64,000 bases of DNA, taken from Candidatus Thorarchaeota archaeon. GTDB lineage: Archaea > Asgardarchaeota > Thorarchaeia > Thorarchaeales > Thorarchaeaceae. Position 1 is the stretch's first letter. Every line of letters starts with the position of its first letter. The position numbers and the translations under genes are program-made. The stretch spans positions 1-64,000 of the forward strand of contig JAFGAR010000051.1 of assembly GCA_016933575.1 (NCBI GenBank), in the 5' to 3' direction. Under the pieces are notes generated by a model. That model did no database searches, was not told the DNA's origin, and saw only the letters and a list, made by a program, of their open reading frames with translations. Shown piece after piece: positions 1 to 64,000 of this stretch.

Positions 1-46
1 CAACTATGGATAAGTTTATCAACATTTCAGGAAGAAATAATATGTT

Positions 47-475
47 ATGTTGTCCTCCAGAGATGAAATTGCAGAAACAATCAGAAAGAGTGGTCATAGA
101 GTGACTCCTCAGAGAATCATTGTCTATGAAGCTCTCTGGAGAGCGGGGTCACATCCTAGTGTTTCTGACATTCATGAATACGCAAGTAAGATAGACCCAT
201 CGATTAGCCTAGCAACCGTATATAAGATTCTTCAACTCTTCACTGAAATTGGTCTTGTGAGAGAGATGGGATTTCGAGATGGATCAGCACGATATGACCC
301 CGATGTCAATTTTCATATCAACCTGATATGTAATGAATGCGGCAAAATAGAAGACTACGACTGCATTTCTTTTGAAGAGATAGCACCCAATCTGAATCAA
401 AGAGCAGGATTTCAGGTGCAGAGTCATAACTTTGAAGTTCGGGGAATCTGCTCCCAGTGTAGAGACATTCGATGA
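47..475 (+). CDS. Fur/PerR family transcriptional regulator
   Basis: RVTPQR, HPSVSDI, SLATVYKIL wHTH, H-x-LICxxCG and C-terminal CxxC. Confidence 0.92.
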   Translation: MLSSRDEIAETIRKSGHRVTPQRIIVYEALWRAGSHPSVSDIHEYASKIDPSISLATVYKILQLFTEIGLVREMGFRDGSARYDPDVNFHINLICNECGKIEDYDCISFEEIAPNLNQRAGFQVQSHNFEVRGICSQCRDIR

Positions 476-486
476 TCTACTTTGAG

Positions 487-1083
487 TCACATCGATTGCC
501 AGTGGGCTGGTGCCTGCTGATAAATTGTAGCCCAAATTCTTGCCAAGATGGGAGTTATTAGAATTACAGAAGGAAGACCTACTGTCATCAGTGGCAATAA
601 AACGAAACCCAAAGCGATAAGAATTGAGTGATGGACAATTGTCAAATCAAATACAACAACCAATAATGCAGTAAATACTAAACCAATAGCTGATAGAACG
701 GACATCTTTGCAAGAGACCTGCCTTTTGTCAAGTCATAGGAGGGCAATCCAACTATGAGCCCTAGAACACCGTAGGAGAATGCAGGAAGTGTCAGCATAA
801 CAACTGTACCAAAGAAGATGAAATCGTATAGGATGATACCGAGGTATCCTGTAAGAAATCCTGCAAGGGGACCACGTAGTCCTCCTACTACTGCGATGAT
901 TGCTAGTGCTGGAGCAAGCCCAAATTTGAAGAGAGATATCATTATGAATGGCATCTCAATAGCATAAATTAACACAAAGACTCCGGCACCCACTAAACCA
1001 AAAATGATAGTAAAGAGAGCCATTGTTGGAGTATGAAGTCGCAGTCTCTCAGGTAACGAGAGGCTATTCTGTACATCATTCAT
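487..1083 (-). CDS. ECF transporter S-component-like membrane protein
   Basis: ~6 TM helices, 'GPLAGFLTGYLG' S-component signature. Confidence 0.65.
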   Translation of the reverse strand: MNDVQNSLSLPERLRLHTPTMALFTIIFGLVGAGVFVLIYAIEMPFIMISLFKFGLAPALAIIAVVGGLRGPLAGFLTGYLGIILYDFIFFGTVVMLTLPAFSYGVLGLIVGLPSYDLTKGRSLAKMSVLSAIGLVFTALLVVVFDLTIVHHSILIALGFVLLPLMTVGLPSVILITPILARIWATIYQQAPAHWQSM

Positions 1084-1085
1084 TC

Positions 1086-2726
1086 CTAAGTACCCTCCAT
1101 TATAATTAACTGGTAAGTCCCAGGTTGTAGTGTTAGGCTATAATCACTACCAACAGGAACAAGGTTTCCGATAGAAACACCACCCGAGTAAACCGTGGCG
1201 ATTTCGTTAAAATTACTGAACATCAATTCAGCAGTATCATCAACTCGAATGTTTAGAATGAAACCAGATTTAATAGGGTCCCAATGGGCCTGATACACCC
1301 AGATATTGTCGTCATCTGCAGCACTGATAAATGGATAGTCCCAGAATTCAGCTGGACGGGCATCTGCAAGATCACGAACAGTGACAGGGAGCGTTGACCA
1401 GACCGAGAATCCCGAGAGAACAGGAGATAGAAATGGATCAAGAGAAGATCCATCATAATACAATTCCCTGCCATCCTGAGACCAGACCTTATTCACCATG
1501 TTTTGGAGGAGATTCGAGAGCCGGTCTCTTGTGTGATAGTCGCCCCTCTGGTTGGCAAGAACCATGGTAAAGACAGTGCCCAAAATTCCGAAGATGTCAC
1601 CAAAGGAACTAGGGTGTTTGTACGAACCTAGCATGTACATTGTATCCCCAGATATATCCCGCCCATAGAAATCAAGAAAAGTGGAGTATTTGGGAGTGGT
1701 GATGTCAGGGATGGTGTATTCGAGGAATGTCAGTGCCCATGCGGTTCCATAGGATGAAAGACTTGGACCTCCAGCTAGATGGTCAGCTGCTTGTCCTGGG
1801 ATCTCTTGGGGAAGTAAACCTGAATTTGGCCCCCACCCAACAGGTTTCTGAACAAAGTACCCATTTGTGTATAACCCATATTCATCAGTGATGTTGGCTT
1901 CGATGAAGTCTAATCCATAGTCCCACATACCGCTTTCCATGTAAGTTGTTCCATACATGTTATCATAGAGCTCAGTGGTATAGATGGGGATGCTGTTACA
2001 CTGTGCAAAGACAACATATGGTTCACAAGGAATCAAGCCAGTACCCCAGAGACCTCCGGGTTTTGGACTTCCAAGGCGGTCTGTCGTTGTTGAGTTCTCC
2101 CAATCAACTATGTAGCTACTCAATTCAGATTCCATAGTTCCGAAGTTGAAATTGCGTTCATACAGTGCAAGCATCAAGGCATAGTGGCCAGTCCACATGA
2201 TGTTCGCAGGACCTCTAAAGCCACCAGTGTACACATCGTTCCCATCGGGATGGGTCGCATTTGGAAAGTAATAGTCAACAAAACCGGGAATAGACACCCA
2301 CTCATAGTATTCCATTGAGTCATTTCCGTACTCTGCGATTGTTGTGTTCATTCTCCGAATCTGCGAGTAAGCGAAATCCTCATAGAAGGCGGTCCTATAA
2401 CCGGATGTTGTTTCACAGAAACCAGCAAATGGGTATGCAAGGAATGCGTTGATGTATTGAAGTGCCCAAAGATAGTTCTCAGCATGCCAGCCATCCCAGA
2501 GATTGTATGCCTGTCCGGTCACAAGTCTATCAAAGTAATTGATTATGGCAATCTGCTCATGGGTCAATGCAGGATAATCTGCAAAATTAAAAGTGGTTCC
2601 TGCAATGACTTGAATTCCAGTTGGAGTGCTTGGTGTAGACATGTTACCGAATGTCATACCACCAATCACAATCACAATGACAAAAGAACTGATTACGAAC
2701 TTGTTTTTCTGAAAGACTTGGGACAT
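1086..2726 (-). CDS. Linalool dehydratase/isomerase-like secreted or membrane-anchored protein
   Basis: NIMWTGH..LM..LY and IPCEPYVVFAQCNS resemble the LDI motifs NIMYKGH and CEPDNYFVQCNS; N-terminal hydrophobic segment. Confidence 0.75.
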   Translation of the reverse strand: MSQVFQKNKFVISSFVIVIVIGGMTFGNMSTPSTPTGIQVIAGTTFNFADYPALTHEQIAIINYFDRLVTGQAYNLWDGWHAENYLWALQYINAFLAYPFAGFCETTSGYRTAFYEDFAYSQIRRMNTTIAEYGNDSMEYYEWVSIPGFVDYYFPNATHPDGNDVYTGGFRGPANIMWTGHYALMLALYERNFNFGTMESELSSYIVDWENSTTTDRLGSPKPGGLWGTGLIPCEPYVVFAQCNSIPIYTTELYDNMYGTTYMESGMWDYGLDFIEANITDEYGLYTNGYFVQKPVGWGPNSGLLPQEIPGQAADHLAGGPSLSSYGTAWALTFLEYTIPDITTPKYSTFLDFYGRDISGDTMYMLGSYKHPSSFGDIFGILGTVFTMVLANQRGDYHTRDRLSNLLQNMVNKVWSQDGRELYYDGSSLDPFLSPVLSGFSVWSTLPVTVRDLADARPAEFWDYPFISAADDDNIWVYQAHWDPIKSGFILNIRVDDTAELMFSNFNEIATVYSGGVSIGNLVPVGSDYSLTLQPGTYQLIIMEGT

Positions 2727-2863
2727 CGAAGATCACACCGATGGAATTAGTGGTTTATGGAACGAAGGGAGTCTATCAAAGACTGCGTCAGTACCATAAA
2801 TAGTTTGCAGATTTTGGAATTATTCTTCGACTATTGCCGTTGTAGGTCACCCAATAACCCTGC

Positions 2864-3727
2864 TCAAGATGACAGCTCTGTTTCTGGATCGATGTGAACT
2901 GTGAGTTCGATGAATTTGGACTCCTTCCGTAAGTCTTCTTCTAAAAGATCAATGATATCATGAGCCTTTCTAACACTCATGGAGTCTTCCACTGTAAGAT
3001 GAACTTCAGCAAGCACATAGTTGCCCTGTCTACGGGTCTTTAGATCATGATATTCGATAATTATGTCATTGTATCTCCCCAGGACATTCTTGATTGTATT
3101 TTCCTCTTCTTCACAGGACTGATCCATAAGACGACGCAGTGAGCGTATGACCAATCCTACACCCATTCTAGCAATCAATGTAGCCACTAAAAATGCCAGC
3201 AATGCGTCCATGACCTGCCAGCCTGTCAACTGCACTATAATGAGCCCAACCCACACGCCTGCAGTGGATATCACATCAGATAGGAGATGCTTTGCATCGC
3301 CCTCCAAAGCAATAGACCCACTCTCCTTTGAAGTACGCATCAATAAGAGAGAGATGCCTGCATTGATTCCGGTTGCAATGACAGATATACCAATTGCAAG
3401 GTTCAGTTCTACGAGCTCCACTGAAACAAAGAGCCTTCCAGCAGCGGCATTTACAATAAGAAGAGCAGCAACAATTATGAAAATACCTTCAAAGCCACTC
3501 GAGATGTCCTCGATCTTTTGATGACCATAGTTATGAGTGTCATCAGGAGGCTTTTCTGAGATATATATCGAGAAGAACATCATTACTGAAGCAACAATAT
3601 TGACCACAGATTCAAGAGCGTCAGATAGTAATGCCACCGAATTAGATATGAAATACGCAAGGAGCTTGATAGCAAAAACGGAAAGACCCCCAATAATGGC
3701 TAACAAGGCTGCCTGATTCTTCTTCAT
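2864..3727 (-). CDS. Cation diffusion facilitator (CDF) transporter
   Basis: SVALLSDALES, HNYGHQKIE, DAKHLLSD, VHIDP; likely ATG at 3727. Confidence 0.92.
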   Translation of the reverse strand: MKKNQAALLAIIGGLSVFAIKLLAYFISNSVALLSDALESVVNIVASVMMFFSIYISEKPPDDTHNYGHQKIEDISSGFEGIFIIVAALLIVNAAAGRLFVSVELVELNLAIGISVIATGINAGISLLLMRTSKESGSIALEGDAKHLLSDVISTAGVWVGLIIVQLTGWQVMDALLAFLVATLIARMGVGLVIRSLRRLMDQSCEEEENTIKNVLGRYNDIIIEYHDLKTRRQGNYVLAEVHLTVEDSMSVRKAHDIIDLLEEDLRKESKFIELTVHIDPETELSS

Positions 3728-3992
3728 GGTCAACAGAGTGCCATCAAGCGGATTCGCTTTTAGGTATTGTTTAATTACCAATGATTGAAGCACAGAAAAA
3801 AAACATGACTTTTGCATCGACACCTGTTAGAGTAGTAGTTACTATAGTGATGAACTACAAAATAGGATTCGAAGATGGCTGAAACGTATGACTTGGTTTA
3901 AGTCAATAGTCTTTTTCAAAATGGCGTAGTTAGTAGACTTTTAAACAAAAAACCAAGTCTGCGCTTGATAATACCTAGAGGAGAGGTATCAA

Positions 3993-4907
3993 ATGAAATC
4001 TACTTCGACAAACAATCGATTTGCCGTCATAGACAATCCAACAGATGAAGAGATGAAAGAATTTGAGAAGAGGTTTGACTCCTATAACATGGAGCAAACA
4101 AATGGAGAGTATAATAGTCCTGAAGAATGGTTAAGTCTAGTACTCAGAGATAAAAATGGCAATATTGTAGGAGGAATTCAGACCAGTACTCTCTTCTGGG
4201 CGCAGTATCTTGAGGTACTATGGGTGGATGAGAGATTTCGAAGACTTGGATATGGGAGAGATCTCATTGAAGAGGCTGAGAGATTGGCAAGAGAAAATGG
4301 CTGTCTTGCATCGCAGACGTACACCTTCTCATGGCAAGGTGGAAACTTCTACCAAGCAGTTGGATACAAGCTGATAGCTACCTATGATGGATATGTTGAA
4401 GAAATCAAGGAGTACATACTCTCCAAGCCTCTGCACAAACCTGTAGAATCTCGGAGATCAGACCCGATTCGATTCAAAGTATCTAAAGATAATAGTGAGG
4501 AATCAAAAAAAATTGTGCAAAAAGGCTTAGGAAAGAACTTTGATGACAATGTTGCTGATATACTAAAGAGGTATCCACATCTGAGTATTGGGCTTATTAT
4601 CAAGAATCAGGACGGGAAAGTCATTGGAGGACTATCAGGCTATTCATCCCTTGGAACGATGAATATCGCTAGTATCTGGGTTGATGAAAAATATAGAAAC
4701 AAGGGCTATGGAAAAGATCTCATGGTATATGCTGAGAAAGTTGCAAAGGAAAGAGAATGTATTTCACTTCAGTCAGCATGTTTCACATTTCAGAATCTTG
4801 ACTTCATGTTCAATTATGGATTTGAACCATATGGCTTGTCAGATGTGTATCCAAAGGGAGAAAAAGAGTACTATCTGATCAAGAGGTTCAAGAAAGATCA
4901 GATTTGA
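3993..4907 (+). CDS. Tandem double-GNAT N-acetyltransferase
   Basis: Two copies of the WVDE.(F/Y)R..GYG acetyl-CoA motif. Confidence 0.88.
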   Translation: MKSTSTNNRFAVIDNPTDEEMKEFEKRFDSYNMEQTNGEYNSPEEWLSLVLRDKNGNIVGGIQTSTLFWAQYLEVLWVDERFRRLGYGRDLIEEAERLARENGCLASQTYTFSWQGGNFYQAVGYKLIATYDGYVEEIKEYILSKPLHKPVESRRSDPIRFKVSKDNSEESKKIVQKGLGKNFDDNVADILKRYPHLSIGLIIKNQDGKVIGGLSGYSSLGTMNIASIWVDEKYRNKGYGKDLMVYAEKVAKERECISLQSACFTFQNLDFMFNYGFEPYGLSDVYPKGEKEYYLIKRFKKDQI

Positions 4908-5015
4908 TTTTGACCCAGCAGCTGTAATAGATAAGTCACCTAAAGGCATCTTTTCCTCTGATAATGAGGTTTATCAGGTAGAACAATCAATGGTCAAAAG
5001 TTGCGGGTGAACTGA

Positions 5016-5990
5016 ATGATTAAGACAAGAGTAACTGAAATGTTGGGATGTAAATATCCAATCATATCTGGCACTATGGCTAGAATCTCTAATCCCGAAT
5101 TTGTAGCAGCTGCCAGTAATGCTGGTGCTTGTGCGGTACTGGCAAGTGCAAATTACAAAACTCCTGATGCGCTGCGTGATGCAATCAAAAAGACCCGAAC
5201 TCTGACAAATCAACCTTTTGCAGTAAATATCAATCTGTTCCCCGCGCTAATGCCTCAAGATAAGCTGGAGGATTATGTAGATGCTACATTAGCAGAAGGC
5301 GTGAAAATAATTGAAACAAGCGGTCATAAAGCACCTGAAGACCTAGTTCCGAAATTCAAGAACAGCGGTGCAATTTGGATTCATAAGTGTGCTGGAGTAA
5401 GGTATGCAAAGAAAGGAGCATCCTTAGGCGCAGATATCGTAACGGTGGTTGGATATGAGAATGGCGGAGCTACTGGTGTTCTTGATATAGGAACGATGGT
5501 AATGACTCCTTCAGTGGTTGACGCTCTTGATGTTCCTGTGATTGCAGGCGGTGGAATAACAGACGGCAGAGGTGTTGCTGCAATCTTAGCGCTTGGTGCG
5601 GAGGGAGTAATTATGGGAACAAGGATGATGGCAACCAAAGAGTGTCCCATTCATGATAATCTGAAACAGGCATTCATTCAAGCAGTGGAAACGGATACTG
5701 TCTTAGCGCTACGCTCTGTTGGAAACACCCATAGAATATGGAATAATAAAGCAGCACAAAATCTTCTCGAGCTTGAATCTCAAAAAGCACCATTATTCAC
5801 GCTCATCCAAGCAGCATCAGGAGAGAAGGCACAAAAGATGTATAATGAGGGCGACCTCGACATTGGCATTGTGAGTTGTGGTCAAGGTGTGGGATTAGTC
5901 AAAGATATCCCTACTGTGAAGGAGTTACTGGATAGAATTATGACAGAGACTGAAGAGGTAATATCACGATTCAATAGCCGATTCAGCTAA
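5016..5990 (+). CDS. Nitronate monooxygenase / FabK-like flavoenzyme
   Basis: PFAVNI, PVIAGGGITDGRG, GAEGVIMGTR, SCGQGVGL. Confidence 0.9.
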   Translation: MIKTRVTEMLGCKYPIISGTMARISNPEFVAAASNAGACAVLASANYKTPDALRDAIKKTRTLTNQPFAVNINLFPALMPQDKLEDYVDATLAEGVKIIETSGHKAPEDLVPKFKNSGAIWIHKCAGVRYAKKGASLGADIVTVVGYENGGATGVLDIGTMVMTPSVVDALDVPVIAGGGITDGRGVAAILALGAEGVIMGTRMMATKECPIHDNLKQAFIQAVETDTVLALRSVGNTHRIWNNKAAQNLLELESQKAPLFTLIQAASGEKAQKMYNEGDLDIGIVSCGQGVGLVKDIPTVKELLDRIMTETEEVISRFNSRFS

Positions 5991-6003
5991 AATAGAGAAA
6001 AGA

Positions 6004-6027
6004 TGGCGGATCAGACGGATTTTGAAT
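6004..6027 (-). repeat. Degenerate copy of tRNA-Lys 3' exon (att-like scar 3)
   Basis: TGGCGGATCAGACGGATTTTGAAT vs 9367-9390 TGGCGGGCCAGACGGGATTTGAAT, 20/24 identical; both preceded by AAGA. Confidence 0.8.
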
Positions 6028-6068
6028 CATTAGATATATTTTCATAATGTTTCCTAGAATCAATCAAT

Positions 6069-6830
6069 ATGAGGCTAGAGAGAATGGACAGATGGAAGTA
6101 TTATGATATTACACACAAGTATCATATTCTCTGCAATCCACTAAGTAATGAGAAATTCGAACGATTCTGTGACCTACTCAGTCTATCGAAAGGCTCACGA
6201 GTCCTTGACATCGCATGTGGAAAGGGAGAAGTCTTAGTCAGATTGGTAGAAAAATACAGAATCTCAGGTGTAGGAGTTGACATTTCTCCGTTTTATATCA
6301 GAGATTGTAAAGAAAAACATCGTCAAAGAGCCTCTAAGACTGATTTGACTTTCATCGAATTGGATGGTGCAAAATATCAACCTGCATCTGGTGAACTATT
6401 CGATGTAGTGATGTGTTTGGGAGCAAGCTGGGTCTTCGAGGATCACATTGGAACTCTCAGAGCTCTTAGAAAAATGGCGAGACCCGGGGGTCTTGTGATT
6501 GTTGGTGAGCCTTTTTGGTTGAAAGAACCTGACACGGAATATCTTGAGGCCGCAAGCATGACTCATGATTTCTCTCGTTCACATGAAGAAAATGTATGCC
6601 AAGGTGAAGAGATTGGACTCAACTGCCTCTATACACTTGTGTCTAACAAAGATGATTGGGATCACTATGAGACTCTTCAGTGGTGGGCTGTTGATAATTA
6701 TATCCAATCACATAGAGATGATCCAGACAATCAGGAACTCCTTGAAAAGACCAAGATGGAGAAAGAACTCTATCTAAGGTGGGGCAGAGATATTATCAAC
6801 TGGGCAGTGTATATCTTTAGAAATCCATAG
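6069..6830 (+). CDS. Class I SAM-dependent methyltransferase
   Basis: VLDIACGKG motif I, GVDIS, FDVVMC, RPGG. Confidence 0.9.
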   Translation: MRLERMDRWKYYDITHKYHILCNPLSNEKFERFCDLLSLSKGSRVLDIACGKGEVLVRLVEKYRISGVGVDISPFYIRDCKEKHRQRASKTDLTFIELDGAKYQPASGELFDVVMCLGASWVFEDHIGTLRALRKMARPGGLVIVGEPFWLKEPDTEYLEAASMTHDFSRSHEENVCQGEEIGLNCLYTLVSNKDDWDHYETLQWWAVDNYIQSHRDDPDNQELLEKTKMEKELYLRWGRDIINWAVYIFRNP

Positions 6831-6837
6831 AAAGAGA

Positions 6838-6856
6838 TGGCGGGCTAGGAGGATTT
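6838..6856 (-). repeat. Degenerate copy of tRNA-Lys 3' exon (att-like scar 2)
   Basis: (AGA)TGGCGGGCTAGGAGGATTT vs (AGA)TGGCGGGCCAGACGGGATTT, with one gap. Confidence 0.7.
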
Positions 6857-6864
6857 AACTGTAA

Positions 6865-7725
6865 TTAGATTTCTTTTGATTCTCTAATTTGTTTATAGAT
6901 TACTAGAATCAGCAGCAAAAGAGCGATACCATATATTATGCTAGCCTCCAGTCCTTGCCACCATGTATCAAATAAAGCAGGTAAGAAATTAAGAACTGCA
7001 TGGATAGTACCTACTAGATATAGCGACTTGATCTTGTCATATAGGAAACCTATGAATGAGAACAACAGGAAACCTGTTAGAATACCAGAGAGAGTAAGAG
7101 TTTGAACTAGACCATGAAATATTACAAAGATAACTGTGACCAAAATTATACCTGTGTATTGACCAAATCGATTAACTGCCTGAGTCTGTAAGTATCCTCT
7201 AAACAGGATCTCCTGCCAGAAACTGTTCAAGACATAGAATGTTATCGATGCAATTAACGTAGTTAAGGCAGGCCACTGACTGAAATCTGGATTCACAGGC
7301 AATTCAATTGTCCCTAGAAACACTCCAACTAGTGTAGCTCCAAAAAATAGAGCACATCCAATAATCACTCCCAATCCAAAAAAAGGCAAAGTATTGCGTT
7401 GTATATTCAAGCCAAGATCCGTTAGATGAAATTCTCGTTTCTCAATACGAGTGACTAGGAACAAAACTAGTAGGAGAATCAACAAGAGATCTAGTGCACT
7501 TGCTATTGCTTGGCCCTCGGATGATTCGGATACAAAGACTTGAGCATTTTGAGAGGCAACATTGAGAGGAGTCCCTTGTAGAATGTATATCTGCTGGACT
7601 ACAAGTATCAGTGAAATCCTACTGATGACTATAAGCAGAATTGTCATGAGAAGCGCTAGAGTAATCTTCCAAAAAAAACGAACTTCTCCTACGTCTGTTC
7701 TGAGTACCCTTTCCAAGCCAATCAA
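6865..7725 (-). CDS. CPBP (CAAX/Abi) family intramembrane protease
   Basis: QEILFRGY, F.IFH, HAVLN motifs; multiple TM helices. Confidence 0.85.
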   Translation of the reverse strand: MIGLERVLRTDVGEVRFFWKITLALLMTILLIVISRISLILVVQQIYILQGTPLNVASQNAQVFVSESSEGQAIASALDLLLILLLVLFLVTRIEKREFHLTDLGLNIQRNTLPFFGLGVIIGCALFFGATLVGVFLGTIELPVNPDFSQWPALTTLIASITFYVLNSFWQEILFRGYLQTQAVNRFGQYTGIILVTVIFVIFHGLVQTLTLSGILTGFLLFSFIGFLYDKIKSLYLVGTIHAVLNFLPALFDTWWQGLEASIIYGIALLLLILVIYKQIRESKEI

Positions 7726-7785
7726 CCTGATAGTATACGTACTCGTGGTATATTAGACGCTATGATTGAAGCAAGATTTGAATAA

Positions 7786-7806
7786 TGGCGGGACAGACGG
7801 GATTTG
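7786..7806 (-). repeat. Near-perfect copy of tRNA-Lys 3' exon (att-like scar 1)
   Basis: TGGCGGGACAGACGGGATTTG, 20/21 identical to 9367-9387. Confidence 0.9.
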
Positions 7807-7901
7807 TTTGAAATTCAAATTTAACTAGAAGTCAGTCTACCAACCAATTCAGATGGTTTATTATATAAGGAGGATATCTACATTAAAATTAGGGGAGCTT
7901 C

Positions 7902-9353
7902 TTGAAGAAATCTAGTCTTCTAACAGTTCTATTCGTTTTGGGAATCATATCTGCCACAAATTTCACTCCTATTGAACTAACCTCCATAGATCTGGATGAG
8001 TATCAGTATGTTTCAACAACAGTATCGTCATTCACACCACATGCAACGATATCAATATTGGAAAATGATGATTTCATATCACAGGGGTGGCCAGGTAATG
8101 GAACCGCGCAGTTTCCATACACCATAGAAGGATTAGAAATATCTACAGATAGTACTTGTATTAGGATAGAAAATACTAGTACATGTTTCATCATTAGAAA
8201 CTGCACGCTTTCTTCAACTACAAGTGGGAATGGAAATGGAATCTATCTGATAGGTGTAAGTAATGGGAGAATAGATAACTGCACTATATCTTCTCTCAGT
8301 TACGGAATCAGATCAACATCAATTATTGATTGTGTTTTTTCAAATAACACAATAACTAATTGCGCAAACTACGGTATCTATTCATATTCACCCGAAATAG
8401 TTTCAGATAACATCCTCTATGATTCAAATGAGATATACAACAATCATGGAAAGCCCATCTATCTTGCTGGTTCTAATAACGGGATGATTTTGAACAACTC
8501 AATCTATGAGAATGATGGGTACTTACGATTCTATATTGTCAATTATCTAGAGATTATCAACAACACGATATCAGGAAGTTCTACAGACGGTCTCTATTTG
8601 GACTTTACGTCAGGAATAAAAATTATTGGAAACAAAATCTATGGAAACATAGGTTATGGACTTAGAGTAAATACCTATGCACTCCAATCTAAAATTTACA
8701 ACAATATGATAGGCTTCAATGGTATAGGAAATGCCGTTGATAGTGGAATGTTTAACGATTGGGATAACGGAGAAGGTATAGGGAATATTTGGTCAGATTA
8801 TTCTGGAGTAGGAGACTATTCTGTTGGTGTAGGAAAGGATGAATATCCCTTGGGTTTTGTTAGTCGACCTAGTGATGTGCAGTACGAGATTGGTGAAGTA
8901 GTTTCCCCAATCACATGGGATGTAAGACTGCCAAATCCGGATTCGTACGCAATTTATTGGGAAGAATCTATGATTACTCAAAATACATTGAACTCATCAC
9001 TGGATCATTTATCAAAGACAATCGATGGTTTATCTATTGGAAGTTATAACCTAACTCTTGTTGTGAATGATGCATCAGGATACAGTCTTATCGATACAGT
9101 CATCATCACAGTAGTTGAAGAAATTACAACCACAACTACCACTACGACTACATCAACCACAACTACCACTACGACTACATCAACCCCCACAACTACAACG
9201 AGCACTACTACAAATACTGAAACTACGTCGACCACCACAAGCACAACTACTACTTCACAACCTCCACCTGATAGTACAATGATACTAGTTGTAGGAGCTG
9301 TGGGAATCATTTGCACAATAGTAGTCCTGATAATTTTCATCAAAAAGAAATAG
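7902..9353 (+). CDS. Cell-surface right-handed beta-helix (NosD/CASH-like) protein with Thr-rich stalk and C-terminal TM anchor
   Basis: Signal peptide, GWPGNGT...PY.I, repeated NN.I..N...GI, GNIWSDY, poly-Thr, TM helix + KKK. Confidence 0.85.
   Translation: MKKSSLLTVLFVLGIISATNFTPIELTSIDLDEYQYVSTTVSSFTPHATISILENDDFISQGWPGNGTAQFPYTIEGLEISTDSTCIRIENTSTCFIIRNCTLSSTTSGNGNGIYLIGVSNGRIDNCTISSLSYGIRSTSIIDCVFSNNTITNCANYGIYSYSPEIVSDNILYDSNEIYNNHGKPIYLAGSNNGMILNNSIYENDGYLRFYIVNYLEIINNTISGSSTDGLYLDFTSGIKIIGNKIYGNIGYGLRVNTYALQSKIYNNMIGFNGIGNAVDSGMFNDWDNGEGIGNIWSDYSGVGDYSVGVGKDEYPLGFVSRPSDVQYEIGEVVSPITWDVRLPNPDSYAIYWEESMITQNTLNSSLDHLSKTIDGLSIGSYNLTLVVNDASGYSLIDTVIITVVEEITTTTTTTTTSTTTTTTTTSTPTTTTSTTTNTETTSTTTSTTTTSQPPPDSTMILVVGAVGIICTIVVLIIFIKKK
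9129..9182 (+). repeat. 27-bp tandem repeat (x2) in the Thr-rich linker
   Basis: ACCACAACTACCACTACGACTACATCA occurs twice in tandem. Confidence 0.85.
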
Positions 9354-9366
9354 ATGCAGAACAAGA

Positions 9367-9502
9367 TGGCGGGCCAGACGGGATTTGAATTCGCTGGTTT
9401 GGTCGGATTGGCCAAACCTCCCGCGACCAACAAGTTAAGAGCTTCAACACACGAGAGAAGTTCTGCGTGTACTGTCGCTATACCTGGCTTAGCCACTGGC
9501 CC
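9367..9502 (-). tRNA. tRNA-Lys(CTT) with two non-canonical introns (30/31 at 9443-9471; 53/54 at 9390-9419), CCA encoded
   Basis: Spliced sequence GGGCCAG TG GCTAAGCCAGGTATAGC G ACAGG CTCTTAA CTTGT TGGTC GCGGG TTCAAAT CCCGT CTGGCCC G CCA (77 nt); both introns form hairpins with BHB-like junctions. Confidence 0.9.
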
Positions 9503-9554
9503 ACAGAGAGTGCTTTGCCTGTTTTGCGTTTATAGAGATTGCGGTGTTAACGAG
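9493..9554 (-). promoter_or_regulatory. tRNA-Lys promoter plus first 10 nt of the tRNA (repeat copy 1)
   Basis: Minus-strand TATAAA (plus-strand TTTATA ~9529-9534) ~27-32 nt upstream of tRNA +1; region duplicated at 9909-9970. Confidence 0.7.
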
Positions 9555-9655
9555 GTCTGTAGGTGCAAGCCTTGCGGTGAGAAAGATAGTAGCACAAATC
9601 GGCTGTGTACGTTAAGATTCTTGTTTAAAAGGAAGAAACTACATACTTTGTCTAG

Positions 9656-9853
9656 GTGGTCACAGTGGAGTGGGATTCTACTTCAACGCGCAATCTGCTT
9701 GTTCTTGGAATTTCGCTATTAATACTCGGAGCCTCTAGTGGGATTTCAGGCATGGTCTGGGTAGGTACCCTGCGATATTATTTTTTCATAGTAGGCGTCA
9801 CACTCGTAATAATGGCGGTGGTGTTCATGATAAAAGACCGTAGAACTCGTTGA
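9656..9853 (+). CDS. Small 2-TM membrane protein (paralog of 10674-10883)
   Basis: Two hydrophobic helices, basic tail; WVGTLRYYFFIVGVTL vs WVGILQYFLIILGVIL. Confidence 0.65.
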   Translation: MVTVEWDSTSTRNLLVLGISLLILGASSGISGMVWVGTLRYYFFIVGVTLVIMAVVFMIKDRRTR

Positions 9854-9908
9854 AGAGCGCAGAGAGCCATCAGAATGATTTCCTGTTTTCTATTCACTCT
9901 CACTTCCT

Positions 9909-9970
9909 CCACTGGCCCACAGAACGCCCTTTGCCTGTTTTGCGTTTATAGAGATTGTGGTGCTAACGAG
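9909..9970 (-). repeat. 62-bp direct repeat of the tRNA-Lys promoter and 5' end (copy 2)
   Basis: CCACTGGCCCACAGA...CTTTGCCTGTTTTGCGTTTATAGAGATTG.GGTG.TAACGAG shared with 9493-9554. Confidence 0.92.
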
Positions 9971-10105
9971 ATTTGAAGATAACAAACGACTATAGCCAGA
10001 GCTATTTTTGAGTATGATTCCTTTTTATCTTCTCAGACTTTCCAGTGAAAAGATTGAAGTTATTTCAATAGAGCTGCTATTTAGGTAATACTTGGAGTTT
10101 CGTCA

Positions 10106-10270
10106 ATGATGATATTATTACAAGAAAGCGAAGTAGTATTCATGTTTGGATATACGACCAAACCTTTCATTGTTTTAGTAATTGTAGTGATTTACATATA
10201 CCTTAGAAACCGGCGTAGAAATCAACGATTAGATGCAATTACTGAACCATTTGAGGAACAATCCTCGTGA
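10106..10270 (+). CDS. Small single-TM protein (54 aa, below the ORF-track cutoff)
   Basis: MMILLQESEVVFMFGYTTKPFIVLVIVVIYIYLRNRRRNQ...; TM helix followed by a basic cluster. Confidence 0.5.
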   Translation: MMILLQESEVVFMFGYTTKPFIVLVIVVIYIYLRNRRRNQRLDAITEPFEEQSS

Positions 10271-10362
10271 ATATTCTTGGCAAAAGCAGGGAGGGTTTTA
10301 TGATATCAAATGTACATTTGAGAAGAGTAGTTTCTGTAGCCGCAATTGTTGCTGTTGTATCC

Positions 10363-10650
10363 TCAGGCGGTTGATAACATACTGGACTTGTAGATCATAG
10401 CAAAAATACCAGATATCAGTATTAGTAATCCGCTTGGGAAGATAAAGAAAATACCTGCAGTACCAACCAGAATTGGACCCGTCGAATACGGAGGTTTGGC
10501 AGCCCAATACAATTGAGTCCAGTATGAATCAAGAAGTATTCCAGTTATTGCTACAATCGCGCCTACAAAGATGAGAGTAATTTCTTTGGGACAGGCTAGA
10601 ATATTGTAATGATTCATTAAATCATCATCTAATAATTGAATAAAGTTCAT
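10363..10650 (-). CDS. Small 2-TM hypothetical membrane protein
   Basis: Two hydrophobic segments; start uncertain. Confidence 0.45.
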   Translation of the reverse strand: MNFIQLLDDDLMNHYNILACPKEITLIFVGAIVAITGILLDSYWTQLYWAAKPPYSTGPILVGTAGIFFIFPSGLLILISGIFAMIYKSSMLSTA

Positions 10651-10673
10651 ATCAGTCTAATTATAGAACTAAA

Positions 10674-10883
10674 GTGGTTACAATGGAACGGAACTCTTTA
10701 CTGATGGTCATTCTTCTTTTTCTTGGAGTTGTGTGTGTCATAATAGCAGGTCTTAGCCCAGGTCAAGATATTGCTCCTGAGTGGGTAGGCATACTGCAAT
10801 ATTTCTTGATTATATTGGGGGTCATACTCATAACAGCAGCTATCATTTTCAGGCAAATCATGAACTCTAAATCAAAGAGATAA
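10674..10883 (+). CDS. Small 2-TM membrane protein (paralog of 9656-9853)
   Basis: Shared MVT.E start and WVG.L.Y..I.GV.L motif. Confidence 0.65.
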   Translation: MVTMERNSLLMVILLFLGVVCVIIAGLSPGQDIAPEWVGILQYFLIILGVILITAAIIFRQIMNSKSKR

Positions 10884-10991
10884 AATCTGTTTATTGTGAA
10901 TTGCTCCAAGCCCCTAAGTCTGTTTGTGAAAGGATATTTATTCTTTCAAGAAAATCCTAATTCAGGAGATCGTTAGGAAGGATTGTGAGAT

Positions 10992-11309
10992 ATGACTACA
11001 ATTTGTCCATACTGTAGAGAAGATTTGAGATTGGAACTGACTGCACAATTTGTGGAGAGAGTTGATACCGCTATAACAGACCTGTATCCAGAAGAACTGG
11101 AAAGATTGCAAAAGAGAGCTGCGATTCAAGGAGGCATGTATGGTGGCATGATGAAGATGGCTGCTGGAATGGCCAAGGGAATGCAGAGTACAATGATTCA
11201 TATGATGCAAGGGATAGTTGAGTATCCACCAATTGTCACTATTCTGAAGTGTATGAATTGCGGTGCAGCACTCTCTGTCGATATGCCAACTTCTGGTAGT
11301 TCTAAGTGA
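10992..11309 (+). CDS. Hypothetical protein with split zinc ribbon
   Basis: CPYC at the N-terminus and CMNC at the C-terminus, separated by a Met/Gly-rich helix. Confidence 0.7.
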   Translation: MTTICPYCREDLRLELTAQFVERVDTAITDLYPEELERLQKRAAIQGGMYGGMMKMAAGMAKGMQSTMIHMMQGIVEYPPIVTILKCMNCGAALSVDMPTSGSSK

Positions 11310-11343
11310 TAGGTGTAAGGGAATACCTTTCATTCTAAGAAAT

Positions 11344-12330
11344 CTAAGATTTTGGTTCAGGTGTCCAACGAATAGCACGTGGAGCGCGGGAAGCTCCGCA
11401 AATGCGACAGAACTTGTCAGAGGGGAGGATTGGTTTGCCGCACTTTTTACATGGCTCGATTCCTTCATCCTTCTCAGCAGAAGAATCAGGTGCTGGAGGC
11501 GATACATGTTTCCCATCTACACTCATAGATGATGTAGACTTCATCTCATCAGTATAACCCCACAGTTTCTGTAGCATACTACGAATCTGTAATAGGTCCT
11601 TCCTATATTGCTCAAACTCTCTGTCTTTCTCGAGTCTTTCGCTGATTTCCTTTAGCTTGTTCAGACACCAGACCATTGGTTTCTGTTTTATAAGAAGAGC
11701 TTGCAGTGCCTTCAAGTCTGGCTCTTTGTCTTTGAGTTTTGGTAATTTTTTCCCCTTGTGTTGTACAGTCTTGGTTGGTAACCTTGTCTGTTGTCGCATC
11801 TCAGCTAGAGGCGAGATGGCTGTGGCAGAAAAGGGATCTTCTTTCGATGCGAGAAAAGGAGTACCAGGTGCGACTCCACTCAGCACAAGGAGTGCAGGAT
11901 GTTCTGAGAATTCATCAGATTGTAACTCCTTTGTGATTGAGATGTGTATTATTACCCCTTGATGCTCTACAAACAGAGCAGTGTAATCTATGATGTCAGA
12001 ACCACCATATATCGCTCCAGCTCTTGGTGCTATTTTCCAGAGGGCAATAGCCATGATGTCCTCAGGTATCAGTCCGTTATAGGCTAGACAGCCCATCCCA
12101 TTTATTTCAAACTGAGCCTGTGAATAAAGTGGAGCAAGATAATCAGATTCAGCAATGACTTCATCGAGACTGGACGCAGAATATAGGTAGTAGAGTACCT
12201 CTACTTCCTCTTGAGGTGAGTGTGCGATGATGCAATTCGCTTGCATTTCAGGGAGAGTCGATTGTTCAACAGACCAATTATCAGGTAACGATAGTACAAA
12301 AGGAGCCCCCGGAATTCCGAAATCACCCAT
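11344..12330 (-). CDS. Hypothetical protein with C-terminal zinc ribbon
   Basis: CKKCG...KFCRICGA at the C-terminus; GGAGA SD-like site upstream. Confidence 0.7.
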   Translation of the reverse strand: MGDFGIPGAPFVLSLPDNWSVEQSTLPEMQANCIIAHSPQEEVEVLYYLYSASSLDEVIAESDYLAPLYSQAQFEINGMGCLAYNGLIPEDIMAIALWKIAPRAGAIYGGSDIIDYTALFVEHQGVIIHISITKELQSDEFSEHPALLVLSGVAPGTPFLASKEDPFSATAISPLAEMRQQTRLPTKTVQHKGKKLPKLKDKEPDLKALQALLIKQKPMVWCLNKLKEISERLEKDREFEQYRKDLLQIRSMLQKLWGYTDEMKSTSSMSVDGKHVSPPAPDSSAEKDEGIEPCKKCGKPILPSDKFCRICGASRAPRAIRWTPEPKS

Positions 12331-12472
12331 ATTATTCTCCTCAGATAATTTTTGAATTGAAAACTATTAGAAACGAATTCCTAAAAATATATGCAAAAAA
12401 ACATAGCGAGTTTGGAGCATAGGTCGTAAGCCATATAACGAAGCTAACTTTAGCTCAGAGTATCTTTAGGAC

Positions 12473-13810
12473 ATGGAGTCGCTAGGTATGGGCGAACACA
12501 AGAAGCTTTACGATCAAGTATTTGAACTTTTAGAGAAACATGATGATTGGATGTCTAAAACAATTAACCTCATTGCCTCGGAGAATGTGAGTTCACCAGC
12601 GGTCAGGTCAGCTATTGTTTGTGACTTCAGAGACCGCTATGCAGAGGGATGGCCCGGTGAGCGGGTCTATGCAGGGTGTAAGTACATAGACGAGGTCGAG
12701 CTGATAACCATCGATCTAGCAAAGAAGCTCTATAGAGCGGAATTTGCAGATGTACGGCCTATCTCTGGAGTGGTTGCTAATCTTGCAATGTATACTGCAG
12801 CCATGGAACCAATGGATAGAATGATGGCATTATCCATTGCACATGGAGGTCATATCTCTCATGCAAGAAAAGACCTGGGTGGGACTGCAGGTCAGATACG
12901 AGGACACAAGGTACGAAATTGGGTGTTCAACGATGAGGAATTCAACATTGATGTTGATGCTAGCATGAAGCAGATCAAGGACCTTCAAGAGAAGGGAGAT
13001 GAAATCAAATTCCTCCTCTTTGGTGGAAGCGTATTCCCCTTTCCACACCCTGTGAAGGAGTTCAGAGAGATTGCTGATGAGTACGGCATGACAATTGGGT
13101 ATGACTCAGCCCATGTATCAGGCCTCATCGCATCAGGATTCTTCCAAGATCCATTGAGAGAGGGTGCTGATATGATGACCACATCTACACACAAGACATT
13201 GCCTGGGCCTCAGCATGCAATGATCCTTGCAAAGGAGGAATTTGCTGACCGGATTAAGAGAGCCTCATTCCCAGGTCTCTTGAGTAATCACCACCTCCAC
13301 AACGTTGCCGGTCTTGCCATTGCCCTGGCTGAGATGATTGAGTTTGGAGTAGAGTATAGCAAGCAGATTATGAAGAATGCAAAGGCACTTGCACAGTCAC
13401 TACATGAGAGAGGATGGCAGGTCATTGCTGAGCACAAGGGATTCACTCAGTCCCACGTAGTCCTTGTTGATGTCACTGAAACTCCATTAGGTGATGGAGC
13501 CAAATGTGAAGAAACGTTGGAAGATGCAAATATCGTCATCAACCGCAATCTCCTTCCATGGGATAAGAAGAGAGGCCGGGACTACAAGACTCCAGGCGGA
13601 ATCCGTCTTGGAACAAGTGAGATGACTCGTCTTGGAATGAAAGAGTCTGAGATGGATGAGATTGCAGAGTTCATGACGAGAGTGGTCATGAAAGGTGAAG
13701 ATGTGAAAAAGGTTACAGCAGAGATTGGAGAATTCAGGAAGGACTACCAGAAGGTCCACTATGCATTCGAAAATGAAACTCCAGCCTATGCACATCTACG
13801 ATTCAAGTAA
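12473..13810 (+). CDS. glyA: Serine hydroxymethyltransferase
   Basis: LIASEN, YAEG.PG.R.Y.GC, STHKTLPGP, GIRLGT. Confidence 0.97.
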   Translation: MESLGMGEHKKLYDQVFELLEKHDDWMSKTINLIASENVSSPAVRSAIVCDFRDRYAEGWPGERVYAGCKYIDEVELITIDLAKKLYRAEFADVRPISGVVANLAMYTAAMEPMDRMMALSIAHGGHISHARKDLGGTAGQIRGHKVRNWVFNDEEFNIDVDASMKQIKDLQEKGDEIKFLLFGGSVFPFPHPVKEFREIADEYGMTIGYDSAHVSGLIASGFFQDPLREGADMMTTSTHKTLPGPQHAMILAKEEFADRIKRASFPGLLSNHHLHNVAGLAIALAEMIEFGVEYSKQIMKNAKALAQSLHERGWQVIAEHKGFTQSHVVLVDVTETPLGDGAKCEETLEDANIVINRNLLPWDKKRGRDYKTPGGIRLGTSEMTRLGMKESEMDEIAEFMTRVVMKGEDVKKVTAEIGEFRKDYQKVHYAFENETPAYAHLRFK

Positions 13811-13832
13811 GGGTCCGATTCCAGTCGGACCC
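13811..13832 (+). terminator. GC-rich hairpin directly after the glyA stop
   Basis: GGGTCCGA-TTCCAG-TCGGACCC, perfect 8-bp stem. Confidence 0.5.
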
Positions 13833-13849
13833 CCTCTTGGGGGTTACCT

Positions 13850-14143
13850 ATGAAGATTGAAGAAGCACAAGAGATGATGCGACGGATTTACCTTGAACGA
13901 GATAAGGCACGAGGAGTGGATCGTACCATCCTTAGAACCTTTCAAGAACTTGCTGAGTTGAGTGAGGCAATTCTAAAGAATAATGATGAAAAAGAGGTGG
14001 CTGATGAACTTGGAGATGTGTTTGCTTGGTTGTGCTCCCTTGCCAATCTGTTAGATGTGGATATTGCAACATCATTCTACTCAAAATATAGCAATGTCTG
14101 TTCAAAGTGTAAAAAGAGCCCCTGCGAATGTCCAGGTGCATAG
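13850..14143 (+). CDS. MazG-like nucleotide pyrophosphohydrolase
   Basis: QELAELSEA..ADELGDVFAWL, C-terminal CxxCxxxxCxC. Confidence 0.88.
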   Translation: MKIEEAQEMMRRIYLERDKARGVDRTILRTFQELAELSEAILKNNDEKEVADELGDVFAWLCSLANLLDVDIATSFYSKYSNVCSKCKKSPCECPGA

Positions 14144-14219
14144 TCTATTGTAAAAGGCAGAGCTCATAAGTCATGACTGTCATTAGCCCAAGTCAATCTT
14201 TGGGATTGGAGAGATACTC

Positions 14220-15683
14220 ATGGTGCTAATGACTGGTAAGGAGTATATTGAAACACTTGAAAAACGTGGACCACTCACAATCTATCTGATGGGACAACGG
14301 GTCGAAAATCCTGTCACCAATCCAATAATTCGTGCTTCAATGAACTCGATTGCTCTCACATATGATCTAGCGCATAGACCAGAGTATAGAGATATCATGA
14401 CTACGAAGTCGGTACTTACAGGGAATACAATCAATCGTTTTTGCCATCTACATACTGGTGTAGAAGACCTTCAGAATAAGGTAAAAATGCTAAGAATCCT
14501 TGGCCAGAAATGCGGCACTTGTTTCCAACGATGTGTTGGAATGGATTCTCTCAATGCAGTCTATCTGACAACTTATGATATCGATCAGAAATTCGGAACG
14601 CAATACCACAAGCGATTCATAGAGTATGTCAAGATGGTTGAAGAGAAGGACCTCGTAATCGATGGATGTATGACAGACCCGAAAGGGGATCGTAGCAAGC
14701 GACCTTCGGAGCAAAATGATCCGGATGTTTATATCCATGTCACAGAGAGGCAAGAAGATGGTGTGGTGATACGAGGAGCAAAAGCACACCAAACAGGAGC
14801 AATCAACTCTCATGAGCATCTCATCATGCCAACTCTAGCTATGCGGAATGAAGACAAGGATTTTACGATCTGTTGCGCAGTCCCTGCTGATGTTGAGGGG
14901 ATAACGTATTACTATGGTAGGCAATCATGCGACCTTCGACGACTGGATGAAACCAAAGAAGGTGATGTTGACTGCGGCAATCCCGTCTATGGTGGTCAAG
15001 AGTGTCTAATCATCTTTGATGATGTCTTTGTTCCCAACGACCGTATCTTCATGAAAGGCGAGAACGAGTTCTGTGGGCGTCTTGTTGAGTCTTTTGCGGC
15101 ATATCATAGACAGAGCTATGGAGGCTGTAAGGTTGGTGTGGGGGATGTCCTGATAGGAGCAGCGGCAACCATTGCAGATTTCAATGGGGTCTTGAAGGCT
15201 TCACATATTCAGGACAAGATCACTGAGATGACCCATCTGAATGAGACCCTATACTCCTGTGGCATTGCATGTTCAGCTGCAGGTCAAAAGACGGAAGCTG
15301 GCAATTATCTGGTGGATCTACTACTGGCAAATGTCTGCAAACAGAACGTGACAAGATTTCCATATGAGATTGCAAGGCTTCTTCAGGATATTGCGGGTGG
15401 TCTCTTTGTGACATGTCCAAGTTCAAAGGAGTTGAGCGACCCTGAAACCAGGAAGGTCATCGAAAAATATCTTGTAGGAGCAGAAGGCGTTGATACTGTG
15501 GATAGAATCAAGATACTCCGCTTGATTGAGAATCTTACTCTAGGAAGGGCTGCAGTTGGATACCTTACAGAATCAATGCATGGTGCGGGGTCTCCTCAGG
15601 CTCAGAGAATCATGATTAATCGCCTGAGCAACATTGATGAGAAGATGAAACTGGCAAAAGCGCTTGCTCGGATAGAAAACTAG
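14220..15683 (+). CDS. abfD: 4-hydroxybutyryl-CoA dehydratase (HpaB/AbfD family)
   Basis: CFQRCVGMD, TDPKGDRS, YHRQSYGGCK, ESMHGAGSPQAQ. Confidence 0.9.
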   Translation: MVLMTGKEYIETLEKRGPLTIYLMGQRVENPVTNPIIRASMNSIALTYDLAHRPEYRDIMTTKSVLTGNTINRFCHLHTGVEDLQNKVKMLRILGQKCGTCFQRCVGMDSLNAVYLTTYDIDQKFGTQYHKRFIEYVKMVEEKDLVIDGCMTDPKGDRSKRPSEQNDPDVYIHVTERQEDGVVIRGAKAHQTGAINSHEHLIMPTLAMRNEDKDFTICCAVPADVEGITYYYGRQSCDLRRLDETKEGDVDCGNPVYGGQECLIIFDDVFVPNDRIFMKGENEFCGRLVESFAAYHRQSYGGCKVGVGDVLIGAAATIADFNGVLKASHIQDKITEMTHLNETLYSCGIACSAAGQKTEAGNYLVDLLLANVCKQNVTRFPYEIARLLQDIAGGLFVTCPSSKELSDPETRKVIEKYLVGAEGVDTVDRIKILRLIENLTLGRAAVGYLTESMHGAGSPQAQRIMINRLSNIDEKMKLAKALARIEN

Positions 15684-15836
15684 ACGGATTCTTCAAGTAG
15701 TTCAAACGATAATCTCTATCAAAGTTCTTGCAGCTGCTTCCACTCCATCACACATGTTACGAGCATAAAAGCATCAAACATGATACTAAAGGAGAGGTGT
15801 TTCAAGCCACACGGATACGCTTGAATTAGAGGCGGT

Positions 15837-17549
15837 TTGTTGCATGGTGAAAAAAGATCTCCCTTGTTGAGAAAGAACAGGAAGTTGCAAGCATTAAGGA
15901 AATTGAAGAGCATTGAGTCGGGTAGAGGGGAGGTTTCGGAAGGATACCCTATCAAGATGTGGGTCCCTGAGGTCGACGGCACTCCAATCGAGTCCTATGA
16001 CCACCTCCTTGCACTCATTCGCTCGAAGTCCCTGGGATTCTTCAAGCGGAAAGACGTATCGAACTTATTGACCCTCGCCAAGCTCCACATCATGCTCTTT
16101 CAGGAGTATGGCGGTCGTACACACCTTGAGAGAGGTGAGGTGGCCGAGCTCTCGAAGCGATTGAAGACAAGTCCTGTGACCCTCAAACGCTATCTTCGTC
16201 AGGGAGTGATGCCAAAACTTTACTACTGGATCAACAAGGTACCCGGCGCTGTGAAGGAGAAGCGACTGGAGATACTCCTTGAGCGGCTCAATGGTGTGAC
16301 CTCAGAGGAGGAGTACTATAGGCGCTTCAATAATCTCTACTTCTACGATGAGATATCAGTGACTTCGGACCACAAGCAGAATGAGGAATTTGCACGGAAG
16401 TTCTTCGAGTTCATCAAAGAATACGGAGAGAGTGGATTTCTGGTCGACCTTGCAAAGAGACTGGGGATAGGAAAATCAACAATTGGTGCTTGGCTTGATG
16501 GGACCCAGCTCCCGACTCGTGTTGCCTATGCCGCGCGTATCCCCACAGAAGATCCTCGTCCAGGATTCAAGTGGTTGCCAAAGAAATTGAACCATATCAC
16601 CAATCTCCCTGAGGACTTCATTCAAGTTCCAGTAGAAATCCGTTCACCGCAGGACCTGCTGGATGTCCTTGACCAGCTGGTTCCCTTGGATACAAAGGCT
16701 ATGCGGGACTTCGAGAGGGAGTTCGAAGAACTAACACTCCCAATTGCCTTCATGTATCTTCTCGGTCTCGCGGTCTCTGATGGCAGCTTCAAGAATGATG
16801 TCGACTACTCCTCAAAAGTGGAACTATATGTTAGCAAGAAGTACTCGTGGGGCAGTACTCTGGGAGAGGGATTCTGTTATGCCATGGGTAGGATTGGGTT
16901 ATCTGCAGAGAGAGGGACTGACCGGAAAAAGGTCAGAGAGAATGGGAGAGTCGACACGTTCAAACTGTACGCTAGTGAGGCAAGTCCCCTTCTCATGTGG
17001 ATGAAGCAGGCACTCCTCGGACTGACAGCCTCAGAGAACAAAAAACACGTGGCGATCAAGGCTGACTGGATTCTGCAGATGCCCCGTGAGTGGCGGGTTG
17101 CATTCATACAGGGACTGGCTGATGGGGATGGTCATGCTTCTTTTCGTAGATTTGATGCAGCAATTAACACTACGACAAATGAGGTATTCATTTCTAAATT
17201 GCTTTTATCGATAGGAGTCGCATCAACTTGTGGTGATAATCGTGCAAGAATAAAACAGCAAGATGAAATAGTGAAAGCAGGAGAAATGCCATTGTTTAGA
17301 TTTGCTAGTGGAAGACAGGAAACTCTAGATAACCTTTCTAAGATTATCAAACTAAAACCAAAAGGAAGAAAACGTGTTCCAGAAGATGAGAAGAATCTAG
17401 TGATAGAATTATATGAAGCTGGACTCAAAGCTGGGAAAATTGTTGAAAAACTCTGGTATGAACATGGTTTGGCTCGGACTATTGAGATGATTGATACGAT
17501 GATCCGCCGCGAGAAGAAAAAACCTATTGACAGTGTTGGAAATCAATAG
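15837..17549 (+). CDS. Free-standing LAGLIDADG-family endonuclease-like protein with multiple HTH motifs
   Basis: YLLGLAVSDG and FIQGLADGDG helices; HTH-like segments VAELSKRLKTSPVTLKRYL, LAKRLGIGKSTIGAWL and a C-terminal one. Confidence 0.8.
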   Translation: MLHGEKRSPLLRKNRKLQALRKLKSIESGRGEVSEGYPIKMWVPEVDGTPIESYDHLLALIRSKSLGFFKRKDVSNLLTLAKLHIMLFQEYGGRTHLERGEVAELSKRLKTSPVTLKRYLRQGVMPKLYYWINKVPGAVKEKRLEILLERLNGVTSEEEYYRRFNNLYFYDEISVTSDHKQNEEFARKFFEFIKEYGESGFLVDLAKRLGIGKSTIGAWLDGTQLPTRVAYAARIPTEDPRPGFKWLPKKLNHITNLPEDFIQVPVEIRSPQDLLDVLDQLVPLDTKAMRDFEREFEELTLPIAFMYLLGLAVSDGSFKNDVDYSSKVELYVSKKYSWGSTLGEGFCYAMGRIGLSAERGTDRKKVRENGRVDTFKLYASEASPLLMWMKQALLGLTASENKKHVAIKADWILQMPREWRVAFIQGLADGDGHASFRRFDAAINTTTNEVFISKLLLSIGVASTCGDNRARIKQQDEIVKAGEMPLFRFASGRQETLDNLSKIIKLKPKGRKRVPEDEKNLVIELYEAGLKAGKIVEKLWYEHGLARTIEMIDTMIRREKKKPIDSVGNQ

Positions 17550-17647
17550 TCAATGAACTCTATCAAAGTCACCTTTGTAAGAAGATTCGAATTCCTCTGA
17601 TTTGTAGAAAGAAGATGTTTATGAACCTTCAATCTAGGAAGTAAACA

Positions 17648-18646
17648 GTGGTAGAAGTGGCATACCAGTATTCAGATGACACCTCAAAAAGAATCAGAGG
17701 ACTTCGAAAGGAGCAATGGAATATAATAATTACAGCAGTTCTATTTGGATTGACTCTAAATCTTATAGCAGATTTTGTCAATTCGTTTGGGGACCCAGCA
17801 ATAGCGTTAGTGACAATTCTGTATAGATGTGTTGTTGCTATGATAGCAGTTCTGGTCACCATAGGTGTAATGACATGTCTTGTAATTAGAGAGTTTCATG
17901 AAGAATGTGAGAAGGAAAGAGAAATCGAGCTGGATTTCTTCTTTAATCAGGAAACGGGAGAACCCTATTCAGAAACGCATTATCCTCCAACGGATAGACT
18001 GGCAATAGTGTTCGCAAGATCAAACCAAGAGGAAAAGGAGGAGTTAACTGAACTTGTGAAAGAAGCTGCAGCAAAAAGAGATACATCCAAATTGCTTCCT
18101 TTTCATGAGCTATTAACTATTTATGAGTTAACACATAGACGGGTTCCATTTGAAGGTGAATCCGAAACGATATCCTTTATGGATAAGATTGAATTGAAAC
18201 AATCACCAATTGGGAGTAAAGATAGCGTGTATCATGCTTATAGTTTCAAGATTCCTGGTTGGTTTGATTCAGAATATGGAAAATTCGATACGACTGGAAC
18301 ATTACCAAAGAAAACTCTCATAATAAATTGGAAGAAGGGATATCATGGTAAGATGACCATAGAGTTTGAGTACACTCAAGGTTTTATTTATCATCAAGAT
18401 AAAGACTTACTTCTCAGACCTATATCTGGGCATTTATCGCTGTACAGATTAGTAACGAATATTGTTATGAAGACTAAGTTCTCTCCAATGAGATTATTCT
18501 TCAGAAAATCTAACGTAGAAATGTTAATTGAGTGGAGTAATAACCTCTATAATAGACTACTTGATACAGCTGATTGGAAACATCACATTCAGTCATATGA
18601 GAACGAGGAAAGGAAATCTGCCTATTCTATCACGCTTTTTGGTTAG
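17648..18646 (+). CDS. Hypothetical protein with two N-terminal TM helices
   Basis: 332-aa ORF, 2 hydrophobic helices, AT-rich. Confidence 0.7.
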   Translation: MVEVAYQYSDDTSKRIRGLRKEQWNIIITAVLFGLTLNLIADFVNSFGDPAIALVTILYRCVVAMIAVLVTIGVMTCLVIREFHEECEKEREIELDFFFNQETGEPYSETHYPPTDRLAIVFARSNQEEKEELTELVKEAAAKRDTSKLLPFHELLTIYELTHRRVPFEGESETISFMDKIELKQSPIGSKDSVYHAYSFKIPGWFDSEYGKFDTTGTLPKKTLIINWKKGYHGKMTIEFEYTQGFIYHQDKDLLLRPISGHLSLYRLVTNIVMKTKFSPMRLFFRKSNVEMLIEWSNNLYNRLLDTADWKHHIQSYENEERKSAYSITLFG

Positions 18647-18795
18647 AATCCTTTTCTTTGTAAAATCAGATTGTTTATGCTATTTATTTTGTAGAATACT
18701 AAAGAAGTATGTTGATAGTGATGAAGTATTTTTATTCTAACAATATGATTAAAAGGAAACAGCATGCGAATAAATTCAATAGAGGCGTGTTTACT

Positions 18796-19002
18796 ATGCC
18801 TAAGACTGCAAAGAAGAAGAGGAAAGGAAAAGGTAGTGGACCAATGCCATCGGGCGGCGCTGGGTTAATTCGCTTCTTCGAAGACGAGACTCCGGGCATT
18901 AAGGTTGGACCGACTGTGGTACTAGTACTCGCAGGTATTCTTGTCGTAGCCACTGTTATTGCACACTTAATCCAGCAAATACAGATAGCAGCAGCATCTT
19001 GA
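18796..19002 (+). CDS. secG: Preprotein translocase Sec61beta
   Basis: GAGLIRFFEDETPGIKVGPT followed by a TM helix. Confidence 0.92.
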   Translation: MPKTAKKKRKGKGSGPMPSGGAGLIRFFEDETPGIKVGPTVVLVLAGILVVATVIAHLIQQIQIAAAS

Positions 19003-19097
19003 ATTGGTCATTCTTGATTAGTTCATTGGATTGAACATGCCCTAAGTATTATAAAGGACTCCAGATGGAGAGCCACAGCCAGGATTGGTGATTGACG

Positions 19098-19379
19098 ATG
19101 AAAGTTAAGGGTGAACTGAACAAGTACTGTCCCCGATGTCATAAGTATACAGAACATGCTGTATCCATTGAGAAAGCAGGTAAAAGAAGGAGTATGTCTG
19201 AGGGAGAACGTCGGATGAGACGAAAGACCCTTGGCTACGGGTCATTTCCAAAACCAATCCAGAAGCGCTTTGCAAAGACAACAAAGAAGACAGTCTTACG
19301 GTTCAAATGCAAAGAATGTAGCCATATCATCCAAGGCAAGAGCATACGCATGAAGAAAGTCGAGGTTGAGCGAGCATAA
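19098..19379 (+). CDS. rpl44e: Ribosomal protein L44e
   Basis: YCPRC..HT-like motif, K.TKK..LRFKC.EC. Confidence 0.95.
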   Translation: MKVKGELNKYCPRCHKYTEHAVSIEKAGKRRSMSEGERRMRRKTLGYGSFPKPIQKRFAKTTKKTVLRFKCKECSHIIQGKSIRMKKVEVERA

Positions 19380-19389
19380 GGTGATCATC

Positions 19390-19590
19390 ATGACTAAGGG
19401 TGAAATTGTACAGCAACCGAATTCCCGATTCCTCAAGGTAAAGTGTCTCGACTGTGAGAACGAACAGATTATTTTTGGTAATGCTACGACAGAAGTGAAA
19501 TGCCTTAAGTGTGGAAAGATACTTGCTAAACCTAGCGGAGGGAAAGCTAAACTCGAACCAATCGCAAGAGAGGTAGAGGTCCTTCCATAG
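19390..19590 (+). CDS. rps27e: Ribosomal protein S27e
   Basis: PNSRFLKVKC.DC.NEQ.IF...C..CG..LA.PSGGKA. Confidence 0.96.
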   Translation: MTKGEIVQQPNSRFLKVKCLDCENEQIIFGNATTEVKCLKCGKILAKPSGGKAKLEPIAREVEVLP

Positions 19591-19601
19591 GTGAGTGAAA
19601 G

Positions 19602-20396
19602 ATGGTCCTGAAACGTGCTGAATGGCCAAATGCTGATGAATACGCAATAGCTGTAGCTACAAAGGTGGCTCCATATGGAGCATACGTTCAGCTACCTGAA
19701 TATAAGGACAAAGAGGGGTTCATTCATATCTCCGAAGTCAGCAGCACGTGGGTCAAGAATATCCGTAATCATATTCATGAAAACCAGCGAGTCGTAGTCA
19801 AGATATTGAAAGTGGATCCTGAGAAGATGCATATTGACTGTTCACTACGACGGGTTTCAAATGAGTCAAGGAGACAGAAGAATAACGAATGGAAACGTGC
19901 TCAGAAGGCTGAGAAGCTCCTTGAACTTGTAGCAAAAGAGAATGAAATGACGATCGAACAGGTCTATGAAAAAATCGGATGGCCAATCGAAGATGTCTTC
20001 GGCGAGATTTATACTGGACTGGAGAAGGCCTCAGATGGCGGAGTTGATGTATTTGAGGATGTCCAAGCCACGAAGAAGTTGAAGAAACAGGTGGCAGATC
20101 TTGCTCAGCAAAGAATTGAGATTCCCTACGTTGAGATTGATGGCGAAATGACAATAACTGTTCCGGGTCCCAGTGGTATTGAAGTTATTAAAAAGGCTCT
20201 CACTGAGGGACTCCAAAGGGGAAAAGAACACGATAAATCTACAACAGAGATCTATACACTCGGTTCTCCCAGGTACAAACTGAGAGTAGTAAGCCCAGAT
20301 TACAAAGAGGCTGAGGAAATTCTCTCAGATGTTCTCGGTCTGGTTACAAAACAGATCCAAGACAATTCAGGGACCATTAGTTTTGCAAAGAAATAG
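19602..20396 (+). CDS. eif2a: Translation initiation factor 2 subunit alpha
   Basis: S1 domain EGFIHISEVSS.WVKNIR; conserved operon position. Confidence 0.95.
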   Translation: MVLKRAEWPNADEYAIAVATKVAPYGAYVQLPEYKDKEGFIHISEVSSTWVKNIRNHIHENQRVVVKILKVDPEKMHIDCSLRRVSNESRRQKNNEWKRAQKAEKLLELVAKENEMTIEQVYEKIGWPIEDVFGEIYTGLEKASDGGVDVFEDVQATKKLKKQVADLAQQRIEIPYVEIDGEMTITVPGPSGIEVIKKALTEGLQRGKEHDKSTTEIYTLGSPRYKLRVVSPDYKEAEEILSDVLGLVTKQIQDNSGTISFAKK

Positions 20397-20406
20397 GGTG
20401 GTCATA

Positions 20407-20580
20407 ATGACTCATCTCTTCAGATGTCCTAAGTGCGATGAGTATACACTTAGTGAGCAGATATGCCCAAGATGTGGCAGTAGTGTGGTAGATCCCAAGC
20501 CACCTAAATATAGCCCTCAGGATAAATATGGGAATTATAGACGAAAAGCAAAACGTGTGGCTCAACAAAAAGAAGGATGA
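20407..20580 (+). CDS. nop10: H/ACA RNP protein Nop10
   Basis: C..C..YTL...CP.CG...PPKYSPQDKYG.YRR. Confidence 0.95.
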   Translation: MTHLFRCPKCDEYTLSEQICPRCGSSVVDPKPPKYSPQDKYGNYRRKAKRVAQQKEG

Positions 20581-20600
20581 GAATAAAAAAGAAAATACAA

Positions 20601-20625
20601 GGCAACTGATTCTTCATCAGTTGCC
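20601..20625. terminator. Perfect 10-bp inverted repeat between convergent nop10 and aglB
   Basis: GGCAACTGAT-TCTTC-ATCAGTTGCC. Confidence 0.6.
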
Positions 20626-20643
20626 AGTTTCAGTGAATTGCCT

Positions 20644-23370
20644 TCAATATAGTTGAATTGGAACCCAGAACGACTTCCACTCGGTAGAGAAGGTTGGTTC
20701 ACCATAGTTTCGATTGTTCCACCAGAGCAGCTTTAGCTGGTAATTCATTCCCTGATTCATTCCAACATCTTGTACGTCACCAGAATCCAATGGAACAATG
20801 AACTCTATGACACCATCATTGGAAGCAAAGTGTGTGGAGTTTGTTCCAGTTGTATCTTCGGCCCAATTTCCATCGTAACGGATGTATCCATCATAGGGTT
20901 GTCCGTTATAGTTTACAATACGTAGATCTGAGTCAGGAATGTTATTCTCTGGAGCTATCTGTAGTCCAAAGGCATCATCGCCTACGGTGTAGTTGTCCAT
21001 TTTAATTCCATAATAGATATGGGTGGAGTTGGACTGAGTGTACACACGACCTTCATAGCCACCGCCAAAGACTGTTCTGTAGTTTGATAGAGCCAGTTCA
21101 TTTGTAAGGAGCTGACCATCAAGTCTAGCATCGAGATTGCCAGTCTTCAGACTGGGAACGATATCAGCTCTAGTACGGTTCATGTACTGATAGTACATGG
21201 TATAGTCAATCTCGTATATCTTGACAGTGCCGTATATTGAGCTAATGAACGGTTCCTTGAATGCACCATGAAGACTTACGGGCATATGATCGGTCCAATC
21301 AGTATCCTGCCAGAAGTACTTGTCCACTTCAATGCGAATACTGGGTAGACCAAGAGCATTGGCCTCATCCTGATCTATTGGTTCAGCATACGATAGCAGC
21401 TTGTATAGAGTGGAACTGTAGAACGGTTCGAGGGTCGCGTCGTTTGCTCCGAGGTAAGTGGCATCATCTATTAGTGATGTGCCAAATCGGTCTTCTGCAA
21501 TACGGACCATCCATGGCCACTTGCCATCATCGCCACCTAAATTGCTGATCCTATGACCCCAGTAGACTAGCACATGGGTTGTGTTCCATAACTTGAAGGT
21601 CTTCAGCGACTCTGTCAGGTTCAATGCCATCATTGCATAGCCCATAAGGGCAATTTGCGTACTATTGAATGTTGCATTATCAACAATAGTCTGTGCACCT
21701 GAAGCGCCGTTGATCCAATAACCATAGTCCCACCAACTACCAACTATTGCTGTTGGTGGTAAGACATTTCTGATGTAGGTCATTGCAACCTGCCAATCAG
21801 TGACTTGTTGGGTATCAGTGAGTTGAGATGAGGCAAACTCGGAGTTTCCTACCTGTAAAGAAACATATTGTACACCAAGAATCACATTTACTGAGAGCAA
21901 TAGAGCTACAAATGCAAAGGCTGTTAGAGAATGCTCTGATGTCAGTGATGTACTCATCCTGAATCGTCGTCTCTCAAACACTGATTTCTGTGTGACCACT
22001 TTTGCGTAAGGTGCAAGAACATTGTATGAGGCAACAGCAGCAAGCACTGCTACTGCAGGAGCAAGTATTAGACTCAATCGGATCATACTTCCTGCAAAGT
22101 AGACGGATGTCAAGCCAAAGAGAAGCATAAACCAGTCCTCATCACGACCTCTCTTGAACAAGAAATACATTCCAAGTGGGAAGAAGAATATCAATACTAG
22201 GAGTGTATTATAGAAACTACCCCAAGGACTAGGCAAATGTTCTGCAACAGATGCGAAGATTCTTTGATCGAGTCTGAAAAACGGATTGATGACAGATATA
22301 AATTTCGATCCGATTGTAACTATGGGAGTGGAGCTGTAGGGAGTGATTGTTAACGGGTTGCTTCCGACATATAGCAGATACGATACGAGCCCCACAGCTG
22401 GAGTTATTATACCAAAGAGGATTGGTTTCATATAAGGCGCTAATACATTTGCTGTTGCTTCTCGATATCCACCAATTCGTAACCAGATTTCATACAATAC
22501 CAGTAGTCCAGCTACACCAATCGGAGCAAGTGTTGAGAATTCCGTTAGACTTCCAAACCCATTTCGGGGTATAAGAGCACCGATAAATATTCCAAGCGCA
22601 ACGGTAATTGTAAAACTTGAAAGTAGTCGTTTGCTATAACGACCTATTACAAGCATCAAGAATCCATATAGTGCTAGTAGACCAAGCATAAAGTCTGATG
22701 CGCCCCAAGAAACTAGCAAGTATCCCAATGCGAGGCCAGCACCAATAGAGGCAGTCAAAGATCCACGTTTCAATCCTCTCATGAAGAGGAATGATGTGAG
22801 TACTATTGCGAAAACGCCTATACACTCATTATCATAGAAACCAACTATGGTCCTCTGAAGAAAGGCAGGGATGAATGCCATGAATATGCCAGTGAAGAGA
22901 CCTACTGTGTTGTTTTGTAGTTCACGACCCAAGAAGAAAGCAACTACAGAGGTAAGAGCTCCCATGAATGCTGGAAGTATGAGTGATACTGTAAGCACAT
23001 CAACTGAGATACCAAATCCGTTCAACAAGAAATAGAAGAAAGCACTTGTGAATGGGACTCCAATATAGGTCGTTACAGTCATATCACGGCCAAAAGGAAC
23101 CCATGTTGAATGATCATACCACGTGAAGAAAGCACTAAAGCCATTATCAGCAATATAGTTGGTTACACGCAATTGGAACCAAGGGTCAAAAGCACGTACG
23201 AGCGGTTGAGCGTTGATAAGGGGTTGCAACCGTAGTAATAATGCTGTTATGAATATGATGACAACAGTCACAAATAGGAGGACTGTACCTCGTGAAATTT
23301 TTGATTTAGGTCGATGGAATGCTTGTTTTAGGAACCGCACACTTGACCGTTTTATTTTTCCGAATGACAT
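20644..23370 (-). CDS. aglB: Oligosaccharyltransferase catalytic subunit STT3/AglB
   Basis: FDPWF, YDNE, SVAEH, WWDYG, DNAT, DDGKWPWMVRI. Confidence 0.95.
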   Translation of the reverse strand: MSFGKIKRSSVRFLKQAFHRPKSKISRGTVLLFVTVVIIFITALLLRLQPLINAQPLVRAFDPWFQLRVTNYIADNGFSAFFTWYDHSTWVPFGRDMTVTTYIGVPFTSAFFYFLLNGFGISVDVLTVSLILPAFMGALTSVVAFFLGRELQNNTVGLFTGIFMAFIPAFLQRTIVGFYDNECIGVFAIVLTSFLFMRGLKRGSLTASIGAGLALGYLLVSWGASDFMLGLLALYGFLMLVIGRYSKRLLSSFTITVALGIFIGALIPRNGFGSLTEFSTLAPIGVAGLLVLYEIWLRIGGYREATANVLAPYMKPILFGIITPAVGLVSYLLYVGSNPLTITPYSSTPIVTIGSKFISVINPFFRLDQRIFASVAEHLPSPWGSFYNTLLVLIFFFPLGMYFLFKRGRDEDWFMLLFGLTSVYFAGSMIRLSLILAPAVAVLAAVASYNVLAPYAKVVTQKSVFERRRFRMSTSLTSEHSLTAFAFVALLLSVNVILGVQYVSLQVGNSEFASSQLTDTQQVTDWQVAMTYIRNVLPPTAIVGSWWDYGYWINGASGAQTIVDNATFNSTQIALMGYAMMALNLTESLKTFKLWNTTHVLVYWGHRISNLGGDDGKWPWMVRIAEDRFGTSLIDDATYLGANDATLEPFYSSTLYKLLSYAEPIDQDEANALGLPSIRIEVDKYFWQDTDWTDHMPVSLHGAFKEPFISSIYGTVKIYEIDYTMYYQYMNRTRADIVPSLKTGNLDARLDGQLLTNELALSNYRTVFGGGYEGRVYTQSNSTHIYYGIKMDNYTVGDDAFGLQIAPENNIPDSDLRIVNYNGQPYDGYIRYDGNWAEDTTGTNSTHFASNDGVIEFIVPLDSGDVQDVGMNQGMNYQLKLLWWNNRNYGEPTFSTEWKSFWVPIQLY

Positions 23371-23552
23371 CTGGAGCGCTCTCTCCGTGCTCTTTCGAAC
23401 TAACAGCAGCGATTTTCGGATGCGCTAAAAAGGTTGCTGTTAATTGTAAAGTCGTCCTATTGATTCGAGCATCAATACTGCACTAATATCTTAGAAATAG
23501 AGAAGCATGGAGGGGTAATAATGGCCCCACCATGATTAGTAGATTTTGTAAT

Positions 23553-23948
23553 CTATTGAGATTCAATGAACTTCTTGTAGGCTGTTGCATCCATCAATTC
23601 TTTGAGATCGGTATCGAGATTAGATGCCTTAATTTTGAACATCCATCCCTTCCCATAGCAATCTTCATTGACAATTTCAGGAGCATCTTCAAGTTCTGTA
23701 TTGACCTCTATAATCTCACCACTTACAGGTGTGAAGATGTCAGAGGATGCTTTCATTGACTCAACAAGACCACACTCATCTCCAACCTTGAGTACCGAAC
23801 CAGCCTCAGAGATTTCAACAAATGTAATCTCATGAAGCGAGTTCTGAGCATAGTCAGTTATACCAACAATGACAACATCACCTTCAACTTTGACCCACTC
23901 GTGTTCAGAGCTGTAACGTAATCCATCTTTGACTTCGGTGCCACCCAT
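23553..23948 (-). CDS. gcvH: Glycine cleavage system H protein
   Basis: HEWV, GITDYAQ, VESMKA lipoyl lysine. Confidence 0.95.
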   Translation of the reverse strand: MGGTEVKDGLRYSSEHEWVKVEGDVVIVGITDYAQNSLHEITFVEISEAGSVLKVGDECGLVESMKASSDIFTPVSGEIIEVNTELEDAPEIVNEDCYGKGWMFKIKASNLDTDLKELMDATAYKKFIESQ

Positions 23949-24002
23949 TATAGTCCACCAACGATTTCGGTTTAAAACTCTCGATTTAAATGAGTTTGGA
24001 TA

Positions 24003-25148
24003 TTACCCCGTTCGGGTTGATCCGTACTTTTCAGGGTCATAGAATGGCCATTCGGTCACCTTTGCCCGACGAAGGCGTCCTTTGATATCAATCTCAATAA
24101 TGTCATCAGTGGTTACAGTGTCAGGGGGAACATAACCTAACCCAATTCCATTATTTAGGATAGGAGAGATGCCACCACTTGATGTTTCACCAATCACTTT
24201 ACTGTTCAAGAGAATTGGATAGTGTTCTCTAGGGATTCCACGGTCAACCATTACAAATCCGATACGAGTCTTTGGTACACCCTCGTTTTTATGTTTCTGG
24301 ACAATATCATATCCAATATAATGGGGTTCGACCTTGAACTTGACTGCATATGGAATTCTAGCCTCGATAGGGGATGTTTTTTCATTCAGTTCGTGACCAT
24401 ATAGGACAAATCCTGCTTCAAGTCGTGTCGAATCACGCGCTCCTAGGCCACAGGGCTTGACGTCAAGTGTTTGTCCTTGTGTGAGAAGTTCATTCCAGAA
24501 TCCGATAGCCTTCTTTTTTCCTTCATCAGTAAAAGGCGTATTTAGTACAAGAACTTCAGCGCCATCCTCTCCAGTATATCCCGTTCGACATAGATAACAA
24601 TCATAGCCAGCTATATTTACAGGATTACAGGTAAATCTCTCAAACTCGTTAAGGTCGCGCTTTGCCATCATACTTAGTAGTTGAAGAGCCTTTGGACCTT
24701 GAACTGCAATCATTGCAATCTCTTTTGATCGATCAATGACCTTCACATCGAATGCGTTGGTATGTTCCATCAGATGATTGTATATTTTTGGACCATTGGC
24801 TGCATTTGTGACCCAGATGAATTCACTCTCTCCAATTCTATAGAGCATAAGGTCATCATGAATTCCACCAGTTTCATTCAGACAGGTAGTATAGTGCCCG
24901 CCATTGATAGAGAGCTTGCTAACATTATTTGTTGTGAGTGTCTGAAGAAAGTCAATGGCCTGCGAACCTGTTATGAAGAAACGGAACATGTGTGACGTGT
25001 CAAAAATACCTACACTGTTCCGAACAGCCATATGTTCTTCTCTAATATCGCTATACCGAACGGGCATCTCCCAACCAGCAAAGGGGATGACATCACCATG
25101 TTCCTTGTGCCAGTCATAGAGTTGCGTTCTTTCAAGCTTGTCGTTCAT
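24003..25148 (-). CDS. gcvT: Glycine cleavage system T protein
   Basis: FAGWEMP, FDTSHM, RTGYTGEDG, GLGARDSTRLEAG. Confidence 0.96.
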   Translation of the reverse strand: MNDKLERTQLYDWHKEHGDVIPFAGWEMPVRYSDIREEHMAVRNSVGIFDTSHMFRFFITGSQAIDFLQTLTTNNVSKLSINGGHYTTCLNETGGIHDDLMLYRIGESEFIWVTNAANGPKIYNHLMEHTNAFDVKVIDRSKEIAMIAVQGPKALQLLSMMAKRDLNEFERFTCNPVNIAGYDCYLCRTGYTGEDGAEVLVLNTPFTDEGKKKAIGFWNELLTQGQTLDVKPCGLGARDSTRLEAGFVLYGHELNEKTSPIEARIPYAVKFKVEPHYIGYDIVQKHKNEGVPKTRIGFVMVDRGIPREHYPILLNSKVIGETSSGGISPILNNGIGLGYVPPDTVTTDDIIEIDIKGRLRRAKVTEWPFYDPEKYGSTRTG

Positions 25149-25233
25149 CAAGATTCAACCTCTGGAGTTGATTCGAAGCTTAATCAGCTACATTTTATGT
25201 CCTTCCATCTAGTCCACATTTGGATGAAATCAA

Positions 25234-26091
25234 TTGGGAGACAATCTTGTTAACATCAATGGGATTCAAGTTGGTGACAGGCATCCGGTCAGACTTATGG
25301 GAGTTATTAACCTCTCTCCCGAATCCTTCTACAGAGGTTCAGTTGCTGTAGCTGATTCAGACATTGAGCAAGTTGTTTCAAACTTTGAAGAAGATGGCGC
25401 TGATTTCATTGATATTGGAGCGGCATCGACTGCACCAAAGAATATCTATGGAACTGCAAGCGTTTCGGTCGAAGAAGAGGTTCGACGTATCGGATTTGCA
25501 ATGAAGATTATTACCAACATAACCGATCTACCAATTTCTGTCGATACAACATCTTCAGTAGTGGCAGAAATGGCTCTTGATATGGGAGCAGCACTGATAA
25601 ATGATGTGTCAGGTCTACAAGAGGATTCTGAGATGGCTGGTCTTGTTGCATCAAGGGATGTTCCTGTAATACTCATGGCAAGTTGCGGATTGCCTTGTAA
25701 GAGTGTTCGTTCATCACTAGATACATTGAAAAAAAGCTACAAGATTGCACTTGATGAAGAGATTAGCAGAAAAAAGATCATTCTCGATCCAGGAATTGGA
25801 TTCGGAAAAGAAACGGATGTGGACTGTAAGATTCTGCATAACTTGAACAAGTTCCTTGCACTTGGGCAACCCCTTCTAGTTGGAGTTTCAAGAAAGGCGT
25901 TCATAGGTGAATTAGTTGGAACTAAAAATCCAGCAGAGAGACTTACTGGTTCCATCGCTGCAACAGCAATTGCAGTTTATAATGGAGCTAATGTGATACG
26001 AAGTCATGACATAAAAGACACAAAAGAAGCAATCCGCATCGGAGAAGCAATTCGTACGAGAGGAGGGATGAATCGTGATAGGATGGGATGA
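25234..26091 (+). CDS. folP: Dihydropteroate synthase
   Basis: MGVINLSPESF, DPGIGFGK, GVSRK, RSHD. Confidence 0.93.
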   Translation: MGDNLVNINGIQVGDRHPVRLMGVINLSPESFYRGSVAVADSDIEQVVSNFEEDGADFIDIGAASTAPKNIYGTASVSVEEEVRRIGFAMKIITNITDLPISVDTTSSVVAEMALDMGAALINDVSGLQEDSEMAGLVASRDVPVILMASCGLPCKSVRSSLDTLKKSYKIALDEEISRKKIILDPGIGFGKETDVDCKILHNLNKFLALGQPLLVGVSRKAFIGELVGTKNPAERLTGSIAATAIAVYNGANVIRSHDIKDTKEAIRIGEAIRTRGGMNRDRMG

Positions 26092-26791
26092 GTGGCGACC
26101 TGTTTATTTTGACATCGTTAAAAAACTCAATCTAGATACATCCAAGGATTACGAGGCAACATTGTTGTTGAGTGAATTACTCAAAGATGTAGATTCCAGT
26201 CCATTACTTGATGGTCTTCAAAAGAAAATCCATGGAAATATTGTCGTTGTATGTGGAGCTGGTCCTTCACTTCAGTCGCATATTCAGTCAATTAAATCTC
26301 ATTCTAGATTTGATGAGCTCGTGATTATTGCAGCCGATGGTGCTGTTTCTGCACTCATGGAGCAAGAGATTCATTGTGATTTCATTGCTACAGATCTTGA
26401 TGGCAAGATTGAGCACATCATAGAAGCGAGTGAAATGGGAACTATTTCGATTGTTCATGCACACGGTGATAATATTGACCGGGTTAAGAGATACGTTCCA
26501 ATTTTGAGATCGGTTTTAGGAAGTACACAGGTTGAGCCCTGTGAGAATGTGTTTCTATGGGGAGGATTTACTGATGGTGATCGAGCCTGTCATATTGTAA
26601 GCGATTATTCTCCAAGAGAAATTATTTTGGCAGGCATGGACTTTGGAGATATCGTAGGGAAGTGGTCTAAGCCCAGTCATGATGAACATTTTCTAGCTGA
26701 TAGAAGAAAGAAAATCAAACTAGAAATTGCACAGGGTCTTGTTTCTCAGCTATTTCAACGAACAAACATTCCCCACACTATTATGGACTGA
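26075..26791 (+). CDS. mptE: 6-hydroxymethyl-7,8-dihydropterin pyrophosphokinase MptE-like
   Basis: GAGPSL, AADGA, TDLDG, HAHGDN, GGFTDGDRA. Confidence 0.9.
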   Translation: MIGWDEWRPVYFDIVKKLNLDTSKDYEATLLLSELLKDVDSSPLLDGLQKKIHGNIVVVCGAGPSLQSHIQSIKSHSRFDELVIIAADGAVSALMEQEIHCDFIATDLDGKIEHIIEASEMGTISIVHAHGDNIDRVKRYVPILRSVLGSTQVEPCENVFLWGGFTDGDRACHIVSDYSPREIILAGMDFGDIVGKWSKPSHDEHFLADRRKKIKLEIAQGLVSQLFQRTNIPHTIMD

Positions 26792-26818
26792 TAAATGAAG
26801 ATTGAAAGTATCAGAGTA

Positions 26819-27241
26819 CTAGAAATAACCGACCTTAACAGACCAGAGATAACTAAAGATCAGGAATGATACCCCAGCTAGTATTATTCCAAGTAGGATA
26901 AGTCTAGTTGCATAACCGGGTTGGAATACATACTTTGATCCATAGTAGACAAGACCAAGGCCAATTGTGCCTACAAAGATAATGACTGATGCAACTACAC
27001 CTTCTAGTCCCAATTGTGTGTCAATACCTGGGGCAATGAGAATAGGTGTACCACCGGATCCACTAGCAATTGCAGGGGGAGACCGAACTAGTGTGTAGAT
27101 ATTTCCACCGAGGACAAATAGAACAACTACAAACATGAGTCCAAAAATGACTATGTCTGGAGGCCTAGTTGGCATTCCAAATCTTGGCCTAGTGAGTCGT
27201 ACTTTAGGTTTTACAATAATCCTCGGCCACCAAGGCTGCAT
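26819..27241 (-). CDS. OST3/OST6 family, DC2/OSTC-like oligosaccharyltransferase subunit
   Basis: 3 TM helices; GG.IY...PP, Q...EG..AS, K..GY pattern as in eukaryotic DC2. Confidence 0.8.
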   Translation of the reverse strand: MQPWWPRIIVKPKVRLTRPRFGMPTRPPDIVIFGLMFVVVLFVLGGNIYTLVRSPPAIASGSGGTPILIAPGIDTQLGLEGVVASVIIFVGTIGLGLVYYGSKYVFQPGYATRLILLGIILAGVSFLIFSYLWSVKVGYF

Positions 27242-27414
27242 AATCTTACCTCGAGCGGTTTCGAATTTGTGTCTGCTTTTAAGAGTATCGAGAAAGAAAG
27301 AGGCGTACTATGGTATTATGGACAAAGGCTAGCCTTTCGTGAGACTCATGAGAGGTATTTAAGAACTTGAAAATTGTGTTTGTAATAGAGAGGTGATGGA
27401 TTCTGACTCGACTG

Positions 27415-29529
27415 ATGTTGATTACGGAAAAACCTACAGCCGCAAAGAAGATAGCCATTGCCTTGGATGATAGTAGATTTCCAAAAGAGATCAAAAAAGG
27501 GAAAGTATCTCATTTTGAGAGTAAGAGGGGGAATGATGAACTTGTCATTGTTTATGCATTGGGACATCTCTTCGAACTTAAACAGACTGAGAGTGGTTGG
27601 ACATACCCAAGGCTCGAGTACGAATGGGTACCAAAATACGAAGTAGAAAAGAAAGCAATCAATATCAAGCCAATAATTGATTTGATAAGAAAGCTCTCTA
27701 AGGACATAGAAGGATTCATTGTAGCCACAGATTATGATATTGAGGGTAGTCTTATCGGTTATCTCACCTTGGTCTATGCTTGTAAAACAGATCCAGTCAA
27801 AGCAAGACGAATGAGATTTTCAGCACTCACTGATACTGAACTGAAACAGGCTTTTGAGAGGGCTGCCCAAATGGATTTCCCTATGATTCAAGCAGGGGAA
27901 GTACGTCATGAGGTCGATTGGCTTTATGGTATAAATCTGACAAGAGCCTTGACCCTCTCTATAAAGAACACAGCTGGGTGGTTCAAGGTTGTATCAACCG
28001 GTCGTGTGCAAGGACCAACTCTATCTTTTGTTGCTCAACGCGAGAGAGAGATCAATCTCTTCGTACCTGTCCCTTTTTGGGACATACACATCACAGGGAA
28101 ACATGATGTTGATGAAATAGAGCTTGAATATTCCAAAAAACGACTGAATTCGAGGATAGAAGCTATTGAGATTGTGGAAGCATTAAGGAACAAATATGCA
28201 ATTGTTGACTCGATAAACAAGCAGACTGTTACTCAACCGCCTCATGCTCCATTCAATTTGAGTACACTTCAGGCTGAAGCGTATAGGCATTTCGGGTTCA
28301 GACCTAGTAACACTCTTGCAATAGCTCAATCACTGTATCTGGACTCCTTAATTTCTTATCCAAGAACTAGTAGCGAAAAATTACCTGCAACTTTAGATAT
28401 CAAAGGAATATTAGTTGGATTAGGAAAAGCAAAATTATACGCAGATATGACTAAGAAAGTGCTGGAAGGTAGTCTCATTCCCTTTCAAGGAAAGAAAACA
28501 GACCCAGCACATCCTGCAATTCATCCGACAGGAGAAAAAGCAACAAAACGTCTTTCATCTAATCAAGCAAAACTCTATGATCTTATTGTGAGAAGATTTT
28601 TGGCACTCTTTGGAGAATCCCTAGTAAAGGATCATCTACGAGCCGACCTTATCTGCGAAAATCATCGTCTGTACACAAGGGGTCTTCAGATTGTAAAGCG
28701 AGGATGGTCAGAATACTACGAACCATACTTTAAGACCGAAGATAAGCCACTTCCTAATATTAATGTGGGAGATGAGGTTGCCCTCATTTCTGTTGATTCT
28801 GAAGAAAAATATACACAACCTCCTGCCAGATTCAATCCCTCTAGCCTTCTAAAGCTATTAGAAAGAGAAGAACTTGGAACAAAGGCAACAAGGGCAGGAA
28901 TCGTAGATTCTGTGAAGACAAGAGGATATGCAGTAGGGGATAGGTTCGAACTCTCTACTCTTGGTTATGCAGTCTATGATACTTTGAATCAAAATATACC
29001 AAGCATATTATCCTCAGAGATGACACGAACACTTGAGAATAAGATGGAGCGGATACAAGAGGGCCTTTCTAATCGAGAACAGGTAATCTCGGATGTGCGA
29101 GAGAACCTGTTAATGATTTTGGATGACTTCAAGAAAAAAGAAGAGAGAATTGGAGAGGGTCTGGTCAGGGGATTGCAGAGATACTGGAAGGATACAGAAG
29201 AACTTGGCTCGTGTCCTAAGTGTGGTGATGGTATTCTAAGAATTATCAATTCTCCGAAGACAGGGAAACGTTTTGTTGGTTGTTCAAACTATAAAGAGGG
29301 AAAATGTGATCAAACTTTTCCACTTCCACAAAAAGGAACTATTTTTCCTTTGGATGAAACATGTGAATACTGTAATCATAAGATGATAAAGGTGGTATCG
29401 GGACGAAGAGCGTGGACGACCTGCATCAATTGGGTCGACTGTCCAGGAAGACAGACCGATCTCAAAGCCTTAGAGAAGCGAAGAAACGAACAAACGCGTA
29501 AAGAAAAGGGAGGGCAAGAGAATGAGTGA
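27415..29529 (+). CDS. topA: Type IA DNA topoisomerase
   Basis: ITEKP, ATDYDIEG, STGRVQGPTL, ISYPRT, C-terminal Zn ribbons. Confidence 0.96.
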   Translation: MLITEKPTAAKKIAIALDDSRFPKEIKKGKVSHFESKRGNDELVIVYALGHLFELKQTESGWTYPRLEYEWVPKYEVEKKAINIKPIIDLIRKLSKDIEGFIVATDYDIEGSLIGYLTLVYACKTDPVKARRMRFSALTDTELKQAFERAAQMDFPMIQAGEVRHEVDWLYGINLTRALTLSIKNTAGWFKVVSTGRVQGPTLSFVAQREREINLFVPVPFWDIHITGKHDVDEIELEYSKKRLNSRIEAIEIVEALRNKYAIVDSINKQTVTQPPHAPFNLSTLQAEAYRHFGFRPSNTLAIAQSLYLDSLISYPRTSSEKLPATLDIKGILVGLGKAKLYADMTKKVLEGSLIPFQGKKTDPAHPAIHPTGEKATKRLSSNQAKLYDLIVRRFLALFGESLVKDHLRADLICENHRLYTRGLQIVKRGWSEYYEPYFKTEDKPLPNINVGDEVALISVDSEEKYTQPPARFNPSSLLKLLEREELGTKATRAGIVDSVKTRGYAVGDRFELSTLGYAVYDTLNQNIPSILSSEMTRTLENKMERIQEGLSNREQVISDVRENLLMILDDFKKKEERIGEGLVRGLQRYWKDTEELGSCPKCGDGILRIINSPKTGKRFVGCSNYKEGKCDQTFPLPQKGTIFPLDETCEYCNHKMIKVVSGRRAWTTCINWVDCPGRQTDLKALEKRRNEQTRKEKGGQENE

Positions 29530-29749
29530 GTGTCCAATTTGTAGGCGTGACAGAACGGGTGACGATGGAGTGTTCTGTTCCTATCATAATGAGGCCTATG
29601 GTAACCTTAAACATAACTTTGAGAGATGGAATCAAGCATTCGGTGGAATAACTTGGGAAGAATACCTGGAGAAGATTGATTATCTTGAGAACACAGGACA
29701 GTGGGTCAAAGAGGTAATTGAGTATATTATGTCAGAAGGTAATCTTTGA
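29522..29749 (+). CDS. Small Cys/His hypothetical protein coupled to topA
   Basis: CPIC...FCSYH; overlaps the topA stop. Confidence 0.7.
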   Translation: MSECPICRRDRTGDDGVFCSYHNEAYGNLKHNFERWNQAFGGITWEEYLEKIDYLENTGQWVKEVIEYIMSEGNL

Positions 29750-30071
29750 GGGCAGTCAGCAATTCCATCATAATTTCACGATTCATTTGGTGCAATCCAA
29801 CAACAATCAAACAGGTCTGATTAGTCCACATTGCAACTCGCTCTGCCATTGTGCGTACAAGCTCGTTCTCAAGGCCTACAGTAAATAATCCAGTTGATGT
29901 GGGATTTGAGCTGCCATGACCGGGGGGAATTGCAACTGCTGAAAGCCCAAGACGGTAGTTCTCCTTGTCAGAAAGCAGAATGAGTAAGCCATTTTCAAGG
30001 TTCATTAATCGTACTCTAATTCTCCCAATACTGGTTTCTGCAGAATATTCTGAGATATCATCAAGACCCAT
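29727..30071 (-). CDS. Proteasome assembly chaperone PAC4-like protein
   Basis: LG.SAVAIP...PTST.LF.....MAERVA..TNQ.C pattern resembling PSMG4. Confidence 0.65.
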   Translation of the reverse strand: MGLDDISEYSAETSIGRIRVRLMNLENGLLILLSDKENYRLGLSAVAIPPGHGSSNPTSTGLFTVGLENELVRTMAERVAMWTNQTCLIVVGLHQMNREIMMELLTALKDYLLT

Positions 30072-30196
30072 ATTGCATCACAAGACCATTATATAGGCAC
30101 TATAATAAATCAATGTCGACCTCTCGTTCCAAAATTATTCTTGTTCTGAAGCAACATGGTTATCAAGGATTTCGATTGACTCCATTCTGTAATGCT

Positions 30197-32134
30197 ATGA
30201 GTGACGATTCTTCCAACTATAAAGCCTATTTTCCATATTCTTCTGCACGACAAGGTCAAACAGAAATGATGATTGAGATTGAAAAGGCAGTGAATTTGGG
30301 GATTAACATCTGTGCTGAAGCACCAAACGGATTTGGAAAGACTTGCGTGACACTAAGTGGGATTCTCCCTTGGATTAAGAGAAACAATGGAAAGGTACTA
30401 TATTGTGCAAGAACCCACAGACAGCTCGATCGGGTCATCGAAGAGATGATGGAGATATCGAAAAGACAGGACGTTTCAGGGGTTTCGTTTCGCGGTAGAC
30501 GTCACATGTGTTTGAACCAATTTGTGTTGGAGAATGCAGATTTTGTCGCACCCATCAGCGAAGTATGTGGACAACTCAAAGCAACTGGTAGATGCAGCTA
30601 TTATGAGAAACTGAAGAGAGCAGGTGACCCAGAAGACATTCTAGAAGATTTGTCTAAAAAAGTCCTCACTGCACCAGAGATAGTAAAATTAGCAGAAAGC
30701 AAGTCAATGTGTCCATATGAGATGGCTAAACGTTTAGCAAAAGTAGTAGATGTGGTTGCACTATCGTATCTCTATGTATTCGATCCATGGATACTTGATG
30801 TATTTCTGCCAGAACTTGGTACATCACCATCAAAGATGGTACTTGTTCAGGACGAGGCACATAATGTTCCGGCTACTGCTCTAGATTCTGCTAGTGATTC
30901 TCTAACTCTAAGAATTATTAGACAGGCGACTCGCGAAGCAAGCGACGGACCGTACAAAGATGGTACTTCATTTGAATTGAACAAAGCTCTGACTAGAAAA
31001 TTGCTTGAATTATCAGCTCTGATGGGGGACAATGATGAGAGAACAATTGATCCTGTAGAGCTGATTGAGTCGGTCGTTCTAAGTGCAGGATTCGAATCTA
31101 GCGATAGAGTATTGCACCATATGGTTGAACATGGTGCGAAGATAAAGAGAGGACTTCTCAAGGCAGGGAAGTTCCCACGGTCTGCAATTCATAGAGTGGG
31201 AGATTTTCTCCTAGAGTGGGTAAAAGTTTCCAAGAAAAAGGAATTTGCGTTTATAATAGCGACGACACCTGAGAGAGGTAGTGCTAAACGAGTGTCTCTA
31301 GATAGGGTTGCGCTGGACCCAACCTCTGTTACAGGACCAATCTTGGGAAGGATACATAGTTCTGTAGCAATATCGGGAACGATTTCGCCTCTTGATGCGT
31401 ATGCAGAGATGTTGGGTTTTGGGTCAGAGTCAATTACTGCAACTTTTCAGAGCCCATTTGCCTTACGAACAAGACTCGGGCTAGTCATACATGGGCTGGA
31501 TACTTCATTTCAGAATAGGAATAAATCAATGTTTGAAAGGATTGTCGAGCATTGTCTTGCTGTTGTAAATGCAACACCTGGTAACACTGGAGTCTTCACA
31601 TCAAGCTACTCGATAGCAAGATCATTGATTGAAAATGGGTTTGAAAGACGATTGAAAAGAAAACTCTTCATTGAAAGACCTGGAATGAAAGGAAACGATA
31701 ACGATAGGATGATTGAGGAATTCAAGAGCAAGGGAGATCAAGGGGGTACGGTCCTATTGGGGGTTCAAGGAGGGAGAAACTCAGAAGGAGGAGATTTCCC
31801 AGGGTCGACAATGGATAGTGTTGTGGTTGTGGGAGTCCCTTATGCAAAACCGACACCACGGATGGAGGCACTCATCAATTACTATGATGTTGTATTCAAT
31901 AAGAAGGGGAGGGATTACGCGTATGTCCTGCCAGCAATGACCCGAGCAATTCAAGCAGCAGGTAGACCTGTGAGACGGTTAGATGACAAAGGAGCAATTG
32001 TGTTACTGGACCAGAGATTTGCCACACCGTTTCTATCTAGATTCATTCCTTTTTGGTTGAAAGAGGCTATAGAGGTAGTTCCAGATAATCCGCAGGTTGT
32101 TGCACATCGGGTTGAGAGCTTCTTTATGACTTAA
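30197..32134 (+). CDS. xpd: XPD/Rad3 Fe-S DNA helicase
   Basis: APNGFGKT, Fe-S cysteines, DEAH, SEG.DF, QAAGR..R. Confidence 0.92.
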   Translation: MSDDSSNYKAYFPYSSARQGQTEMMIEIEKAVNLGINICAEAPNGFGKTCVTLSGILPWIKRNNGKVLYCARTHRQLDRVIEEMMEISKRQDVSGVSFRGRRHMCLNQFVLENADFVAPISEVCGQLKATGRCSYYEKLKRAGDPEDILEDLSKKVLTAPEIVKLAESKSMCPYEMAKRLAKVVDVVALSYLYVFDPWILDVFLPELGTSPSKMVLVQDEAHNVPATALDSASDSLTLRIIRQATREASDGPYKDGTSFELNKALTRKLLELSALMGDNDERTIDPVELIESVVLSAGFESSDRVLHHMVEHGAKIKRGLLKAGKFPRSAIHRVGDFLLEWVKVSKKKEFAFIIATTPERGSAKRVSLDRVALDPTSVTGPILGRIHSSVAISGTISPLDAYAEMLGFGSESITATFQSPFALRTRLGLVIHGLDTSFQNRNKSMFERIVEHCLAVVNATPGNTGVFTSSYSIARSLIENGFERRLKRKLFIERPGMKGNDNDRMIEEFKSKGDQGGTVLLGVQGGRNSEGGDFPGSTMDSVVVVGVPYAKPTPRMEALINYYDVVFNKKGRDYAYVLPAMTRAIQAAGRPVRRLDDKGAIVLLDQRFATPFLSRFIPFWLKEAIEVVPDNPQVVAHRVESFFMT

Positions 32135-32895
32135 GGAGTGGAAATCAGTTCATCAATAGATATCTCACCAAGAAGGAGTGCTCGAGCTTCACTTCTTGAG
32201 ACTATCCGCTTCCCACGAGAGAGCTGGGTAATATATTGTTTTACAGATTGGATATAGCCTTCTTTTAGTTCGAGAATCATATCGGCCGATTTCATGGGTC
32301 TTCCAGTTCTTCCTGCAATAAGAATTGCTGAAGATTCATTGGATTTTGGGCCTCCACGAATTGTAGTTCTATGCTCATTTACCATCTCAAGTTCTTGCTC
32401 GGGTATTTTGAGAACGAGAATACGTAAGACCAAAGCAGTATAGAGTTTGGACCCAGTACCGACCCTAGTAACTATAGAACATTTGGGAAACAATTGCCTA
32501 GTATATCGTTGCAGCCGTTGGACCAATTCTGCAATATTACTCGGTTTTGCCAGTGAATTTTGATACACAGGCACTCCATCAATAACCAGAGCAAGACCGA
32601 AGGTCATTCCGGGATCAATACCAATAAACGCTCTCGTGGGATTCTGAACTTCCCTAAGTTTTGAGATCAATGCGATTCTGACAAAATCAGTATCAAAGTC
32701 TTCTTCAACCTGTATCCGACCAGTATGATGTTCTAGACCTTCGAGATAATTAGTAATTACAACATGTGCGTTATCACAGCGGCTATCTGTAGGGGTGCAT
32801 ATTACAAAATCAATCCCTAGTTTCTTTAGGAGCTGGACTGCTCGATAAAGTATTCGTGGATTGTCGGTAGCAATTGCAGCTTCCCATCGCAGCAT
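32131..32895 (-). CDS. Hypothetical protein with RNase H-fold (IGIDPG) domain
   Basis: IGIDPG, V.E..TT motif. Confidence 0.6.
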   Translation of the reverse strand: MLRWEAAIATDNPRILYRAVQLLKKLGIDFVICTPTDSRCDNAHVVITNYLEGLEHHTGRIQVEEDFDTDFVRIALISKLREVQNPTRAFIGIDPGMTFGLALVIDGVPVYQNSLAKPSNIAELVQRLQRYTRQLFPKCSIVTRVGTGSKLYTALVLRILVLKIPEQELEMVNEHRTTIRGGPKSNESSAILIAGRTGRPMKSADMILELKEGYIQSVKQYITQLSRGKRIVSRSEARALLLGEISIDELISTP

Positions 32896-32959
32896 CAATT
32901 CAATCCTTCCAGATATGCTTATCACTAACTAATGCTGAGAAATTGGTAGTGAGGCGTTT

Positions 32960-33649
32960 TTGATTCTTCCGTCAGGACAATCTCTTCTTGATCGCTTGAT
33001 GAATGGCGGTCTCAACACAGGGGTATTTACTCATGTCTATGGCGAAGCAGCTGCAGGAAAGACAACATTTGCTTTGCAGTTCGTTAATGCAGTGGCAAAT
33101 CTAGGGTTTGGAAGTATCTATATCAATTCGGAGGGGCAGTCACCTGTTGATCGATTAGAGCAAATTGCTGAAAAGGAATATATCAAACTCGAACCGTTTG
33201 TTAAGATATTCGTACCAAAGGGTTTCAGTGAACAGGGTGTACTGATAGATGATCTTGATCTCTATGTTCGTGAAAACACGAAACTTGTTGTTATTGACAC
33301 TCTCACTAAACAGTATAGATTGGCATTAGAAGACAAAAAAACCAATTATTCAAATCATAGGGAACTCAATCGACAGGCGGGGATTCTAAAAGGACTTGCT
33401 TTGCAACACGGTCTTGCAGTTCTAGTATTAAATCAAGTCACTGCGCGATTGGACGGCCTTGATGATTTTGAACCGGTAGCTGAAAACATAATGGATTACT
33501 GGTCAGACTATGTTATTAAGATAAAAATCGGCAGAACACCAGGAGAACGTATATTGAAACGATTGTTACCCGGGAATGGTACAAATGAAGGAAAGCTCTT
33601 TCTCACAAATACAGGTTTTTCAACTGAACCGACCATTGAGAAAGAGTGA
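32960..33649 (+). CDS. radB: RadB-like RecA-family ATPase
   Basis: LD.LMNGG, GEAAAGKT, VIDT, NQV. Confidence 0.82.
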   Translation: MILPSGQSLLDRLMNGGLNTGVFTHVYGEAAAGKTTFALQFVNAVANLGFGSIYINSEGQSPVDRLEQIAEKEYIKLEPFVKIFVPKGFSEQGVLIDDLDLYVRENTKLVVIDTLTKQYRLALEDKKTNYSNHRELNRQAGILKGLALQHGLAVLVLNQVTARLDGLDDFEPVAENIMDYWSDYVIKIKIGRTPGERILKRLLPGNGTNEGKLFLTNTGFSTEPTIEKE

Positions 33650-33672
33650 AATTGTATCTATGAACGGCGGAC

Positions 33673-34248
33673 ATGGAGTCGCCCCTAATGTATGAAGAAC
33701 TGGCTCTGTTTGAATTGGCAATATGGTTAGGACTCTCTGCGTGGATAGCGAATGCCACGCCAGTCCTTGGTGGAGGAGGAACTCCCATCGATAGGGGCCA
33801 TGTCTTCAGGGATGGCCGGCGATTACTTGGCGATGGTAAGACCATACGAGGATTCATTGTTGGAATATTTTTTGGAACGATAACAGGGGCTGGACAGATG
33901 TTGGCAGCACCATTCTTGCAACCACTGCTTGCAGAATATGTCATCGTAACGCCAGAGATGGAGTATGTTCTCTTTATGCAACTTCCTGTTGCATTCTTAA
34001 TGTCCCTAGGAGCGTTGGTCGGTGATCTTGTTGGGTCTTTCATCAAACGACGAGTCAATGTTAAAAGTGGGGATCCATCGCCGGTTATGGACCAACTGGG
34101 CTTTATTATCATGGCCCTAATATTCGCATTTCCACTCATGCAACCAGAGCCAATATTTGTAGCCATACTAATCATTACGACTTTCTTCATTCATTGGATT
34201 AGCAATGTAATAGGTTATCTCGCTGGACTTAAGAAGCATCCTTGGTGA
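33673..34248 (+). CDS. carS: CDP-archaeol synthase
   Basis: ANATPV, PIDRG, GDGKT.RG, GDLVGSFIKRR, DQL. Confidence 0.93.
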   Translation: MESPLMYEELALFELAIWLGLSAWIANATPVLGGGGTPIDRGHVFRDGRRLLGDGKTIRGFIVGIFFGTITGAGQMLAAPFLQPLLAEYVIVTPEMEYVLFMQLPVAFLMSLGALVGDLVGSFIKRRVNVKSGDPSPVMDQLGFIIMALIFAFPLMQPEPIFVAILIITTFFIHWISNVIGYLAGLKKHPW

Positions 34249-34393
34249 AGTCCTTAAAACCCTAAATGTCCGTCTAAGGATAAACATAAAAGGTTACCAA
34301 GGTTTTTTGTCTATGATAGTTGTTTCAGAGATTAGACTATATCTGAATAGACTGTAAATATTGAGTTTCTAAATAACCGGAGTCATCTTAACA

Positions 34394-35251
34394 ATGATGG
34401 TCAAAGACTGTATGCAATCGGACGTAATTTACGTTACTGTACCAGGGACTAGAGAAGACGTTCTCCAAATGATGGCAGAGAAGCAGATTAATGGTCTTCC
34501 AGTAGTGAAAAAAGGCACCAAGACTTTGGTAGGTATAGTAACACGAACGGACCTTCTTAAGAAAGCTGATGAGAACCAATTGGCAATGCTGATGGTTCGC
34601 GACCCGATTACTGTCACACCCAGAACTGATCTAAAGACTGCGACAAAAATTATGATTGAGAACAATTTCAGAAGACTTCCAGTTGTTGAAAAAGACCAAC
34701 TTGTGGGATTAATCTCAGTGCCAGACATTCTGGGGGCCGTTCTTGAAGGCGATGAGAAGTATAGCTCAAAAGAGATTGGAGAATTTGTTTCAAGAGGAAT
34801 TCTTGCTGTATGGGATCAGACACCACTTCCATTGACCTACATGATAATGGATATGGGAGAGAAAAACTCACTAGTGCTAATCAATGAGGGTGGTGGCGTG
34901 TCAGGGATGATTACGGTGAGCGATTATATACGTCTCTCAGAGGTCACCGTAGAGGACAATGTTTCAAAGACCTTTAGTGGCCAGGACAGCGCGGTCGAAT
35001 GGGGTTGGACCTCAAAAGATTTCCTCGTAGTAACAAAGAAACTCCTCAAACTACCGAATATCCCAGTATCTCAAGCAATGACAAAGAACATAATCAGCAT
35101 GAGCGAAGTATCAACAATTTCTGAACTGGTACGAACATTTCGAGAAGAAGAGATAGATCAATTACCAGTCCTATCAGCGACTGGAGATCTCATGGGCATG
35201 ATTGAAGATAAAGACCTCCTTAAGATGGCATTAGAAGTTCAGTCAGATTAG
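34394..35251 (+). CDS. CBS-domain protein (4 CBS)
   Basis: Repeated LPVV...LVGI motifs. Confidence 0.9.
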   Translation: MMVKDCMQSDVIYVTVPGTREDVLQMMAEKQINGLPVVKKGTKTLVGIVTRTDLLKKADENQLAMLMVRDPITVTPRTDLKTATKIMIENNFRRLPVVEKDQLVGLISVPDILGAVLEGDEKYSSKEIGEFVSRGILAVWDQTPLPLTYMIMDMGEKNSLVLINEGGGVSGMITVSDYIRLSEVTVEDNVSKTFSGQDSAVEWGWTSKDFLVVTKKLLKLPNIPVSQAMTKNIISMSEVSTISELVRTFREEEIDQLPVLSATGDLMGMIEDKDLLKMALEVQSD

Positions 35252-35253
35252 AC

Positions 35254-38200
35254 CTACTCAAAGAAGTCAGTCAATGAGGTTTGTTCAGAGATAAATAATG
35301 AGTTAAGAGACTCGTTGATGAGCTTTAAACGCTCCTTCATATATTGATCAAGACCATGCTCATGGATTATTTTCTCTGTAACCGCGAGGTATTTTGAGAT
35401 GTTCTTTTGCCTGACTGTAAGAGACAACCTTGAATCACCACAGATACACTTACCAGATATTGGCACTCTCCGGTAAGTCCGATTACATCCCATACATCGA
35501 AACTTCTGGGTCGAATATGCTCTCAGATTACCTCTGATATCTCTAAAGAAATGTGTAGAGAGTACTCTCTGTGCGACATCTTGTGAATCAACAGCTTCGA
35601 TTAAGGTAGCAAGATGAAGCTGAGCTTCAAGTTTTTCATTCATAGTTTCAAGCAATTTGTATCGTGTGTTCTTTGGTCCCGTGTCAAAAGAGGTGGTGTT
35701 ATGCGTGAAACCGAATCCCTCATACTGTGCAGGTGTGTTCAGACGCGTGGCAACAATGTCAACAAGGTTCTTGACTTCCTTAGGATGTCTAGCCTTCTCT
35801 GTCAATTTATAGAACTCAGAGGGATAGCGTCGACAGACCTCGAGATTATGACTCTCATCATCTACTTCATTAGGATTCAGAATAACAGACAGAACAAGGG
35901 GGGCATCCATCAGACCACCGCGTCCTGCGGGAAGATAACTCTTTGAGAAATTCAGGAGTGCATCAAGGACTAGGATGACTGCATCTTCATCACCATCACA
36001 ATTCCTACGCTTAGCTGCATGCCAGTATGGATGTGCATAACAGACACTAGCATTTGTGAATCCAATCAATCGACCGATTATTCCAGCTGATGTATGTGGA
36101 GCAAGACCGATAACCAGCTGGCCAATAACGTCTTCTTGAGAATTGAATCGATAATATCTGGGCAGTCCATAGATTTTTTCCAGACAATCATCGACGAATC
36201 TTCCCACACGGAATAGATAATCCGCACAGTTCTCAGAAATGACGAGGTCTTGGACCTTGATTTCTAATATTTGGTCTTCTGATACCAGAGGCGCCCCGTT
36301 ATAGTCTGTCAAGTACCCCAAAGACCTTAGGCGTCTTACAGGGATACCAATCTCTCTTGGTTTAAAGTGGGTCAATGGTGCATCAGTCGCATCAAACCTA
36401 GCCGTGCCGTCCCGATAACAATAGACATCATGTTTTGCACGAAGTATCCCCTTACCTAGATACTCGGGTATTTTATCATCATTTGTGAGTCCAAGAACTC
36501 CTCTTAGCCCAAATGTTTCGAATTCTCCTACTTCGGTCTTTGTTCGTTCTAAAAGTGCTTTCAAGTCTACATTTACTGTTCTCGTTGTCCGAATCATTTT
36601 TGGGTCGTGATTGTTCGGACATCGACCCGTTGTAGGATTCACTGGACTATTACATCCCTCTCGAGAACACCAAGGTTCTAACTCTGTGTGAGCACCACAT
36701 TTAGCGCATTTTGATTCGAATGTTTTCAGATTACATTCAGGACACCTTCGAGATACAAGCTCGACACTAACACCCGACGCCTCAGGAACTATGAAATCAT
36801 CGCCATCTTCGTCATTAAAAGAGTCGAGTGTTGAGATATATTGGACACTCTTTGCCACTTCTTCGATTCTTCGCTCAGATCCCTTTGCACGTCCTACTGG
36901 AAAGAGAACCTGAACGGGAGGATGCATTTTTCGTGCTTCTGCTTTTTCAGGTCTACCCATTCTTGCTCCAATAGAGAAACCAGTCTTATCCATGAGTAGG
37001 ACCTGGGAGATAGAATTCAAGAGCTCGAGAGTTGAATTACCCTTTGGTGTCTTTGTTCCACTACCAATTTGTGCAAAGATAATTATTGGGTCATCTGTCA
37101 AGAGAATTGTTTTCTTGCCCTTCAGAACTTTATGGGGAATTCCCACTTTCTCAAGAAGCGTTTTGAAGTTCTTATCGAAAGGTAGGCTTATTCGTTCCAT
37201 CCCATCGTCAGTAGTCATCTCTAAGCTAGTATGAATCCAAGATAGAAGACTCTGTATTTCAGATAATGATAGAATCCTCCATCGATAGAGATAGTAGGGA
37301 TGTAATGGAATCTTTAATTTCTTCGAGAGATGAACTGCTTGATGTGGAGAGGGGATATTGATAAGTGGTGATTCTATAATCTCGCTTATCCTATCAGGAG
37401 TAAATTCCGAACCTTTCAGTTTCTTTTCCAGTTCATTCTTTGCTACTTTTGATACTGCATCCTCCAGATCATGAGACCACCATTCTTCGCAATAGCCAGA
37501 TGGGACTAATGGATGATTATTCTCTAGAAATTCGCCTAATGCAACAAGTATGTCCCCAAGTGAGATGATTCGTTTAATTTTTCCTTCAGTGAAACGGACA
37601 TCATCTAATCCAGAGAATCTGATGACAGTGCCATCTTTTAGGAGTACAATAGGACCCTCGATAGTATCGACCGGTGCAACAATGGAACCTTTCCCAGGAC
37701 GTTCTGTACGGATGTGTGTTCCCGTAGCTAGAAATTCTTCAAGGATATACATCGTGGCTGGATGAACACCCACACCTGCCAATCCGGTATTACGAGAACG
37801 ACCATACCTCAGTCTGAACCCACCAATACGAGATGGATGAGAGAAAACAGGTCGCCCACCAATGACATCTGCTAGATAGTCATATTTGGGTTCCAGCTTC
37901 TTGTCAGGTGTATCTTCTTCATCTGAAGCGGATGCCTTGGACATTTTGACTGCTAAATCGTTCAGCCAGTCCCAACCCTCAATGTTAGCATCAAGCACAA
38001 TTTTAGCCAATTTTGCAGCTCTTCCAACAATTCCATCATTAAGAACGAGGACAGCACCACTTCGAACCCGATTGGGACCCTTATTCTCAGGATCTCCATC
38101 AATTCGTTCCAAGTCGCGAAAACCAGTTACTTCAAACTCTTCGGTGGGAGGCCCAGTTAGCATTATGGCTAATTTTGATGATGCAAAACGAATTAGGTCT

Positions 38201-38826
38201 GGATGAACAGGAAATTGAAGATGAACTAACCTGGCATATAGTTCGACCTCTTCAATGGAACGTTCGATTTCGTCTTCAGTAGCTCGATATGGTGGAAGTT
38301 TGAGAACTTGCCGAACATAATCAGCTACGAGTGTTGTCATAGCAGCTTCTGTGCCACCAGCAGCACGGATAGGCCCAGCAAGATAGAGAGCTAGATATTG
38401 GTCAGCACCAGATCCACGAATTTTGACCTTTGCTATGCCTTCAAGGGGAGCTGCTGTAATACTCTCTGTCAGTATGGAGAGAGCAACTCGTACAGCTTTA
38501 TCAGCAGCTTTCTCAGGGTCATCGATATTGCCTAGGGTGCCTTCAGCTATCTCTTTTGCAATTTCAAAAGCAACCTTTTCACGAGACATACTCTTTTGTA
38601 ACTCGCGAATGCGATTGGCAACTCCTTTCGGACCCTCTAGTGTGGCCTCAACACGAGCTGCTACATCGTGAGCTGGAGGAATCTCCACAATTGTCTTTGG
38701 GTCAAACCCTTTTGAGCGAGCCGCCTCAGCTGTAGCATATATTTTCTTGACTTCTTGATTCAAGGAGTCGAAATATTGTTGGTAGCTGATGCTATGTGCA
38801 GGGAGTGCATATTCAGGCTCGGTCAC
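35254..38826 (-). CDS. polC: DNA polymerase D large subunit DP2
   Basis: AGPIRAAGGT, GFRLRYGRSRNTG, AAKRRNCDGDED; no intein seen. Confidence 0.97.
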   Translation of the reverse strand: MTEPEYALPAHSISYQQYFDSLNQEVKKIYATAEAARSKGFDPKTIVEIPPAHDVAARVEATLEGPKGVANRIRELQKSMSREKVAFEIAKEIAEGTLGNIDDPEKAADKAVRVALSILTESITAAPLEGIAKVKIRGSGADQYLALYLAGPIRAAGGTEAAMTTLVADYVRQVLKLPPYRATEDEIERSIEEVELYARLVHLQFPVHPDLIRFASSKLAIMLTGPPTEEFEVTGFRDLERIDGDPENKGPNRVRSGAVLVLNDGIVGRAAKLAKIVLDANIEGWDWLNDLAVKMSKASASDEEDTPDKKLEPKYDYLADVIGGRPVFSHPSRIGGFRLRYGRSRNTGLAGVGVHPATMYILEEFLATGTHIRTERPGKGSIVAPVDTIEGPIVLLKDGTVIRFSGLDDVRFTEGKIKRIISLGDILVALGEFLENNHPLVPSGYCEEWWSHDLEDAVSKVAKNELEKKLKGSEFTPDRISEIIESPLINIPSPHQAVHLSKKLKIPLHPYYLYRWRILSLSEIQSLLSWIHTSLEMTTDDGMERISLPFDKNFKTLLEKVGIPHKVLKGKKTILLTDDPIIIFAQIGSGTKTPKGNSTLELLNSISQVLLMDKTGFSIGARMGRPEKAEARKMHPPVQVLFPVGRAKGSERRIEEVAKSVQYISTLDSFNDEDGDDFIVPEASGVSVELVSRRCPECNLKTFESKCAKCGAHTELEPWCSREGCNSPVNPTTGRCPNNHDPKMIRTTRTVNVDLKALLERTKTEVGEFETFGLRGVLGLTNDDKIPEYLGKGILRAKHDVYCYRDGTARFDATDAPLTHFKPREIGIPVRRLRSLGYLTDYNGAPLVSEDQILEIKVQDLVISENCADYLFRVGRFVDDCLEKIYGLPRYYRFNSQEDVIGQLVIGLAPHTSAGIIGRLIGFTNASVCYAHPYWHAAKRRNCDGDEDAVILVLDALLNFSKSYLPAGRGGLMDAPLVLSVILNPNEVDDESHNLEVCRRYPSEFYKLTEKARHPKEVKNLVDIVATRLNTPAQYEGFGFTHNTTSFDTGPKNTRYKLLETMNEKLEAQLHLATLIEAVDSQDVAQRVLSTHFFRDIRGNLRAYSTQKFRCMGCNRTYRRVPISGKCICGDSRLSLTVRQKNISKYLAVTEKIIHEHGLDQYMKERLKLINESLNSLFISEQTSLTDFFE

Positions 38827-38981
38827 TAAAGGTCATATCTGATTCAACACGTTTCAGTATTCTATGTTTCGCTTTAGAAAGCTACAAGTGCCCCAAGCTC
38901 GTTACCAAAGAGTAGATTACTTTAAAGCATTCAATCAGGAATCAGAAGATAACAGGACGCCACCATACATAAAGGAGGAAA

Positions 38982-40787
38982 GTGACAGATTTGCTCACTC
39001 TTGAAGAAACTATTGAATTGATCTTGAAGCATCGGTCTGATTATGAACGTAATGATATTCTGGAAATGATTGAAGAAAAACGCCAAGAACTGGGGCCTGA
39101 AGTCATCAACAATGAGTCTGCTGCAATGATTGTAGCTAGAGAGCTGGGTGTAGATCTATTAAAAGTATCATCAAGTGCACGCCAGAGAATTGAAGATATC
39201 TCAGAATCAAACAAGAATGTTAGCGCTCTGGTAGGAGTTATTGATAGTATTGGTGAAGTACGAACCTTCCAAAAATCCGATGGGGGGGAAGGAAAAGTTG
39301 CTAGCATTTTCATCAAAGATGAAACCGGACATATCAGAGTCGTTCTCTGGGATGATAAGACTCGATTAATTACAGAGGATCACTTGTCAGTAGGATCTGT
39401 CGTTCAGATTCGTGGTGCGTATGCTAAGATGGGGCTTGGTGATACTCTTGAACTAAGCATTGGTCGTATGGGAACTATCCAACCCTTAGAGAGTGATGAG
39501 ATTGAAGAATTGGGAGTTGATTTTGAGAGTCTTTCTTCAGATGATGAGATGAAAATTGGTAGTCTTCAGGAAGGACTATTCAATATCACGGTGAAGGTTA
39601 AGATTCAGAGAGTATTCACACTCTCTACATTTACGAGAAAGAGGGATAATTCGGAGGGCAAAGTTCTATCAATTATTGTGGCTGATGATACTGGTTCAGT
39701 ACGTCTTGTTCTCTGGGACGATAGAGCTGAAGAGATGGAGGATGCAGAACCAGATGAGGTCATTCGTATTTCTGGTGTCAGTACAAAGCTTGATCGTGAT
39801 GGTAGCAATATCGAACTTCATGCAGGAAACGCAGCCAGAATAGAGAGAGGGCTTAAAGATAAGATATCAGCAAAGGTCACTTCTACCCCAAGAACAACGA
39901 CCTCAGCAGAACCTCTAGGAATGAGATCTATTGGAGAATTAGAGACCGAGATGTGGGATGTAGATATTGAAGGCAAAGTCACAACAGTATATGATGTCAG
40001 AACCTTTGTAAGAAAAGATGGTAGTGAAGGCCAGGTAAGAAACATAGTCATTGCAGACCAGACTAGTAAGATACGAGTGGCTTTCTGGGATGAAGATGTT
40101 GACAAGATTGCTAAGCTAAAAGAGGGAGATGTAATCAGAATACTTCATGGTTATGTGAAAGAGGGGTTTCGGGGAGGTGTGGAATTCAATGTTGGTCGCA
40201 AGGCGGAAATTGTGATAAATCCCAAAGACTCAGATTTGAAGCAATTAGATCTATCAGATGTATCATTTGATAGTGTACCAACGCAAGCCTCTCGTATACT
40301 CATTGGAGAGATAGATGAAAGTACTGAAGGAAAAAATGTTGAGATCTGTGGTATTATCGTCGGTATTGGACAGACTGGTGTAATCTATCAAGCATGTCCA
40401 ACATGTAACAAGAAGCTGGAGAAAACTGATGATGGTTACAACTGCAAATCATGCGGCGTGGTAAAAGATCCAGAACCACGAATGCTCTTCAAAATCACTG
40501 TTGATGACGGGTCTGGTTCCATTAGATCAACACTCTTCGGTGCAGTAGGTGAGGAACTACTAGGAATGACCGCTAAAGAAGCTCATAAACTGATTCAAAA
40601 ATCAGGCAAAGAGGATGAACCGCTTCGAATAACTTCTGATAAAATACTTGGAAGATATATTGCAATGCATGGGCGAGTGAAAAAATTCAGAGAGTCACTA
40701 GATATATCTGCAAATGGTTTTGAGTTTGCAGACCCAGTTCAAGAGATTAAACGTCTGAAGGAGACGATTCAGAAAGAAGTAGAATGA
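38982..40787 (+). CDS. rpa: Replication protein A large subunit (multiple OB folds + Zn finger)
   Basis: Repeated D.TG.IR.VLWD OB folds; CPTCNKK...C..C. Confidence 0.92.
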   Translation: MTDLLTLEETIELILKHRSDYERNDILEMIEEKRQELGPEVINNESAAMIVARELGVDLLKVSSSARQRIEDISESNKNVSALVGVIDSIGEVRTFQKSDGGEGKVASIFIKDETGHIRVVLWDDKTRLITEDHLSVGSVVQIRGAYAKMGLGDTLELSIGRMGTIQPLESDEIEELGVDFESLSSDDEMKIGSLQEGLFNITVKVKIQRVFTLSTFTRKRDNSEGKVLSIIVADDTGSVRLVLWDDRAEEMEDAEPDEVIRISGVSTKLDRDGSNIELHAGNAARIERGLKDKISAKVTSTPRTTTSAEPLGMRSIGELETEMWDVDIEGKVTTVYDVRTFVRKDGSEGQVRNIVIADQTSKIRVAFWDEDVDKIAKLKEGDVIRILHGYVKEGFRGGVEFNVGRKAEIVINPKDSDLKQLDLSDVSFDSVPTQASRILIGEIDESTEGKNVEICGIIVGIGQTGVIYQACPTCNKKLEKTDDGYNCKSCGVVKDPEPRMLFKITVDDGSGSIRSTLFGAVGEELLGMTAKEAHKLIQKSGKEDEPLRITSDKILGRYIAMHGRVKKFRESLDISANGFEFADPVQEIKRLKETIQKEVE

Positions 40788-40805
40788 GAGAATCATCAAT
40801 TCCTT

Positions 40806-42047
40806 CTATGAACTCGCTCCAATCAGTGTTTCAAGGGCTGTGAGAAAGACTTGCACATCGTCCATATTGTTATAGAGATAGAAACTCGCACGGACCGTAC
40901 CTTTTTTGGGATCGATTCCCATTTGATAGTGGAATGGTCCAACACAATGCCATCCTGACCGGACCATCACATTGAACTCGTCATTTAGGAATGTTGCCAC
41001 ATCATGGGCAGAAGGTACTGTATCAACAGTAAATGTGACTAGACCCGTCTTAATATTGATATCAGTAGTCCCAAGAATTTTCACATGATCATTTTCGAGT
41101 AAGCGTTTCAGGGCGACATTGAGCAAAGTTCTTTCGTGTGTTTCTATGGCATGCATCCCTAATGATTGAAGATAGTCTGCTGCTGCGCCTGCACCTATTG
41201 CTCCAGCATAGTTCTGAAGACCAGCTTCAAATTTCTCAGGTGGAGGAAGATATTCAGGCAGTATCTTACCATTTTCAAAACGTACATCACTAACTGTATC
41301 TCCACCGTATAAACACATATTCATAGATTCCAGATGTTCAAACTTACCATAGAGGACTCCCATTCCCGAAGGGCCACACATCTTGTGAACAGAGATGGCC
41401 GAGAAATCAACATCAAAATCTTGAACATCAAGAGGATGATGAGGTGCATACTGAGCATCATCAGACATGACTAAAGCTCCATGGTCATGTGCAATCTCAA
41501 CTATCTCTTTCATAGGAACAACTGTTCCAGTGACATTTGAAGAATGGACAACGGATACTAATCTTGTAGTATTGTCAACCGCATTTTTCCAGTCTTCGAT
41601 ATCAAAGGTACCATCAGATTGGGCTTTGATTACCTCAATCTTCAAACCATCTCTTTTTGCTCTCTCAACGAATGGAAGAGAACCACTATGATGCTCAAGA
41701 GAGGTGGTGATGATTTTTGATCCAGCGGGAATCTTCACAGAACTGGCAACGATATTAAGAGACTCCGTAGCATTTCTTGTCCAGATGCATTCTTCAGGTC
41801 TACTTGCGTTCAGAAACCTTGCAAACTTCTCTCGGGCTTTAGAATACGCATTCGAGGCCTCTTCTCCGAATTTATGAATACTTCTACCACCACAGGCTGG
41901 ATATAATTCATAATATTCATTCATAGCATTGATAACTTGACGAGGTTTGAGTGCCATGCATGCGCTGTCCAGATATACTACAGGGCGACCATTGATTTTA
42001 CGCTTCAAAGCAGGAAAATCATCTCGGACTCTATTCCAATCAATCAT
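40806..42047 (-). CDS. sufS: Cysteine desulfurase (SufS-like, class V PLP)
   Basis: VYLDSA, SVHKMCGPSG, RSGWHC, RASFYLYN. Confidence 0.88.
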   Translation of the reverse strand: MIDWNRVRDDFPALKRKINGRPVVYLDSACMALKPRQVINAMNEYYELYPACGGRSIHKFGEEASNAYSKAREKFARFLNASRPEECIWTRNATESLNIVASSVKIPAGSKIITTSLEHHSGSLPFVERAKRDGLKIEVIKAQSDGTFDIEDWKNAVDNTTRLVSVVHSSNVTGTVVPMKEIVEIAHDHGALVMSDDAQYAPHHPLDVQDFDVDFSAISVHKMCGPSGMGVLYGKFEHLESMNMCLYGGDTVSDVRFENGKILPEYLPPPEKFEAGLQNYAGAIGAGAAADYLQSLGMHAIETHERTLLNVALKRLLENDHVKILGTTDINIKTGLVTFTVDTVPSAHDVATFLNDEFNVMVRSGWHCVGPFHYQMGIDPKKGTVRASFYLYNNMDDVQVFLTALETLIGASS

Positions 42048-42052
42048 ATCTA

Positions 42053-42292
42053 TCAGTCCCTTACAAGTTGCCAATGATACCCACCCTTGCCAAACCTCTT
42101 AGTAATCATCCCTTTTTCTACGAGCAAATTGGCAGCCGCTACAAATGCATCTCCACCCGCACAATCAGTACAAAGTTCTGCATACTCATCGGTATGCGCA
42201 AGCTCGAGGATTTCGGTTGTGGTGAGAGATTCTGATGATTCTAGAATTCTGAGGACGCATTGAGCATTTTTTGAGAGGTCTGACATCGTCAT
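42053..42292 (-). CDS. Small winged-HTH protein with CxxC
   Basis: 79 aa, wHTH-like pattern; directly upstream of sufS. Confidence 0.6.
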   Translation of the reverse strand: MTMSDLSKNAQCVLRILESSESLTTTEILELAHTDEYAELCTDCAGGDAFVAAANLLVEKGMITKRFGKGGYHWQLVRD

Positions 42293-42446
42293 TCGTGCCC
42301 ATTCATTCTACAATAAGAAAGCTTCGTATGGACTATATTCCGTTACTCAACAAAATGCTTAAATGAACACCTGAGCCGGTGAGCCCGCTCTATTTCTTTC
42401 GGGGCTGTTGCTCTGGTATGTGTGAAATAGGCAAAGGTGAGCCATA

Positions 42447-42692
42447 ATGGGAAGAAGAAGAAGGCAGAAAGTGCGGCGACGTCCACAGAAAAGAATTCCA
42501 GATGTATATCCATGTCCTGCCTGTGGGAATACTGCTATCAAAATCGAACTATATCGAGATAATGCAATGGCAATTGTGAAGTGTGGCTCATGTAGTATCG
42601 AAATGACCATTGATGAGGTCAACCCTTTGACCGAGCCCGTTGATATCTATGGTTCCTTCATTGACAAGTTCTACGAAGGGCGTTCAGTCTAA
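42447..42692 (+). CDS. elf1: Transcription elongation factor Elf1
   Basis: MGRRR, CPAC...CGSC, EPVDIY..FID. Confidence 0.92.
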   Translation: MGRRRRQKVRRRPQKRIPDVYPCPACGNTAIKIELYRDNAMAIVKCGSCSIEMTIDEVNPLTEPVDIYGSFIDKFYEGRSV

Positions 42693-42766
42693 TTCTAAAT
42701 ATCAGTACATCTCTCAATGTTCAGCAACGGTTATAAGCGGGCAAAATCCGATGGCACGGGATTCCA

Positions 42767-42889
42767 ATGCAGACCATTGATATCGACACCTTCATCCAGG
42801 TTCTATTCATTATATTAGCAGCTATGGGCATATTAGCTATACTTCTCACAATGGGATACATGGTCTATGGCGAGGAAGAGGAAGAATAG
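42767..42889 (+). CDS. 40-aa single-TM microprotein
   Basis: MQTIDIDTFIQVLFIILAAMGILAILLTMGYMVYGEEEEE; fills the gap downstream of a TTATAA box. Confidence 0.55.
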   Translation: MQTIDIDTFIQVLFIILAAMGILAILLTMGYMVYGEEEEE

Positions 42890-42909
42890 TCCACGGGAAG
42901 TCGTTCCCC

Positions 42910-43140
42910 ATGACAGGTTCAATTTTGCAAATTGCTTTTGATAACATTGCTCAACACATCTCAAATATTGAGAGAATAAGAGAACTGGTATATGAAATTG
43001 ATGAAGAATATGATTCAATCGATGAGATCATCAAGTCCCTAGAAGAACGATTGCAAGACGCAGAGATCACTCTTAGAACCGATATCCGTATCTTAATCAA
43101 CGAGTGCCGCCATCTTAAGATAAGGACTGCAGACAAATGA
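42910..43140 (+). CDS. Small helical hypothetical protein
   Basis: 76 aa; stop overlaps the lhr start (ATGA). Confidence 0.65.
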   Translation: MTGSILQIAFDNIAQHISNIERIRELVYEIDEEYDSIDEIIKSLEERLQDAEITLRTDIRILINECRHLKIRTADK

Positions 43141-45977
43141 GTGTGGTAACCCCTCTAAGTAAAGAGATTATATCATTTCTCCAATCTAAAGGAATCACAA
43201 AACCTACGCCCATTCAAGAGAAGACGATACCTATACTACTTCAGGGAGATGATAATGTACTTCTATTAGCACCTACTGGAAGTGGAAAGACAGAAGCTGC
43301 ACTCCTACCATTATTGAACAAGTTATACGAATTGAGTAGAAGAAAGGAACTTTTCGGATTCTATATCATCTATATTACACCGCTAAGAGCGCTAAACAGA
43401 GATGTCTTCAAGAGAGTCGAAGAACTTTGTGAGAGATTGGGACTGACTGTAAAAGTCAGGCATGGTGACACATCTCAATATGATAGAAGAAAACAGGCAA
43501 TCCGACCACCAAATCTTCTAATTACAACACCAGAATCCCTTCAAGCGATTCTACCGGGTAAGAGATTGAAATACCATCTGAAGACTGTGTTTGCAGTTAT
43601 TATTGATGAGGTGCATGATTTAGCCGGTAGTAAGAGAGGTATTCAACTCAGTCTGGGACTTGAAAGACTTGAGAAATTGGTTGGTCAAAGGATTCAACGC
43701 ATTGGACTCTCAGCTACTGTGGGAAATCCAGGTGAGGTGGCCAAGCTTATCAGTGGTAGGTCGTCGATTAAGACGATTTGGGCGGGATACGAAGCTCGAA
43801 GAATGAATCTGAGAGTAGAGATGCCAATACCTACAGACAGGCATAAGATGCTTGCTAGAAAGATATCATATCCACCGCATTCTGTAGCTAGACTTGAAGC
43901 CATTATCGAGTTAATCAATAATCATAATTCGGTCTTGGTCTTTACTAATACGAGATCGTTTGCAGAGGTTCTTGGTGCTAAGATGCGTATGTTAAAACCG
44001 TCTTTTGATTTTGATGTGCATCATGGGTCATTATCCAAAGAAGCACGTCTCTCTGCTGAAGATCGCTTAAAGACGGGGAGAGCTAAAGCTATAATTGCAA
44101 CTTCTAGTCTTGAACTTGGGATTGACATTGGCCAAGCTGATTTAACAATTCAGTATTCATCACCAAGAGAGGTTTCTAGACTGGTACAACGTGTTGGGAG
44201 ATCGGGACATGGTGTTGGTCGCACATCGCATGGGATCATCATATCAACAATCAACCTTGATGATATCACAGAGTCCGGAGTCATCCTTAGGCGAGCTCGT
44301 TCAAATAAGGTAGAAGATGCAAGAATACCAAAGAAAGCCTGGGATGTGCTTGGACATCAAATCACAGGCGTCCTTCTTGATTGTGATGAAATAGATAGAA
44401 ACATCCTTCTGAGTTTGATCAAGTCAGCATATCCATTTCAAAATACTAGTGAGAAAGAGTTCGATAACCTTCTTCGGTTTATGGAAAAGCAACGGCTTTT
44501 GAAGATTGATGCTTCATTGATTTCAAGGGGCACAAGAACTAGAGCCTACTATTATGAGAGGTTAAGCACAATTCCTGATGTACAGCAGGTAAATGCAATA
44601 GATATTACCACTCGTACCTCTATTGGAGTCCTAGATGAGGATTATGTATCGGCAAATGTGGAAACCGGTTCAATATTTGTAATAAGAGGCCGTCCATGGT
44701 CTGTTGTAAGCATAGATACTGAAAGTGGGGAAGTCCTCTGTTCTCCAGTAACAAGTACTGATATAGATGCCCCAAGATGGATTGGTGAAATGATACCGGT
44801 TCCATATGAGGTGGCTACCGAAGTGGCAAAAGTTTGGGTTGGGGTTATGACCAAAGAGAAGAAAGAGCTTGCACATTGGTTAGAAGGCGATTATAGAATT
44901 CCTGAGAAAGCTCAGGAATATATAGTTGAAATCATTGAAGAAAGTGTGAAAGTGCTAGGAGTTCTTCCTTCTACGGACCAGTTCGTTATCGAGTCATGTG
45001 GGACAGGATTAGTGCTTCATGCACCATTAGGAACAAGAGCCAATGAAACACTGGGGATTGTAATTGCATCGCTATTGACGACACGGCTTGGCATAACGGT
45101 ATCTGTAGAGAGAGATCCATATCGTATCCTCTTTACCTGCAATGAGACTCTTGATCCTATTCATATTATTGATATAATGAATGAGTATTCTGGAGCCCAA
45201 GCTGTTCATATCTTGAAACTAGCAGTAAGACAGACACAGAATTTTGCATCAAGATTCGTCCATGTTGCAAGACGGTTGGATATTATTCGACGTGGGGCAA
45301 AATCAAAAGAGATACCTGTTAAATATCTCATCAAATCTTTCGAGAATACCCCGGTATTTGATGAAACTATGCGAGAAGTCTTGGAAGAAAAAATGGATGA
45401 AAAACGAGTAATAGACGTATTCGATGGCTATTCAAGAGGAGACCTTGGTATTCATGTTGTTGAAACGAAATCACCTTCGCCCCTGGCACGTCTGATTATC
45501 GAAGAGAAGACGCGTTTTGAAGTGATGGGCGAGATCTCTGAAGAGAACGAGGTTCTTCGGATGTTAGAAGAACGACTACAATCGAAACAGTTCCGACTGG
45601 TTTGTATGGCTCAAAACCATTGGAGTTCAGTTAGAACAATTTCAACATTTGAGGGCGAGGTTACATGTCCAATCTGTAACTCAAGAATGATTGCTGTATT
45701 ATCAAGTACTGACAACGATTTTCAAAAGATACAAGCAAAACATACTCGTGGAGAGAAGCTGACTAGGGAAGAAGACAAAAGATACAAAGCTGCAGCCCTT
45801 ACAGCTGATTTGGTATCAAGATATGGAAAGACTGCCTTGTTAGTCCTTGCTGGAAGAGGAATTGGTGCTACTACTGCTGCACGTATTCTACAACCCGGGC
45901 TAAGTGGTAGACTTGAGATTCTGAAAGAGATTGCTAAAGGAGAACTTCAATATGAACGGACAAGACCATACTGGTAA
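43137..45977 (+). CDS. lhr: Lhr-like DEAD/H helicase
   Basis: APTGSGKTEA, TTPESL, DEVH, HHGSLS, SLELGIDIG, QRVGRSGH. Confidence 0.93.
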   Translation: MSVVTPLSKEIISFLQSKGITKPTPIQEKTIPILLQGDDNVLLLAPTGSGKTEAALLPLLNKLYELSRRKELFGFYIIYITPLRALNRDVFKRVEELCERLGLTVKVRHGDTSQYDRRKQAIRPPNLLITTPESLQAILPGKRLKYHLKTVFAVIIDEVHDLAGSKRGIQLSLGLERLEKLVGQRIQRIGLSATVGNPGEVAKLISGRSSIKTIWAGYEARRMNLRVEMPIPTDRHKMLARKISYPPHSVARLEAIIELINNHNSVLVFTNTRSFAEVLGAKMRMLKPSFDFDVHHGSLSKEARLSAEDRLKTGRAKAIIATSSLELGIDIGQADLTIQYSSPREVSRLVQRVGRSGHGVGRTSHGIIISTINLDDITESGVILRRARSNKVEDARIPKKAWDVLGHQITGVLLDCDEIDRNILLSLIKSAYPFQNTSEKEFDNLLRFMEKQRLLKIDASLISRGTRTRAYYYERLSTIPDVQQVNAIDITTRTSIGVLDEDYVSANVETGSIFVIRGRPWSVVSIDTESGEVLCSPVTSTDIDAPRWIGEMIPVPYEVATEVAKVWVGVMTKEKKELAHWLEGDYRIPEKAQEYIVEIIEESVKVLGVLPSTDQFVIESCGTGLVLHAPLGTRANETLGIVIASLLTTRLGITVSVERDPYRILFTCNETLDPIHIIDIMNEYSGAQAVHILKLAVRQTQNFASRFVHVARRLDIIRRGAKSKEIPVKYLIKSFENTPVFDETMREVLEEKMDEKRVIDVFDGYSRGDLGIHVVETKSPSPLARLIIEEKTRFEVMGEISEENEVLRMLEERLQSKQFRLVCMAQNHWSSVRTISTFEGEVTCPICNSRMIAVLSSTDNDFQKIQAKHTRGEKLTREEDKRYKAAALTADLVSRYGKTALLVLAGRGIGATTAARILQPGLSGRLEILKEIAKGELQYERTRPYW

Positions 45978-46578
45978 GGAAATCGGCCCCTTGATCGTCT
46001 TTGCAGGCAGAAGTAATGTAGGAAAAAGCAGTATGATTCGAGCACTTACGGGGAAGAAGGTATTGGTTGGGAAACGTCCTGGGAGTACTCGTTGGGAGCA
46101 GGAGATTGATATGGGCTCTTTTATAATTCTAGATATTCCTGGATTCGGATTCATGGCCGGGCAAAGCAAAACAACCATAGAAGAAACAAAAACGAGAATT
46201 ATCCAGAACCTTGAGAGATGGAGTAACAGAATCCTGTTATCAGTTCTTATTGTTGACATATCGCTCTTCAGGGAACTCTATGAGAGATGGGCTTTGCGAG
46301 GTGAGGTTCCCATAGATGTCGAGTTCTATTCATTCCTATGTGAGATAACTCCGAGAGTGGTAGTCGTTGCTAACAAAGCAGACAAAGTAAAGAAACATAA
46401 TATTCAGAGCGAATTAGAGTTTCTGACTCTTAAATTGAGAGAAGCTGTATTAGAGAGAGAACCTACGGTAATTGTGACTGCAGCCTTAAAGAGGAATGGA
46501 GTTTTGGACCTAAAGGATCTCATCGATGAGATCCTTACAGAAGAGGGGCTTGATATACCCAGGTGGGCTATCGCCTAA
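45952..46578 (+). CDS. engB: GTP-binding protein EngB
   Basis: GRSNVGKSS, GKRPGST, DIPGFG, NKAD. Confidence 0.88.
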   Translation: MNGQDHTGKEIGPLIVFAGRSNVGKSSMIRALTGKKVLVGKRPGSTRWEQEIDMGSFIILDIPGFGFMAGQSKTTIEETKTRIIQNLERWSNRILLSVLIVDISLFRELYERWALRGEVPIDVEFYSFLCEITPRVVVVANKADKVKKHNIQSELEFLTLKLREAVLEREPTVIVTAALKRNGVLDLKDLIDEILTEEGLDIPRWAIA

Positions 46579-47659
46579 TCTTCTTCAGTAAATAGAAGGC
46601 CACACCCACGACCAAGATTACTGAAGATAGGATTAGCATAGAACCGATTGCACTCGGAACCTCGGCAAAATCTTCAGACAACCAGCCAATGATGTTCATA
46701 AACAGCCTTGCGTTATCAGCAGTATAGTACCATTGTAACTCGGTATTATCCAAATCTAGTGTTCTTCCTGTGAACATGATAGTCGAGCCCACAACGACCA
46801 TCCTACTTGAGCCATACTCAAAAGCGGATAACCATGATGGAAAGGTTCCATTGACTGCAGAATATGAGAGCGGATCCAGTTCATAATCTGCCAGAGTCAT
46901 GTTGGGATGCGAATAGTTTGCCCATGAATTAGGGCCTGATTTGTATTGGGCAAAAGACGAATCATAAGAGAATCCAATTCCACTGGCCAACTCTAATGGT
47001 TTTAGAGTGGCTGTCATTGTATAGAGTTCGTTGATATTCCTGAAGATCGGATGATTTGTGTCCCAAGTGGTTGCATCAAGTCTTATGACCCAAGGTCTAG
47101 TATCGTTGAGTGCGTGGTCATAATCAAACATTGTATCAGACCAAGTATCGGTTGATGTTTCGTTGATACTGAATCGTACTCCGGTCACATTGAGCCCATC
47201 GAGCACTCTATTGATTGCAATATTGTCTCCAGTGTCTTGAAGAAAAGAATCATCCCAATAATTGGATTCTTGACCAAGGGCGGGGTCACCGAGAAGGAAT
47301 AGAGAACTTCCATTCGCCATCATCTCTTTGATTGCCACTAACTCGGATGTACTAAACTGGTCATTTCGGTCAGGATCTGCGATTATCAAAATGTCTACAT
47401 CATTAAGAACTTCTTCAGTGAGAGAATTTTCATTGATATGAACAATATAGCGTGTTGAGGCATTGACTGAATCAAGCATTAGTTTCAATCCAAGATCTTC
47501 ATCATCAGCATCAAATTGTGGAGCATGGCTTGCATCGTATAGAATCACGATAGGATCAAGGTTTGCTTGACCCACAACAGGTGTCTGCAAACAGGACAGT
47601 AGTATCATTACTGTGAACAATGTCGCAAGTAGTCTTGGAATTGTGTTGAGCTGATTCAT
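46568..47659 (-). CDS. GIFT (GldG/IFT52/Wbp1-like) domain type I membrane protein
   Basis: Signal peptide, ILYDASH, DILIIADP, G.SL.LLGD, N..LF.NII.WL, C-terminal TM + KKIRR. Confidence 0.65.
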   Translation of the reverse strand: MNQLNTIPRLLATLFTVMILLSCLQTPVVGQANLDPIVILYDASHAPQFDADDEDLGLKLMLDSVNASTRYIVHINENSLTEEVLNDVDILIIADPDRNDQFSTSELVAIKEMMANGSSLFLLGDPALGQESNYWDDSFLQDTGDNIAINRVLDGLNVTGVRFSINETSTDTWSDTMFDYDHALNDTRPWVIRLDATTWDTNHPIFRNINELYTMTATLKPLELASGIGFSYDSSFAQYKSGPNSWANYSHPNMTLADYELDPLSYSAVNGTFPSWLSAFEYGSSRMVVVGSTIMFTGRTLDLDNTELQWYYTADNARLFMNIIGWLSEDFAEVPSAIGSMLILSSVILVVGVAFYLLKKIRR

Positions 47660-47751
47660 GAATGTATCCGACCTTATTGCGCTATAAACTCGCAACACCC
47701 GGAGCCGTGTTTTAAAGTTATCTTCAGTTCTAATCTTGAATCAATCAGGTA

Positions 47752-48138
47752 TCAGTCAGTCCGACGCCATTCAACATACATCTTTCTTCGTTCCACATCA
47801 GTGGAGTCAAGGGTCTTGTACTGGCCTCTTATTTCTGCAATCTGCTGTGCAAGAAGATGGTAGCACATGTTTGTTTCACGTGCAATAACAACCTCTTGGT
47901 AGAAACTTCTACATGTGCAGTAGGTCTTTGGTATCAACATATAGTCACGTGCTCGACCTCTGACTATCCACGTTGTGGAAGCACTGGGCTGGAACGTGTA
48001 TTTTATCACTTTCTTCTCTTCAACGATTCTAAGAGCTCTGATGAACTTCTTTCCGTACTTGTTACGAAAATACTCGATATCGTCCTGAGTGAGACTCTCC
48101 TTAGAGAGTTTTTTCACTTCTATCAAAGAAAGTGTCAT
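47752..48138 (-). CDS. SWIM zinc-finger protein, SWS1/ZSWIM7-like
   Basis: YCTC.SF...CYHLLA with an upstream RAL.IV segment. Confidence 0.8.
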   Translation of the reverse strand: MTLSLIEVKKLSKESLTQDDIEYFRNKYGKKFIRALRIVEEKKVIKYTFQPSASTTWIVRGRARDYMLIPKTYCTCRSFYQEVVIARETNMCYHLLAQQIAEIRGQYKTLDSTDVERRKMYVEWRRTD

Positions 48139-48201
48139 GTTCCTCACGAAAACACTGGTATGATGAGGTTAAAATGTTCTACCCTAGAACGATAAATAGC
48201 A

Positions 48202-49056
48202 ATGGAGATAATATTTGAAGACAGAAGTCTAGTAATCAGAGACGAGAGTGTATCAGCTCTCATAATCTCTGATCTTCATATTGGTATTGAAGAAGAGATT
48301 GCAGAGAAGAAAGGAGTGCATTTTCCATATCAACACGTAAGTATGTCCGAAAGAATAGAGGAATTAATCACCAAGTATATGGTATCTTCAATCTATATTC
48401 TAGGGGATGTCAAACATACCATCCTTGCAGATTCACACTATAACTGGGAAGTTATTCCCGAGTTCATGGATTCGCTTCATGATATAGTAGATGTTGTGAT
48501 AGTGATTCCAGGAAATCATGATGGAAATCTACAAGCCTTGCTTCCAAGGAAGACCAGTCTGGCGGATGTTCGTGGAATTGTCATTGGTGAAGGAGAAGAG
48601 CGAGTTGGATTGCTTCATGGTCATGCGTGGCCAACCCCAGAAATGCTTGACGCAAAACGAATTGTGATTGGGCACAATCATCCAGTCATTAGAAGATTTC
48701 ATTACATATCGAGTCCTGAAACAGGAAGAGAGGGAAGAAAGCGGTATGCAGGATCAATACCTGTAGTGGTAAATTCGCAATTGAAGAAAAATTGTGTTAG
48801 ACAAAATCTAGGTATGTTGGATAGCCTAGGTGATGAGTATGCTACACTCGTAACCCTGCCCGGCTTTAATCCACTCATAACTGGTGTTGCTGTCAATGCA
48901 CCTAGTACCGAATTTCAGGGACCTCTTTTTGAGAATTCATGTGTTGATTTCCAAAATTCTGAGGTCTATAGCACAGAGGGATTATTCCTAGGCATTATTC
49001 AATGGTTAAGAGAACGTTTCAACGAAATGATTAAATCCAAGCCAACAAGGGACTGA
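48202..49056 (+). CDS. Metallophosphoesterase
   Basis: SDLHIG, GDVKH, GNHD, HGH, GHNHP. Confidence 0.9.
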   Translation: MEIIFEDRSLVIRDESVSALIISDLHIGIEEEIAEKKGVHFPYQHVSMSERIEELITKYMVSSIYILGDVKHTILADSHYNWEVIPEFMDSLHDIVDVVIVIPGNHDGNLQALLPRKTSLADVRGIVIGEGEERVGLLHGHAWPTPEMLDAKRIVIGHNHPVIRRFHYISSPETGREGRKRYAGSIPVVVNSQLKKNCVRQNLGMLDSLGDEYATLVTLPGFNPLITGVAVNAPSTEFQGPLFENSCVDFQNSEVYSTEGLFLGIIQWLRERFNEMIKSKPTRD

Positions 49057-49066
49057 TTCTAGGAAT

Positions 49067-49143
49067 GGGTCGGTGGTCTAGCTTGGTATGATTCTTGGTT
49101 CGGATCCAAGGGATCGGGCGTTCAAATCGCCTCCGGCCCACCA
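49067..49143 (+). tRNA. tRNA-Pro(CGG), intronless, CCA encoded
   Basis: GGGTCGG/CCGGCCC acceptor, CTTGG-TTCGGAT-CCAAG anticodon arm, GGGCG-TTCAAAT-CGCCT T arm. Confidence 0.92.
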
Positions 49144-49163
49144 TTGCTTATCTCTAATTGATA

Positions 49164-49442
49164 CTAATCGTCTTTGGACTTGTTTCTAGGCAGCGTTCCT
49201 GTAAGTGGTCCAACACTGTCAACAAATCCTCGACCTTGAACAGCTCCTATACGAGCTCCATGGTAAGTTTCTTCTGCAACCCGAGTTGCCGCTAATGGTG
49301 TTTCATCCCTCTGGGGAAAGGATCCTCTACGATCTCTCGATTTTGGTGCAAGAAAATAGATGATGAGAGCCGCAATAATGACCCCGCCCATACCAATTAA
49401 TAACCAGCTCATAGGAATTTCCTGTGTATGATATAATCCCAA
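49164..49442 (-). CDS. Small single-TM hypothetical protein
   Basis: N-terminal TM helix; start uncertain. Confidence 0.55.
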   Translation of the reverse strand: MGLYHTQEIPMSWLLIGMGGVIIAALIIYFLAPKSRDRRGSFPQRDETPLAATRVAEETYHGARIGAVQGRGFVDSVGPLTGTLPRNKSKDD

Positions 49443-49465
49443 GGAAACTTAAACCTTGGTCATCA

Positions 49466-49960
49466 TTACTTCTCCTCGATTTTTCCTTGATAACTGCTGC
49501 TTATTGCATAGAGAATAATAGCGGCAGTTCCAGATGGACCGATATCCACCCTGGCGTCTAAGCTCTTACACTCTCCTAAGTCCATTTCCTTCCTGGAAAA
49601 AGAGCTATTACTTCCAGAGAGAACTAGTCCTACTCGCTTCCCGGAATTGATACTTTCTGATAGTTGTTTGATGTCTGCCCGTTCCTTTGTCAACACAGGC
49701 GATACGACGAGTAAGGCATGATCTATTGCAAGTATCTCTAAGGCATCCTTGAGATCTGGTAGAGTCATGAAGTTCTGTTTCATTCTAATAGCAAGACGGT
49801 TTGCATCTGGAACACCTGCCTGTGCAGCAGAACCTTCGGCTTTGGATACGACGAAGTTTGGAAAACCAAGTCCGTATACAACCTGAGCTGTTTCACTTGT
49901 TTTTGAAGCAGATTGAACGTTATGTAGGATTACGTAGACGTTTTTAATTGATTCAGTCAA
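49466..49960 (-). CDS. SPOUT-like conserved archaeal protein (often labelled RecB-family nuclease)
   Basis: LHNVQS, GSAAQAGVP, PDLKDA, FSRKE, IGP.G.AAI. Confidence 0.65.
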   Translation of the reverse strand: MTESIKNVYVILHNVQSASKTSETAQVVYGLGFPNFVVSKAEGSAAQAGVPDANRLAIRMKQNFMTLPDLKDALEILAIDHALLVVSPVLTKERADIKQLSESINSGKRVGLVLSGSNSSFSRKEMDLGECKSLDARVDIGPSGTAAIILYAISSSYQGKIEEK

Positions 49961-50924
49961 TATGTTCGTAGACCTCCTGTGCAATCATTTTAGATATTAA
50001 GGGAGGAACGCTCTCACCAACTTGATTGTATTGGTTATCAGTTGGCCCGGTGAACACAAATGTGTCAGGGTAACTCATGAGTCTAGCATGTTCTCTCACT
50101 GTTAGAAGCCTGTTCTCATATGGATGTATGTACCGTGAGAGTCCATTTATTGAGGTTGCAATGCGATTGGGAAACAATCGAACCCAATTCGGTAGACTCT
50201 TTGTCTTTGTGACACGGAATTGTGATGCACCTCGACCCCAACGAGTCTTGCTGATTATTTTCTCTTTATCTGCTGAAACTGGGATTTCAATGTGATTTGG
50301 AAAAGTATTGTTCGGATCAAATAGAGATTCTAAACCAAGCGGAGGAAGGTCCCCGATTGTGTCCATTACATTTAGTGGTTTCTTCATAGGTATCTTCAAT
50401 CGGAGATTGCTAATGAATATTCTAAGACGTCTTGAGGGGTTCCCATGTTGATGAGCTCTTACCAGATTGAAATGAACATCATTGATACCTGCACGTGCAA
50501 ATTCACGACGGATTATTTCTTTTCCACCTGTGTTTTGAATAGCTGCAACATTCTCAATTATGAATACATGTGGTTCCAAATCCCCAATAAGTCGAATTGC
50601 ATCTATGAGAAGTCGAGCGGTCCCATCACTATAGATACGCTCAGCTGCTGTTCTTCTACTCTCAGGGTTGGCCTTACTGAATTCCTCACAAGGAGGAGAT
50701 GCTAGGATGATGTCAGGTCTACTACCTTGGGTTTTCAGAATGTCAGAAGAATGGAGGCAATTGATGTCTTTTTCCAGAATCTTTGCCTCTGGAACGTTCA
50801 GTCTGAAAGTTTCTAGCGCATATGGATTTATGTCAATAGCAAGGTGGGATTTGATAGTTGGAGAGAGAAATCCTTGTGAAAACCCACCTGCACCGCAGAA
50901 TAGATCAAGAACTTTCATGCTCAT
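49953..50924 (-). CDS. C5 DNA cytosine methyltransferase
   Basis: DLFCGAGG, SPPCEEFS, ENV, R.R.F, LTVREHARLMSYPD, QVGESVPP. Confidence 0.93.
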   Translation of the reverse strand: MSMKVLDLFCGAGGFSQGFLSPTIKSHLAIDINPYALETFRLNVPEAKILEKDINCLHSSDILKTQGSRPDIILASPPCEEFSKANPESRRTAAERIYSDGTARLLIDAIRLIGDLEPHVFIIENVAAIQNTGGKEIIRREFARAGINDVHFNLVRAHQHGNPSRRLRIFISNLRLKIPMKKPLNVMDTIGDLPPLGLESLFDPNNTFPNHIEIPVSADKEKIISKTRWGRGASQFRVTKTKSLPNWVRLFPNRIATSINGLSRYIHPYENRLLTVREHARLMSYPDTFVFTGPTDNQYNQVGESVPPLISKMIAQEVYEHID

Positions 50925-51059
50925 TCCCTCACGATTAGTGATGAGTATAGATTAGGTATTTTACCAACATCAAGCATCGATTATAACAATGTCGAAGGAA
51001 GACTTCAAAAGCACCGAATATCTACGGCGGTTTCGAAAAACCACATTGAGAGTGAAATA

Positions 51060-52001
51060 ATGGGACTAGGATCTGGAAAAGGAAAGACCATCCTATTTGG
51101 AGAGCATTTTGTCGTTTATGGGCTTCCAGCTTTGGCAGCAGGGATATCATCTGTAACTACTGCAAAATTAACGAGGGTACGTTCTTTCGGACATACTCTT
51201 GTCGATAATCGACCTGCAATGCCGGGATACAAGAAAGAGAAATACGAAGAACAGAAAGCGTCACTCGAGAATATACTAAGACATCTCAATATCGATACTA
51301 CAAAAATGGGTTTCCAAATTGATCTAGGAGGTGATCTTGTTTGTGCCTCAGGGATTGGAGCAAGTGCTGCTAGTTGTGTGGCAATTGTAAGGTCTCTAAA
51401 TGATGAATTTAAACTAGGACTTACTGAAGAACAAGTCAATGAGGCAGCATACGAAGGAGAGAAAGGATATCATGGAACACCTTCGGGATTGGATAATACT
51501 GCATCAACTTATGGGGGTCTGGTCTGGTTTGAAAGAGATCTAGGTGGTGGTCGTCCAAAATTCGAGAAATTGAAGCTTAAGAAAGCAATCCATCTTGTCA
51601 TTGCATCAACAGGTATCACAGCCAGCACTAAGGTTGTTGTAGAAGCTGTAAAAATAAAGAAAGATGCAAATCCTAAATGGTGGGATGAAATCTCAGAAAA
51701 GTACATTCAACTCGTTCACAAGGCAAAGGAAGCATTGATTCAACTTGACCTTCCAAAAGTTGGAGAATTAATGAATGAGAATCACGAGTTGCTTCAAGAA
51801 TTGACTGTTTCCTGTGAAGAATTAGACAATTTAGTCAAAGTAGCTCGTGATAGTGGTGCTATCGGAGCAAAGATGACTGGAACCGGTCGTGGTGGTAATA
51901 TGATATCCCTTGCACCTGATGAAGCTGCAGCAAAACAAATAGCCAAAGCTCTTGAGAAGGCTAAAGCACCCGGAGTATGGCTAACATCATTTGGATTGTG
52001 A
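51060..52001 (+). CDS. mvk: Mevalonate kinase
   Basis: GK.ILFGEH.VVYG, SGIGASAA, HGTPSGLD, GAKMTG.GRGG. Confidence 0.93.
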   Translation: MGLGSGKGKTILFGEHFVVYGLPALAAGISSVTTAKLTRVRSFGHTLVDNRPAMPGYKKEKYEEQKASLENILRHLNIDTTKMGFQIDLGGDLVCASGIGASAASCVAIVRSLNDEFKLGLTEEQVNEAAYEGEKGYHGTPSGLDNTASTYGGLVWFERDLGGGRPKFEKLKLKKAIHLVIASTGITASTKVVVEAVKIKKDANPKWWDEISEKYIQLVHKAKEALIQLDLPKVGELMNENHELLQELTVSCEELDNLVKVARDSGAIGAKMTGTGRGGNMISLAPDEAAAKQIAKALEKAKAPGVWLTSFGL

Positions 52002-52010
52002 GGTGAAGAG

Positions 52011-53318
52011 ATGATACTTGAAGAATATATCAAGATTTTACAGAAAAAAGGAGATATCACTACTATCAATAAGAAGATTTCAAAGAATTTTGAGATTGCA
52101 GGAGTGTTGAAGAGTCTTGAACCAACACCTGCACTTTTTAATCATGTAAAAGAGAGCCAGTTTAGAGTGGTTGGGAACCTTTTCTGTAATAAAAAACAGA
52201 TTGCTGACTATTTTGGGATAACCACAGAAGAGATTATTCCTACTCTGACTAAAGCAATTGAAGAACATAGTGAGCCAGAGATAGTTTCTAACGCTGCATG
52301 CCAAGAAGTCGTTGAAGAGAAGGTCGACCTTGATTTACTTCCAATCTTACTGCACAATGAGATTGATGGCGGTCCGTATATCTCATCAGGAGTTGTTGTT
52401 TCGGCAGATCCTGAATTTGGGCAGAATCTTGACTTTCACAGAGCCATGCAGATTAGTAAGAACAAGATGGTAACACGAGTTGTGAGCGGACGTGACTTTC
52501 ACAAGTTCTTGCAACGGAATGGAGAAGTAGATGTGGCATTCTGCATAGGAAATACCCCAGAAGTTCTCATTGCCGCGGCTACATCAGTGGAAACAGGTGT
52601 AGATGAATTAGAGATATCTCAAGCACTCAAACCAATCAAAGTCACGAAGGCTAAGACTGTAGACTTGAAAATTCCTGCGGATTGTGAGTTTGTGCTTGAA
52701 GGAAGAGTGACACTTGACGAACGGCACGACGAAGGACCATTCATCGATCTTACAGAAACTGTTGATGTGATTCGTCAGGAGCCAGTGTTTGAAGTGAAAC
52801 GAATTACTCATAGAAAGACAGCAATATGGCAGGGTCTACTTCCCGGAAGGTCTGAACATAAGATCTTGATGGGGATGCCTAGAGAGCCAACCATCTTCAA
52901 GAAAGTAAAAGATAGAGGCATTGATGTTCTGGATGTATATATCACACCTGGGGGAACCAGCTGGCTACATGTAGCAGTGAAAATCAGGAAAAAGAATGAA
53001 GATGATGGGCTACAAACATTGGAAGCTGCATTTGCTGGTCATAAGAGTGCAAAGCACATCTGGGTCTATGATGAGGACATAGATATCTACTCAGATGAAG
53101 AGAGAGAATGGGCGATGGCCACTAGATTTCAAGCAGATGAGGACCTCCTAATCAAGGACCGTGAACCAGGAAGTTCTCTGGATCCTAGTGCAGAAGTGGG
53201 TACAAAGCTGACAACCAAATGTGGATTTGATTGTACAAAAACCCTGGATACGAAGGGAAAAAGCTTTGACAAAGCAAAGTTCCCTGAGGTGGATTTGAAG
53301 AAATTTCTAGGTGAGTAA
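52011..53318 (+). CDS. UbiD-family decarboxylase (probable anhydromevalonate phosphate decarboxylase)
   Basis: UbiD motifs (EGPF.D, D.DIDI, WAMATRFQ); operon context. Confidence 0.88.
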   Translation: MILEEYIKILQKKGDITTINKKISKNFEIAGVLKSLEPTPALFNHVKESQFRVVGNLFCNKKQIADYFGITTEEIIPTLTKAIEEHSEPEIVSNAACQEVVEEKVDLDLLPILLHNEIDGGPYISSGVVVSADPEFGQNLDFHRAMQISKNKMVTRVVSGRDFHKFLQRNGEVDVAFCIGNTPEVLIAAATSVETGVDELEISQALKPIKVTKAKTVDLKIPADCEFVLEGRVTLDERHDEGPFIDLTETVDVIRQEPVFEVKRITHRKTAIWQGLLPGRSEHKILMGMPREPTIFKKVKDRGIDVLDVYITPGGTSWLHVAVKIRKKNEDDGLQTLEAAFAGHKSAKHIWVYDEDIDIYSDEEREWAMATRFQADEDLLIKDREPGSSLDPSAEVGTKLTTKCGFDCTKTLDTKGKSFDKAKFPEVDLKKFLGE

Positions 53319-54507
53319 AATGGGTCTTGAATTGAAACCTGAAGAACAAGAGATGTTGGAGGGTAAACATGGCAAAGCAGCTCGAAAAGCCATGGAAATA
53401 ATCACAACACTAGGTGAGATCTATGGTGCAAAAAGACTGATTCCTGTTTCAAGTGTTCAAATTGCAGGAGTGTCCTATGATAATCTGGGAGAGGCAGGTC
53501 TAGAGTATCTAAGCGAAATGGCTGAGGATGGTCAGACTCGTGTACTTACCACCCTCAATCCTGCGGGTATGGATATGCTTGAATGGAAAAAACATGGGAT
53601 ACGAGAGGATTTTGCAAAAAATCAACAGAGAGTTGTGGATGCTTTTGAAAAGATGGGAGTAGTGACCACCTGTACCTGCACACCATATCTTATTGGAAAT
53701 CTACCACATTATGGTGAGCATATAGCTTGGGCAGAGTCTTCAGCAGTATGTTTCGCAAATTCTGTTATAGGAGCTTTTACAAACAGGGAAGGAGGGCCTA
53801 GTGCACTAGCTGCTGCTCTCACAGGAGTCACAGCTGAATACGGGTTGCATCTCGAGGAGAACAGGATCGCTCAAGTCAAGTATGAAATTCATGCAGATTT
53901 GAAAAATACTGATGATTTTGGTCTATTGGGACAAGTTATTGGAAAAAGAACCGGGAAGACGATTCCGTATATTGTTGGAATAAAGAATGCGACTACTGAG
54001 CACCTAAAATCATTCAGTGCATCTATTGCCACGTACGGAGGTGTCGCAATATTTCATATGGAGGGGGTCACGCCCAACAGGACTACCATCCCAGATGTTG
54101 TAGAAGTTGTCACTGACGATGACCTTAGGACTGCAAGAACTGAATTGGATGACGAAGAGGCGGAGATTGACTTCATCAGCGTAGGGTGTCCTCATGCTAG
54201 TATTAAGGAAATAGCTGAAATTGCTAGCATTCTTGATGGAAAAACGGTAGCAGAAGGAAAGACTGTATGGATTACTACAGCCAAACCTACTAAGGACTTG
54301 GCAATGAAAATGGGATATTATGATAAGATAGAGAGAGCAGGTGCGTTTCTTGTAGCAGATGCATGTTGTGCAGTTGCGCCATTGAAAGGAAGATTCACTG
54401 GATTAATGACTGATTCCGCAAAGGCTTGTTTCTATGCTCGGGGTAAGAATAAGTTCAAGACAGAGATACGGACTGTTGAAGAGTGTATTAGAGAGGCGAT
54501 TTCGTAA
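53311..54507 (+). CDS. Aconitase X large subunit (phosphomevalonate dehydratase L)
   Basis: TTLNP, TCTCTPY, WAESSA, GCPH. Confidence 0.9.
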   Translation: MSKMGLELKPEEQEMLEGKHGKAARKAMEIITTLGEIYGAKRLIPVSSVQIAGVSYDNLGEAGLEYLSEMAEDGQTRVLTTLNPAGMDMLEWKKHGIREDFAKNQQRVVDAFEKMGVVTTCTCTPYLIGNLPHYGEHIAWAESSAVCFANSVIGAFTNREGGPSALAAALTGVTAEYGLHLEENRIAQVKYEIHADLKNTDDFGLLGQVIGKRTGKTIPYIVGIKNATTEHLKSFSASIATYGGVAIFHMEGVTPNRTTIPDVVEVVTDDDLRTARTELDDEEAEIDFISVGCPHASIKEIAEIASILDGKTVAEGKTVWITTAKPTKDLAMKMGYYDKIERAGAFLVADACCAVAPLKGRFTGLMTDSAKACFYARGKNKFKTEIRTVEECIREAIS

Positions 54508-54893
54508 TGCAAGGTAGGAAGATCTTCAAAGGAAAAGTAGTAGGAGAAGCACTAGTCACGGGAGATGATATATCCTTCTATGGAGGGTGCGACCCAGAAA
54601 CTGGTGAGATAGTAGAAAAGGGACATCATCTTGAGGGTAAGTCAATATCAGGAAAAGTCCTTGTCTTTCCCTCCGGGAAGGGCTCGACCGTAGGTTCGTA
54701 CGTTCTTTATGCCCTAAAGAAGGCAGAAAAAGCACCACTGGCTATAGTGAACAGAGTGATGGATCCTGTGGTTGCTGTAGGGTGTATCATTTCTGAGATA
54801 CCTGCTGTTGACCAGATTGATATTGGAAAAATTCAAACAGGTCAAAAAATTGAGGTTGACGCCGATAACGGCGTCGTGACTCCGGTTGAATAG
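54507..54893 (+). CDS. Aconitase X small subunit (DUF126; phosphomevalonate dehydratase S)
   Basis: ISFYGG.DP.TG, GKGSTVGS. Confidence 0.9.
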   Translation: MQGRKIFKGKVVGEALVTGDDISFYGGCDPETGEIVEKGHHLEGKSISGKVLVFPSGKGSTVGSYVLYALKKAEKAPLAIVNRVMDPVVAVGCIISEIPAVDQIDIGKIQTGQKIEVDADNGVVTPVE

Positions 54894-54896
54894 TAA

Positions 54897-55532
54897 TTAG
54901 AATCTCTGTACTTGAGGCTCAAAGTCCTCCGGGGTAAAAGCGGGCTCGCCATCCTCTGGAATATCACCACGCTCTTTGAGAACCTGAGTAGTCAGAAGAT
55001 AATATACAAGAGCAAGTGACTTTCTACCACGATTGTTTGTGGGTATCACAAGGTCAACATTGGTAGTTTGATTATCAGTGTCACAGAGTGCGATGACTGG
55101 TACTCCAATTCTTGCAGCCTCAGATAGTCCCTGTTGGTCTGTTCTGGGGTCTGTGAGAATGACGACATCTGGTTCAATGTATTGTCGAGGTCCTGCAATG
55201 TTAGGATTTGTTAGAGTCCCTGGAACAAATCGTTCTGTGAATGCATTTGCTCCGATGTAATAAGCAAAGGTTTCAACAGGTCTCTTACCATAGACACGAC
55301 CAGAAACAATTACAATCTTAGAGGGGTCAAATCGTGCTAGAAACTTACCAGCCTCTCGTATCCTCTCATCTGTCTTTCGGACATCGAGCACATAAAGACC
55401 GATTGGACGTTGTCTATACACGAAGGGCTCCATATCCTGTGTCTTCACTTGAGTACCAATATGACAACCTGCGGCCAGATATTTGTCCATAGGTGTTAAG
55501 AGCTCTAGATCAGAAACTTCGATATCACTCAT
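54897..55532 (-). CDS. rps2: Ribosomal protein S2
   Basis: [25 protein letters not shown]. Confidence 0.97.
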
Positions 55533-55533
55533 C

Positions 55534-55749
55534 TTATTTTACCTCCTCAATGGTAACTGTTGAAAATGCCATGAAGCTGTCAATGATGTCAATATGTGCA
55601 AGCAACATTCGGCGACAGCAGTACCTATTCAAACCAAGATTATCTAAGACGGTACCTGGATCTTCACCCTGACGTACTTCTCGTTTGAACTCCTCAAACT
55701 TGTCTGCAACAACTTTGCCGCAAGTGAAACAACGTACTGGTATAATCAT
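55534..55749 (-). CDS. rpoN: RNA polymerase subunit Rpo10 (N)
   Basis: [11 protein letters not shown]...RYCCRRM. Confidence 0.97.
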
Positions 55750-55759
55750 TATTTTCGCC

Positions 55760-56158
55760 TCACCTGTAAGATTTCTGGTATCTTGAACGTGCTGACGGTC
55801 CACCAAACTTCTTCGGCTCAGTACGCCGTGGGTCGCCAACCAGCATAGTTCTATCATGTTCAATCATTTTCGAACGGGCTTCAAAGTCTTGACTCATACG
55901 AACCAATCCGGTTGCAATAGACATTCTGATTGCGTCTGCTTGACTCATGAATCCGCCACCCTTTACTCTGACTTTGATGTCATATCGCTTCCAGCCATTA
56001 CCAAAGAGGATCAAGGGTTCCATAATTCTCATTCTTGCTAGTTCTGGCTGATGGACTTCCAGAGGTGTTCCATTAATCCGCACACGACCAACACCATCGC
56101 TAATTGTGGCCTTAGCCAGACTCGTCTTTCGCTTGCCTGTACTGACTACTACTCTCAC
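55760..56158 (-). CDS. rps9: Ribosomal protein S9
   Basis: [27 protein letters not shown]. Confidence 0.97.
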
Positions 56159-56159
56159 T

Positions 56160-56612
56160 TTATGCCACCTCCGGGCCTCTCCAACCTAGTTCCGCACTAA
56201 GGTCTGCAACTCGGATGAACTTACTTTTCATACTTCTATAACGTGAATCTTCTAACACAATCTTCTCTGCATCCTTGTATCTCTCAGGAACTCCAATGAA
56301 GACCTTGATACGTTTGTATGCATCTACTCCACGAGGCCTAGGCCAAGGTAGCATTCCACGAATCATTCTCCGGACCATCATATCAGGTCGACGTTCGTGA
56401 AAAGGACCTCTAACAGGATTAGAAGATGTTCTGATATTGCGTTTCTCTTTGAACGCTTCGATTACTGCTCTACGATCGCCTGTAATGATAGCCTTCTCTA
56501 CATTGACTATAACGACATTATTGCCCATCAATGCAGCCTTAGCAACTTTAGCTCCAAGCCGGCCCACAACCATTTCCTCAGCATCATAGACTTTGACGAC
56601 TTCTGTACTCAT
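56160..56612 (-). CDS. rpl13: Ribosomal protein L13
   Basis: DA...VGRL...VAK, RGMLP, GVP. Confidence 0.95.
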   Translation of the reverse strand: MSTEVVKVYDAEEMVVGRLGAKVAKAALMGNNVVIVNVEKAIITGDRRAVIEAFKEKRNIRTSSNPVRGPFHERRPDMMVRRMIRGMLPWPRPRGVDAYKRIKVFIGVPERYKDAEKIVLEDSRYRSMKSKFIRVADLSAELGWRGPEVA

Positions 56613-56622
56613 TGGAACCACC

Positions 56623-56994
56623 TTATACAATAATAGTAATACCTCGACCTTTGGGAGCTTGTGTAAGTAGCTCATCAATTGACATAACTGAGCCACCAGC
56701 TCCGACTATTGCAGACCTGGCGGTCGAAGATGCATTTAGTGCTGCAACTGTTACTTTGTGTGTAATAATGCCTGAGCCAAGAATTTTACCCGGTACGATG
56801 ACAATGTCTCCAGCATTGGTATATCTTTCAATCTTACCTATATTCACAGCTGGACGCTGTCGAGCTGGTCGGGCAATCATCTCTGCAACTCGCTTCCATA
56901 TTTTGACGTTGTGTTTTAGTGACGTCTTTCTAAGCGCATTTATCAGCGCACGTGTATTAGGGTCCGTTGGTCCGGATTTCACAGATCTCTCCAT
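56623..56994 (-). CDS. rpl18e: Ribosomal protein L18e
   Basis: IWKRVA, VN..KI, VPGKILGSG. Confidence 0.95.
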   Translation of the reverse strand: MERSVKSGPTDPNTRALINALRKTSLKHNVKIWKRVAEMIARPARQRPAVNIGKIERYTNAGDIVIVPGKILGSGIITHKVTVAALNASSTARSAIVGAGGSVMSIDELLTQAPKGRGITIIV

Positions 56995-57005
56995 GTTGTA
57001 ACACC

Positions 57006-57806
57006 TCATAGTGAGTTAGCATAATCTAAAGCCAACCTGATTCGTTCTTTCAGAATCTCGGTTGACTTCTCAACAATTTCTTCAGGAGTCAATGCACCTG
57101 TGGATTCAACCTTAAACAAGAAGCTGTCCTTCTTGGAATCGATTGTAATTGCTCCGGGTTCGCAGACTTCAACGCAGGCTTCACAGAGGCTGCAGTCTAG
57201 TGTGTTCTGTGTTGCAATTGTATCGCCATCCACAAGTAGAATATTCTTGGGACATACATTGACACAGTCCCCACAGTTATTGCATTTCTCCTTATTCACT
57301 TCAACAATGGGAACGTATTTGTAAGATACTGTTGAAACTGGCTGGAACTTCGCATTCTCAACACCTTTCCCAAGCCGAGCATAGGCCTCAATGATAAGGC
57401 GCTGATGAGGAGCTAGCTTCACTAGGGGAATTTCACCAGAAGCTGGAACAACTTTGGGGTCTTGTGATGACAGGTCTCGGGAGTAGACAGTTTCTTCTTC
57501 ATCACCTGCCTCTTTCTCAAGAGTCAGAGTACATTGACAAAGACTACAACCTTTTCCCTCACAATCGCATTCTTGAGGAAGGTTATAGCTCTCTAAATCA
57601 GTTACCAGTGGGACAAGTCCCATTCTATGAGCAAGCATTTCATCGTACATGACGCTTGTGTTCTCAAGGACCAAGACTTCGTCAATGGCCATGGCTGGTA
57701 ATCTAGTAAGCATGGTTCTCCTTAATGCATTTGCAAAGGCAACATCTACTCCCTCAGCGAGGAAGTGAACAATGTTTTCTTGCTTGCGTATGATTGTGAT
57801 TTCCAT
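57006..57806 (-). CDS. rpoD: RNA polymerase subunit Rpo3 (D) with ferredoxin-like insert
   Basis: ANALRR, DE.LAHRMGLVPL, two CxxCxxCxxxCP-type clusters. Confidence 0.96.
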   Translation of the reverse strand: MEITIIRKQENIVHFLAEGVDVAFANALRRTMLTRLPAMAIDEVLVLENTSVMYDEMLAHRMGLVPLVTDLESYNLPQECDCEGKGCSLCQCTLTLEKEAGDEEETVYSRDLSSQDPKVVPASGEIPLVKLAPHQRLIIEAYARLGKGVENAKFQPVSTVSYKYVPIVEVNKEKCNNCGDCVNVCPKNILLVDGDTIATQNTLDCSLCEACVEVCEPGAITIDSKKDSFLFKVESTGALTPEEIVEKSTEILKERIRLALDYANSL

Positions 57807-58008
57807 TGACTCACCTGACCGCAGACGTCTATTCAATACCCAAAAGACATGTTCTTCCCGGATGGACTCGCCAAGTGAGATTATTACTCAGATGGCTCAT
57901 TCGCCCATGCCTTGGGCAAATTGGTCTGCTGGTACTGAGCATAAAAGCCTTGTCCTAAGGCTGCAGTACTGGTTCATGTTAAGTAAAAGAATGAAGGGTA
58001 ATAGTGGA

Positions 58009-58506
58009 TCATGCAGCGACCTGTACCATTTCTCTTAGCCCATTGACAATTAGTTTGTACCCATTTAGGCGTTGTTTTGGATCAACTGCAATCATTCCAT
58101 ATGTCGGTACTCCTAACAAGTCTTGAACAGACTCCGGTCTCATGGAACCGGGAATGTCCTGTTTATTTGCAACGGCTATCACTTTCATTCCACTAAGCTG
58201 GTCCTTGTACTTCTCTAGTAGTTGACGTGTCTTCAAAACGGCCTTGGGATTGCTTTCAGTCACAACAACGACCATAGTGCTACCTCTCATGAAGTCAGGC
58301 CAAAGAAACTCGAAATGTGTCTGTCCACCCATCTCAATGAGTGAAACTTTTGTATTGGCATCAATTGTAATAGTCCCGCAGTTCATGCCCGGAGTTGGTT
58401 GATAATTGCATTCTAGCTTCTCAACTCTATCGGTAAGAAGCTTGATCAGAGTAGATTTCCCTGCGTAACCGGATCCCATGAGGGCAACCTTGACATATTC
58501 GGTCAT
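58009..58506 (-). CDS. Small Ras/Arf-like GTPase
   Basis: G1 GSGYAGKS, G2 PT, G3 EMGGQ, G4 NKQD. Confidence 0.85.
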   Translation of the reverse strand: MTEYVKVALMGSGYAGKSTLIKLLTDRVEKLECNYQPTPGMNCGTITIDANTKVSLIEMGGQTHFEFLWPDFMRGSTMVVVVTESNPKAVLKTRQLLEKYKDQLSGMKVIAVANKQDIPGSMRPESVQDLLGVPTYGMIAVDPKQRLNGYKLIVNGLREMVQVAA

Positions 58507-58691
58507 GAGAGTTAACTCCGAGTGTGACTTGTTCAGTTGATGTATAGGTTAGAGTATTTCCTAGGTAACACTCGTTAACAGGACGGTCGCCCTCTAAAAG
58601 AGGTACTTAAGAATACTGAAATAGATGCCGCTTTGGCGCGATAGAAGCCCTTAACAAGAGATTGAGATTCGCAAGGAGTAGAGCTGATAAG

Positions 58692-59684
58692 ATGTCTTGC
58701 GATGGGCCTGCTACAGTAGAAATTGCAGAGGGCGCTCTAGCTAGACTTGGTCAGATACTAGAGGAATATACCTGTCCACTGTGTGTCAGCGATGAACAGA
58801 TACATTCTGTCTACTCTAGAGATTTAGAAGAGATCATTGGAAAACCATGTAAATGGATGATGGCTGCACACTATTCGCATAATGCTATCCAATCATTTGA
58901 TGGGTTTGATGTTGTTATTGGGTTTGGAGGTGGTGCAAGCCTTGATGTTGCAAAATTGATAGCCAGAAATACCGGCTTAGGTTGGATTTCAGTTCCTACA
59001 GCAGCATCCCATGACGGGATTGCAAGCGAGGTTGCCTCTGTTAGTCAGGATGGATACAAGTATTCTGAAAAATGCAAGGGACCTCTGGCGGTCATTGCAG
59101 ACATCTCCATAATCTCGAAAGCGCCTCCGAGGCTTAAACTGGCGGGTCTTGGTGATATTATATGCAAGACTTCAAGTCTAGCTGAATGGAAACTAGCACA
59201 CGAGGTCAAAGATGAACCATTTGATGACCATGTATACTCTCTTGTTGATAGAGCACTCGACTCAGTCCTAGCAGATGATAGTTTTGAAACACTAATTCAG
59301 GCAGAGATTGATGCTGGACGTGCCATGAGTATATTTGGTAGTTCAAGACCTTGTTCAGGTACTGAACATGCGATTTCACATGCTATGGATCGTACCTGTA
59401 CTGAACTTCATGGTCTCCAAGTGGCATTTGCTACACCATTGTGCTTACATTATCTCCATGAAGTAGGTTATACAAAATATACGCCTAGCATGATTCACGA
59501 GTATATGACGCATAGAGAGATGCCAACCACATTTCAAGAGATTGGGGTCACAAAGGCATCATTCTTCGATGATGTCCATCACGCATTAAGGATAATGAAT
59601 AAGAGAGAGAGATACTCGGTCTTGGATCATTTTAACGTAGATGATGCTAATCTTTCTAATGTGTTGCAAAGTCTAGGGTATTGA
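58692..59684 (+). CDS. egsA: sn-glycerol-1-phosphate dehydrogenase
   Basis: GGG..LDVAK, PTAASHDGIAS, SSRPCSG.EH.ISHA, HG.QVA. Confidence 0.88.
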   Translation: MSCDGPATVEIAEGALARLGQILEEYTCPLCVSDEQIHSVYSRDLEEIIGKPCKWMMAAHYSHNAIQSFDGFDVVIGFGGGASLDVAKLIARNTGLGWISVPTAASHDGIASEVASVSQDGYKYSEKCKGPLAVIADISIISKAPPRLKLAGLGDIICKTSSLAEWKLAHEVKDEPFDDHVYSLVDRALDSVLADDSFETLIQAEIDAGRAMSIFGSSRPCSGTEHAISHAMDRTCTELHGLQVAFATPLCLHYLHEVGYTKYTPSMIHEYMTHREMPTTFQEIGVTKASFFDDVHHALRIMNKRERYSVLDHFNVDDANLSNVLQSLGY

Positions 59685-59756
59685 CGGTTCGACAGTTTTA
59701 AAAGAAATCAAATAGACGGCGCAGGAGAGCCTGTTTCTAATGAAATGGGTTCAAGA

Positions 59757-59782
59757 TACCGATGAAGAGATAAACTGAGGTA
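59757..59782 (+). promoter_or_regulatory. Kink-turn in the rpl7Ae 5' UTR (autoregulatory site)
   Basis: TACC-GAT-GA-AG...CT-GA-GGTA, overlapping the SD-like GAGGT. Confidence 0.75.
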
Positions 59783-59789
59783 ATTACCA

Positions 59790-60161
59790 ATGCCTAAACC
59801 AAGTTTTGTAGAATGGGAGCCCACTGAGGAGCTTCAGAAGAAAGCTCTTGAGGCTCTGGAAATAGCTAAAGACACAGGGCGAATAAAGAAAGGAATCAAC
59901 GAGGCAACTAAGAGCATCGAGCGCGGAATTGCTCGTCTTGTTGTTATTGCAGAGGATGTTGAACCTCCTGAGATTATCATGTACCTTCCCGGTCTTTGTG
60001 ACGACAAGAAAGCCCCCTATATCTTTGTAAAGAACAAGGCGGATCTTGGCAAAGCCGCTGGGATTGAAAGACCTACTGCAGCAATTGCAATCGTTGTCGA
60101 TGGCAAAGCAAAGGGTCTGATTGATGATATTGTTGAGAAGATCAACGGTCTCCGAAAGTAA
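59790..60161 (+). CDS. rpl7ae: Ribosomal protein L7Ae
   Basis: KKG.NEATK.IERG.A.LVVIAEDVEP. Confidence 0.97.
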   Translation: MPKPSFVEWEPTEELQKKALEALEIAKDTGRIKKGINEATKSIERGIARLVVIAEDVEPPEIIMYLPGLCDDKKAPYIFVKNKADLGKAAGIERPTAAIAIVVDGKAKGLIDDIVEKINGLRK

Positions 60162-60181
60162 AATTCAGGTGATGACTTTCG

Positions 60182-60406
60182 ATGAGTAAAGAAGAAGAAG
60201 TGACTCAATCCATTCCTGCAGAAGTGATTCAACTCCTAGGAAGAACTGGAGTAACTGGAGAAATCACTCAAGTCCGAGTCAAGATACTGGATGGCAGGGA
60301 TAAGGGAAGAGTCCTGACTCGAAACGTTAAGGGACCTGTGAGAGATGGCGACATACTCATTCTCAGAGAGACTGAGCGTGAAGCCCGTAAAATGAGGAGG
60401 CGCTAG
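60182..60406 (+). CDS. rps28e: Ribosomal protein S28e
   Basis: [27 protein letters not shown]. Confidence 0.97.
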
Positions 60407-60408
60407 TC

Positions 60409-60609
60409 GTGGTTGGTACACAGAAGTGCTCGTTCTGCGGAAAGGATATTGAGCCTGGAACGGGTTCAGCCTTTGTTCAAACAAAGGACGGATCTGTCTT
60501 TTGGTTTTGCTCAAATAAATGCAAAGTCAACAGAGTAAAGCGCCGAATGAAGCCTAGAGATACTAAATGGACTGCTGGCTATGAAAAAGGCGGCAAAGTA
60601 TCACGCTAG
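60409..60609 (+). CDS. rpl24e: Ribosomal protein L24e
   Basis: CSFCG..IEPGTG, FCS.KC, KWT. Confidence 0.96.
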   Translation: MVGTQKCSFCGKDIEPGTGSAFVQTKDGSVFWFCSNKCKVNRVKRRMKPRDTKWTAGYEKGGKVSR

Positions 60610-60662
60610 GGAGATATTTGTATAACTGGAACTCTAAGGTGGTAAAGACCCACCTTAGATTT

Positions 60663-61328
60663 CTACTCTACTTTTTCGACTTCTTCTTTGATAAAATCGA
60701 AGACTGCCTTAGCAAGCATGTCTGTTTCTTGTTTACTTATTCCTTCAGCGTCTCTACTGAACAGGTCTTGCAATGTTTGAAGAACATCATTTGAAACATC
60801 TCGATGCTCAATTGCATTCTTTACAACATCTCGGAGATTGGAGGTATAATCTGCATCACCAAAGATATGTTGTTGAATATACTTGAGAGCTTTTTCGTGA
60901 GCTTCTGATGACTCCTGTAATCCGCCTTTAGTCGTCCATAAATCAATCTCTGAAACTGCAGTTTCAGGGGCATCTGAGGCATGGGCAATGTTAATTCCCG
61001 CCCAGATTCCATACTTACCTCTTAGTGAGTCGGGCGTTGCCTTTTGCACAAATGTTGCCCCAAGGGCATCACGAACACCTTGAATCACACCTTCTGCTTC
61101 AAAAATCATAGCTAGAACTGGAGCAGAAGAAAGGAAATCTACAAGCCAAGGAAAGAAGGGCTTCTCTGCGTGAACTGCATAGTGCAACTTTGCCAAGGAT
61201 TCTGGTACTTTCATTTCACGAAAGGCTACAAGTCTGTAACCACGATCAATAAGTGCCTTTAGTACTAATGCACTTACTCGACGTCTTACTGTACCATCGG
61301 GTTTAATGATAACAAAGGAACGTTCCAA
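60663..61328 (-). CDS. ndk: Nucleoside diphosphate kinase with C-terminal extension
   Basis: IIKPDG, HY..H..KPFF, SLRG.YG, N..HASD. Confidence 0.9.
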   Translation of the reverse strand: MERSFVIIKPDGTVRRRVSALVLKALIDRGYRLVAFREMKVPESLAKLHYAVHAEKPFFPWLVDFLSSAPVLAMIFEAEGVIQGVRDALGATFVQKATPDSLRGKYGIWAGINIAHASDAPETAVSEIDLWTTKGGLQESSEAHEKALKYIQQHIFGDADYTSNLRDVVKNAIEHRDVSNDVLQTLQDLFSRDAEGISKQETDMLAKAVFDFIKEEVEKVE

Positions 61329-61511
61329 ATTGATTCACCTATTGTCTTGATATGAGAGGGTGGTCTACACTGATTTCGCGGAAAACTATAGGGAATATAA
61401 CACATTTCATTTAGCAAAAGAATACGAAAACATCAAAGAGTTCTATGGTTAAAACGACACTTTCTTAACGATTTCACCATGACCTCAAACAATTCGTTGT
61501 GAGGTGCTCCC

Positions 61512-63293
61512 ATGACATCGGCCAAGAAATTGCGTTCCCCGATTGTGACTGTATTAGGCCACATTGACCATGGTAAGACCTCTCTTCTTGATAAGATGCG
61601 AGGCACTGGTGTTCAAGATAGAGAGGCAGCAGGAATTACACAACATATTGGAGCATCGTTCTTCCCAACTGAAACTCTCCTCTCAATATGTGGAAACCTT
61701 CTCAAGACTGTAAAGACTGAGTTGACTATTGATGGCCTATTATTTATTGATACGCCAGGTCATGAGGCATATCTGAATCTAAGACGAAGAGGTGGTGCGA
61801 TAGCTGATATTGCTATCCTTGTTGTTGACATCAACGAAGGACCTCTTACGCAATCATATGAATCCTTGAAGATTCTCCGCTCTGGTAAGACCCCATTTCT
61901 GATTGCAGCAAACAAACTGGACAAAGTACCAGGATGGAGAGATAAAGAGGGACTATCCCTTGTTGAAGCAATAAAAGCACAGAATACAAGTACGCAGACA
62001 GAGATTGATAGAAGAATCTACGAGATTGTTGGCGCATTATCAGCAAATGGTATTCAGTCTGAAAGATATGATCGGGTCACAGATTTTCAGAAGACTGTAG
62101 CAATAGTGCCTACCAGTGCAAAAACAGGAACAGGTATTCCTGAACTACTCATGGTCCTTGCAGGGCTTACTCAACAGTATATGAAGGAAAGACTAGCTGT
62201 TTCGGAGGGCCCAGCAAGAGGTGCAATTCTCGAAGTCAGGGAAGAAACTGGCCTTGGTCTTACTCTTGACACTATTATCTATGACGGCGTTCTGAATAAG
62301 ACGGATACCATAGTAGTGGGCGGACTTTCAGGAGTGATTGTGGCAAAAATTCGAGCCTTGCTCTTACCAAAACCCCTTGACGAGATTCGAGACCCCAGAG
62401 AGAAGTTCACACATGTTGATGTGGTCCATGCGGCAGCTGGTGTAAAGATTGTTGCACCAGATGTCGAGGGAGCTATTGCTGGGGCGCCAGTCTATGCAGT
62501 TTCAAATCCTGAGGACCTTGAGAGGATAAAACAGAAGGTGAAGGATGAAGTTGGTGCAATACGCATTCAGACCAACAAATCTGGTATTGTTCTAAAGACT
62601 GATACACTTGGCTCATTGGAAGCAGTCACAAAATTCCTACAAGATCGAGATGTACCAGTACGCGCCGCAGATGTAGGTCCGATTGTAAAACGGGATGTTA
62701 TTGAGGGACAGGCATCTGGAGATGGAGACCCACTTAATGCAGTAGTGCTTGGTTTTAATGTCAAGATTTCTCCAGAGATTGAGGATTTAGCGGCTGAATT
62801 GGGAGTAGAGATATTCAGAAATGAAGTAATCTATCGACTTTATGATGATTATAATGCATGGCTTATCGTTAAACGAGAACAGGCAAAAGCATCGTCTCTA
62901 AGTTCGATCATCAAACCCGGAAAGATTGATCTTATTCCTGACTATGTCTTCAGACATAATAATCCAGCTGTAGTCGGAGTTCGGGTGCATGGTACAATTA
63001 AACCGAGAACTGGACTAATCAATGAGGAAGGAAAGAGAATAGGTACTATTCTTCAGATACAGGATCGTAGTGTTTCAATCGATGAGGCCACAGATGGTAT
63101 GGAAGTTGCAGTATCGATACGTGGACCCACGATTGGAAGACAGGTCAAAGATGATGAGATTCTGTACGTGGATATACCAGACAAACAGATACTTGCAATT
63201 CGTAAGAAGTTCCTTGATGATCTCTCAGGCCCTGAGAAAGAAGTCCTAGATGAACTTACCACAATCAAGAGAGCAGCTGGCTCTTTTGTGTAG
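61512..63293 (+). CDS. infB: Translation initiation factor aIF5B (IF-2)
   Basis: GHIDHGKT, ITQHIGA, DTPGHE, NKLD. Confidence 0.97.
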   Translation: MTSAKKLRSPIVTVLGHIDHGKTSLLDKMRGTGVQDREAAGITQHIGASFFPTETLLSICGNLLKTVKTELTIDGLLFIDTPGHEAYLNLRRRGGAIADIAILVVDINEGPLTQSYESLKILRSGKTPFLIAANKLDKVPGWRDKEGLSLVEAIKAQNTSTQTEIDRRIYEIVGALSANGIQSERYDRVTDFQKTVAIVPTSAKTGTGIPELLMVLAGLTQQYMKERLAVSEGPARGAILEVREETGLGLTLDTIIYDGVLNKTDTIVVGGLSGVIVAKIRALLLPKPLDEIRDPREKFTHVDVVHAAAGVKIVAPDVEGAIAGAPVYAVSNPEDLERIKQKVKDEVGAIRIQTNKSGIVLKTDTLGSLEAVTKFLQDRDVPVRAADVGPIVKRDVIEGQASGDGDPLNAVVLGFNVKISPEIEDLAAELGVEIFRNEVIYRLYDDYNAWLIVKREQAKASSLSSIIKPGKIDLIPDYVFRHNNPAVVGVRVHGTIKPRTGLINEEGKRIGTILQIQDRSVSIDEATDGMEVAVSIRGPTIGRQVKDDEILYVDIPDKQILAIRKKFLDDLSGPEKEVLDELTTIKRAAGSFV

Positions 63294-63342
63294 TTCTGAC
63301 AGCATCAACAATGTTTTTAGGATAACTCTAGAAGCTTCAGAT

Positions 63343-63659
63343 TGCGATGGGAAGGGCCGGGTCGTTTGCCGCGACCTGTCACCGGTAATGGCAATAACCG
63401 GGGCCAGTAACCAACCTTGCGGATGAACCGGGACACCGGTGGGTCCAGTTGCAGGACGTTGACGTGCGGTCTTTGGAGTCTGTCACGGACATAGCAGCAT
63501 TCGTAGGTTTGCTGTAAGTGATCTCAAACTTCCGAAATGGGTCAGGCCCTGGCGGGAACAGCCCTAAGGGAGAGTGGTGGAGCCCCAGAGAGTGCCGCAT
63601 TGAGAAATGCACTGATTTGCTCTCCGGCAACCGACATTCAAAACAGAGGGACCATCGCA
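63343..63659 (+). ncRNA. ffs: Archaeal SRP (7S) RNA
   Basis: Terminal TGCGATGG/CCATCGCA pairing, Alu-like 5' hairpins, helix 6 with GTAG loop, helix 8 GGGTCAGGCCC-TGGC-GGGAACAGCCC; ~315 nt, GC-rich. Confidence 0.85.
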
Positions 63660-63682
63660 CCTTCTATGATTTATCGGAATTG

Positions 63683-64000
63683 CTAGAGATTTTGTTCAGC
63701 TTGAGTCACAATATTCTTGTAGACTACATGAATGAATTGCTTATCAAACTCGTATTCTTCTTCTAACATCGCATCCTTCTCAGTCTGATTAAAATACTTC
63801 ATCGCTGATTTGAAGAAGACCTTGTCTTCTTTCTCAATATGCTTTGGATAGAAGTTCACAAGTTGGTTCATGATGTTAACTATTTCTTCAAGTGCTGCTT
63901 TATCCCCCAATTCGTACTTTTTCTTTGCTGCAACTAAGCGCCCAGTCAGATCTCTCCCATGCACATGCTCATTTATCAGTTCATTCATAATTCGCTGGTC
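63683..64000 (-). CDS. Hemerythrin/HHE domain protein (5' part outside the window)
   Basis: EH..GR, YPKHIEKEDKVFF. Confidence 0.82.
   Translation of the reverse strand, partial: DQRIMNELINEHVHGRDLTGRLVAAKKKYELGDKAALEEIVNIMNQLVNFYPKHIEKEDKVFFKSAMKYFNQTEKDAMLEEEYEFDKQFIHVVYKNIVTQAEQNL

Follow-up and report, generated by a model that had tools for sequence, protein, structure and literature searches.

We found that the region from position 9366 down to about 2727 of the DNA analyzed here, a 64,000-nucleotide stretch of a Thorarchaeota genome (the window), is probably an island that captures genes additively, in the manner of an integron, and has the 3' exon of a tRNA-Lys(CUU) gene as its anchor; we put the probability of this reading at about 0.75. 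Because related archaea hold the same cassettes in other orders, the site appears to gather genes much as an integron does. It is not settled how Asgard archaea obtain accessory genes, among them the many that came from bacteria, and few mobile elements are known from these organisms. At the tRNA-Lys locus genes are gained, lost and reshuffled one at a time, with defined boundaries and across dozens of genomes, which makes gene flow measurable.

The anchor lies at 9367-9502 on the minus strand and is a tRNA-Lys(CUU) gene with an encoded CCA and two non-canonical introns, one in the anticodon stem (9471-9443) and one between the T-stem and the T-loop (9419-9390). When both introns are removed, the three exons (9502-9472, 9442-9420 and 9389-9367) give a 77-nt product that folds as tRNA-Lys(CTT). 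Owing to the two non-canonical introns, neither ARAGORN nor Rfam made a call for this gene at 9367-9502. The tRNA-Lys alleles of close relatives carry introns at five or more positions. The unit that is repeated along the locus is exon 3, 23 nt in length, which together with about 4 nt of downstream sequence forms att0 (9363-9389, minus strand). By analogy with integrons, att0 would be the chromosomal attachment site, in a role like that of attI; homology of the flank between species stops 1 nt past its CCA.

An earlier note on this DNA had reported co-oriented copies of the tRNA 3' end at 7786, 6838 and 6004, and both a matrix scan and shuffles bear this out. A 30-nt weight matrix, built from the repeat copies of relatives and run over the whole window, gave only four minus-strand matches of at least 5 bits: att0 with 47 bits (9363-9392), followed by 33.5 bits (7782-7811), 26.3 bits (6000-6029) and 13.0 bits (6834-6863). 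The next best score was 3.5 bits; the motif is thus not common elsewhere, and nothing comparable to the exon 3 copies occurs in the rest of the 64 kb. The chance expectation for the copies at 7786 and 6004 was none (100 shuffles). The first copy, att1 (7786-7808, minus strand, 33.5 bits), has 3 mismatches to the 23-nt exon 3 (3 in 24 over 7786-7809), all of them among four T-loop-side bases and one acceptor-strand base. The copy at 6004-6026, att3 (minus strand, 26.3 bits), matches at 19 of 23 positions (4 mismatches in 24 over 6004-6027), and att2 (6838-6860, minus strand, 13.0 bits) has a 1-nt deletion and approximately 8 mismatches. This last copy had been described as degenerate; it is indeed a repeat, but not one that decayed from the resident tRNA, since allele comparison showed that its T-stem variant is that of the tRNA-Lys allele of another species. 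A weak trace proposed near 4896 was rejected as noise, as it scored -10 bits in the matrix scan and 4887-4916 holds no repeat. When 65-nt stretches surrounding the three repeats were folded, six in total over both strands, their stability did not exceed that of shuffled sequences (z -0.87 to +1.34), and no attC-like hairpin was evident. The array of the window may be inactive, because its own repeats are partly decayed (3, approximately 8 and 4 mismatches).

Each repeat-bounded interval of the window holds one gene, and the three families assigned from the letters alone were confirmed by Pfam. Nearest to the tRNA, cassette 1 (7809-9366, plus strand, with att1 as its own repeat) consists of a gene for a beta-helix/NosD-type surface protein (7902-9353; PF13229/PF05048) and its own upstream region; the protein has a Thr-rich stalk and a C-terminal anchor, and homologues occur in the arrays of relatives. 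Cassette 2 (6861-7785, minus strand, own repeat att2) is inverted and carries a CPBP/Rce1-like membrane protease gene (6865-7725; PF02517). Its upstream region is conserved among the CPBP cassettes of relatives, and three loci (L014, L022 and L013) contain repeat-bounded CPBP cassettes. Cassette 3 (6027-6837, plus strand, own repeat att3) holds a SAM-dependent methyltransferase (MT) gene (6069-6830), preceded by its own AT-rich, TATA-like upstream region (6027-6068). The flavoenzyme beyond it had been suggested as a possible further unit. This unit 4 (4908-6003, plus strand) carries a nitronate monooxygenase-family (NMO) flavoenzyme gene (5016-5990; PF03060), and its distal repeat is no longer recognisable in the window; in L014 the NMO unit is flanked by repeats on both sides, which upholds the suggestion, and it is present in the arrays of 10 relatives at 85-92% protein identity. 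The short distance of 7-13 nt claimed between the stop codons of plus-strand genes and the repeat is also correct (13, 7 and 13 nt).

Farther from the tRNA are two distal island genes (2727-4907), encoding a double-GNAT acetyltransferase (3993-4907, plus strand) and a cation-efflux (CDF) transporter (2864-3823, minus strand). Their spacers contain no recognisable repeat, with best matrix scores below -10; both genes lie between the tRNA and the Ldi-like flank and are missing in genomes with an empty site. The conserved flanks are the Ldi-like gene on the distal side (1086-2726, minus strand) and a serine hydroxymethyltransferase (SHMT) gene on the proximal side (12473-13810, plus strand). From the 5' end of the tRNA to SHMT runs a variable stretch (9503-12472) with small membrane ORFs and a zinc-ribbon protein, for which family searches gave no matches of note; it measures approximately 0.1 kb in the empty-site genomes L027 and L028.

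The same locus was compared among 34 related Thorarchaeota loci, in genomes that are kin, so that the counts are not independent. Three genomes (L026, L027 and L028) have an empty site of SHMT, tRNA-Lys and, directly following the tRNA, the Ldi-like gene; elsewhere 3 to 6 or more units lie between these flanks, and the number per locus thus ranges from 0 to 6 or more. Gene order, which the earlier note proposed to compare between relatives, is not fixed, as the MT, NMO, CPBP, beta-helix, VIT1, DinB, GNAT, F8 and other families differ in order and neighbors from locus to locus. The units measure approximately 0.35-2.3 kb and mostly contain one gene. Exactly one ORF of at least 60 aa was found in 51 of 71 repeat-to-repeat intervals (72%) across the 34 loci, with a median interval length of 836 bp and a median coding fraction of 0.87. 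Cassette genes stand in either orientation relative to the tRNA repeat (32 antisense, 19 sense) and have 40-100 nt of their own upstream sequence, for which a promoter role is predicted. The repeats are specific to the locus and co-oriented, with 61 forward versus 3 reverse matrix matches in 21 loci. In 19 of 20 arrays, repeats score lower the farther they lie from the tRNA, so the proposed polarity, in which older units lie outward with decaying repeats, holds as a trend.

The breakpoints expected at the repeats were found there, as homology between loci breaks inside or at a repeat. The MT cassette is homologous from its left repeat to its right repeat in 8 genomes and has a different right-hand neighbor in each, and thus keeps both ends while its neighbors change. 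In metagenome contig L030 the MT cassette DNA is 93% identical to that of the window, whereas the NMO genes are only 80% identical; the cassette is third in the window, and in L030 it is first in the array, directly beside the tRNA, with homology that starts inside the left repeat and stops 4 nt after the right CCA. Most MT homologues of at least 68% identity, from Thorarchaeota-type MAGs, have repeats on both sides, and repeats are absent around more distant homologues (33-60%), which come from other archaea and from bacteria.

We propose that each mobile unit comprises a single gene, its own upstream (promoter) region and, on the side that faces away from the tRNA, one copy of the last 20-23 nt of the tRNA plus 1-4 nt. 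Upon entry, presumably as a circular intermediate, the repeat of the unit would recombine with the repeat at the tRNA 3' end, whereby the tRNA would be rebuilt and earlier units pushed outward; recombination between two repeats would lead to the loss or reshuffling of units. Among assembled contigs, which scarcely span the locus, neither an excised circle nor an empty junction was found. The exchange point most likely falls within the final 11-14 nt, which are invariant and comprise the acceptor strand, the CCA and a few further bases, because cassette repeats often keep a T-stem variant unlike that of the resident tRNA while the tRNA keeps its own. At positions 57-76, the share of cassette repeats that agree with the resident tRNA ranges from 62 to 100% and mostly reaches at least 85%; the minimum (62%) is at position 64 in the T stem.

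The catalyst is encoded neither in nor beside the array. As the earlier note had stated, the window contains no integrase (no PF00589 or PF16795 match); the only PF00589 match in the genome, which is 85.5% complete, is on another contig (1.4 kb), and searches of this genome for PF16795, PF00239 and PF01797 gave no matches. Among 86 genomes of the family, tyrosine recombinases occur in 29 and serine recombinases in 23, none of the array contigs bears an integrase gene or fragment, no recombinase of either kind is located close to an array, and neither kind of recombinase was detected in four genomes with sharp arrays (G040, G035, G032 and G042). In 18 tyrosine-recombinase loci of the family, neither a tRNA gene nor a copy of a tRNA 3' end was convincing within approximately 8 kb; the only signals, a tRNA-Ser call by ARAGORN that is doubtful and two weak matches to the motif, come from a single locus. 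The repeat sequence has no match in IMG/VR, and no helper element that shares the att site was found either there or in the 86 genomes, which as MAGs routinely lose plasmids and viruses. A site-specific recombinase acting in trans, from an unbinned mobile element or an unrecognised family, is the most likely option, at somewhat less than even odds. The tyrosine integrase in trans favored by the earlier note is still conjectural, because most array genomes are without a detectable tyrosine or serine recombinase.

This scarcity of recombinases favors the option that we rank second and consider rather unlikely, namely that there is no dedicated recombinase and cassette circles are moved by host machinery, through homologous or short-homology recombination (Campbell-type single crossover, unequal crossing-over) between copies of the tRNA 3' end. 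Only 3'-end segments would then survive as anchors, because these leave the target gene intact. It also suits host recombination that no gene family common to the surroundings of differently anchored arrays was found in the genome, that one genome holds several unrelated anchors with a repeat of their own, which is easier for a process indifferent to sequence, and that the repeat has a variable left edge (19 to 40 nt). However, in half of the cassette repeats the perfect match to the resident tRNA spans no more than 13 nt, which is short for strand-exchange proteins, although later decay could explain it; the foreign T-stem variants suggest that exchange is confined to the last 11-14 nt, and host recombination leaves unexplained how a gene first gains its repeat. 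A different origin, which we regard as improbable, is that larger elements with integrases (proviruses, plasmids or tycheposon-like elements) entered successively at tRNA-Lys and were each deleted to one gene, so that the intervals would be what erosion left of them. Inserts are well known to accumulate in tandem at tRNA genes and to leave partial tRNA repeats behind (10.1101/2020.12.28.424599; PMC4898812), and one repeat in L010 carries 40 nt including the intron of another tRNA-Lys allele, thus resembling a displaced former tRNA 3' end. Yet no locus contains an integrase remnant, independent erosion would not yield one-gene units that recur with both boundaries unchanged across many genomes and contexts, and the single-ORF share and coding fraction of the intervals also argue against it.

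Less probable still is that the copies were made by reverse transcription primed by, or copied from, the mature tRNA-Lys, which would account for the inclusion of CCA, for a conserved part that begins at about position 57-58 (T-loop) and for the spliced T-loop in the repeats. The conserved part does comprise positions 57-76, the T-loop of cassette repeats is uninterrupted even where the resident tRNA gene has a T-loop intron, and the genome has two reverse-transcriptase genes. Nevertheless, no reverse transcriptase lies near any array, the CCA is encoded in the tRNA gene itself, intron DNA is included in some copies, and the units hold predicted promoters and spacers, with genes in both orientations. 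The earlier note had read the locus as a gene-capture system and had named as contrary outcomes a fixed gene order, a lack of breakpoints at the repeats, a motif equally common in other places and intervals derived from integrase-bearing elements; all four were looked for and none was found, which supports the gene-capture reading.

The closest published relatives of the array are tRNA-anchored additive islands, tycheposons and integrons. In the additive flexible genomic islands of Alteromonas (PMC4898812) and in the island-growth model for the tycheposons of Prochlorococcus, from a study of 937 integrase-bearing elements (10.1101/2020.12.28.424599), a tRNA gene delimits a variable island at its proximal end, the inserts are marked by partial copies of the tRNA in direct repeat, newcomers displace older material outward so that variability peaks beside the tRNA, and cassettes are common to species independently of core phylogeny. 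The tRNA-Lys locus likewise has co-oriented direct repeats downstream of an intact tRNA, variable content and an empty site. Those islands have their own integrases, usually multi-gene inserts and scattered partial tRNAs, whereas the array in this Asgard host consists of regular, mostly one-gene units, each closed by a repeat, and no integrase or remnant was found in the inserts of the loci. Pfam and family searches of the 34 loci found none of the tycheposon genes (tRNA-specific tyrosine recombinase and replication/packaging or cargo module). Integrons, including sedentary chromosomal integrons, CALIN arrays and the archaeal integrons of Ghaly et al. (10.1101/2022.02.06.479319), resemble the array in their mostly single-gene cassettes that are gained, lost and reordered at sites, with one recombination site at a fixed end, one insertion anchor and accessory cargo. 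In contrast to integrons, in which attC is a hairpin and IntI is present, the site here is a copy of a tRNA 3' exon, and no IntI-type tyrosine recombinase was found (no PF00589 match in the window or on array contigs of the 86 genomes). The cassettes would be independent of a common Pc promoter, because they have their own upstream regions and both orientations.

CIMEs and IMEs at tRNA genes (reviewed in PMC5704250) and SCC-type composite islands also arise by tandem accretion of integrase-less, att-flanked elements at one site, thought to be moved by the recombinase of another element in cis or in trans; the units of the tRNA-Lys array are far smaller and more regular, and no same-site helper was found for them in the 86 genomes or in IMG/VR. 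Archaeal integrases of the SSV-type ("suicidal") and pNOB8-type (PMC8371274, PMC7253208) and the tRNA-disruption model of Sugahara et al. (PMC3293823) share the use of tRNA 3' parts as att sites, with displaced fragments and intron turnover at the targeted gene. Unlike these, the array has no split integrase halves, no PF16795 match and no element-sized inserts. The literature searched describes bacterial tRNA-anchored additive islands and canonical archaeal integrons, and the cassette layout at tRNA-Lys was not found in it.

Should the catalyst prove to be new or unnecessary, the locus would represent a second, independently evolved integron-like platform, and the short tRNA-derived site might serve as a tool. 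The locus also ties cassette insertion to the highly variable intron positions of its target tRNA, a link of relevance to the long-standing proposal that introns in archaeal tRNAs hinder integration. On a wider and tentative reading, which we think possible but more doubtful than not, Thorarchaeota and perhaps other Asgard archaea have a general capture system, independently evolved, that stacks one-gene circles behind the 3' ends of several tRNA and even protein genes, by an unrecognised recombinase family or by none, and that drives intron turnover beside the attachment site; this would be an integron analogue in the closest prokaryotic relatives of eukaryotes. The copies that the earlier note proposed to seek behind other tRNAs do exist, as the same genome has further arrays of this kind at tRNA genes of Thr, Ala and Val-type and at a 66-nt 3' end of a protein gene, each with its own repeat.

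The tRNA-Lys(CTT) gene that anchors the array lies at 9367-9502 on the minus strand of the window, where neither ARAGORN nor Rfam calls a tRNA. Removal of two introns leaves 77 nt that fold as tRNA-Lys(CTT), with the CCA encoded; introns are found in many tRNA genes of this genome. On the minus strand, intron 1 (9471-9443, 29 nt) is located in the anticodon stem and intron 2 (9419-9390, 30 nt) between the T-stem and the T-loop, followed by a third exon of 23 nt at 9389-9367. The earlier note had described the 3' end of this tRNA as a recurring repeat, and the repeated unit is exactly exon 3. The plus-strand 24-mer occurs again at 7786 with 3 mismatches and at 6004 with 4 mismatches, where none is expected by chance. 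A 30-nt weight matrix derived from the repeat copies of relatives was run over the whole 64-kb window and gave four minus-strand matches of at least 5 bits, namely the tRNA's own site (47 bits) and repeats at 7782-7811 (33.5 bits), 6000-6029 (26.3 bits) and 6834-6863 (13.0 bits). The last of these, third strongest of the matches outside the tRNA, upholds the degenerate copy proposed at 6838, whose T-stem variant is not that of the host tRNA. Repeat-like motifs are not common elsewhere, as the next best match in the 64 kb reached only 3.5 bits. The weak trace suspected near 4896 scored -10 bits and was rejected as noise.

The repeats delimit three intervals holding one unrelated gene each, as had been claimed. 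The first interval from the tRNA contains the gene for a beta-helix/NosD surface protein (BH), the second an Rce1-like CPBP protease encoded on the opposite strand to the other two, and the third a SAM methyltransferase (MT). The gap between stop codon and repeat, put at 7-13 nt for the plus-strand genes, was measured at 13, 7 and 13 nt. The next gene outward from MT encodes a flavoenzyme of the nitronate monooxygenase type (NMO), and six genes in all separate the tRNA from the Ldi-like gene of the distal flank: beta-helix, CPBP, MT, NMO, a double GNAT protein and a CDF transporter. The stretch between the tRNA and the serine hydroxymethyltransferase (SHMT) gene of the proximal flank (9503-12472) is also variable, measuring 3 kb here versus about 0.1 kb in two relatives with an empty site (L027 and L028). 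It contains, upstream of the tRNA, a small two-helix membrane ORF in two copies (9656-9853 and 10674-10883), as well as a zinc-ribbon protein.

A pattern search for the tRNA-Lys(CUU) 3' end showed that many of the family's 86 genomes contain it in clusters of copies sharing one orientation, and a metagenome scan returned only three contigs, one of them useful (L030). Twenty loci and then 14 more were compared, each turned so that the tRNA reads rightwards. At 10 bits, the matrix gave 61 forward and 3 reverse matches over 21 loci. Exactly one ORF of at least 60 aa is present in 51 of the 71 repeat-to-repeat intervals of the 34 loci, while nine intervals hold two and seven hold none; the shortest interval measures 333 bp and the longest 4211 bp (median 836 bp), and the median coding fraction of one-gene intervals is 0.87. 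Cassette genes are oriented antisense to the tRNA in 32 cases and sense in 19. The relatives share a common pool of cassettes in differing sets, including MT, NMO, CPBP, beta-helix, a VIT1-family protein, DinB, GNAT, an M29 peptidase, an HTH_10 regulator, a beta-propeller protein and several unknowns. Their order is not fixed: the window reads tRNA, BH, CPBP, MT, NMO; one relative (G037) tRNA, beta-propeller, CPBP, NMO and then the flank; a second (G035) tRNA, cassette family F8, MT, VIT1, DinB and family F37, with NMO further out; and a third (G043) tRNA, MT, BH. Three genomes from two other genera (loci L026, L027 and L028) have an empty locus, in which SHMT is followed by tRNA-Lys and then, at less than 0.2 kb from the tRNA, by the Ldi-like gene; the empty state may be either ancestral or a clean loss.

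The MT cassette is traceable in eight genomes. It starts directly past the CCA of the tRNA-proximal repeat, 8-12 nt ahead of the stop codon, and takes in the gene together with the 40-60 nt upstream of it before ending at the CCA of the distal repeat, past which the neighbour is different in every genome. The cassette unit therefore comprises a spacer, the gene with its upstream region, and a repeat of its own at the end that faces away from the tRNA. In the metagenome contig L030, the MT cassette has 93% DNA identity to that of the window, whereas the NMO genes of the two have only 80%, and the alignment runs from inside the left repeat to 4 nt past the right CCA. This cassette adjoins the tRNA directly in L030 and occupies third place in the window. 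In species pairs with 81-93% identical flanks, homology ends 1 nt past the tRNA CCA, so that cassette ends and flank homology both place breakpoints at the repeats, where they had been expected. MT homologues of at least 68% identity, in Thorarchaeota-type MAGs, mostly have repeats on both sides; those at 33-60% identity, from Helarchaeota, Bathyarchaeia, Methanosuratincola and Dehalococcoidia, are without flanking repeats. An ordinary, widespread gene was therefore taken up as a cassette in the Thorarchaeota lineage. MT homologues at 47-54% identity occur in Dehalococcoidia and other Chloroflexota (L050-L058, L061), comparable to or above those in several other archaeal phyla (45-60%), and there are hints that the gene may have been transferred between domains, before or after its capture.

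Repeat score drops away from the tRNA in 19 of the 20 arrays that have at least three copies. The proposal that the best-conserved copy is nearest the tRNA and older ones lie outward is matched by this trend, which does not amount to a test, since the genomes are related to one another and selection acts on the tRNA itself. Variability is highest in proximal units; NMO is nearly always distal, with 85-92% protein identity across genera, and looks like an old and vertically inherited unit. Repeat copies are 19-30 nt long, apart from one of 40 nt. Since intron sequence from other tRNA-Lys alleles is present in a few, the template for copying was DNA rather than mature tRNA. Across 26 cassette repeats, positions 57-76 agree with the resident tRNA in 62-100%, most at 85% or more; agreement is lowest at position 64 in the T stem (62%) and is 73% at the first base past the CCA. 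A foreign T-stem variant is frequent in cassette repeats, the tRNA retaining the form complementary to its own 5' strand, and in half of the repeats the perfect run with the resident tRNA is 13 nt or less. The distribution of T-stem variants, although not clean, suggests that exchange would be limited to the final 11-14 nt, which are invariant; linkage of sequence variants within the repeat gave no defined exchange point.

Introns of tRNA-Lys(CUU) in close relatives occupy five or more positions (anticodon stem, canonical 37/38, variable region, 53/54 and 56/57), with 0 to 3 introns in each allele (window 9367-9502; L010, L012, L013, L014, L017, L019, L025, L026). Those in the T arm directly border the attachment site, so that only 20-23 nt match the cassette repeats without a break. 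At L010:10380, a downstream repeat spans 40 nt and includes the intron of a different tRNA-Lys allele. These observations fit both integration driving intron turnover (PMC3293823) and introns hindering integration.

The window's own genome (G000; 3.47 Mb in 215 contigs, 85.5% complete) has further anchors. Copies of tRNA 3' ends, which the earlier note had proposed to look for downstream of all tRNAs, are present 0.8-6 kb downstream of tRNA-Thr(CGU), tRNA-Ala(UGC) and Val-type tRNAs, mostly with one gene between. On contig C139, a copy of about 66 nt of what looks like the 3' end of a protein gene, ending in a T-rich tail, punctuates another array (about 1790-7700), with copies at 1855, 3061 and 7661 and a partial one at 5290, spaced 1.2-2.4 kb apart with one to three ORFs between. 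With arrays at several anchors, the phenomenon is general in this organism. The earlier note had also proposed to look for cassette homologues beside other tRNA scars; within G000, none of the homologues of Lys-array cassettes adjoins a tRNA 3'-end copy.

The search for a recombinase gave no candidate. In the 85.5% of G000 represented, PF00589 had a single weak match, on the 1.4-kb contig C189 with no repeat nearby, and this integrase was dismissed as a candidate; profile searches with PF16795, PF00239 and PF01797 gave no matches, and the two reverse transcriptases of the genome are both located elsewhere than the array. Among the 86 family genomes, a serine recombinase is found in 23. A tyrosine recombinase (PF00589) is present in only 29 and is missing even from several genomes that are 93-99% complete, so that a XerA-type dimer resolvase does not seem to be universal in this lineage. 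Four genomes with sharp arrays (G040, G035, G032 and G042) have neither type, and none of the recombinase genes of the 86 genomes is on an array contig. At 18 tyrosine-recombinase loci in relatives, no convincing tRNA gene or 3'-end copy was found within about 8 kb, the one tRNA-Ser call by ARAGORN being doubtful. Pfam searches of recurrent cassette families and of the SHMT-to-tRNA genes found nothing recombinase-like, no gene family is common to the array surroundings at different anchors in G000, and two repeat alleles queried against IMG/VR viral contigs were not found.

We put the probability of an array of one-gene cassettes at about 0.75. The four observations that the earlier note had named as telling against its array model (fixed gene order, no breakpoints at the repeats, similar motifs common elsewhere, and intervals that are eroded integrase-bearing elements) were all checked and none was found. 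Erosion of large integrase-bearing elements is improbable, since a given one-gene unit is found repeatedly with unchanged boundaries and the intervals hold no integrase remnant. Retro-copying of the repeats is scarcely credible given the CCA encoded in the gene, the introns in some copies and the genes in both orientations. Within the cassette-array model, insertion by an enzyme acting in trans would have a little under an even chance; such an enzyme is possible since MAGs often lose plasmids and viruses. The several anchors weaken the idea of a single sequence-specific integrase, and the catalyst might be several enzymes, an enzyme not yet recognised, or the recombination machinery of the host. 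Short-homology recombination by the host we rank second to an enzyme in trans, as less likely than not.

Related systems are known. Additive flexible genomic islands at tRNA genes of Alteromonas carry tell-tale partial tRNA repeats (PMC4898812), and the tycheposon model of Prochlorococcus involves proximal insertion and outward pushing (10.1101/2020.12.28.424599). Integrons have been found in archaea (10.1101/2022.02.06.479319); in contrast to integrons, no attC-like folding was found in the Lys-array repeats. The mobile elements described at tRNA genes in Asgard archaea are larger and bear integrases or giant genes (PMC8813620). Our literature search found no paper on archaeal arrays of regular one-gene units with tRNA exons as their boundaries.

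Several smaller observations concern these loci. Logan contigs cover little of the locus. In one of them, assembled from freshwater sediment of a different study (X2), 7707 is joined back to 6083, placing the CPBP 5' end against the MT 5' end; this one low-depth contig, obtained at a lenient likeness setting and not counted, might reflect either a relative with its cassettes in a different order or a circle of two cassettes. One relative has a partial copy of the tRNA-Lys 5' half 1.1 kb upstream of the gene (L013:6436). The copies at other anchors in G000 (Thr-CGU, Ala-UGC, Val-type and Leu-UAG) lie at distances of 0.3-6 kb, most of them separated by just one gene, at C7 58683/59473 and 97984/98826, C45 77497/78973, C88 163/6203/7774, C118 2551/5415 and C64 171897/172376. 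The two tRNA-Leu copies are inverted and upstream of the tRNA. Cargo at these anchors includes a PycTM-like effector with a SatD-like protein, a TPR protein and an 890-aa repeat protein. The short contigs C88 and C118 both end in the same 62 nt of the 3' half of a Val-type tRNA and then diverge into different cassettes, an assembly fork at the anchor that reflects either two gene copies or strain-level cassette differences within the sample.
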